IMG/VR virus record: IMGVR_UViG_3300024325_000008
Coordinates: 1-35,423 of that record
Length of the DNA stretch: 35,423 nucleotides
Direction: 5' to 3' (one strand)
Origin: a virus
Lineage: Duplodnaviria > Caudoviricetes
Position numbers and translations under genes: made by a program. The notes beneath the pieces were generated by a model. The model had not been told where the DNA came from. It worked only from the letters and a program-made list of their open reading frames with translations, and ran no database searches. Of this stretch, positions 1 to 35,423 are shown in pieces; the first letter of the stretch is position 1; each line of letters opens with the position of its first letter.

Positions 1-146
1 AAGGCGATTCGTTGCTGGGTTGTCTCCCATATGAGATTGACTTGCCGTTGGCCAGCCGTGCGAAGTTCCGTTTCGGCCCGCTTCCCAGCCGATTGCCGTT
101 CCTCTTCAGCCGTAGTCTGCGCAACGGCTACCTCAGCGTCACCCAT
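1..146 (-). CDS. Hypothetical protein, truncated by the window edge (possible lysis-region membrane protein)
   Basis: Read by hand: ATG at 146 just after the stop of 155..382; open to position 1 (MGDAEVAVAQTTAEEERQSAGKRAETELRTAGQRQVNLIWETTQQRIA). Confidence 0.55.
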   Translation of the reverse strand, partial: MGDAEVAVAQTTAEEERQSAGKRAETELRTAGQRQVNLIWETTQQRIA

Positions 147-154
147 CGCCGCTT

Positions 155-382
155 TTATACGCCAGAGGCGAAATGCTTTCTGGCCCGTTCAACGATGTCT
201 GCCACCACTGCGTCGAACGCTTTGGGCGCCAGAGCGAAATGATTGAGCACGCATTGGGCTGCGGCATCCGCTTCGTCATCATCGCAGCCAGTATCCCGCA
301 CCAGAATCTTCGCCAAGGCCGCTCGCTGTTCAGCGGGAGGACAGCAAATCCCCAAGGCACAACATTCTGCGCCGTTTGACAT
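155..382 (-). CDS. Small Cys-rich hypothetical protein (75 aa, MSNGAECCALGICCPP)
   Basis: CAGGAG RBS upstream of the ATG; same orientation as the operon. Confidence 0.7.
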   Translation of the reverse strand: MSNGAECCALGICCPPAEQRAALAKILVRDTGCDDDEADAAAQCVLNHFALAPKAFDAVVADIVERARKHFASGV

Positions 383-399
383 TAACGTATCTCCTGTTG

Positions 400-408
400 T
401 GATAGAAT
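400..408 (+). promoter_or_regulatory. Extended -10 promoter (TGaTAGAAT) for the HNH gene; probably a leaderless transcript
   Basis: TGn-TAGAAT ends at 408, and the ATG at 415 lies where transcription should start. No SD sequence. Confidence 0.55.
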
Positions 409-414
409 GGCCGA

Positions 415-879
415 ATGAGTCAAGACGTGAATCGCTTCTGGTCGAAAGTCACCAAAGGAAGCCCTGATGAATGCTGGACGTGGAACAGCAACGTCAACAC
501 ATCCGGCTATGGAACTTTCTCCTTGCAGCGCAAAGGCGTGAGGCAGCGAATGTTCTATGCCCATCGGTTAGCCTATGCCTTCGCTGTCGGAGAGATTCCG
601 CAAGGCATGGATGTCTGCCACCGTTGCGACAATAAGACGTGCGTGAACCCTCAGCATTTATTCCTTGGTGACCGCAAAGCGAACATGCAGGACTGCGTTG
701 AGAAAGGTCGACACCGATACGGAGAACGGCATGGTCAAGCCAAATTGACCGAAGCGATGGCTATCGCCATCCTGATAGATGGCCGCACGCAAGAAGTGAT
801 CGCAGCCGAATATGGCATTCATCAGATGACCGTGAGCGATCTGAAGCGCGGCAAAACATGGAAGCATCTTCCACGTTGA
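415..879 (+). CDS. Free-standing HNH homing endonuclease (HNH_3 type with C-terminal HTH)
   Basis: RFWSKV..CWTW, YAHRLAY, DVCHRCDNKTCVNPQHLFLG..KANMQD; C-terminal AKLTE...QEVIAAEYGIHQMTVSDLKRGKTWKH. The only well-supported plus-strand gene. Confidence 0.92.
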   Translation: MSQDVNRFWSKVTKGSPDECWTWNSNVNTSGYGTFSLQRKGVRQRMFYAHRLAYAFAVGEIPQGMDVCHRCDNKTCVNPQHLFLGDRKANMQDCVEKGRHRYGERHGQAKLTEAMAIAILIDGRTQEVIAAEYGIHQMTVSDLKRGKTWKHLPR

Positions 880-893
880 ACCTGCGCCGTTGC

Positions 894-1322
894 TCATTTT
901 TTTGCTCCTCGATCGTTCATTTCTCGGCGCACATTGCCGATGTCAATATTGGCGAGTTGCACGAGTCCGCGCACGCTGTTCACTTCGCCACGCAGCGATT
1001 CGATGCTTTGCTGCATGAGTTTCTGATTCGCTTCTTCCAGTTTGGCTTTCATCTCATCAATCTTGGATTGATCGGTTTGCACCTGACGGATGACCGCCAC
1101 ATCGGATCGCAATTGTGATGTCGCAACCCAAAATCCACCAGTCGTCGCCAGCACACCGCTGACGATGAGCAGCACCGTTTGGAGATTGAAGGAGAGTCGC
1201 GATGCGTCTGTGGACCGCCGAGACTCATCGCGTGGCGGGCTCACTTGATCTTCATGACCAAAGTCCCTCGGCTCCGATGTGGAGCTTTCGTGCTGCGGTG
1301 TGAGAAACGGGATGGCATGCAC
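894..1322 (-). CDS. Single-TM coiled-coil membrane protein (holin-like/lysis-region candidate)
   Basis: Hydrophobic LQTVLLIVSGVLATTGGFWVA followed by a coiled coil; lies directly after the tail spike gene. Confidence 0.55.
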   Translation of the reverse strand: MHAIPFLTPQHESSTSEPRDFGHEDQVSPPRDESRRSTDASRLSFNLQTVLLIVSGVLATTGGFWVATSQLRSDVAVIRQVQTDQSKIDEMKAKLEEANQKLMQQSIESLRGEVNSVRGLVQLANIDIGNVRREMNDRGAKK

Positions 1323-1323
1323 G

Positions 1324-2019
1324 CTAACTCGATGTTGAATACGTCAACGAACCATTGAGGAAGAACGTATTGGTAATGTCTGCCGTTGTAAGATTGGTTA
1401 GACTTGACGTGCCTGCCGCATTCACCCCTTCTATCGTCGCGACGCTATCATTGAACGCCACCAATAATGACAGGGTAATCCAATTCGTATTTGTGTTATT
1501 CCATGCACCAATGGTAGTAGCCGTGCCGAAATTCGCCGCAAATGGTAATCCTTTGAGCTGAAGATTGCCGACGATCGCGCCTTTCCCAGTGAGACTCACT
1601 GAATAGAACAGGATGACGACTGTTCCTAGTTTGATATAGGAGCCGAATTGTAGGCCATAGGTCTGGCCAGTTTGACTCGTTGATCCGCCAATGACAGGAA
1701 CCCATGTGCCCGTGACATTGGGATTCAGCGGAACCGCCGCGATGTTATCTCTGGTCGCGACCGTGGCTCCAAGAACATCCATGAGGATGAACTTGTAAGA
1801 GACTCCTGGTGTGAGGAAGATTGCCCCGCTCGTCGGTCTACCTGCTGCATCGAGACTAATCGGATTGGTATTCGCGACGGTTAGGTTGACATCAGAATAG
1901 GTCGCCACTGGTGTGGACGTTCCAGCGGCATACGTCGTCAGTGATCCACTGGAAAGCGGATTCCCGTCATCATCGCAATATTGCTCAAACGGGTCTGGGG
2001 CGTATGTCCCTGAGGCCAT
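1324..2019 (-). CDS. Tail spike/fiber protein (virion-binding N-domain plus short beta-rich C-domain)
   Basis: N-terminal DDDGNPLSSGSLTTYAAGTSTPVATYSD...NTNPISLDAAGR is typical of podovirus tailspike head-binding domains; C-terminal GTWVPVIGG...GSYIKLG fiber-tip-like motif. Confidence 0.75.
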   Translation of the reverse strand: MASGTYAPDPFEQYCDDDGNPLSSGSLTTYAAGTSTPVATYSDVNLTVANTNPISLDAAGRPTSGAIFLTPGVSYKFILMDVLGATVATRDNIAAVPLNPNVTGTWVPVIGGSTSQTGQTYGLQFGSYIKLGTVVILFYSVSLTGKGAIVGNLQLKGLPFAANFGTATTIGAWNNTNTNWITLSLLVAFNDSVATIEGVNAAGTSSLTNLTTADITNTFFLNGSLTYSTSS

Positions 2020-2031
2020 CTGGTCCTTATT

Positions 2032-2730
2032 CTACGGCTTCCAGCCTTGAACGATAGCCTGAATTTTCAGATTCCAGACTTGCCGTGTGGCTTCGCCTTG
2101 AGGAACACCGACAGACATCAATTGTCGAATGCGACCGATGTCTGTGGCATTGAGAACCATCTTTGGAGCAGGAGTTGATTGTGCCGCATCGATCGCCCTG
2201 CCAGCAGCAGCAACGCCTTGCCCAGCGAGTTGCCTCACGGTCTTTGGAGACTCCATGAGACCACCAACCTTCTGCAAGGCAGCACCGACATATGGCCTAG
2301 CAAGGTTGGTCCCAACCCCAATGACGCCAGTCGAGACACCGGCAATCGTGGCCGGAATAGCGATGTCTGCTGCGGCTTCGCCTGAAGTGGCTGGAACCTC
2401 AGCGCCTCGAGCGCGATTGATCAGTTGTTTGGCCGCTTCGCCTGTGGCTGTGCCCAATGCAGCCCCACCAGCCGCCCCAGGAACGCCTCCAAAGCCGAGA
2501 CCGAAGGCTGTTCCTCCGATCCCGCCTGTGATGGCTCCTGCCGTTCCCATGACGCTGGGAATGGCATTCACGGCGGTATCCACCCATGACTTCACAGGCG
2601 GTTGCTTCTTGCCAGGATTGGCGTCTTGATAGGCTCTTGTCGCAGCCGCATTGATTTCCTGTTCGGACATCGAATCAGGAAAGGCCGTAGGCCCAACGCC
2701 AGGGATGTCGATGACCTTCTCAGCCATCAC
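2032..2730 (-). CDS. Putative DNA ejection/internal virion protein
   Basis: N-terminal IPGVGPTAFPDSMSEQEI motif, glycine-zipper hydrophobic segment, position in the ejection cluster. Confidence 0.6.
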   Translation of the reverse strand: MMAEKVIDIPGVGPTAFPDSMSEQEINAAATRAYQDANPGKKQPPVKSWVDTAVNAIPSVMGTAGAITGGIGGTAFGLGFGGVPGAAGGAALGTATGEAAKQLINRARGAEVPATSGEAAADIAIPATIAGVSTGVIGVGTNLARPYVGAALQKVGGLMESPKTVRQLAGQGVAAAGRAIDAAQSTPAPKMVLNATDIGRIRQLMSVGVPQGEATRQVWNLKIQAIVQGWKP

Positions 2731-4472
2731 GGCTTCACAATCGGCTCAACCTTACCAGTGGCAGGGTTATAGCGCATCGTCGGAACCAAGGCGGCTGGAG
2801 CAGTCGGCTGCACTACTTGGCCTGGAGGTATAGCAATGCGCCTCTGAATGTCTGCAATCTGCTCATTCAGGCCAGAATGCACATTGGCCATGTCCTGCCT
2901 GAGCACCTTCGCCACAGCCTTGATCTGCGCGAATGTCGCTGATTCAGGTGAGAGTCCTTGGATCTCTTTGCGTGCAGAATCTGTCAATGAACCTGAGAGA
3001 TTCGGATCGTTTGTGACACGGGCAATCTCACGCAGCGCCACCTCTCGAGCCGCATTTGCTGCTGCGAGGTCCGTGCTTCCGAGTGTCTTGACATCCAACG
3101 ATCGGATCGGTTGATTGACCCACGGTGAGCCTGTGTCTGGAATCTTCTCAGCCAGCGAGAGGAACTGATCGAGGTTCTTGCCTGCCGTGTTCTCAAAGGC
3201 AGACACCTTATCAGCCGTGCCTTGAACTTTCGTCAGAGACTGCTGATTGGCCTTATAGGCAGCAATCTGTTGCGGCAGATCAAGGCTCTTGTATTCGTCA
3301 GCCGCTTTGTTGATGATGCTCGCCCTGACCGCTGCGCCTGTCTTACCAAGTCCCATAGGAGGCAGCTGGCCAGTCATGGCATACATCTTCGCCGTGAGGT
3401 TCAGTGCATCAGGCGTCAGCGTCGGAGCGGCTTCATTGTTCTTCTGCTCCATCGCCAGCCGTTCGCGCTGGATCTGAAGTTCTGCGCGGTCCTTCTGTGA
3501 GAGCGGAACCGTGCCATTAAGTTTTGCATTGATCTCTGCGAGTTGTGCTTGATGGAGTGCTTGCTCGATTGGATCGATCTGCTTCGGAACAGGTTCTCCA
3601 ATCGGCTTTCCGTCTGGCCCAACGAGCTGGCCGTTGATGACGTGCTGTCCTTCTCCTGCTTTCTGTTGTCCGGTCGCGACGACGCGCCCATAGCGATCCG
3701 TCTCTGTCGCACCTTCCGCAAGTGTCTTATTTGGTGAAATCTGAGCCGCTTGGTCCATTAGACTAGTCAAACCTGCTACCTGTTTATCAGGCGACAGTGC
3801 CATCAGTTGCTGCTTGACCTGTGCATATTCTTCTGGCTTGATCCGCTTCGTCGCGAGTGCTGGCTGGACCACGGTATCCATTGCTTGCTCGAGCGGTGTG
3901 CCAGCATTTGCGAGTTTCAGCGCGCCAGCGGCCAAATCGCCCAGCAGCACCGCATGGTCCTTCGCGGACTGCTTTTCGTTCTCAATGCTCTTTTGAATCG
4001 AGTTATTGATCGTCTCAGCATGTTGGAGCAGATCTGGCGCCTTGTCTCCATAGCCCATCCCACTCAGCGCTTTCGACATCTTCGGGATGTCAAACAGACC
4101 TTCCGGTGTGAGATAATTTTCGGGCTGCGGACCTTCGACTCCAGGCGGTAGTTGTTGCGGCTGTTCCATGCGTGCAACGGCTTGGCCTCCAGCCTCTAGA
4201 CGTGCGGCTTCTCTAGCACGAATCGCGTTCAACTGATTGATCGGTGCTTGCTGCTGCTGCTGGGCATACTGGCGTGCGATCGAAGCCACATCCTGACCGA
4301 TGTTCTGTGCCGCTCCGCTCCATGCTTGTCCTCGAGCGAGCGCCGCATTCGCCTGCGCCTGTCCAATCGTCTGCGCGGCCTGCGCCTGTGCTTGCGCTGG
4401 TGCCAGCATCAATTGCGAAATGCTTTGCACGTAGGGATTGTGATACGTCTCAAACTGAAACGGGCCAGCCAT
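2727..4472 (-). CDS. Putative DNA ejection protein (large helical Q/A-rich)
   Basis: 581 aa, alpha-helical Gln/Ala-rich, C-terminal RYNPATGK motif; synteny with the P22 gp7/gp20/gp16 cluster. Confidence 0.65.
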   Translation of the reverse strand: MAGPFQFETYHNPYVQSISQLMLAPAQAQAQAAQTIGQAQANAALARGQAWSGAAQNIGQDVASIARQYAQQQQQAPINQLNAIRAREAARLEAGGQAVARMEQPQQLPPGVEGPQPENYLTPEGLFDIPKMSKALSGMGYGDKAPDLLQHAETINNSIQKSIENEKQSAKDHAVLLGDLAAGALKLANAGTPLEQAMDTVVQPALATKRIKPEEYAQVKQQLMALSPDKQVAGLTSLMDQAAQISPNKTLAEGATETDRYGRVVATGQQKAGEGQHVINGQLVGPDGKPIGEPVPKQIDPIEQALHQAQLAEINAKLNGTVPLSQKDRAELQIQRERLAMEQKNNEAAPTLTPDALNLTAKMYAMTGQLPPMGLGKTGAAVRASIINKAADEYKSLDLPQQIAAYKANQQSLTKVQGTADKVSAFENTAGKNLDQFLSLAEKIPDTGSPWVNQPIRSLDVKTLGSTDLAAANAAREVALREIARVTNDPNLSGSLTDSARKEIQGLSPESATFAQIKAVAKVLRQDMANVHSGLNEQIADIQRRIAIPPGQVVQPTAPAALVPTMRYNPATGKVEPIVKP

Positions 4473-4475
4473 TCC

Positions 4476-5495
4476 CTAACCTCCGAGCACTTTATAGAAC
4501 TTGTCGAAGGCATTGTTTTGATTGTCGGTATACATTTTGTAATCTTCTAGCCATTTATTGTAGGCATTCTGATAATCCGTATTATTCTGAGATTGAATCA
4601 GAGGAGCCTTGACAGACCATGCCGTGAGTTTAGGCGCGAACTCGCCTTGGGCATTCTGATAGGCATTCTGATATGGATCCATATATTGGGTCTTATAGTT
4701 CGTCATGTAATCGGCCAGATCTCGATTATAGACATTCGTATATTGTGTTGTTCCAGCCGCTTGACCATAATCGATCAGGGCTTTACCCGTCTCTCCTGAG
4801 TTGAGTTTGCCTCCAGCCGCACGGCTATTCAACAAGGACTGCAATCCCTGCCCAAGCGTGAACTGATAGCCCGGATCCTTCGAAGCTTCCTCTGGACTTG
4901 GAGCCGAAAACGGATTGGGCGTCTTGAAATCTGGCGCTTTGAATACCGGAGCATCTGGAATATCTTTCCGTTCCGGTGCGTTGAACTGCTCAGTGAATGG
5001 CTTTGTGAAGTCTCCGATGTTCATCCCAAAATAGGGACTTCCAGATGCTGTAGGCGATGCAGTAGTCGGAGCAGGTGCAGGAGCAGACGTTCCACCACCA
5101 ACTGTCCCAGGATCAGGAATAGGTGTTGCTGTGGAAGATGGAGGCGCATTCCATGCCTGTGTCTGAGGATTCCAAGTCGGCGCAGGTGCTCCGGCAGATG
5201 TCGGTGGAGGGTTCAGCGCCGTGCCACTCGGTCCATAGATCCCGTTCAAATAGCTCAGGACATCAGGATCTGTCGCATGGGCCGGATCCGTGAGCCGTGG
5301 GTCATTCGGATCTGTGACTGGTCCGGTGGGATTCCATGCCTGTGTTGGCGCATTCCATGTGCTGGTCGGCGTCGGAGGTGTCATGGCCGTTCCACCAGCA
5401 CCGTAAATTCCGTTCAGATAGGCAAGAACATCCGGGTCACTGGCATAGGCCGGATCTGTCAGTCTGGGGTCATTCGGATCGGTAATCGCGGCCAC
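4476..5495 (-). CDS. DNA transfer (ejection) protein
   Basis: DPGYQFTLGQGLQSLLNSRAAGGKLNSGETGKALIDYGQ..TQY motif typical of P22-like DNA transfer proteins; GTG start with GGAGG RBS. Confidence 0.75.
   Translation of the reverse strand: MAAITDPNDPRLTDPAYASDPDVLAYLNGIYGAGGTAMTPPTPTSTWNAPTQAWNPTGPVTDPNDPRLTDPAHATDPDVLSYLNGIYGPSGTALNPPPTSAGAPAPTWNPQTQAWNAPPSSTATPIPDPGTVGGGTSAPAPAPTTASPTASGSPYFGMNIGDFTKPFTEQFNAPERKDIPDAPVFKAPDFKTPNPFSAPSPEEASKDPGYQFTLGQGLQSLLNSRAAGGKLNSGETGKALIDYGQAAGTTQYTNVYNRDLADYMTNYKTQYMDPYQNAYQNAQGEFAPKLTAWSVKAPLIQSQNNTDYQNAYNKWLEDYKMYTDNQNNAFDKFYKVLGG
5142..5486 (-). repeat. Tandem duplication of about 56 codons in the ejection protein N-terminus
   Basis: TDPNDPRLTDPA(Y/H)A(S/T)DPDVL(A/S)YLNGIYG..GTA...TWN..TQAWN occurs twice, starts 168 nt apart. 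Confidence 0.9.
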
Positions 5496-5498
5496 GGT

Positions 5499-6182
5499 CT
5501 ATCCTCCCACGGTCGGCTTCACGCCGGCCTTCGCAATCTCTGCGGCGATGCGTCCATTCGGTCCCAACCAATATGATAGGGGGCGTTCTCCAGCATCCAA
5601 CGATGCCTGTGCTTGCTTCGCCATGTAGTCAATGTCTGTCGGCCCTGTCCCTGGTCCTGTTGGTGCATAGCCCAAGCTCTTATAGTTCGCCTTCAGCGCA
5701 TCCATGATGCTCTGCGAAGGAGGTCCACTCGAGGCTGTTCCTCCGCTCGAGAAAGGATCGGCGCCGAAGACTGGAGGAGCCGCGATATGTGCGGCTGGAA
5801 GTTGACGTGCTGGCAATCCGAGAAGTTGTCCGAGATACCCCATGTTGTTCTGATGGAGTGCCCATCGGTCATAGTCAGTCTGCGTTCCAGCGGCATACTG
5901 GCCATAGTTCTCGTTGGCATTCGATTGATATTGGCCGTAGTTTGCGCTTTGCGTCTTCTGGAAGTTGGCCTGATCGATTGCCGCTTGCTGCTTCTGAAAG
6001 TCCAATGCTCGTTGAGCGGCTTGTGATTGCAGATTCGCAGCATAGTTCGCTGCCTGCGTCTGAGCATTGACGGCTGTATCGGCAGCGCCCGACTGCTTAT
6101 TGGCGGCATAAATGCCAGCGCCAGCTCCAGCCGTCGCCCCGACAGCGCCCCAAAACAGTGGCATCGCAAGAACCGCAGGCAT
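5499..6182 (-). CDS. DNA transfer protein, P22 gp7-like N-terminus
   Basis: Gly/Ala-rich hydrophobic N-terminus followed by A/Q-rich helix (AQTQAANYAANLQSQAAQRALDFQKQQ). Confidence 0.7.
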   Translation of the reverse strand: MPAVLAMPLFWGAVGATAGAGAGIYAANKQSGAADTAVNAQTQAANYAANLQSQAAQRALDFQKQQAAIDQANFQKTQSANYGQYQSNANENYGQYAAGTQTDYDRWALHQNNMGYLGQLLGLPARQLPAAHIAAPPVFGADPFSSGGTASSGPPSQSIMDALKANYKSLGYAPTGPGTGPTDIDYMAKQAQASLDAGERPLSYWLGPNGRIAAEIAKAGVKPTVGG

Positions 6183-6184
6183 TG

Positions 6185-6550
6185 CTATCTTCCTCTCATT
6201 GGCAAGACAAACTGGTCAGGCAAAGACATCGCTCCAGCGTGATCCAAGAGTCCCTTCACTTCTTCGGAAACGGCTCCAGTGAGCACGCTAGAACTGCCTC
6301 GTGCGGCCACCGTTTGACGCATCCCACTCCACAGCCGACGTGCAACTGCACCACGTTTCCGAGCTTCAGGAGCAATCCACAGCCCCTCGACATGGAGCAT
6401 CGAGACGAGCATCCAATGCGCGACGATCTTCCCATCATCCTCAACGACAACGACATCTACATGCTCAGGATTCATCATCGACAGCGGCCCTTCGAGATCC
6501 ATCCCTTTCAGTCGATCCCATTCTTCAACTGGAAGAATCCTCGTCATCAT
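6185..6550 (-). CDS. GNAT-fold protein (virion-assembly acetyltransferase-like)
   Basis: VVVVEDDGKIVA..., HVEGLWIAPEARKRGAVARRL resembles the acetyl-CoA motif A; lies between tail and ejection genes as in podoviruses. Confidence 0.7.
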   Translation of the reverse strand: MMTRILPVEEWDRLKGMDLEGPLSMMNPEHVDVVVVEDDGKIVAHWMLVSMLHVEGLWIAPEARKRGAVARRLWSGMRQTVAARGSSSVLTGAVSEEVKGLLDHAGAMSLPDQFVLPMRGR

Positions 6551-7027
6551 CTAGGTGCTCTGCACAATCACGGTCAACCGATATTGCATGTCGTTCGCCG
6601 CATTGCTTGCATATGTCGTCGAATAGGTTATCGGCGTGTTTCCATCAGCGATGATCATCTGGCTTCCACTCTGCACAGTGGTAATGGTATTGCCTGTCAT
6701 CGCCGCTCCAGAAAATGACAGCGGAATTGCACTCTCCGTCCACCCTAAATTCACCGTCAACGAACTCGAAACGCCGGATGGTGTGGTAATCCTCGCATAG
6801 TAACTGATGATGTATTGCCCAGCCGAGATGGCCGGCAAGGGAATGTTCGTCGTCCCAATCGACGCATTCTGCGCTACCAGTCCCACTCGAGCCGAGAACA
6901 CGGTTGGCGTGCTGCTCAGCACGTTGAATACGCTGGCCTGAAACCAGCGCATCCAGGCACTGCCCATCACTTCGCTGCGCCCCTCCGCGATTGGCGCAAT
7001 GTAGGGAGGCGGATCGATGGTCGCCAT
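6551..7027 (-). CDS. Tail needle/plug-like protein (gp26 position)
   Basis: N-terminal PPP...AWMRWF motif and position directly after the gp10-like gene; beta-rich C-terminus. Confidence 0.5.
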   Translation of the reverse strand: MATIDPPPYIAPIAEGRSEVMGSAWMRWFQASVFNVLSSTPTVFSARVGLVAQNASIGTTNIPLPAISAGQYIISYYARITTPSGVSSSLTVNLGWTESAIPLSFSGAAMTGNTITTVQSGSQMIIADGNTPITYSTTYASNAANDMQYRLTVIVQST

Positions 7028-8487
7028 CAGAGCCCATCATTGTTGATAAACGCATCGATGATGCGCCACGGAATCGGATCCGTGACCACCATCTTATTGA
7101 CGCGATCTCGTGGGACGCCCATGCGCCACATACGCAATCTTCGCTTGAATTGCCCTATCTTGCCAGCCGATACGGATCGTTCATTCCCCCATGTATTGCC
7201 GCCGTCATCACTCGTAGAGAATAGCACTTTTGGGTCAGATCCTTGGCCGGTATTGAGTCCCAGTCCGGACTGCAGAAAAATCTCCATATTCCGGATCGGA
7301 ATCTGCTGCTTCTGATCGAAGATGCCTGGAGCAATCCGAGTGCGACGGATGGCCGATCCGTCCGCTTCGGTCCCTGTCACAACGCTCATGTCGCAGATGT
7401 TGTTCGTCGTAAAATCGGCTGTGAGATGCTTCCCAAAGGCGTAGGTATGCACTCGGGCTCTCCAGAGTTCGTCTTTCATCGTGTTGGGATTCCAGTAGCT
7501 CCGTTTCGCCCACTTGTTCTCTTCAATGTCATAGACCCATGTCTGAGGCACTGAGGGGAAGTGCAGCACGTAGAAAGTGTGCCCTTCTTCCTGATAGATC
7601 ATCGCTTCCGCATCGGTGATGAGGAAATCGCGCTCATACGAGGCGATGGCCGTTTCCACAGCGGCATCACTGATCGGTGTCGGAGAATAGCCACGTGTGC
7701 GAACGACGATACCGCCTCCATCGTCATTACGACTGAGCCAGAAGAGCGATGCCCCAGAGGCTTTCAGTGTGAATGGAGCCACAATCCCAAACTTGTAACT
7801 GATGCCGGTTCGAGGTGCGAGCGGCATGGGGAATGTTCCGGCGTCATACCACACATCCCCAGTCTTGCTACCGATGAACCAGATGTCTGGTGGAACGACG
7901 GCCATCGCCACCCAGTTATCAGGCGCACTGGAACGCGAGACGAACTGCGTCGGATCCCAGACGGTTCCATCATTGAGCGCCGAAATGCGGAACGTGCTCG
8001 TCAATGGATCCAAGGCAATGAAATAGCCGTCGAGCATGCCGACCATTACGCAATCGCCCGTCAATGCCTGCGTGACGGCATTCGTGGCTAAATCGTGCAG
8101 ATAGCCATTGGTCCCGCTCGAGATCATGGCTTGATTTGCATTCGATCCGTTCGTCACGATCTGCGCTTGATTGGCATCGTAGCTAACCGGCGTTCTTAAT
8201 GTGAATGTGTTGCTCAAGACGCCAGCCGTAGGCACGATGGATAGTTCTCCGTAGTAATTGCCTATGACTGCGAAGGTGCGATCGTTCTCAGTGAATAGCG
8301 CTCGTCCACCTTGAGCAATGGTTGGTGTGACGGTTGTCCAAACGGTGAATCCCGGTGTCGGATATAGCGCAGCGGTATTCTTCGCATGCTGAGGCTGCGA
8401 TTCGTAATACCAGTTGATCGTCTCTTCAGGGTTGGCTGACAGACTCTGCGTCTTATCACTCACCCCAATGAAGCCCGGATACTTCAT
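7027..8487 (-). CDS. Tail hub / packaged-DNA stabilization protein (P22 gp10-like)
   Basis: ETINWY, LYPTPG, LDGYFI, YQEEGHTFYVLHFP..TWVYD, SDDGGNTW..G+IGQFKRR..WRMG..RDRV motifs; start at ATG 8487 (MKYPGF). Confidence 0.88.
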   Translation of the reverse strand: MKYPGFIGVSDKTQSLSANPEETINWYYESQPQHAKNTAALYPTPGFTVWTTVTPTIAQGGRALFTENDRTFAVIGNYYGELSIVPTAGVLSNTFTLRTPVSYDANQAQIVTNGSNANQAMISSGTNGYLHDLATNAVTQALTGDCVMVGMLDGYFIALDPLTSTFRISALNDGTVWDPTQFVSRSSAPDNWVAMAVVPPDIWFIGSKTGDVWYDAGTFPMPLAPRTGISYKFGIVAPFTLKASGASLFWLSRNDDGGGIVVRTRGYSPTPISDAAVETAIASYERDFLITDAEAMIYQEEGHTFYVLHFPSVPQTWVYDIEENKWAKRSYWNPNTMKDELWRARVHTYAFGKHLTADFTTNNICDMSVVTGTEADGSAIRRTRIAPGIFDQKQQIPIRNMEIFLQSGLGLNTGQGSDPKVLFSTSDDGGNTWGNERSVSAGKIGQFKRRLRMWRMGVPRDRVNKMVVTDPIPWRIIDAFINNDGL

Positions 8488-9532
8488 GGCCCTGTATAGA
8501 TGGACCACGCCGAGCGGCCCACAAGAGAATGGGATCGGTCTGCAAGTCCATTAACCGATTGTTGATGCGCTTCAGGTTTGCCTTCGCTTCCGATGCCGAT
8601 TGCATGAGCCCGGTATCCATCTGCTGCCCTTCCCTGAACTCAGGGAATAGCTCGATGGCCAGATTGTCACGCATGAACCGATTGTATCCAGGCGGAAGAG
8701 CGATCGTATCGTTCACCGTGTTGAATCGATTCACCTGTTGCGGATAGTAGAGTGCTCCCTGTAGTCCTGTGCCTGTCGCATTCGGCCAGAGTTTCAGTGA
8801 CCCGAGTGCGCCGGTAAATGTCGGGTTGTAATAGGCGTAGAACGGATACGTCGATGTCAGCGACTTGAGCGGAAGTGAGGCTTCGGCATCTTCAGTCAGC
8901 AATGTCAGTTGCAGCTCAAACGGCACTGAAATATTGGCATTGATCCAGTTCACTTGATTGATGAATTGTGGGCGCACGATGTTCACATCGCCACCGAGTC
9001 CGACCGTATAGACAGCCTGGTTTGGGACCAGATTCCACGTCGTGCGTGTCACCGTATACATCGTCAGACGTTCATTACCACAGACGCTATCCACCCAATC
9101 ATTGAAGCGTTCAAAGGCATCGCTCAGCGAATCGCCACTGGGATCTTCGTTTTCCTGAATGACGTTGATTCGACGCATCGCGGCCTTGATCAGGTTCCTG
9201 ACCGTAATCGATGTGCCTCCAGTCGTAGACGCCAAGGCAGCGGCCTGCTGTGGCGTGAGCGTGCCAATCTGCTTTTCAACGGTGAAGGCACCAGAGCCGA
9301 CAAACTGAAACGTGAGCAGTTCGCCATCTGTCTCTGAGGCTGATGGGTTGTAGCTATAGCCTCCGCGACCATCTGAACTGCAGACGCCACCATTGACCGT
9401 GCCGAGTGTGAGTGTTCCTCCGTCTTGCTTGACATAGACCGTGACACTGCCGGCATAGTCGGCGCCTGTCGAAATCGTGGTGAGCTGCGCCGTGACTCCA
9501 GTCCATGCCGTTGCGCGAATAGGAAAGGCCAT
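8456..9532 (-). CDS. Head-to-tail adaptor (P22 gp4-like) with extra N-terminal beta domain; C-terminus possibly frameshifted
   Basis: TVRNLIKAAMRRINVIQENEDPSGDSLSDAFERFNDWVDS and LPPGYNRFMRDNLAIEL are adaptor motifs, preceded by about 105 aa of Ig-like sequence. Confidence 0.8.
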   Translation of the reverse strand: MAFPIRATAWTGVTAQLTTISTGADYAGSVTVYVKQDGGTLTLGTVNGGVCSSDGRGGYSYNPSASETDGELLTFQFVGSGAFTVEKQIGTLTPQQAAALASTTGGTSITVRNLIKAAMRRINVIQENEDPSGDSLSDAFERFNDWVDSVCGNERLTMYTVTRTTWNLVPNQAVYTVGLGGDVNIVRPQFINQVNWINANISVPFELQLTLLTEDAEASLPLKSLTSTYPFYAYYNPTFTGALGSLKLWPNATGTGLQGALYYPQQVNRFNTVNDTIALPPGYNRFMRDNLAIELFPEFREGQQMDTGLMQSASEAKANLKRINNRLMDLQTDPILLWAARRGPSIQGHEVSGLHWGE

Positions 9533-10566
9533 TATTTAATCCACGGCTGCGGATTGAACGGCACCATCGCGTTCGTCTCCGTATGGAAGGCAATCGGTGG
9601 AGGCGTAATCGTGTCAGTCGGCATCAAGCGAGCGCCTTCTTTCAATCTGAACGTGAATCCTTTCTCTGGCTGCGATCCTCTCAGCATGTCAAGCGTGATC
9701 GGCGCATTGACCTGTGTAGTCTGTGCGAGCGGAAGCGGAATCTTCGCCCCAAGTCTGATACGTGGAGAATCTGGACGATTTCCGGCGAACATATCCGGCG
9801 TCATCTGGACTGGGAATGTCGTCTGTGAATCGGACCAGCCAGTTTTTGGATACGAGAACGCACGATTCCGATCAGGATGGTAGCCCTGCGTCATGTCAAT
9901 CGAGAACTGGACCTGATCTGATGTGAGGAATGTCCCACCTTGATTCTTTGGCGCAAAGGCTCTATTACGGTCAGGCTTGTTCCCAACCATCATGTCGATC
10001 GTGACTGGTGCGAACACTTGCACGAATGTCGGATTCGTGGGGAGATCGATCTTTGGACCGAGCACGGCACGATTGCGATCAGGATGCGACCCGACCACCA
10101 TTTCGACTGAGAAGGCGTCCACTGATGGCAGTATCTGCTGCCCTTGCACTTGCCGCTTGATGATGCGATGCGTAGATGGCTGATAGCCGATGACCTGTTC
10201 GACGCTGAACGGTGTCGTCCCTGACCACGGGAAGAACGATGGTCCTCGACGCGGCGGGAAGCGCAGCGGTGAATCTGGATGATAGCCGATCGTCTGTTCA
10301 ATCGCAGCCGATGTGACATCCGGCTCTCGAGACTGCCAGCCGAGATGAGTAATCTGCGGCACTTTATAGCCGCGATCGGGCTGGTAGCCAGCGGACATCG
10401 ATGAGGTGAATGGCGCATCAACAACGGCTGGAATGTGCAGTGGCAACGGAATGCGTGGCCCAAGCACCTGTCGATTGCGTTCCGGCTGATAGCCAGCAAA
10501 CATCGATGATGTGACAGGAGCTTGGTCATTGACACTTGGGCCAACTGGACGAGCATGTTGACTCAT
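9532..10566 (-). CDS. Pro-rich repeat protein (9 copies of a G-[YSN]-x-P-[DES] repeat), unknown function
   Basis: 344-aa ORF coupled to its neighbours, with regular internal repeats. Confidence 0.8.
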   Translation of the reverse strand: MSQHARPVGPSVNDQAPVTSSMFAGYQPERNRQVLGPRIPLPLHIPAVVDAPFTSSMSAGYQPDRGYKVPQITHLGWQSREPDVTSAAIEQTIGYHPDSPLRFPPRRGPSFFPWSGTTPFSVEQVIGYQPSTHRIIKRQVQGQQILPSVDAFSVEMVVGSHPDRNRAVLGPKIDLPTNPTFVQVFAPVTIDMMVGNKPDRNRAFAPKNQGGTFLTSDQVQFSIDMTQGYHPDRNRAFSYPKTGWSDSQTTFPVQMTPDMFAGNRPDSPRIRLGAKIPLPLAQTTQVNAPITLDMLRGSQPEKGFTFRLKEGARLMPTDTITPPPIAFHTETNAMVPFNPQPWIK

Positions 10567-10567
10567 A

Positions 10568-11788
10568 TCAATACATCACGTTCTGGACACGCGGCCCTTT
10601 AGCCGCTGCGAGCATGGGCGGAATCACATCCACAAATGCAGCAGCAGCATTCCCCATTGCCAAATAGAGCACTTCACGCGCCGTTGCATCCGCCGTCGTG
10701 TAATTCAGCGTGAACCCGTCGCTGTCGAGTGACGTGAGATCGGCAATCCCCTGAGCGGTAGGCGTGCCGTCATCCGCGTAGGCGAGATAGATTTTTGTGC
10801 GGTTCAGCACATCCCCAGGGAAGTTCCCAGAACTGTAGAGCAAGGCTCCGCGTGAGGTGCTACTACTCCCCGCGCCAGTCATCTGATAGAGTGTGCCGCC
10901 GCCATCCAGTCCCGCGCCCGCCGTCTGTCCGGTGCTGTAATACAACAGCCCTTTCGGCGCAAAGCCGACGCCGGTCGTGGCCTGACTTCCCGTGCTGGTT
11001 TTTTGGGTGAAGGCTTTCACCGCATAACTGCCGCCTTTTAGCCCCAAGGCAAATATGGTGTGCGTGTTGGCATTTGCGGTCGTCCAATTCAGCGTGAAGC
11101 CATCGCTATCCAGCGACACCAGATCCGCCTCGCAGCGGATTGAACTACCACCATCAATGTTGCAGTAGACTTTGTTGGTTTTCTGGATGCGCCCGCCGGT
11201 CGTCGCATTGCCCGCATACGCATTCGTGCCGCGTGAGGTGCTCGACACCCCAAGCCCGTAGACATTCGAGCGATTCGATGCCGAGGTGTCGACCCCGTAG
11301 AAATAGACGGCATCTGGATTGAACCCCATCCCAGTTGTGGCCTGATTTCCGGTCGATGCTCCAGACGTGAACGAGACAATATTCGCGTTGGTGATGTCGG
11401 CGCCTCCGAGTGCCAGAAAGTTGATCACAAACGCCGTCGCATTCGCCGTCGTGAAATTGACGGTGAAGCCGTCCGCATCCATCGAGACAAAATCCGCCGC
11501 ATACGTCGTCGTTGCGCCAGTAATGCGTTTGATGCACTTCGTCGTATCGACAGATACCGCCGTGGAGCCTGTGCCATCATCGCTGTTTGTCATGGCATCG
11601 CGCTTCGTGCTCGACACGGCCCGGCCCCAGAAAATCCCAAGCTTGCTATTGTCGGAAATCGCCGCATCGGCGGATTGCCCATTCCCCCAGAACAGCACCA
11701 CCAGCGGTTGAAAGCCTACGCCGGTCGTCGCTTTGTTGCCGGTCGCTGCCGGCACCGTGAGCGATCCGGTAAACGTCGAGAACGCCAT
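10568..11788 (-). CDS. Virion structural protein with three ~125-aa beta repeats
   Basis: TG[NS][KQ]ATTG[VM]GF.P three times and AD[FL][VT]S[ML]D[AS]DGFT[VL]N[FWY]TT three times; rich in Thr/Gly/Ala. Confidence 0.75.
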   Translation of the reverse strand: MAFSTFTGSLTVPAATGNKATTGVGFQPLVVLFWGNGQSADAAISDNSKLGIFWGRAVSSTKRDAMTNSDDGTGSTAVSVDTTKCIKRITGATTTYAADFVSMDADGFTVNFTTANATAFVINFLALGGADITNANIVSFTSGASTGNQATTGMGFNPDAVYFYGVDTSASNRSNVYGLGVSSTSRGTNAYAGNATTGGRIQKTNKVYCNIDGGSSIRCEADLVSLDSDGFTLNWTTANANTHTIFALGLKGGSYAVKAFTQKTSTGSQATTGVGFAPKGLLYYSTGQTAGAGLDGGGTLYQMTGAGSSSTSRGALLYSSGNFPGDVLNRTKIYLAYADDGTPTAQGIADLTSLDSDGFTLNYTTADATAREVLYLAMGNAAAAFVDVIPPMLAAAKGPRVQNVMY

Positions 11789-12504
11789 CAGGCGCTCTGC
11801 GCCGTGAAATTGCGGAACCCGTAATCGCTCGGCGAACCCAGAGTCCCGTTATACCAATGCGCCATGCCTGGAGCCCCGTAGGCATACACGGCATCAGTGA
11901 GCGACAGCACTGAGGTGAAGATGGATGCTCCGACTGGCTTGATTGAATAGGTCAATGTCGTCCCGACGATGCTGAGCATCATCGTGTCATTATCGCTCAG
12001 CCCTGGACCGAGAATCGTATTATCCGGCAGATTGGGACCACCAAGCGGAGATCCGGCGAAGTGTGCAGCCGGCCCAGTCGCGATCGAGATGTCTCCATCC
12101 CAGCGAGAGAGCTGCACGTATCGTGTCCCATCTGTTTGACAGCGCACATTGACGCCATAGCCATAAAACAGACCGTTCAACAATCGGCAGCGCACCCGCA
12201 GTTCAAGTTCTTCGTAGGTATCAGTTGGTCCATTGCCAGTCTGTTGATTGATGGTTTTCACTTGCGCGATGACACGTTGATCATTCGGCCACGAACCAAT
12301 GAGAATCGCCGTCGAATCGCCTGGCGGTTGCACATTTCCAGTCTGTGTCCCATAAGCCAGACCAGAGACGGTCTGCATATTGGCGAGCCAGCCATGCCCA
12401 ACCGACAACCCATTCAACCACTGTCCTCCTTCAGAAATCGGGTTCTCTGTCGCCGGAAATGACGTAGTGTAATGATTCAGGAAATCTGGAGCGCAAGCAA
12501 ACAT
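11788..12504 (-). CDS. Putative virion-associated beta-sandwich (lectin-like) protein
   Basis: YTTSFPATENPISEGGQW...GAPGM..W...DYGFRNFTA; beta-rich; in the structural block. Confidence 0.55.
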   Translation of the reverse strand: MFACAPDFLNHYTTSFPATENPISEGGQWLNGLSVGHGWLANMQTVSGLAYGTQTGNVQPPGDSTAILIGSWPNDQRVIAQVKTINQQTGNGPTDTYEELELRVRCRLLNGLFYGYGVNVRCQTDGTRYVQLSRWDGDISIATGPAAHFAGSPLGGPNLPDNTILGPGLSDNDTMMLSIVGTTLTYSIKPVGASIFTSVLSLTDAVYAYGAPGMAHWYNGTLGSPSDYGFRNFTAQSA

Positions 12505-12773
12505 CAGACTTCTCGAGCCTGAAGGCTTTCAGGATGAAAATCCGTGCAAAACGTCCGGCACACAGGGTTCTCGCACACCTTCGCGTTATGCTTCACACAC
12601 CGAAAATACAACCCTTTGCGAGAGACGAAGTGCCCTCCGCAGTGCGGGCATTGCAGCGTCGTAGCCACTTCCTTGCCATTGACAATGACGAGTCCATGTG
12701 CATGCCGTTCATGCTTCGCATCGGCATATTCAGAGACATCATCGACAGACTTCGGAAGCCAGATCCCCATCAT
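12504..12773 (-). CDS. Small Cys-rich zinc-binding protein
   Basis: TLQCPHCGGHF...CVKHNAKVC..PVC..FC; overlaps its neighbours' start/stop codons. Confidence 0.7.
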   Translation of the reverse strand: MMGIWLPKSVDDVSEYADAKHERHAHGLVIVNGKEVATTLQCPHCGGHFVSRKGLYFRCVKHNAKVCENPVCRTFCTDFHPESLQAREV

Positions 12774-13375
12774 TGTGCTCGTGTCTGAAGCGCTCGCCCT
12801 TGCTGCACATGCTGCCCATCATCCGCATCGAGATGAATCACGGCTGGCGAGACATTCGTCGCTGACCATTCCATCGCATTGTTCTTATCTTCGCGCAGTT
12901 CTCCAGACATATCTGGGAGAGGCGCATTCGGATAGACGCGATGATATGCGGCGAGATAGCATTCTCGGCAGATGGCTTTCTGCATCGGCATCACGCCTTT
13001 GTGATTGCAATGCTCACCGACGATGCTCACGGACGTATACTTACCTTCACTCTCAGGTGAAACGAATCCCAGCTTGGCATTGAGATAGGGCGGCATGTTC
13101 TGCCAGCAATCTTCGCAGACACGCTGCGCTCCCTGCACGCCACTCGGCATGAGGAAGTGCCGATACCAGAACCCATCGGCAGACTGATAGACATCATCTG
13201 GCGGCTCATTCTCAGCGACGATGACTCCCTGAGTCTGGTTCATATCGGATGGATGGGCACTGAGCGTCAGCGTCCCGTCTGGACGATAGACACGCTGCAC
13301 ACCATCCGCGCCAATCTCAAAGCGGTAGCCAAACGATGACATCAACTCTTTGATCAGATTGAGTTCAGTGATCAT
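12770..13375 (-). CDS. Hypothetical protein with two CxxC motifs
   Basis: CEDC and CREC; TGATG overlap supports a start at 13375. Confidence 0.6.
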   Translation of the reverse strand: MITELNLIKELMSSFGYRFEIGADGVQRVYRPDGTLTLSAHPSDMNQTQGVIVAENEPPDDVYQSADGFWYRHFLMPSGVQGAQRVCEDCWQNMPPYLNAKLGFVSPESEGKYTSVSIVGEHCNHKGVMPMQKAICRECYLAAYHRVYPNAPLPDMSGELREDKNNAMEWSATNVSPAVIHLDADDGQHVQQGRALQTRAQ

Positions 13376-13752
13376 CAGAGCGCCCCACTGCATCGAATGG
13401 CCACGAACCACCGCCGCGTTTCATCGGTGCCTTCTGGCTGTTTGTGGAAGGCGATTCGATTGTTGAACCAGACCACGTCAAACGGCTCGATTGGGAACAG
13501 TTCGCCAGAGCTTGAGCGAAGATTCGTCGGCATCTCACTGGACCAGATCACCATATGATCGGTTGTGCCGGCTGGCCCGCCTCCGTCTTGATGCCACGCG
13601 AGATTGTCAGGATTTGGTGCTGCTGCACGATCGTGTGGGACACGCACGCTGATACGTTCCTTCCGACAACAGGCCGGAAGGAACGGCAGCGCTCGAAACT
13701 CACGCTCGATGCGATCCTCTTGGTATTCGCCAGGTTCGAATCGACCGAGCAC
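13375..13752 (-). CDS. Minimal 2OG-Fe(II) oxygenase/cupin-like protein
   Basis: WHQD (HxD), distal FHKQP His and RRWFV Arg in double-stranded beta-helix spacing. GTG start at 13752 chosen to avoid overlap with the upstream gene. Confidence 0.55.
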   Translation of the reverse strand: MLGRFEPGEYQEDRIEREFRALPFLPACCRKERISVRVPHDRAAAPNPDNLAWHQDGGGPAGTTDHMVIWSSEMPTNLRSSSGELFPIEPFDVVWFNNRIAFHKQPEGTDETRRWFVAIRCSGAL

Positions 13753-13762
13753 GCACGCTTCG

Positions 13763-14218
13763 CTATTCGTCGTAGCCGATGTCGAAGACGCCATTGAATG
13801 CCGATGAGACGACAACAGACATCAGAGCCATGCCCTTACCAGTGCCAGCCTGCGTTCTCAGGAGCTTCGTGTAATCGTAGGCTACCCAGCGATACGTCGC
13901 TCTCTGATGCTGCGCCCATTGCAGAATCTGCGAGCTGGCCGTAATCGTCGGATTAATGTTCCACGCCGTGTCGAACGTGGACAGTGCCGCCTGCGTCACG
14001 TTCTGATCGACGGCATTCGCCGTGACGCTGGTCGAAGACGTGCCGCGAGCCGAGGCTCGGAAGATTGCATACTTCACGGCGTTGTCAGCCGACGCATCCG
14101 ATCCGGCATTGATCTCGTAAATGCCGATCTGATTCGTCGCTGTCGCCATGCCGCAAATCATCGGGACCGTGGCTGACGCGGTATTCGTGGCGTTGGAGTT
14201 GACTGAAAAGCTCGCCAT
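13763..14218 (-). CDS. Putative virion beta-sandwich protein
   Basis: Ala/Thr/Ser-rich; ends FDIGYDE like its neighbouring putative paralogs; GGAG RBS. Confidence 0.65.
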   Translation of the reverse strand: MASFSVNSNATNTASATVPMICGMATATNQIGIYEINAGSDASADNAVKYAIFRASARGTSSTSVTANAVDQNVTQAALSTFDTAWNINPTITASSQILQWAQHQRATYRWVAYDYTKLLRTQAGTGKGMALMSVVVSSAFNGVFDIGYDE

Positions 14219-14230
14219 CTATCGAGTCTC

Positions 14231-14758
14231 CTAATAAAGGGGAACTTCTTCCCAAATGAGGCCACACTGAATCACCGCGGTGGACAGTGTGGCAGAACCT
14301 GCGAGCGATACCCATCCGCCTGGTGGAACGGTAATCATCCGATTGAGCGGCGTCCATGACATCGTGGATTCACTGACCGTCAGAGCCCCGGTCGTGATCT
14401 GTGCCAGCGGAAAGAAGAACGTGCCGGCATTCGTAGGCGTGCCGACACGATAGGCAGTGCAGGACGACTTCACGCCACCAATAAACAGGTTTGCTGTGCT
14501 GTCAATGGCCGTCGTGCTGCCTGGAGCGGCTGTCTGGCCTACCGCCCCGGTTAGACCCAAAGCTCCTGCCGCTGTCGATGCTGTTGTGACCGCAAAGCCT
14601 ACCGCAATCAGCCGCGCATTCACATTCACTGAACCGTTCCATAGTAGAGGCCCACCAGTTCCTGCTGCGGTCGAGAAGATGACTGGAGCCGTGACAATGG
14701 CTTGCGCGACATAGAGCCTCTTGTTGAGGCTGGCGTCTCCGAAATAGAGATCATCCAT
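14231..14758 (-). CDS. Putative virion beta-sandwich protein
   Basis: LLWNGSVNVNARL...ITVPPGGWVSL...GLIWEEVP pattern. Confidence 0.65.
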   Translation of the reverse strand: MDDLYFGDASLNKRLYVAQAIVTAPVIFSTAAGTGGPLLWNGSVNVNARLIAVGFAVTTASTAAGALGLTGAVGQTAAPGSTTAIDSTANLFIGGVKSSCTAYRVGTPTNAGTFFFPLAQITTGALTVSESTMSWTPLNRMITVPPGGWVSLAGSATLSTAVIQCGLIWEEVPLY

Positions 14759-14761
14759 GTG

Positions 14762-15316
14762 CTATTCCGATGGAATCTCTACCGCTTCGACACCCTTCGC
14801 GGGCCGTCCACGCTTCCGCTTCGGCTGCACATCGAGGATGTGTGCGCTGGTGGACTGATCGGCCTGCCTGAACTCTTCGCGGGCCTTCTCGCCCATCCTC
14901 GCCACTTGGTAGTGAACCCGTGCCGCCTCTTCAGCCATCGCGGCATACTGCTGTTCGGCGCGTTCCAGTGCTTCGGTCTGGAGATCGCACCAACCCTGCC
15001 CCTTGGCTTTCAGATGCTCATCTTCGTTCTGCACGATCTTCTGACACTGCCGATTGAACCCCTCAACGAAGTTCGTATCGCGCTCGAGATCCTGCATGTT
15101 CGTATAGAGCCACGGCGCCGGCTGAACCTCTCCAACGGACACTTTGCCTGTCTTTGGATTCGTCGTCGCCTTGAACAGCATCTTGGGATAGGGCCGGAAG
15201 ACGTAGGGATTCCCTGGCTTGAAATCCCCGTCCGGCGTCATCGCATACATCGTGTTGTGCTGCTCCCACTTTCGGAGTTCATCAGCCGATGCACCTGACG
15301 GATTGTGAATGATCAT
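14762..15316 (-). CDS. Head-module protein with basic AT-hook-like C-terminus
   Basis: YPKMLF, IVQNEDE..KGQGW and C-terminal PKRKRGRPAK; AGAGG RBS before ATG 15316. Confidence 0.65.
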   Translation of the reverse strand: MIIHNPSGASADELRKWEQHNTMYAMTPDGDFKPGNPYVFRPYPKMLFKATTNPKTGKVSVGEVQPAPWLYTNMQDLERDTNFVEGFNRQCQKIVQNEDEHLKAKGQGWCDLQTEALERAEQQYAAMAEEAARVHYQVARMGEKAREEFRQADQSTSAHILDVQPKRKRGRPAKGVEAVEIPSE

Positions 15317-15324
15317 GAATCCTC

Positions 15325-15774
15325 TTAACTGGGAGTCGTCAGCGTGTATTGACGCACACCGAGCGCTCCTGGGAATTGCACATTCGTGATCAACTGCCAC
15401 GAACGATCTTGCGCACCGTCACCGCTGTCATTGCCCTGCACGGTCCAGACGTTTCCGTTGATCACATTGATGTGCGGCAGGACATAGACACCAACTGGAG
15501 GGACACCAACGGGATCGCTTTCGTAGAGTTGATTCGGCTGCGCGATCCAGACGGTTTCCAGCGGCGAGTGTGCCCGCGTGGCCGTGCCTTCATAGCCACG
15601 ACGCACATGCACGCCACTGTTGATGCTATCGATGTAGGCCACATCCAGAAGTTCACGATTGGCAAAGAGCACGCTATTCGGCGTGACTCCAGATGTGCTC
15701 GCGAGATAGACAATCGTGTCTCCCGCGAGCACAGGCTGCGTGAATGTCGTGCTGGCCAGATTCACTGTGGCCAT
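15325..15774 (-). CDS. Putative capsid decoration protein (RGxxGT-A-AH domain)
   Basis: Aligns by eye with the N-domain of 16496..17131 (E-x-M/L..V.RG.[DE]G[ST]..AH). Confidence 0.6.
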   Translation of the reverse strand: MATVNLASTTFTQPVLAGDTIVYLASTSGVTPNSVLFANRELLDVAYIDSINSGVHVRRGYEGTATRAHSPLETVWIAQPNQLYESDPVGVPPVGVYVLPHINVINGNVWTVQGNDSGDGAQDRSWQLITNVQFPGALGVRQYTLTTPS

Positions 15775-15777
15775 TCG

Positions 15778-16494
15778 TTACCTCTCCCACCATCCCATTT
15801 CAAATTCAAAGGTCATGGCGGTCGTTGCACCAGACGGCGAAGTCTGGACGAGTCCGAAATTGCCGCCAGGGCCGATGACGATCGGCGGTCCACCTGTCGC
15901 GACCTGTGCGACCGTCGTCACCTGTGAGTAGGATGCGGCGAACAGTCCACCACCGAAGGTGAAGTGATACTGGTCCAGCGCGATGCCAATGCTGGGACGA
16001 GTCTCACGCGACATCACCTTACGCGAAGAGGTGAAGGCCGTCACGACGGCGCCGGCTTCAATAACGGCGCCAGTCGTATTCGTGGAATTGCTACGGACGT
16101 TATTCTTGTTCGCAGCTCCGATCACCGTGCCGCCAGAACTGAAGGCTGTGGAGCCTTTGTTATCGATATAGGCGGCAAAGTAGACCTGCGTAGCCGATGC
16201 GTTCGCTACCGTTGTCGCGATCGTGATGTAGTCCAAGTAGATGTCAAGCGTTCCACCGTTGAAGAGATGGATGATCGACTTGGTATCGGTATCAGCAATC
16301 GCTGGCGCTGCATGCGCAGTGAGCTGCGTGCCAATGGTCGCATTGGTCGCGGTATAATAACTCCCCTCATCGGCCATTGAGACTCGGCCAATCCCGTAGG
16401 GAATGACTCCCGCTTCTGAATACGAACCCGCACGAGTCGGGGTCGCTGTCGTGGTGCCGTCTTGATTCTTTCCGGGGCGGAGTTTGGCAAACAT
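15778..16494 (-). CDS. Putative virion beta-sandwich protein
   Basis: ADEGSYYTATN, LFNGG...IYLDYI, PIVIGPGG...FEMGWWER. Confidence 0.65.
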   Translation of the reverse strand: MFAKLRPGKNQDGTTTATPTRAGSYSEAGVIPYGIGRVSMADEGSYYTATNATIGTQLTAHAAPAIADTDTKSIIHLFNGGTLDIYLDYITIATTVANASATQVYFAAYIDNKGSTAFSSGGTVIGAANKNNVRSNSTNTTGAVIEAGAVVTAFTSSRKVMSRETRPSIGIALDQYHFTFGGGLFAASYSQVTTVAQVATGGPPIVIGPGGNFGLVQTSPSGATTAMTFEFEMGWWER

Positions 16495-16495
16495 G

Positions 16496-17131
16496 TTACG
16501 CGATGCCTCCGGTGACCTTCGTCACAGTGCCCGTCCAGCCTGGAGCGGATGGGACGTTCCATGTGCCGCCAGCCGCGATGACATGAATGCACAACTGCGC
16601 TCCAGCGGCCACGGTCAGGGCGGTATAGCCAGAACCGACGCCACCGAGACCGCCTGTGAACGTCGGAACGTGAGCCGCCACCGTGGTGCTCACGAGCCAG
16701 AGTTCCGTGCCGTCCATGTCTTTGGTCGGGACAGGAATCGTGATCGTGGCCGCACTGGTCGAGTTGACGATCACACGCATATCCGTTCCAGCGGGAGGAA
16801 GCGTCAGCGTGAGCGTCGTGGCAGTGGTGCTCGTCACCTGAACGGGACGTGCTACTGCATAGGTGACAATCGTCTGCGGAGCTGGAAGGGCGAAATCTGA
16901 CGCGAGTCCATGCTTGACGGCGGCGGTGACGACGTGTGCTGCCGTGGCTGAACCATCACGTCCACGCAGGACCGGAATCGTCGTGCCGGTCGTATAGCTC
17001 TGCGCGATCTGCATCACTTCCTGATCGATCAGGACGAGACGCCCAGCCGCCGCACTGGCCGCTGAGGCGACGACAATGACGTTATCCGTCAGGGCGACAG
17101 CCGATGAGAGGGTTGTATTTGCGAAAGCCAT
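16496..17131 (-). CDS. Putative capsid decoration/cement protein
   Basis: Directly downstream of the coat gene; two small Thr/Ala-rich beta domains. Confidence 0.65.
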   Translation of the reverse strand: MAFANTTLSSAVALTDNVIVVASAASAAAGRLVLIDQEVMQIAQSYTTGTTIPVLRGRDGSATAAHVVTAAVKHGLASDFALPAPQTIVTYAVARPVQVTSTTATTLTLTLPPAGTDMRVIVNSTSAATITIPVPTKDMDGTELWLVSTTVAAHVPTFTGGLGGVGSGYTALTVAAGAQLCIHVIAAGGTWNVPSAPGWTGTVTKVTGGIA

Positions 17132-17135
17132 TGGA

Positions 17136-19113
17136 TTAACCCCACACTCTGCACGCGAGACGTGCCTGAAGAGTGGCCGCGCCGATCAGAATGTCCATGC
17201 GATTCGGATTCTGGTCGGTGCCAATCTGATACTGCTCGACATACCGGATCGAGATGCCGAGTGTTTTGTCCTGCACCGCATAGCTATTCGCGCCAGCGCC
17301 AGGCTTCTTCAAGTCAGCCATGACGAAGGCGAAGGCGTCAGGGTGATACACGAAGGACTGCCGCGAAGTCGTCGCCACGAGCGTGCCAGCCGTCTTCGAT
17401 GATGCACCGAGCACCGTGATGCCAGCACCAGAGGCGGGCGAAGCGTCTACGGTCTGCAACTGGCCAGAGGTGATGATGCTGGGAGAAATCGGAAGCGCCG
17501 TCATGTTGCCCGAGCTATCCGAAGTCGTTGCGGTCACCACGAACTGCTGAAGGCGTCCATTGCTCGCATTGGACAGCGGGTTCACGCTGTTGACGCCATC
17601 GAGCACGATGATGTCACCTTTGTTCAGCGTGGTGGAACCAGAAGCCCATGCCTGCGTGTTCAGCGTCGAGCCCGTCTGATTCGCGCCGTTGACGGTCGGT
17701 GTCGCCGTGCTCGTCCACGATCCAGTGGTGTGCGTCGGCGTGACAGGATCCTGATACCACTCGCTGATCCCGAGGTTCATCCCCGAGAACTGACCCTCTT
17801 TCCAAATCTGACTCACGACACCCTGCGGGTTGAAGTTCGTCGTTGTGGTATTGGAGATGGTCTGCATGGCCAGCGGATCGAGACAGGCCACGCGCCCCTT
17901 GAGCGGAGTCGCGAGATCCGTCAGTTTCGTGCCCGCCTGCAGATAGGTCAGCGTGGCGTTGGGCGTCGTGCCTGGCGTGCCGACCGATGAGTAGATGTCG
18001 CGATACACCGCCTGGAAAGCCAAGACTTCCGATGCACTCGCGAGCGCTTCTGCGGCTGGTTTGGTATACCGCTCGCGAATTAACTGAATTTCCGTCGTCG
18101 CCTGAGCGCTCGAGTAGGACGTGGCGACGTTCTTCTGATTCGTCAGCGTGATCGGAACTGTCTGATCGAAGATGTTCTGAACCTGCAGCGCCTGTCCATC
18201 TGTGACAGTGAAGCGCTGTGGCAGACGGGCATTGACGGTGTTTCCGACCACCGCACCGGCCTGCATATACTGGTCGTCATCGAGTAGTGTTCAACAGTGG
18301 TCGCTATCCACTGCCCGCCCTTTCGGGCTGCTGCATGTTTCCATGCAGACCAGACTATATCTTCGTCAGTGCACGAGCACTGATGGGGTGCGCTTCGAGT
18401 CGCTTGACTCTACGGACGTTTCGGTCCTAGTCGTTGCACCTTGCTGGTGAGGACAGATACCGCCATTCATGCGCTTGCCGAAATTGCAGTTCATGCAAAG
18501 CACTTGATGACCTTCAGGGAAGCTGTTTTTCAACAGCCAACGATAAGTCTGCCAGCCAGTCGCGAGCCGAGAACCGAGCGTCTGCCTTCTCCAGTCAGCC
18601 CCATCGTTGTTGATGTGGTCGATAGACAAGAATCTAGGCTCAGTCTCGCCGCAACAGGCACAGACATACCCGCCATATGCCCCAAATACTGCGTCCTTGA
18701 TCCGCTGCTTTTTGGCTTTAACAGCATCGGCCCACGCCTTGTCGCGTGCGTCGGTGCGAAACGTGCGATTCCATTCAGCGGTTTTGTCGCAGTAGCACTG
18801 CTTGCACCAAGAGGAGAAACCGACAGGGCCGGCCTTTCCGCTCTTACGCGGACGCCGATCAGGATGGACATAAAACGCTGTCGTCTCCTTCTCGGTTCCG
18901 CATTTAGTGCAAGTCTTTGTCATTATCCAGCCTTGGCTCAGGATTGCCGGCGGCAACATTACCGTGACGGGTTTCCCTGAGTTCACACCCTTTAACGAAC
19001 GCTTGACTTATAGTTTACGTTCGGTTGACGTTCGACAGGAACGTCAGATCGTTCAGATACCCACGAGCGGTATCTTTTGTGACCCAAGATGGGGTCGCAA
19101 GTGTATTCGGCAT
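17136..19113 (-). CDS. Major capsid protein (P22 coat-like), spliced: exon 1 19113-19017, exon 2 18280-17136; 413 aa
   Basis: Joining ACG T|AT GAC GAC gives MPNTLATPSWVTKDTARGYLNDLTFLSNVNRT-YDDQYMQAGAVVGNTVNARLP, the typical N-terminus of this coat family. C-terminal YHPDAFAFVMADL..PG and RMDILIG...LACR motifs. Confidence 0.93.
18281..19016 (-). ncRNA. Group I self-splicing intron (IA2-like), 736 nt
   Basis: Exon ends in U and intron ends in G. P1 CGAACGU/GCGUUCG (IGS 18996-19002) with U.G wobble; P10 GUCA/UGAC; P3 GGGUGUG/CGCACCC; P4 CUCAGG/CCUGAG; P6a GCUGG/CCAGC; P7 GACUA/UAGUC with AAGAUAUAGUC; P7.1, P7.2, P8 (18366-18383); P9 and P9.1 with GAAA loops; P9.2. Confidence 0.95.
18366..18923 (-). 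CDS. Intron-encoded HNH homing endonuclease (185 aa)
   Basis: KTCTKC..CKQC zinc finger, then CACCGE...LSIDHINNDG...QVLCMNCNFGK; ATG lies in the P6a loop. Confidence 0.88.
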   Translation of the reverse strand: MTKTCTKCGTEKETTAFYVHPDRRPRKSGKAGPVGFSSWCKQCYCDKTAEWNRTFRTDARDKAWADAVKAKKQRIKDAVFGAYGGYVCACCGETEPRFLSIDHINNDGADWRRQTLGSRLATGWQTYRWLLKNSFPEGHQVLCMNCNFGKRMNGGICPHQQGATTRTETSVESSDSKRTPSVLVH

Positions 19114-19126
19114 TCGGTCACTCGCA

Positions 19127-20074
19127 TTAGCGCACCCCTCGCTTACCTTCGGCTTTGTTTTCCCTCACATAGAACGAGGAAAACGGTTCATCATCGCCGG
19201 GTTCAGGAGCGGTTGCTACGGGCGAAGTCCCGAGTGGCTGAATCGGGGGTTTCGCGGAACTCACGACGGGCGGTTTACGCTGAGCCACAGGGGCAGCAGT
19301 AGACCGCGCAGACAGTTTGCCGACGATTTCCCCGATTCGTCCAATCTGATCGATTGGGTGCAGGCTGAGGAGTGCCTGAGCTTCCGAGATATTCTGCGAG
19401 AGATATTCCGCGATTTCCGGCCCTTGTTTGTGATTCTGCAAGAAGGGCCAGACACGTTGATCGATCGGGGTCTGACTGAGCCGCTGATCAATGTCCGGCA
19501 CACGCTGGCGGATCTCTGCGAGCTTCCCGCCCCATGTCTGCCCGATGCTCGCCTGATGCTGCTGGGCAGCGACGGCTTCCGACTGGCGCCTGAACTCTTG
19601 CCGTGCTTCCCATGCCGCTGAGGCTCTGACCCAGGTGCTATACGGATCTGGATTGGGTTGGCCATCCGGCAGCTTCATGAAGTCGTTCAGCGTGGGTTCG
19701 CGGTCCTCCGGAGGTGCCGCCTGTGGGGTTGGTCGCTGTGGCGGCTGTGGCCGTTGGACCTGTTCCCTCTGAGTCCGAAGTGCGGCGAGTTCAGCCTGAG
19801 CGGCTTCCAGTTCTCGCTTCGCTTCATGTTTCTGAGCGGCGAGTGCATCAATCTCCTGCTGGAAGGTGAGTTTGCGACCTTCCTTGGTGCGCTTGTCAAC
19901 TTTGGGAGGTTCGACTTTGGCGGCTGGAGCCGGTTCGCCTTCTGGTTCAGGTGTGGGTTCTGGTTCTGGATCTGGTGATTCGCCGCGCTCGAGCGCATTC
20001 TCACGCGCAACGAAGTCGCTCAGCGACTCTTCGACTTCAGCAGCGGGCGAGTCAACAATCGGTTCGTCGGCCAT
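19127..20074 (-). CDS. Capsid scaffolding protein
   Basis: Acidic Pro/Glu N-terminus, coiled coil, GPEIAEYL..N, SSAKPPIQPL, basic C-terminus; directly upstream of the coat gene. Confidence 0.85.
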   Translation of the reverse strand: MADEPIVDSPAAEVEESLSDFVARENALERGESPDPEPEPTPEPEGEPAPAAKVEPPKVDKRTKEGRKLTFQQEIDALAAQKHEAKRELEAAQAELAALRTQREQVQRPQPPQRPTPQAAPPEDREPTLNDFMKLPDGQPNPDPYSTWVRASAAWEARQEFRRQSEAVAAQQHQASIGQTWGGKLAEIRQRVPDIDQRLSQTPIDQRVWPFLQNHKQGPEIAEYLSQNISEAQALLSLHPIDQIGRIGEIVGKLSARSTAAPVAQRKPPVVSSAKPPIQPLGTSPVATAPEPGDDEPFSSFYVRENKAEGKRGVR

Positions 20075-20196
20075 TAGAACCCAACCATTGCGCGTGCGAG
20101 AAAGAGTCTATCTAACTCTCGCAGACATTCTTGCTTGACCTGTTCAGTGACATGCCGCACAACGCCATCTGGCCATGAGAGATACGTATTGGCCAC

Positions 20197-20409
20197 TTAC
20201 CGGCCCTTCTTGGGATGCAAATAGCCGCCAAGGTTCTTGTGAGGATGCTGCGAAGCGATGTGCGCCGGCTTGCCCTTCATGGAACCAGCCGCGAAGTCAT
20301 GCATCTGCGAATGCGTCATGGAACTGCGGATCTTCTGAGCCATCGGGAACTGAGCGCCATGTTCGGCAGCGGCCATTAATCGCTGTTGCGCTCGCGATTT
20401 GGCTGGCAT
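20197..20409 (-). CDS. Small basic phage protein (MPAKSRAQQRLM type)
   Basis: GGAGG RBS; MP.KS.AQ.R.M motif common in head modules. Confidence 0.7.
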   Translation of the reverse strand: MPAKSRAQQRLMAAAEHGAQFPMAQKIRSSMTHSQMHDFAAGSMKGKPAHIASQHPHKNLGGYLHPKKGR

Positions 20410-20609
20410 TAGTCCTCCCACCACTTTGAACGGCGCGTGCGCTGATAAGCCAAAAACGCTTCAAGCGAAGGATTGAATAGACCAGTGACTGTGATTTTTA
20501 GGCCAGTCTGACCAGCACCAACAGCCAACGGAGAACTCGGCGGAACGCCACAATCGCCAAACTGGTAGCCTTTCGGCAACGGTTCGCGACGTTCTTGGTG
20601 ACTTGGCAT
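20409..20609 (-). CDS. Hypothetical protein
   Basis: TAATG coupling to the next gene. Confidence 0.45.
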   Translation of the reverse strand: MPSHQERREPLPKGYQFGDCGVPPSSPLAVGAGQTGLKITVTGLFNPSLEAFLAYQRTRRSKWWED

Positions 20610-20626
20610 GTTAATTCGTTGGGATA

Positions 20627-20932
20627 TTACACCTGAGTTGATGATCCGTCAAATAATTCGGATTTATCGCACCACGATTCGCGTCGGATGCCATCTACGG
20701 TCGCATCGGTAATGCAGACTCTAGAGTTTCCACAGGCTACATTCGGATCCGGCTTGCCTAACTGAGCATAGAGTATACGAGCCCGCTCACAGTCACATCC
20801 GGCGTTCCCATTAGTCCACCAAAAGGCTTCCGGATCGTCTGGATCGTCAGCTCTTGCCGAATCCATCTTATATTCATGCCAAGCTGCCAGTCCGGTCTTG
20901 GTATCGAACAGATGGATTCTTACAGTGACCAT
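20627..20932 (-). CDS. Hypothetical phage protein (WW.GN..CDC.R motif)
   Basis: FWWTNGNAGCDCERAR; start inferred after the upstream stop. Confidence 0.6.
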   Translation of the reverse strand: MVTVRIHLFDTKTGLAAWHEYKMDSARADDPDDPEAFWWTNGNAGCDCERARILYAQLGKPDPNVACGNSRVCITDATVDGIRRESWCDKSELFDGSSTQV

Positions 20933-20936
20933 TCGC

Positions 20937-21146
20937 TCAATCACGTTCTGGCCAATGCCAAGTGCTTTCCCCACAGTCGGCATCATGCAAGATACTGAAG
21001 GCACGAAACATCGAATCCGAGTCAAAGACGGTCAAGTCCACCACGACACCTGATTCAACTTTCGTGACCAGCGCCGCCAAATGCTCTGTGGACCCATTCG
21101 GCACATAATGCACGATCCGACCGACACTGACTTTCTGATCGCTCAT
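20937..21146 (-). CDS. Small conserved phage protein (SVGRIVHY...WHWP)
   Basis: Recognisable motif; ATGA overlap with the portal stop. Confidence 0.75.
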   Translation of the reverse strand: MSDQKVSVGRIVHYVPNGSTEHLAALVTKVESGVVVDLTVFDSDSMFRAFSILHDADCGESTWHWPERD

Positions 21147-23515
21147 TGACCGGCTCCTGCTGGTTCTGGCTGTGGGGCTTGTGCCGCCTCTAGCATCGAT
21201 TGAGACGCATCATTGGCTGCGCCCTGTTGTGCCTGTGCAACCGCTTGTGCATGCGCTTGGTCACCTTGCGCCAGTGCGGCTTGATGGTCACCAGAGGCCA
21301 TTGCTGCTTCATGGCCACGGTCTAGCGCGGCTTGCTGGTTGTCATTCCCCTGAATACCCAATCTGGCTCGTTCTTCAAGGAACAGCGAGAGTCGATCGAC
21401 CTTGGCGCCGAGTTCCGCAACCGCCAGTTTCGTTTCATTGTTCTCGCGGTTCCGCTGGGTATCGGCCATCTCCTGCATGGCTGTGACTTTGAGTTTGCCG
21501 GCCTGCTCAACTTGCTTTGTCTGGATGATCTGTCCAGCCGATTGAAGCTGCTGTTTGAGTTGCTGATTCTCTGCCTGCAGTTTCGCCGCCGCCGATGCGG
21601 CATCTTGCTGGTTCTGATTCGCAAGCCACGGCATCGTGTGATTACGGTTTTTTTCAAGCAAGTCCGCGACTGGTTCAGCCCACGGCTCGCCACGCTGCCG
21701 GAAGTATTCCGGCCCGATCACTTGCATCAATTGCGGATCCGCCTGGAGGATGATGGACATCTCTCCGACCGCTTCATCGCGCTTATCCTTATAGGACTTG
21801 CCAATCGTCACTTCGATGCCATAGCGGCCTTTGGTGAGGTCGTAGTGCTTGGCTCCGGTCTGTGGATTGGAGAGCAGTGCATCGGCTCGTGCCTTCTCTT
21901 CGTCAGTCTCATAGGGGAGCGCTTGCGGTCTGCCGTTTGGCCCCATCACGAACGGATGATTGAGCATCACCCACGACGACACGCCTTTGTCATCCAGAAT
22001 CTTCGCGATGCGCTGCGGACGATCATAAATCTTCGGGATCAGATCGAGGATGATCATTGCCTCATACGTCATCGTGATCGAGGCGAAGTTATCGATATAA
22101 GGACTGTTCGCACTGATCGTCTGGCCTTGCAACGCTTCAATAGCTTTGCCTGATCGATGTGCAGGGGTCTGCTCACCACGCGCCGGCCCGTAGGTCGCCA
22201 TCGCCGTCGCCACAAAGTCCTTGCCCATCGTCAGCAATTGCATCGATGGACCGAGGCGGCTCATGTCCACTTGATTGCGCTGTGGTGGAGGCGCGGGCCG
22301 ACCGGAGATGTCTGTCGGCTTGTATTCCAGATAAGGGAAATCCCTGGTATTGGCCATCCCCCATTCTGGATGTCCCTCAAACACACCTTCCACACCAATG
22401 AATGGGGCTCGAGGCTCGAGCGCGGCCATCCTGACGGCATTCGTGGCCGCGTAGTTGGTCAGGCGGATGGCGCCCTTGGCGTTCCCGATCATACCGAGCC
22501 AAGATCGGGTTCCATTCGTGACTTGGAGTTCACGTCCGATCGCGCTGGGGAACGGGATGTATTGGCCGTCCCATTCCACTTCTGGTTCCAGAACTTCCAA
22601 GTAGTTGATGACGCGCCTGAACACATGCCGTTCGTTGACCGTGACCGTCCTCGCATCATCGCCAGTCTTCTTCGTGCGGCCTTCTGGCATATCTTCATCA
22701 TCGAAGGCCATCGAATGATCATCGAGGAGAGATTTCGTGCGCTCGTTCGTCTCGACGCGCCATTCTTCACAGACGGTCACACAGCGATTTTCTTTCGTGC
22801 CTTTGCTCAGCCACTTGTTCGTATCGCTCAGTTCAGAATCGAATGTCTCATCCGTGAATTTGCCGACACGCGACTTCGGATACTTCTTCTTGTAGGCGGC
22901 GAAGGACATCGGCACAGCGATTTGCAACCGCGTCCCGTCTGACCAATCCGGCTGCTGGGCATAGGGATCGCGCTTCACCGTGGACTGATCCAAGATGCGC
23001 TCGATCATCAACTTCTGATCGAGGTCATGCCCACCATATTGGTCGAAGACTTTGTTGATGCGATACGATCCGCGCCCACACCAGAGTGCTCGTTCATAGG
23101 CCCACCCGCGACCTATGTCCGCTCGAGAATCGCGTTCAATGTTCCGATAGAGCCCTTGCAGAATCTGTGCAGTTTCGTCGCTCGCATCATCGCTGATGGG
23201 ATGAATTCGGACGGCCATGTGCGCCTGTCTGAACTGCGCTACTTGGAGCAGGATCGGTTCATCGGCTGAGGCGACCGAGAGCATGGGCCGAGCTGGAACC
23301 GGAACGCTTGAAGGATTCTGCTGAGAGTTCGCTGGGATCGCGGCAAACTGCCCTTTGACTTCGGATGGCCAGGCGCCTTCGGCATGCTGGAATTGCAGCG
23401 CTTCTTGCTCTTGCTGGTCTTGATCGTGTTCGGTGTCACAGACGAAGTGATACCAGTCGATAGAGGCTTGGATCGAGTCATCGGCTTCAACGTCGTCGCC
23501 ATTGTCATCGATCAC
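21143..23515 (-). CDS. Portal protein (P22 gp1-like, with C-terminal helical barrel)
   Basis: 790 aa; RPML, ETAQILQGL.RNIE..S.A, SGKAIEALQ, LIPKIYDRPQRIAKI, YDLTKGRYGIEVTIGKSY..KRDEA; Gln-rich coiled C-terminus. Confidence 0.93.
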   Translation of the reverse strand: MIDDNGDDVEADDSIQASIDWYHFVCDTEHDQDQQEQEALQFQHAEGAWPSEVKGQFAAIPANSQQNPSSVPVPARPMLSVASADEPILLQVAQFRQAHMAVRIHPISDDASDETAQILQGLYRNIERDSRADIGRGWAYERALWCGRGSYRINKVFDQYGGHDLDQKLMIERILDQSTVKRDPYAQQPDWSDGTRLQIAVPMSFAAYKKKYPKSRVGKFTDETFDSELSDTNKWLSKGTKENRCVTVCEEWRVETNERTKSLLDDHSMAFDDEDMPEGRTKKTGDDARTVTVNERHVFRRVINYLEVLEPEVEWDGQYIPFPSAIGRELQVTNGTRSWLGMIGNAKGAIRLTNYAATNAVRMAALEPRAPFIGVEGVFEGHPEWGMANTRDFPYLEYKPTDISGRPAPPPQRNQVDMSRLGPSMQLLTMGKDFVATAMATYGPARGEQTPAHRSGKAIEALQGQTISANSPYIDNFASITMTYEAMIILDLIPKIYDRPQRIAKILDDKGVSSWVMLNHPFVMGPNGRPQALPYETDEEKARADALLSNPQTGAKHYDLTKGRYGIEVTIGKSYKDKRDEAVGEMSIILQADPQLMQVIGPEYFRQRGEPWAEPVADLLEKNRNHTMPWLANQNQQDAASAAAKLQAENQQLKQQLQSAGQIIQTKQVEQAGKLKVTAMQEMADTQRNRENNETKLAVAELGAKVDRLSLFLEERARLGIQGNDNQQAALDRGHEAAMASGDHQAALAQGDQAHAQAVAQAQQGAANDASQSMLEAAQAPQPEPAGAGQ

Positions 23516-23778
23516 TTGGCCAGTTCCTTCGCATAAAAGTCCATCATCTTCGCATGCGGAACGACATCAAGCCCCCATGACGGATCGAGATGATTCGGAT
23601 CTTCACGGTCAGCCTGAGCACGCCAGTCTGAGGCTTCCTGCAGGTATGCGCGAGCGATTTCTGGATTCCCAGGCACCGTCATGAGTGTGGCGCCTTGTGC
23701 GGCTTTGCGGGGAATGTTCTGCTGGTAGGCGAGGTGGGCCGTGCGTGACGAGGCGAGATAATCCGCGATGGCGCTCAT
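23512..23778 (-). CDS. Hypothetical protein
   Basis: ATGA and GTGA overlaps at both ends. Confidence 0.6.
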   Translation of the reverse strand: MSAIADYLASSRTAHLAYQQNIPRKAAQGATLMTVPGNPEIARAYLQEASDWRAQADREDPNHLDPSWGLDVVPHAKMMDFYAKELAK

Positions 23779-24026
23779 TTGCCTTGAAACAGCCAACGGA
23801 GGCGATCCATGAAAGTTCGTGCGCCCCACGCATCAAACGCGGACTGGTGCATCTGTAGTTGTTTCGACTGCTCATCAAGGCGCATGGACATATCGGCCAT
23901 GAACTCGCCTTGCGCCTTCACCTTGGCGGCATGTTCACCGAGAATGCTGGCCGTCGTCTCCTGAAACTTTGCGCGCGAAATCTCCTGCCAACGGAATCCG
24001 CCGTTTGACGTAGGCTGATGTCTCAT
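23775..24026 (-). CDS. Hypothetical coiled-coil protein (ends RLRWLF.G)
   Basis: ATGA overlaps at both ends. Confidence 0.6.
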   Translation of the reverse strand: MRHQPTSNGGFRWQEISRAKFQETTASILGEHAAKVKAQGEFMADMSMRLDEQSKQLQMHQSAFDAWGARTFMDRLRWLFQGK

Positions 24027-24424
24027 GCCCATGTTCTCAACGGAGTGATCAGGCGACTATCGATGAAACGTCCGGCCTTCTTTCCAGTCGTATTCTGATA
24101 TGGCCCTTCAATGATGATCTGAGGCCACAGTTTCTCTGCAGTCACCGTCTCGCCGTGAACGTCCGCAGTCACCGTGAACCATTGCAGATTCCCGGTCGGC
24201 TGATACGTTCTTGGGTTGATGGCATATCGGCCTTCAATCGTAAAGACATCACCTTTCGATAGCGATGTGTAGATCGGTTCAATCTTCGGAGGCGGCGGAA
24301 TGAAGATGGTTCTCTCGCCTGGTTTCCAGAGCAGACGTTCCACATCGATTGCGCCTGTGGCTGCTGCGGCAGCGGCTACTGTTCCGAAGCCGAGGCAACT
24401 AAGGAATGTGCGCCTATCCAGCAT
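24023..24424 (-). CDS. Twin-arginine-signal protein fused to a coat-protein insertion-domain fragment
   Basis: MLDRRTFL plus hydrophobic stretch; residues about 53-111 align with coat residues TTLNKGD...SGQLQTV. Confidence 0.8.
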   Translation of the reverse strand: MLDRRTFLSCLGFGTVAAAAAATGAIDVERLLWKPGERTIFIPPPPKIEPIYTSLSKGDVFTIEGRYAINPRTYQPTGNLQWFTVTADVHGETVTAEKLWPQIIIEGPYQNTTGKKAGRFIDSRLITPLRTWA

Positions 24425-24450
24425 GGTGTCTCATTTAAGGATTGCCGCAC

Positions 24451-24459
24451 AATATAGCA
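24451..24459 (-). promoter_or_regulatory. Candidate extended -10 promoter (TGcTATATT) upstream of the Tat-signal gene
   Basis: AT-rich 65-nt gap in an otherwise overlapping operon. Confidence 0.45.
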
Positions 24460-24489
24460 CATTCATTACCTCTTTGGCGTCATGATGTC

Positions 24490-24750
24490 CTAGATAGGAA
24501 GGCGCAGATCCGGTGTCCCATCAGAGAACTCATAGCGGTCAGTCGAGATGTTATAGCGCGAGACTTCTTGCATCGAACCCTCAAGTGTGGCCGTCTGGAG
24601 TTCCGTGAGCACTTCCAATTTCGCATCAATCTCACGGATGTAGCTGGCGGCATCCTGCACGGCGTGAAAATCGTTCGCCTTCACTTTACTCAATAGATAG
24701 GCGATGAGCCCTGTTTTCTGTTCCTGTAGTTCCTGTCGCGTCATGATCAT
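24490..24750 (-). CDS. Hypothetical protein
   Basis: AGGAG RBS; helical YLLSKVKANDFHAVQDAASYIREIDAK. Confidence 0.7.
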   Translation of the reverse strand: MIMTRQELQEQKTGLIAYLLSKVKANDFHAVQDAASYIREIDAKLEVLTELQTATLEGSMQEVSRYNISTDRYEFSDGTPDLRLPI

Positions 24751-24760
24751 TTTCTCCTAT

Positions 24761-26212
24761 TCATTGCCACATCCATGCATTCGGTGAACTCTCCAGATCG
24801 ACCTGTTGACGATTCGCCGCTTTCCGCGTGTCCCGCTCTAACGAGGTCTGTTGACCGGCACAGAAGTTCAGTTCGATGTTCTCAAGCGCGTGCATGACAT
24901 TGGCGAACTTGTCATCTTCTGCCGGCTGTCGGAGTTCCTTGTTGGCCACCGAAACGAAGTGCGGATCCCATACGTAGCCACCCTCAAAGGCATGATGCAC
25001 GAAGGGCGATTCTCGGTGCTCCTCTCGAGCCGCGATGATGAACCGTTTCGGATTCGTCTCCACACCGATCGATTCCTCGCCTCCGGCATTGCGTCGACGC
25101 AGATAAGCCGAGATGTTCTCGATCATTGCCAGGCGCACATCAGGAGAGTTCCCATTGTCCCGCCACTGCGCGGTGAAGCCATGCCGTCGAAGGATGTCCA
25201 GAGGCGTATAGCGTCTGCTCAGCGTCTGTTGCTGCTCACCCATCGGGGCTGTGCAGGTTTTGAAGACGGCTGATTTTGGGAACCAGTCTTGACGGCACTG
25301 TTTCACGAGCGGAAGGAAGTCCTCAAGGATGAGCGATTCTCCGATCATGCCTCCGAGAATCGCAATCCCTCCGCTATGCATGACCTGAGCGCAGACCCAC
25401 ACCGGCGTGTGCTTGCCAAATTCAAACGATTCTAGAATCGGCAACCGCTCTGAATAGGTGATTGGTCGCCAGTGAATCGCCTTTTGATAGAGCCCATCGT
25501 AGACAGGAACACCCGTGATGTTAGGCCCGCGCTGGCCCATAATCATCGTCAAGTGCTTCGGATGGTCACTCGGATACTGACGCAGCAGCGATTCAATGCT
25601 CTCCTGTGGCAGATGCTTGTTATCGAACACGGAGATGGAATGCACTTTCCGTCCCTTGATCCGATCACCATAGGGGAACTCACGCGACAGCCAGAACTCG
25701 TAGTCTGACGGATTCGCCACGAAGGTGAGCTGGAACGGATACCGATCATTGCGAAGTGTCGCCGTGAGATTCGGTCTGAGCCGGCCACGCAGTTCAGCGG
25801 CCACAGAGGGGCGCACTTCTTCGACCTGATCACCCATGATGCGCGAGACACCGAGGCCGCGAATCTTGTTGTATTCCTCGATCAGCGAATTTGCTTTCAG
25901 ACCAAAGGCGTAGGCGCTTGAGCCATTCGGCAGGACATAGCGTTTCTCTTTCGATTCCCATGACGTTTGCACGCCGCGAATCGCGCAGAGTTCATCAAAG
26001 GCGACTCGCAGTTTCGTGGTGGTCGCATCTTCGGTCCAGCGAAAAAGCAGGATTGGGATGCCTGGATATTTCAGGAGCGCTTCGATCTCCTTGTCGAGTG
26101 CCAGTGTCGTTTTCGCACAATTCAGGCTTCCCTCAATCAAAATTTCGGGGGTTCTCCAGTCGGCCCGTATACGCTGATGAATCGGCATGCCTTCCCAATC
26201 GAGTTCAGCCAC
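24761..26212 (-). CDS. terL: Terminase large subunit with deviant catalytic motifs
   Basis: ILIEGSLNCAKTT (Walker A-like), LPNGS, IRGLGVSRIMGDQVEE (Walker B-like), ELRGRLR, VANP, DNKHLP; C-domain ESFEFG and ANVMHALEN; upstream of the portal. Confidence 0.85.
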   Translation of the reverse strand: MAELDWEGMPIHQRIRADWRTPEILIEGSLNCAKTTLALDKEIEALLKYPGIPILLFRWTEDATTTKLRVAFDELCAIRGVQTSWESKEKRYVLPNGSSAYAFGLKANSLIEEYNKIRGLGVSRIMGDQVEEVRPSVAAELRGRLRPNLTATLRNDRYPFQLTFVANPSDYEFWLSREFPYGDRIKGRKVHSISVFDNKHLPQESIESLLRQYPSDHPKHLTMIMGQRGPNITGVPVYDGLYQKAIHWRPITYSERLPILESFEFGKHTPVWVCAQVMHSGGIAILGGMIGESLILEDFLPLVKQCRQDWFPKSAVFKTCTAPMGEQQQTLSRRYTPLDILRRHGFTAQWRDNGNSPDVRLAMIENISAYLRRRNAGGEESIGVETNPKRFIIAAREEHRESPFVHHAFEGGYVWDPHFVSVANKELRQPAEDDKFANVMHALENIELNFCAGQQTSLERDTRKAANRQQVDLESSPNAWMWQ

Positions 26213-26431
26213 AGTCAGACTCCTGGCGGAACGATGATCGGCGGTAACGCAGCCAGCCAGCGCACATACGCTTCATGTTCTTTCTTCGCATCGATTAGGG
26301 CTCCGACACTATCTGGCGTTCCATCTCCTCGGCACGCTGTCTAAAACTCAGTCCTCCGAAGGGTCTGCGCCGATCTTCGACATCAGCCACATAACGGAGC
26401 CCATTGATCTGCGATTGAAGCTCTTCTCGGC

Positions 26432-26644
26432 TCATGTCGGCTCCTGCTGTGAAGGTGGGGTGATCTGAGGCTCAACCCATGCTTCACAATGACATTCGTT
26501 GCACGCACCGGGCTTGTTGAAATCGTGGTCCAGCCCACTATGGCCGCAGGTGGCGCAACCTGCACGGCATTCATCGCACTCTGACGGATCGGACCAATGT
26601 CGGCAGAACGGACCGGATTCGTAGTCATCCCAATTCTCACTCAT
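26432..26644 (-). CDS. Small Cys/His-rich zinc-binding protein
   Basis: CRHW..C..C..CATCGH...H...C..C.C; AGGAG RBS. Confidence 0.6.
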   Translation of the reverse strand: MSENWDDYESGPFCRHWSDPSECDECRAGCATCGHSGLDHDFNKPGACNECHCEAWVEPQITPPSQQEPT

Positions 26645-26679
26645 GGCTACTCCTGATCTCTTGGGGCGATCTGAGGCGC

Positions 26680-27063
26680 TTATTTCGGAGGATTCAGTTT
26701 GCTGCACTCAGGGCAATCTTGAAGCTCGTCCTCTACTGCATAGCCATGCGAGCAGGATTGCGCCATCAACGTCTCGTAGTCATCGGCAGTTTCACGATTC
26801 AAGGCTACAAGCACGTCTTTACCTTTCTCGGTAAGCCACCCGCCACTCACCGAGCCGCCGTGCTCCGTGAGATCGAAATATTGCAGCGTATAGAGGAGCA
26901 GGTATTCGAGTCCGCTGTCTGGCACAAGTTGCTCGAATGCCTCGCGGTTCTCATAGAGCGGATGAAGTCCAAGCAGATCGCGCAGCCGTGCCGCCGCCTT
27001 TTCTGGCGAGCCGCATCCACAGAACCAGGGCTCAAGAAACACGCGCAGTTGTTGCCTTGTCAT
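26680..27063 (-). CDS. Hypothetical phage protein (FCGCGSP, EHGGSV.GGWLT.KG)
   Basis: ATGA overlap; winged-helix-like LTEKG ending. Confidence 0.65.
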   Translation of the reverse strand: MTRQQLRVFLEPWFCGCGSPEKAAARLRDLLGLHPLYENREAFEQLVPDSGLEYLLLYTLQYFDLTEHGGSVSGGWLTEKGKDVLVALNRETADDYETLMAQSCSHGYAVEDELQDCPECSKLNPPK

Positions 27064-27683
27064 TTCTTCTCCGTGGGGGCGATCTGAGGCGTGGAGGGGA
27101 GAGGCGAATCCTCTTCGTCAATCGATTCGATGTAGGCGACGGCCGTGATTGTCTTGCCGCAGCCGTGGCAGAACCGAGCATTGTTCTCGCTCGGCCCGCC
27201 GTCTAGGAATGTCCACGTCTCACCGCACGCTGATTCCCAATACTCGCCGCTGCTGTCCTCGGTCCATTTGCACCCCTCAGCCGTGGCCTCCGGGGCGCTC
27301 CCCGATTGGATAATCTTGTGCTTCGCTTCGTGCTGCATCCCGGCGTAGAACAGTTCGCTGTCTCTTGCTATCTGGGCATCAATCACGGCGTTTTCTTCTA
27401 GTGTGCAGACTTCACCATGATGCCTAGTAACGGCGCGTCTCCAAATCACAATGACAGAAGCAAAAAAACCGCTCGCCCTATACGGTCCATCAGTTATATG
27501 ACCGTCCTGCGGGCGCCTACCATCGATTGCGGCAATGTGTTTTCGTAGTTGCTCACGATATTCCGCTGTCGGCTGTGGGGGCTCGGTCGCGGTCGTGCTC
27601 CCGTGCGCGGACTGGGCGCGTGGAAGGTTTGATGGTTGTAGATGCTCTGGCAATCCCGCAAAACATTCGCTCATGTGAGTCAT
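27060..27683 (-). CDS. Hypothetical mosaic protein with C-terminal zinc ribbon
   Basis: CKW..WESACG...FCHGCGK; start inferred at ATG 27683. Confidence 0.55.
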   Translation of the reverse strand: MTHMSECFAGLPEHLQPSNLPRAQSAHGSTTATEPPQPTAEYREQLRKHIAAIDGRRPQDGHITDGPYRASGFFASVIVIWRRAVTRHHGEVCTLEENAVIDAQIARDSELFYAGMQHEAKHKIIQSGSAPEATAEGCKWTEDSSGEYWESACGETWTFLDGGPSENNARFCHGCGKTITAVAYIESIDEEDSPLPSTPQIAPTEKK

Positions 27684-27712
27684 TCCTGTTCGCTCCCGTG
27701 CGCCGAATGTGG

Positions 27713-28246
27713 CTAATTGTCGAACCAAAAGACGATGCGAACATCTTCGGGGCCACCAAGGGACTTCAACACGTCGAGATGCTTGAAATAATGCTCACCG
27801 AGAAATTTGCGCAATGATTCTCGGGTGCCCAGTTCATGCTCTGTCTCTAGTGCCGTCGCCGCACCGTTCCAGTAGTTTGGCCCTTCCTGCCGCGTATAAC
27901 GGCGGTCCCACACTTGCGCGTCATAATCTGGAGTCGTCAACTCTCCGAGCGCCAGCCATGACCACGAATGTCCGTCACCGTCCCAGTCTTCAGTCTTCTC
28001 GCGAACCGCTGGCGATAGATCGACGGGGAGTCCTTTCGGATCACTCAGGGGTGGGATGGCGCTGTAATTCCTGACACCAGCGAGAAACCCGAAGACGCCG
28101 TAGTTCCGCACGTTGTAGAACTCATCGCTGTGCGATTTCTTGTGGTACTCGGACGCCCAGTTGTCGAGTGGAAACACCTCGCCCACCTTCTGCCATGAAC
28201 CGTCTGGCTGACGTGTCTCCGCGAACGCGTGAATATCACATCCCAT
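27713..28246 (-). CDS. Conserved phage protein (MGCDIH...RIVFWFDN family)
   Basis: Characteristic terminal motifs plus RNY..FGFLAGVRN; GGAGG RBS. Confidence 0.8.
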   Translation of the reverse strand: MGCDIHAFAETRQPDGSWQKVGEVFPLDNWASEYHKKSHSDEFYNVRNYGVFGFLAGVRNYSAIPPLSDPKGLPVDLSPAVREKTEDWDGDGHSWSWLALGELTTPDYDAQVWDRRYTRQEGPNYWNGAATALETEHELGTRESLRKFLGEHYFKHLDVLKSLGGPEDVRIVFWFDN

Positions 28247-28439
28247 TGCTGCCTCCTGCATCTCGGCTCCCGTGCGCTGAACGCCAGCGAGAGAGCAGGG
28301 CTTCAACTTCAGCCCATGTCACCCATGCGCCGTTAGCGTCTTCCACGAGTCGGAAATAACCCAGCGATGCGCCCTCGCTGGTGATGGTGTAACGATGAAT
28401 CTTCTGCCGTGCCTCTGCCGTCAGGACGCCGTCAGTCAT
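28236..28439 (-). CDS. Hypothetical protein
   Basis: GGAGG RBS before MTDGVL; G.WV...EV motif. Confidence 0.5.
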   Translation of the reverse strand: MTDGVLTAEARQKIHRYTITSEGASLGYFRLVEDANGAWVTWAEVEALLSRWRSAHGSRDAGGSNGM

Positions 28440-28535
28440 GGACCTGCCTCCATTTGCGATGCGTAGACGCTCCATCTCCTCATGATTGCCACTGGCCGCG
28501 CTCGCTCGTCCCGCCCTCGACGCCCTCTGGAGGAG

Positions 28536-28724
28536 TCATGGCTTCCTTAATTTGTGCTTCAATAACATTTCATAGGCGTGTGAGATACCAAGCCAATAGC
28601 CTCGATCAAACTGCCCTTTCAGCAGTAGTAACTTCCCGCGAGCCGCTCGCGCTTCCGTCCGACAGAACCGCCTCAGCGCAAGGCGTTGAGACTGGCCGCC
28701 ATCGACGCCCTCCCGGTTACTCAT
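28536..28724 (-). CDS. Hypothetical protein
   Basis: Fills the operon gap; basic, helical. Confidence 0.45.
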   Translation of the reverse strand: MSNREGVDGGQSQRLALRRFCRTEARAARGKLLLLKGQFDRGYWLGISHAYEMLLKHKLRKP

Positions 28725-28727
28725 GGC

Positions 28728-29129
28728 CTATACCTCTTGAATGACGATGCCACTCTGTAGCTCCAGCCATTTTTTTTTCAAAAGATACATCTGCGTCCGC
28801 TTGCCTTTCGCATCGAGCACATGCGTCATCCCATTCGCTTCATAGACGAAATCAGCGATGTAGTGCGCAACCACGAACCGCATCGTTGGCTTCAGGCAAT
28901 CAGGACAACACAACTCGAATCGCACTTGCCGGCGAAGTCCGGTAATCTCTCCAAGGCTCTCACGCGCTTTCAAGAGCAGCCAATAATCCGCTTCACGTCT
29001 AGAATCGAATTGCTGCCCGTCCGCGATCGTCTTCACATTGCGATACTTGGATGGCTTCACCGCTTGCTGTTTGTTCGTGAGCCTCGCCACATCCGCAGAC
29101 GTGACATCTGCCCAGCCTCGAGTGGCCAT
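28728..29129 (-). CDS. DUF1064-family PD-(D/E)xK endonuclease
   Basis: SKYRNVKT..DG..FDSRREA..W..L, RQVRFEL, YIADFVY, DAKG..TQMY.LKKK. Confidence 0.88.
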   Translation of the reverse strand: MATRGWADVTSADVARLTNKQQAVKPSKYRNVKTIADGQQFDSRREADYWLLLKARESLGEITGLRRQVRFELCCPDCLKPTMRFVVAHYIADFVYEANGMTHVLDAKGKRTQMYLLKKKWLELQSGIVIQEV

Positions 29130-29134
29130 TAGCT

Positions 29135-29446
29135 TTACTTCTCGCGATTCAGTGCCACACAACCATAGGCGGTTGAATGGATCGATCCATTCGCCTTCAG
29201 AACTTGCAAGACGATCTGTAGGTCGATACGTGGCATCCCCACCTTCTGTCGCAGCTCCTTGATGGGCCACGATTCGCGATCAGCCAGTAAGGCCATGACG
29301 CGCTCTCGTTCTTGCCGACGATTATGTCTGATTGGCGGCAAGAGGATCGCTTCAGCCGGATCTGGAACATGCGCGGGATAGACACACAGCAAATCCGCAT
29401 CAGCGTTCTTGTGACTCCCACCCCAGACGATGATAAATTCATTCAT
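29135..29446 (-). CDS. Winged-helix DNA-binding protein
   Basis: WPIKELRQKVGMPRIDLQIVLQVLKANGSI; ATGA overlap. Confidence 0.6.
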   Translation of the reverse strand: MNEFIIVWGGSHKNADADLLCVYPAHVPDPAEAILLPPIRHNRRQERERVMALLADRESWPIKELRQKVGMPRIDLQIVLQVLKANGSIHSTAYGCVALNREK

Positions 29447-29784
29447 GCGAGCCTCCAGCGCGTGCGCCGTGTGGTGTGTGCTTTCCCGCTCGCATCGGTG
29501 AAATGATGTGCGTCGAATCCATCTGCGATGAACATCGGCTCGAGCCCGGCTTGGCGCCGGAGTTTCTCGATCCCATTTCGCACGCTGTTCACGGAGCAGA
29601 GTTGGCATTTCAGCAGCGCTGCGGCTTCCTGATCGGTCAGTGCGCCAGCCTGATTGATCAACTGGAGATAGGCACTCTGGCGTGCGGTCCATGTCGCTTC
29701 AGCGGCCTTGGCGCCAGTCCATGAGGCATGCCTTGCCATTGTGGTATTGCCGGCGAATGGAAGCGAGATATTCCGCAGCATCAT
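29443..29784 (-). CDS. Winged-helix DNA-binding protein
   Basis: GALTDQEAAALLKCQLCSVNSVRNGI; ATGA overlap. Confidence 0.65.
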   Translation of the reverse strand: MMLRNISLPFAGNTTMARHASWTGAKAAEATWTARQSAYLQLINQAGALTDQEAAALLKCQLCSVNSVRNGIEKLRRQAGLEPMFIADGFDAHHFTDASGKAHTTRRTRWRLA

Positions 29785-29876
29785 GGTCCAAGTTTTACAA
29801 TCGCAAGCAAAGCGACTACCGCAACAACAATAATCAGTGCGATATGCGCTCTGAATTGCCATGCTTCTAAGTCCAT
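29781..29876 (-). CDS. 31-aa single-TM peptide
   Basis: Read by hand: MDLEAWQFRAHIALIIVVAVVALLAIVKLGP; TAATG and ATGA coupling. Confidence 0.6.
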   Translation of the reverse strand: MDLEAWQFRAHIALIIVVAVVALLAIVKLGP

Positions 29877-30007
29877 TAATGAATCTCCCAGCCTGGAGAA
29901 TCGTGATCGCAAGTGACGCAATGGAGCGAGAGTCGATCCCATGTGAAGATCAGCACCCAATCATGGCCGCGCCAGCCGCACCATAGACGACGCAGATGAT
30001 TCGTCAT
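29876..30007 (-). CDS. 43-aa zinc-binding peptide (C..GH.W...C..C)
   Basis: Read by hand: MTNHLRRLWCGWRGHDWVLIFTWDRLSLHCVTCDHDSPGWEIH; coupled at both ends. Confidence 0.65.
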   Translation of the reverse strand: MTNHLRRLWCGWRGHDWVLIFTWDRLSLHCVTCDHDSPGWEIH

Positions 30008-30402
30008 GAAAACTCCAGTCGACCGTCAGCACCGCTCTCGGTCAATGCTCGAATCGTCAGCCTCGGATAGTCCCGCCCGTCGTAGCGGTCATGGTGGAGT
30101 CTGCACAACATCAGGCTATGCGTCGTACGGTGCCGCTGTTCGGGCTTCATTCCGCGTGTCTTCGCTCGCGTGCCGTCTCCGAGGTGCGCCCACTGTGATG
30201 GACCTTCGCACGCATCAACGGCAGACCTGACCGTCCATGTGTCATCGTTGAACCCCATCACAGCACGCCCCATACGGCAGTAGCCGTCGCGGTCATCGCA
30301 TTGCTGCCTAACACGCTTCGCCACTGGTCCCTCGGCTCTCCGTCGCTTAGCGCGGTATCTCGAGGTTGGACCGGGCTTCTTCCGCTTGAAATTTTGAGTC
30401 AT
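30004..30402 (-). CDS. HNH-like nuclease (nin-region type)
   Basis: RDGYC...CEG..QWAHL...LMLCRLHH..YD. Confidence 0.65.
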   Translation of the reverse strand: MTQNFKRKKPGPTSRYRAKRRRAEGPVAKRVRQQCDDRDGYCRMGRAVMGFNDDTWTVRSAVDACEGPSQWAHLGDGTRAKTRGMKPEQRHRTTHSLMLCRLHHDRYDGRDYPRLTIRALTESGADGRLEFS

Positions 30403-30643
30403 CCAGTTTCACCGTCGTAATCAACTTCGATCCGGCCCGTCCATCGCGCCAGCCAATCCACACCAGTTGATTCGTCTTCTGCGCTCGTTCACAGAGTGAG
30501 GCATGCAGGTCGTTGATGGTCAGCACCTTGAGAACTCGCGGCTGTTCTTCCACGGTTGTGCCGCGCACAATCCAGACCGGCTTGCCTCCAGCCACGCCTT
30601 CCCAAGCATCCACCAGATCAACGCGAAGCAGATCCATCGGCAT
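30347..30643 (-). CDS. Hypothetical protein
   Basis: TGATG-coupled start (MPMDLLRV); 3' end overlaps the next gene. Confidence 0.5.
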   Translation of the reverse strand: MPMDLLRVDLVDAWEGVAGGKPVWIVRGTTVEEQPRVLKVLTINDLHASLCERAQKTNQLVWIGWRDGRAGSKLITTVKLDDSKFQAEEARSNLEIPR

Positions 30644-30954
30644 CAGCGCACCCGCTCGACAATGCCTTGCCAGCCCTGTGGACATGTATCGCACATGAAG
30701 TGATCGATCTTGAAGCGAATCGAGCCGCCGTTCCAGCCGTCGTAGCACTCGCCGCCGATAGCTTTCGTCGCTGGTCCGCCGCATGTCTTGCAGAGTGGCC
30801 GACATTCGCGTGTGCGCCAGTGAGCATCAAGGCCGGTTCGCACATGGACCCATGTATCGCCGTCATGCACGATGGGTTCGCGGCAATAGTCGCAAATCAC
30901 GGAAGGCCGCGTCTTTGCAACCGCCGACAGTTCATCGAGCGATAGGCCCGTCAT
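30643..30954 (-). CDS. Cys-rich hypothetical protein
   Basis: CDYC...WVH...C..CKTC...CDTC; ATGA overlap. Confidence 0.55.
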   Translation of the reverse strand: MTGLSLDELSAVAKTRPSVICDYCREPIVHDGDTWVHVRTGLDAHWRTRECRPLCKTCGGPATKAIGGECYDGWNGGSIRFKIDHFMCDTCPQGWQGIVERVR

Positions 30955-31121
30955 CGCTTCGCCTTGAGCTTCATGACGGCATTCAGTGTGGCGCGTTGTC
31001 CCTCTTCCTGATGGTCCAGCGCTCGAGCGCCACCAAAGAAGATCCATGCGAACAACGTCCCACCAAGACCGGAGAGCATCACGCAGCCGACACCCCACCA
31101 GAAAATCTCAAGGTCAGTCAT
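30951..31121 (-). CDS. 56-aa single-TM protein
   Basis: Read by hand: MTDLEIFWWGVGCVMLSGLGGTLFAWIFFGG...KLKAKR; AAGGAG RBS. Confidence 0.6.
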   Translation of the reverse strand: MTDLEIFWWGVGCVMLSGLGGTLFAWIFFGGARALDHQEEGQRATLNAVMKLKAKR

Positions 31122-31389
31122 TGCCATGCTCCTTCAAGAGATATTCATCGACTGCTTTTTCGATGAACTGCAGCACTTTCTCACTGAATCGATAGTCGGA
31201 CATCCCTATCGGTGCAAACATATTGCGCCGCTCCAAGCTCGTGGCATCGACGGCATGGTCACAGAAGCAATCCGAAGCTTCACTGTTGTTGTAATGCTCT
31301 GTCGCGACTCTCGTCGCCAATCGGCACAACCGCGTCACCACATCATTCGGCATGAGCCTCTCATGCTCTTTTGCATCAAGAAAACTCAT
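31114..31389 (-). CDS. Hypothetical protein (SDCFC motif)
   Basis: ATGA overlap. Confidence 0.6.
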   Translation of the reverse strand: MSFLDAKEHERLMPNDVVTRLCRLATRVATEHYNNSEASDCFCDHAVDATSLERRNMFAPIGMSDYRFSEKVLQFIEKAVDEYLLKEHGND

Positions 31390-32021
31390 CGCAGTTTCTC
31401 CACGATTTCAGGATTCAATTCCATCGCGAGCGCGATGATGGGCTGCACACTACTCAGCGATAACTCCGCATAGTAGAAGTTCCGAAGCACGATGGCGATG
31501 CGGTTGATGACGGCGATATTGTCCTGATACATATCGCGGCTATGTTCTAGTTCTTCAATGCGTGTATTGAGCACACTAAGGCTACGACGGAGCAGTGCGT
31601 TCTCCTCTGAAAGTTTTGTTTCTCCTCGCGAGAGCATCGATTCGAGGAGCGCATTGCGACCTTTCATGTCATGCAATTCCTTGCATTCCTGGATGAGGCG
31701 TTCGTTATCGCGCTGCTCTTTTTGCACGAGCGCATTCAGTGCGCGAATCTGCGAGGTCAGGATGGAGAGTTCATCATCGCTCTTGACGGCCACGGTGTCG
31801 GCCATTGTGCGTTCCGCCGCCAGCCGTTCCTGAAACTTCGCCGCCGTGCGCTGCGCAATCCGCACCGCTTCTGACTCGAAGGCTTCCGCCGCCGCCATCT
31901 TAGGGGCGCTGTAAGGCATCGCCACGTTCTGCATCATCTGAGCTTCTTCCAGATGATGCGCACAGATATGGTGCGCTTCTCGGTCACAGCCACACAGTAA
32001 TGCGCTCATGTGTTTCTCCAT
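31386..32021 (-). CDS. Coiled-coil protein with N-terminal CGC..C..H motif
   Basis: Long heptad-rich segment; start may be ATG 32009. Confidence 0.65.
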   Translation of the reverse strand: MEKHMSALLCGCDREAHHICAHHLEEAQMMQNVAMPYSAPKMAAAEAFESEAVRIAQRTAAKFQERLAAERTMADTVAVKSDDELSILTSQIRALNALVQKEQRDNERLIQECKELHDMKGRNALLESMLSRGETKLSEENALLRRSLSVLNTRIEELEHSRDMYQDNIAVINRIAIVLRNFYYAELSLSSVQPIIALAMELNPEIVEKLR

Positions 32022-32027
32022 GCGCGA

Positions 32028-32056
32028 ATCCTAAATCAGGAAGCGTTACGTGTCAA
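32028..32056 (-). promoter_or_regulatory. Sigma70-type promoter TTGACA-17-TAGGAT
   Basis: Perfect -35, 17-nt spacer and near-consensus -10; embedded in the 3' end of 32036..32185. Confidence 0.7.
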
Positions 32057-32185
32057 CTGTTCTTTTAGCCAGCGCTTTTTGCGGTTCTCTGCGAGCGTGC
32101 GGCGAGCGGTCTCTGACTTGAGTTTGCTCTTGACGCTGCCGCCTTTTCGCCCGAGCGCGACGGCATGTGGATTCTTTCGTTTCAT
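32036..32185 (-). CDS. 49-aa basic KGG-motif protein (KNPHAVALGRKGG)
   Basis: Read by hand: MKRKNPHAVALGRKGGSVKSKLKSETARRTLAENRKKRW...; TAATG coupling. Confidence 0.75.
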   Translation of the reverse strand: MKRKNPHAVALGRKGGSVKSKLKSETARRTLAENRKKRWLKEQLTRNAS

Positions 32186-32463
32186 TAGCTTTTAGCCTTC
32201 GGATAGTGTGGCATCCAGAGTTGCTCTAACTCGGCGCCTTCTGGAGTCTCAGCGAATGCCGTGAGCATCGTCGCGGCATCGTCAAACAGCGATTGCACGC
32301 AACACGGACAATCTTCTGGAATCAATTGCACCCAAGCCGTCTTGAAGTCTTCCGATTCAAATCTCAAGGCCAGCGCTTTGAGTTGCTTAATCACCTGCGA
32401 TGGCCGCTCGCTGCTTGGATTTCCGCTCAGTTCAAGTTCGTCAGTCATTAGTCGCTCGCCCAC
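32185..32463 (-). CDS. Hypothetical protein
   Basis: In operon; start may be ATG 32448. Confidence 0.55.
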   Translation of the reverse strand: MGERLMTDELELSGNPSSERPSQVIKQLKALALRFESEDFKTAWVQLIPEDCPCCVQSLFDDAATMLTAFAETPEGAELEQLWMPHYPKAKS

Positions 32464-32855
32464 TTCATCGGCTTCCCTGCACAGCCGATCAGATTCCGCA
32501 GACCGAAGGCAGTTCCAGACGCGGCACCCAGGCCCATCGCGATCTTCGTCGCGGTTTCCAATCGTGGATGGTGCGTCCTCTTTGCGACGTAAAGAACCGT
32601 GCTCAACGATCCGATGGTGAGCGCGTTGAACGCCCAGCCCCTGCCTACGTCATAGCGCTGATCAGGCCTGGTGAGCATCGGATTGTTTTCAAAGCACGAG
32701 CGCGTGTGATTGTCGAAATACCATGAGGACAGATGGTCGCCAGCGAGCTGTCCGGCGCTCTCTAGGGCGGTCCATTTCAGCGTGTCACGAAACGGAGTCG
32801 CTGCGATCGGATTCGCGGACATCAGCACGAACAGAGACGCGAAGATGGTTCTCAT
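32448..32855 (-). CDS. Membrane/exported protein with E-x-NP motif
   Basis: Signal-like N-terminus, CFENNPML, two further hydrophobic segments. Confidence 0.6.
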   Translation of the reverse strand: MRTIFASLFVLMSANPIAATPFRDTLKWTALESAGQLAGDHLSSWYFDNHTRSCFENNPMLTRPDQRYDVGRGWAFNALTIGSLSTVLYVAKRTHHPRLETATKIAMGLGAASGTAFGLRNLIGCAGKPMKWASD

Positions 32856-33073
32856 TCGTCGCCTTTCACATGACTCTGCGCTTCCAATCGAGCTAGGTTT
32901 TCGATGGATGCGTATTCTGATTTCATGTCAAGCAATCGCTGAAGTCGTTCCACTTCACCGATCAGAAATTTCGTATCATCAACCCATACCACTCGTGGAA
33001 GGCCAACTGGCTCACCGAGCCCGCGTGAGTAATGCTCGCGCATGCGCTGTTTGATTTGTTCCAGTTCAGTCAT
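32852..33073 (-). CDS. Hypothetical protein (ELEQIKQR...D..FLIGEVERL)
   Basis: Common small phage early-gene pattern; ATGA overlaps. Confidence 0.65.
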   Translation of the reverse strand: MTELEQIKQRMREHYSRGLGEPVGLPRVVWVDDTKFLIGEVERLQRLLDMKSEYASIENLARLEAQSHVKGDE

Positions 33074-33336
33074 TGCGGCTCCTCCTCTGGAGAATCACGA
33101 TAGGGCGATGCGAAGTCTTTCGGATCGCCATGTGGCGCTGAATCCAAGATGCGATGATCGACCGCTTCAATCCCGCGCTCGACAGTGATCGAACCATCGC
33201 GATGCTGATGTTTTACGAGCATCAGTTCACCGCCAATCATCAATAACTGACCGCGTTTCGCAGGATGCGTCAATCGGAACCGCTTTCGTTTAGCATCGAT
33301 TGATTCAGCCAGAAAATTAGTCCACAAAGTCATCAT
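33070..33336 (-). CDS. Stand-alone decoration-like domain protein
   Basis: GQLLMIGGELMLV...GSITVERG resembles GRLVLIDQEVMQI...GTTIPVLRG of 16496..17131. Confidence 0.6.
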   Translation of the reverse strand: MMTLWTNFLAESIDAKRKRFRLTHPAKRGQLLMIGGELMLVKHQHRDGSITVERGIEAVDHRILDSAPHGDPKDFASPYRDSPEEEPQ

Positions 33337-33474
33337 TCAAACTCCACGGTATATTTTCTCAATCACGATGACACCACATTTCGGACATCGCCAGATTTTA
33401 TCGTTGCTGGGGATGAGGACATCACGGAGTCGGCCTTTATAGACCATCGAGACTTTGCAAGTCGGACACTGCAC
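33337..33474 (-). CDS. 45-aa zinc ribbon
   Basis: Read by hand from GTG: MQCPTCKVSM...WRCPKCG. Confidence 0.6.
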   Translation of the reverse strand: MQCPTCKVSMVYKGRLRDVLIPSNDKIWRCPKCGVIVIEKIYRGV

Positions 33475-33518
33475 ATGAAATCACTCAGACTCCGAGTAGG
33501 GCATCCACTCTTTCGCCG

Positions 33519-33923
33519 CTATTCACTGCCGAAACGAGAAAACTTGCGTGGTTTGCTCTTCGTTGCGCTTGAGAAATCTGCCGATTCACCGCTTGGTGAT
33601 TGCCGCAGTTCGCGACCTTTCGCGCAGAAGCAGACTCGGACGTAGGAGTGCGCAGCGTGCGGTTTACGAGGTCGGTGAGGACAGGGCATATTCGCAGCGG
33701 GACGCCATGTGGACGGCCCACAGGTGTCATCGCCTGGACACTGGAGATATTCCCATCCGGTATCGTCGCAAGAGTTGCAGATGTAAAACCATTCGCGGCC
33801 TTTCGGCCACGCATCTCGCACCACTTGCTCAAATGCTCGCTCGAGTTCGATACCAGAGACGCCTTCGGCCTTCATTTGGGCCCGCTCGCGTAGAGCGGCC
33901 AAGATCGTTTCGCTCAGACTCAC
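33519..33923 (-). CDS. Zinc-binding replication-associated protein
   Basis: CNSCDDTGW...VRVCFC..G; GTGA overlap with the initiator gene. Confidence 0.6.
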   Translation of the reverse strand: MSLSETILAALRERAQMKAEGVSGIELERAFEQVVRDAWPKGREWFYICNSCDDTGWEYLQCPGDDTCGPSTWRPAANMPCPHRPRKPHAAHSYVRVCFCAKGRELRQSPSGESADFSSATKSKPRKFSRFGSE

Positions 33924-34768
33924 GATGCACTCCGTTTTTGCTTGTCTTTTTCCCACTCTGCGAGTTTGCCGTCACACCATGAGGCCAGCGCGAGAAACTG
34001 CGGTATCGTTCTCGAGCCTTCTTCCGCAAATTTATGGTCGGTCGTCAAAAAACAGATCGCGAGTTTGTCTAGTCGCTCGTCATCCGGCCAGGTTTGGCAC
34101 AATGTGACCGCTGCGGCATAGTCGCGATGAATTTTTGAGGCGTAGCGAGCACCATTGCGTTTCGATGCGTAAAGTTCGCCGTAGCGCTCCACAAATCGGC
34201 CAGCCCGTTCGGTCACGATTGGGTCCAAGAACGGGTCTTTGGCGGGAGTTCCGTTTGTTTTTCGTTGTGGAAGCGCCGCAGGCGAGAGAGACGCGCCGGA
34301 AGGCGCTTTTTTCTCTCTTTTGGAGTCGGAGACAGAGATCGGAGACGGAGACGGAGACGGAGACGGAGGCGACGGTTTTGCGATGACGTTTGCGATGACG
34401 TTGCGATCGTTTTGCGATGTGTCTTGCGACCATCTCTTTTGATTTCCAAGACGGCCAGCCTCAGAACGCTTCGCTGATAAATCTTTTGTTTCTTGATAAA
34501 TCTCTAACTGTGTGTCATTTACGAGGAATAGACCGTCTTCGCGCCAATAGTGTGACACTGCCGGCCAGCATCGGTTCCATTCCTCGAGCGTGCAACCGAC
34601 AGCTCGACGGATGGATTCGTGATTATTTGGCAGGCGAGCGTGTCGGCGCCAGGCTTGGGTCAACATCTCGCGGTAGAGGCCGCGAGGCTCAATTGGCAAG
34701 AGGAAGCCACTGGAGCCCATCCAGCGATCGACCCAAAACCACTCGGCAAGGAGCTTATCTCCAGCCAC
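33920..34768 (-). CDS. Replication initiator, YdaU/DUF1376-type
   Basis: WFWVDRW...RGLYREMLTQAW...LP, KRSEAGRLG..KRW, PSPSPSP linker; contains an iteron array. Confidence 0.85.
   Translation of the reverse strand: MAGDKLLAEWFWVDRWMGSSGFLLPIEPRGLYREMLTQAWRRHARLPNNHESIRRAVGCTLEEWNRCWPAVSHYWREDGLFLVNDTQLEIYQETKDLSAKRSEAGRLGNQKRWSQDTSQNDRNVIANVIAKPSPPSPSPSPSPISVSDSKREKKAPSGASLSPAALPQRKTNGTPAKDPFLDPIVTERAGRFVERYGELYASKRNGARYASKIHRDYAAAVTLCQTWPDDERLDKLAICFLTTDHKFAEEGSRTIPQFLALASWCDGKLAEWEKDKQKRSAS
34341..34370. repeat. GGAGAC x4 (+GGAGGC) hexamer run encoding the Pro-Ser linker
   Basis: Seen directly. Confidence 0.9.
34376..34430. repeat. Iteron array, probable replication origin (5 x TTGCGA)
   Basis: TTGCGA at 34378, 34390, 34401, 34412 and 34424 (spacing 11-12 bp) inside the initiator gene, as for lambda O; T-rich tract near 34306-34321. 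Confidence 0.75.
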
Positions 34769-34771
34769 AGG

Positions 34772-34921
34772 CTATGCCGCTGAAACGTATTGTTCGATGG
34801 CTTTGGCCAGCGCGGCCTGGATTGTGATGCCCTCGACAGCGGCTTGGACCTTCAGGCGCTGCCAGAGATGCACCGGCACGTTCTTGACGTTCACGGCTTT
34901 GTTGACGACTTCGGTTTCCAT
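34772..34921 (-). CDS. Ribbon-helix-helix (Arc/Mnt-like) regulator, 49 aa
   Basis: Read by hand: METEVVNKAVNVKNVPVHLWQRLKVQAAVEGITIQAALAKAIEQYVSAA; first gene after the promoter. Confidence 0.8.
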   Translation of the reverse strand: METEVVNKAVNVKNVPVHLWQRLKVQAAVEGITIQAALAKAIEQYVSAA

Positions 34922-34929
34922 GAGCACAG

Positions 34930-34958
34930 ACGGTAAACCAAGATTTATTCAGTGTCAA
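34930..34958 (-). promoter_or_regulatory. Sigma70-type early promoter TTGACA-17-TACCGT
   Basis: Perfect -35 with 17-nt spacer immediately upstream of the RHH gene. Confidence 0.65.
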
Positions 34959-35269
34959 GGATTAAAACTCAGCCTTGCACAGATGAGCGAATGGAATCGA
35001 AACAGGTCGTTAGACCGATTTCGCCCAGGAGCGACGATCGGCAGGCCGGTAAGGGGTAGGTGGCTTAGCGAGAAAACGTCTCACCAGAGACGCGATAATA
35101 GCTCTACAGAGGCATCAGTGAATATGCAAAAAGACGATGGAAGTGACTGATTATAAACGACATACAAAAACACGAATGGTCCGAAAACGTAGCTAATTAT
35201 GCACACTATTCACTTGATATGTATAGGTGATCTATGCCTGCCTAACCTCCTCGATAACTTCATCACGTA

Positions 35270-35420
35270 AAGCGTCAGGAATTTGACGCATGGGCGGCGC
35301 GAAGTAAGAGAGCCAGGAAACCGAGCGAAGACAAAAAAAGACTTGACAAGCATAAACTGACAAAAGTATCACTAAGGAAGCGTCAAGCAAATGACAGTGG
35401 GTGTCAAAAGTATGACGCGT
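35270..35420. promoter_or_regulatory. Divergent control region with clustered TGAC/GTCA half-sites and a candidate rightward promoter
   Basis: TTGACA at 35343; inverted pairs GCGTCA-N6-TGACGC and TGACA-N5-TGTCA; CAAAAGTAT twice. Confidence 0.5.
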
Positions 35421-35423
35421 AAT

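Follow-up and report, generated by a model that had tools for sequence, protein, structure and literature searches.

A phage gene pairing a Tat-like leader with a truncated coat I-domain, from a large family with exchangeable cargos: a candidate bait for capsid-sensing immunity

Why would a P22-like phage carry, among its head genes, a small protein that joins a twin-arginine-like leader to a piece of coat protein? The question is raised by a 133-aa ORF in the DNA analysed here (the window, a stretch of 35,423 nucleotides whose record is 95% complete by tool estimate), the minus strand of which carries the terminase, portal, scaffold and coat genes. An earlier note on this DNA had described the ORF as a Tat-signal protein bearing an isolated coat insertion domain, and an ORF with the motifs that it quoted is present (Table 1). 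Judged from its sequence and relatives, the gene is real, under selection and a member of a large undescribed class. Its function we infer: the product is a candidate Tat-targeted bait for capsid-sensing immunity, a reading that we favour tentatively and rate at somewhat less than an even chance.

Table 1. Features of the 133-aa ORF, its neighbours and the matching coat segment in the window.
Feature	Position	Strand	Evidence or remark
133-aa ORF: Tat-like leader, linker and truncated coat I-domain	24023..24424	-	between terminase and portal
RRTFL motif (R4, R5) and 21-residue uncharged stretch, residues 1-26; predicted Tat signal or signal anchor	24347..24424	-	invariant residues, features
DxERLLWxPGxxTIFxP linker, residues 27-43, the mark of the family	24296..24346	-	conserved across homologs
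C-terminal two thirds of a P22-type coat I-domain, residues 49-132	24029..24280	-	BLASTP, Pfam, AlphaFold, Foldseek, fold search, profile comparison
Conserved block with extended -10-like TGCTATATT (24451-24459)	24427..24461	-	identical in L071; kept in L243-L247
11-nt repeat, upstream copy, duplicating the start of the downstream 85-aa gene	24424..24434	-	10/11 in the window, 11/11 in L071
11-nt repeat, downstream copy; ORF stop codon overlaps the ATG of the next gene	24016..24026	-	sequence
Terminase large subunit, upstream neighbour of the ORF	24761..26212	-	context
85-aa gene, downstream of the ORF	23775..24032	-	directly after the promoter-like element in L243 and L246
P22-like portal, downstream neighbour of the ORF	21143..23515	-	Pfam PF16510, E 5e-83
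Own P22-type coat, exon 2: segment matching the cargo I-domain	17454..17633	-	BLASTP, Pfam, PHROGs

The proposal that the cargo is a diverged coat I-domain held up in sequence, profile and fold comparisons. BLASTP aligned query residues 53-110 with the coat ORF of the window at 24 of 61 identical positions (39%, E 2e-9 for the pair). Pfam P22_CoatProtein (PF11651, model positions 266-314) matched residues 53-104 of the ORF with an E-value of 2.3e-4, under its curated cut-off, and matched 8 of 26 homologs with an I-domain cargo at E<=0.05; in PHROGs, the coat family was the only match for the 133-aa protein. Profile-profile comparison of the 26 homologs with 14 coats gave a probability of 99.5% over 65 columns. 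An AlphaFold model of the ORF, built from the 26 homologs, reached a pLDDT of about 90 across residues 51-130, and the structural search with it, a check that the earlier note had proposed, placed P22-like coats first. Among 48,161 solved chains, the best five fold matches were CUS-3, Sf6 and P22 coats or I-domains (Z 6.4-4.8, 71-84 aligned; rmsd 2.8-3.3 for four and 7.6 for one), and the next row stood at Z 3.1. Foldseek returned the same order, with the CUS-3 I-domain first at E 3.7e-3 and no row below 1e-3. ESM Atlas matches were all under 0.9. Complex prediction for cargo residues 44-133 with the coat of the relative L071, which is 99% identical to the window's own, gave a score of 0.02, to which we attach no weight either way.

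The matched region begins at residue 261 of P22 and 255-256 of CUS-3. In P22 the I-domain spans residues 222-345 and the D-loop residues 239-254 (PMC9965877). Since the match begins after the D-loop, the cargo is best described as a truncated I-domain from which the D-loop part is absent. It does not make up a complete six-stranded barrel with D-loop and is not inserted in an HK97-fold coat core, but sits in a stand-alone 133-aa ORF.

The earlier note had also held that the cargo is not a recent duplication of the phage's own coat, and the tree and the coat ranking bear this out. In a tree of the shared segment, built from 69 columns without coat L022, one branch parts 37 cargos from 13 coats with support of 97/73, although the bootstrap had not converged. 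For the window cargo, the L071 coat ranks third, and the coats of two other phages score higher. A recent origin from the own coat is ruled out by this split and ranking together with the comparison of L071 described below. Cargo and capsid go together by class. Across 50 virus records, the cargo class was that of the own capsid in 16 of 16 typed records, some of them near-copies. All 11 records with a P22-type cargo (E<0.01) had a P22-type coat and none had the second class, whereas the 10 with a second-class cargo had no P22-type coat; five of these carried a full second-class protein and the other five, which are 25-42% complete, had neither coat type. Inside a class the correspondence is less strict: the best of 14 coats is the phage's own in five of eight loci.

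The cargo is kept by selection and, apparently, exchanged. L071 is 95% identical to the window in terminase, 97% in portal and 99% in coat. Between the two, dS is 0.22 for the leader and 0.2-0.8 for most neighbouring genes (1.2 for one small gene), while the cargos are 60% identical with a dS of 1.48 and a dN/dS of 0.22. Cargo dN/dS was 0.08-0.22 in six of seven pairs; the seventh, a distant pair with a non-capsid cargo, had 0.96. In three pairs cargo dS was three to six times leader dS; all of these values are rough, as the segments are short. With dN/dS this low and cargo dS far above leader dS, the rates indicate that capsid-type cargos are under purifying selection and that the cargo appears to have been swapped behind a constant leader between close relatives. 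The earlier note had named homologs without the arginine pair, or in neutral decay, as evidence that would count against it; the pair is found in all 26 homologs, and the low dN/dS in six of seven pairs speaks against decay.

The gene is an optional accessory gene. It is absent from the terminase-portal slot in all five further terminase relatives (L243-L247, of which three and two are near-copies), and the leader occurs in 3 of 28 records chosen by the second capsid class. Upstream of the gene, TGCTATATT is the sole TGnTATAnT in the window, where 0.84 would be expected by chance, and a sigma-70 scan of the window did not have it among its predictions. Upstream of the TGTGCTATATT element the DNA of L071 has no relation to that of the window; identity sets in precisely with the element. 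The earlier note had read this TGcTATATT element as the gene's own promoter. The element is there and is conserved in relatives, but its assignment to the gene has to be given up: TG(C/T)TATATTGTGCGG is kept in L243-L247 (5/5), all without the 133-aa gene, where it is followed by the 85-aa gene or by one for a small membrane protein. The element thus belongs to the slot, and from this arrangement the 133-aa gene is an insertion behind the element and ahead of the head genes, with the flanking 11-nt repeat as the likely insertion junction. A family-wide promoter motif was rejected, since TGnTAnnnT lay within 70 nt of 5 of the 88 leader genes, where 3.9 were expected. Between 16000 and 27000 we found no minus-strand terminator-like site, so the ORF is likely co-transcribed with portal, scaffold and coat.

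Other features of the region deserve mention. The small genes at 23775-24032 and 23512-23829 are coupled to the portal start and kept in 6/6 close relatives checked. The gene directly after the terminase (24490-24750 in the window; matching slot in L071, L243 and L244) varies between relatives, which makes the terminase-portal gap a hot spot for small accessory genes. The coat gene of the window is interrupted by a 736-nt insert (18281-19016, minus strand) that holds an HNH endonuclease ORF (18366-18986); exon 1 occupies 19113-19017 and exon 2 begins at 18280. The last letter of the exon is T and that of the insert G, the pattern of group I introns; Rfam gave no match at gathering score anywhere in the window, this insert included, and the L071 coat gene is uninterrupted. 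The last 84 coat codons (17139-17390, minus strand) show zero differences from L071 while the rest of the coat has a dS of about 0.3-0.4, which suggests recent recombination. Elsewhere, a 344-aa proline-rich ORF (9532-10566, minus strand) contains repeated G(Y/S/N)(Q/H/K/R)P(D/E)R-like motifs and has no PHROG match.

The earlier note had seen a single member of what homology searches reveal as a family, whose leader carries several kinds of interchangeable cargo, the I-domain among them. Searching with the full 133-aa protein gave 33 matches among 142 candidates: 26 full-length homologs with an I-domain cargo (query included) and 7 that share the first 45 residues only. A leader profile built from 18 sequences matched 3,455 clusters (50% identity) at E<=1e-3 and 584 at E<=1e-10. 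The best 150 matches measure 56-238 aa (median 98), and neither among these nor among the best 120 did the leader occur on a full-length coat. No match to the family was found in 50,697 cultured phage records; L095, the sole match in named genomes, was rejected because it lacks both RR and leader.

We then removed the leader from 305 unique proteins and scored the remainder against profiles of the head genes in the fetched loci. In this set, which is enriched by the queries used, 171 cargos were assigned: 113 to the P22-type coat, 49 to a second major head protein (phrog_14242), 4 to a third head protein, 4 to the portal and 1 to a head-tail adaptor, leaving 134 without assignment. Shuffled or reversed control cargos gave 0/305 matches. 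Among the best 150 representatives chosen by the leader alone, 63 cargos were assigned, 86 were not and one was too short. A Walker-A-like GxxGGGK[ST] motif occurs in 6 of 235 proteins, one of which matches a terminase PHROG. P22-coat-type pieces are for the most part drawn from three regions, namely N-arm, I-domain and C-terminal strands; the N-arm is commonest (51 matches on the P22 model), 40 I-domain cargos fall in one cluster, and some cargos are two joined pieces or mini-coats without the middle (L074, L051, L080, L247). None of the cargos approaches the leader in conservation. Where a head gene was identified, the leader gene lay on the same strand as the head genes in 32 of 39 loci, near-duplicates counted. 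Ten loci (L007, L023, L028, L031, L040, L055, L059, L074, L084, L092) have two leader genes, often in tandem with different cargos. The leader profile does not cover the whole class: the close terminase relative L247 encodes a mini-coat with an RR leader but without the DxERLLW linker (L247:606-1301).

Is the leader a Tat signal? Its features, and the company that it keeps, agree with the Tat-like prediction of the earlier note. R4, R5, F7 and L8 are invariant in the 26 homologs; across 235 leader proteins, a set chosen with an RR-containing profile, RR is present in all and RRxF[LIFMV] in 216. A DNA pattern for the linker alone, which does not require RR, gave 15 matches, and RRxF lay upstream in all 14 that could be parsed. 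The 21 uncharged residues of the window leader have a mean hydropathy of 1.57, and 156 of the 235 family members have an uncharged stretch of 13 or more residues, which we take to be the relevant threshold. In 180/235 an AxA lies no more than 9 residues from the linker, in a stretch that is rich in alanine. PF10518 and TIGR01409 did not match the window leader, and TIGR02811 scored 15-18 bits on the ORF, below its cut-off of 48; TIGR01409 matched 8 of 18 leaders at E<=0.05.

The neighbourhood of phage tatA genes adds to this. Seven viral loci carry a tatA-like gene, and a leader gene lies within about 3 kb in six of them, directly adjacent in four; among tatA-like loci found without using the leader, 4 of 5 have one nearby, two of these being near-copies. 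Phage TatA is encoded beside leader genes at L236:1492-1647, L237:1438-1647, L249, L250, L251 and L253. Because phage tatA adjoins leader genes in this way, engagement of the host Tat system by the family leader is well supported, although indirectly so and less firmly for the 133-aa protein itself. The leader genes beside tatA carry cargos without a recognisable capsid piece. In the other direction, tatA was found in 2 of 50 leader-bearing records and in 0 of 31 comparison records (one of which has the leader), and none was found in the window.

Fusion architecture, cargo homology, accessory status, purifying selection and cargo exchange form the first step of the bait reading. In the second, the gene would be transcribed with the head genes, and the bait would for that reason be present when the real triggers are present. 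The leader would then engage the host Tat system at TatBC, a well-supported step. The cargo fragment may bind a capsid sensor without switching it on, and the sensor complex could finally be tethered at the Tat translocase or leave the cytoplasm by Tat hitchhiking. In the portions of the sources available to us, capsid sensing is described for CapRel and Thoeris and terminase or portal sensing for Avs (PMC13728456, PMC12578639, 10.1101/2025.06.06.658234), Tat export of bound partners without signals is established (PMC4273604), and Tat tolerates small unfolded passengers (PMC13673990). The cargos derive from these same classes that bacterial immunity senses, capsid, portal and terminase, which counts for a bait.

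Several points count against it. Thoeris needs two parts of the capsid protein together, E-loop and P-loop (PMC12578639), and in one screen capsid triggers had to oligomerise (PMC13728456); binding by small pieces may therefore be poor. Conversely, a piece that binds the sensor might also trigger it. A decoy should track the coat of its own phage, yet the cargo is 39% identical to it and two other coats score higher. About half of the cargos are without assignment, tatA-linked leaders are without a capsid piece, the window is without tatA, and many leaders are short. We know of no sensor of the coat I-domain.

A wider version of the bait reading is possible but doubtful: soil- or sediment-type phages of several capsid classes would maintain a modular library in which one Tat leader carries exchangeable pieces of their own head proteins, capturing capsid, portal and terminase sensors that are then removed by Tat hitchhiker export, with some phages adding a TatA of their own. 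If this were true, each cargo would mark an epitope recognised by a bacterial immune system.

An alternative that we regard as unlikely, though worth taking seriously, is that the protein poisons assembly in rival phages or satellites, the anchored fragment trapping their coat, scaffold or capsid-hijacking proteins while its divergence spares the producer. This would suit the prevalence of N-arm cargos, as the coat N-arm binds scaffold in P22 (PMC9965877), as well as the closer relation of the window cargo to coats other than its own and the existence of mini-coats without middle domains (L051, L080, L247). However, since the gene precedes the head genes and no terminator was found, its product would be expressed alongside the own coat, and the own coat is the best match in 5/8 loci. 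The I-domain cargo is also without the D-loop, which makes inter-capsomer contacts (PMC5701804). Nor is lysogenic expression indicated, since no integrase was found among the ORFs scanned in this 95% complete record.

It is rather improbable that the leader does the work by itself, by occupying or jamming TatBC, by membrane stress or by a late change of host export, with the cargo as stuffer drawn from nearby head genes. Such a role would account for the conservation of the leader over any cargo and for the 134 of 305 cargos without assignment; short leaders may bind TatC without transport, Tat fusions that expose hydrophobic regions stall and are harmful to growth (PMC13673990), and phage tatA neighbours point to an interest in Tat itself. 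Against it, the capsid-type cargos are under purifying selection, recur from the same few segments, keep a predicted fold and match the own capsid class.

The earlier note had offered a tether of procapsids to the membrane as one function, and an aid to the phage's own head assembly, whether as membrane anchor, nucleation point or coat folding helper, would agree with the head-gene neighbourhood, the shared strand in 32/39 loci and the match between cargo and capsid class. The absence of the gene from 5/5 terminase relatives and 25/28 second-class records weakens the idea, as do the exchange of the cargo while the coat stays 99% identical (L071) and the many unrelated segments used as cargo. 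A tether for the own procapsid fits poorly with a gene that is optional and a cargo that can be swapped, and we consider an assembly aid of any kind quite improbable.

A periplasmic or surface role after export, in which the protein blocks superinfecting phages or shields progeny, seems to us improbable to a like degree. A genuine Tat substrate ends on the outer side, and in P22 structures the I-domain points outwards from the capsid; incoming capsids, however, remain outside the cell, and N-arm, portal and Walker-A pieces have their place inside the virion or in the cytoplasm. Neutral debris left by illegitimate recombination, to which the one non-capsid pair with a dN/dS of 0.96 might point, is largely refuted by the selection signal in the other 6/7 pairs (0.08-0.22), by the 40 I-domain cargos of one cluster, by intact frames and by the size of the family, and is very improbable.

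The bait reading bears on the open question of how phages evade the sensing of their structural proteins, for which escape by mutation is not easy. Thousands of genes showing capsid-, portal- and terminase-like pieces behind one leader would amount to a new form of counter-defence or of phage-phage interference, and would show phages using the Tat pathway, their own TatA included. The cargos would at once supply candidate sensed epitopes, as well as baits for pulling down sensors. Should the decoy reading prove wrong, an architecture that we found described nowhere in the literature searched (open-licence PMC and bioRxiv) would still need explanation.

The earlier note knew of no described system of this kind, and none was found in the main texts of that literature. 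In the available text of a 2026 Tat review, 'phage' occurs four times, at least once concerning SlyD and phiX174; in the main text of EVADES (10.1101/2025.06.06.658234), as available, 'capsid' and 'twin-arginine' each occur 0 times. PADLOC 2.0 (library of 2023) matched 0/26 members at E<=0.01, and no anti-defence homology was found in Pfam, PHROGs or NCBIfam, which are general libraries rather than anti-defence-specific ones. Phage anti-defence proteins such as sponges, antitoxin or DNA mimics and Tad (10.1101/2025.06.06.658234, PMC13728456) are likewise small, optional and exchanged, and bind a defence component as we propose here; none of those described in the available portions of these sources is a virion-protein fragment or carries a Tat leader.

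Among known Tat systems, hitchhiker export comes close, exemplified by HybOC and PaoABC (PMC4273604). Typical Tat signal peptides (TIGR01409, PF10518) share with the family an N-terminal RRxFL, an uncharged stretch and a small passenger, whereas the family is phage-encoded, continues into the DxERLLWxPG..TIFxP linker and has virion fragments as passengers. Prophages and satellites interfere with virion assembly through Tab, PICI Cpm/Ppi, P4 Sid and PLE TcaP, which resemble the leader-cargo proteins as small accessory proteins acting on head or tail assembly; unlike them, these are to our knowledge not membrane-targeted capsid pieces. Finally, the I-domains of the P22, Sf6 and CUS-3 coats (PF11651; PDB 2M5S, 6MNT, 8SKG) are like the cargo in sequence and predicted fold over about 75 residues. 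The cargo differs from them in standing alone behind a leader, without the first strands and the D-loop, and in forming a diverged lineage of its own.
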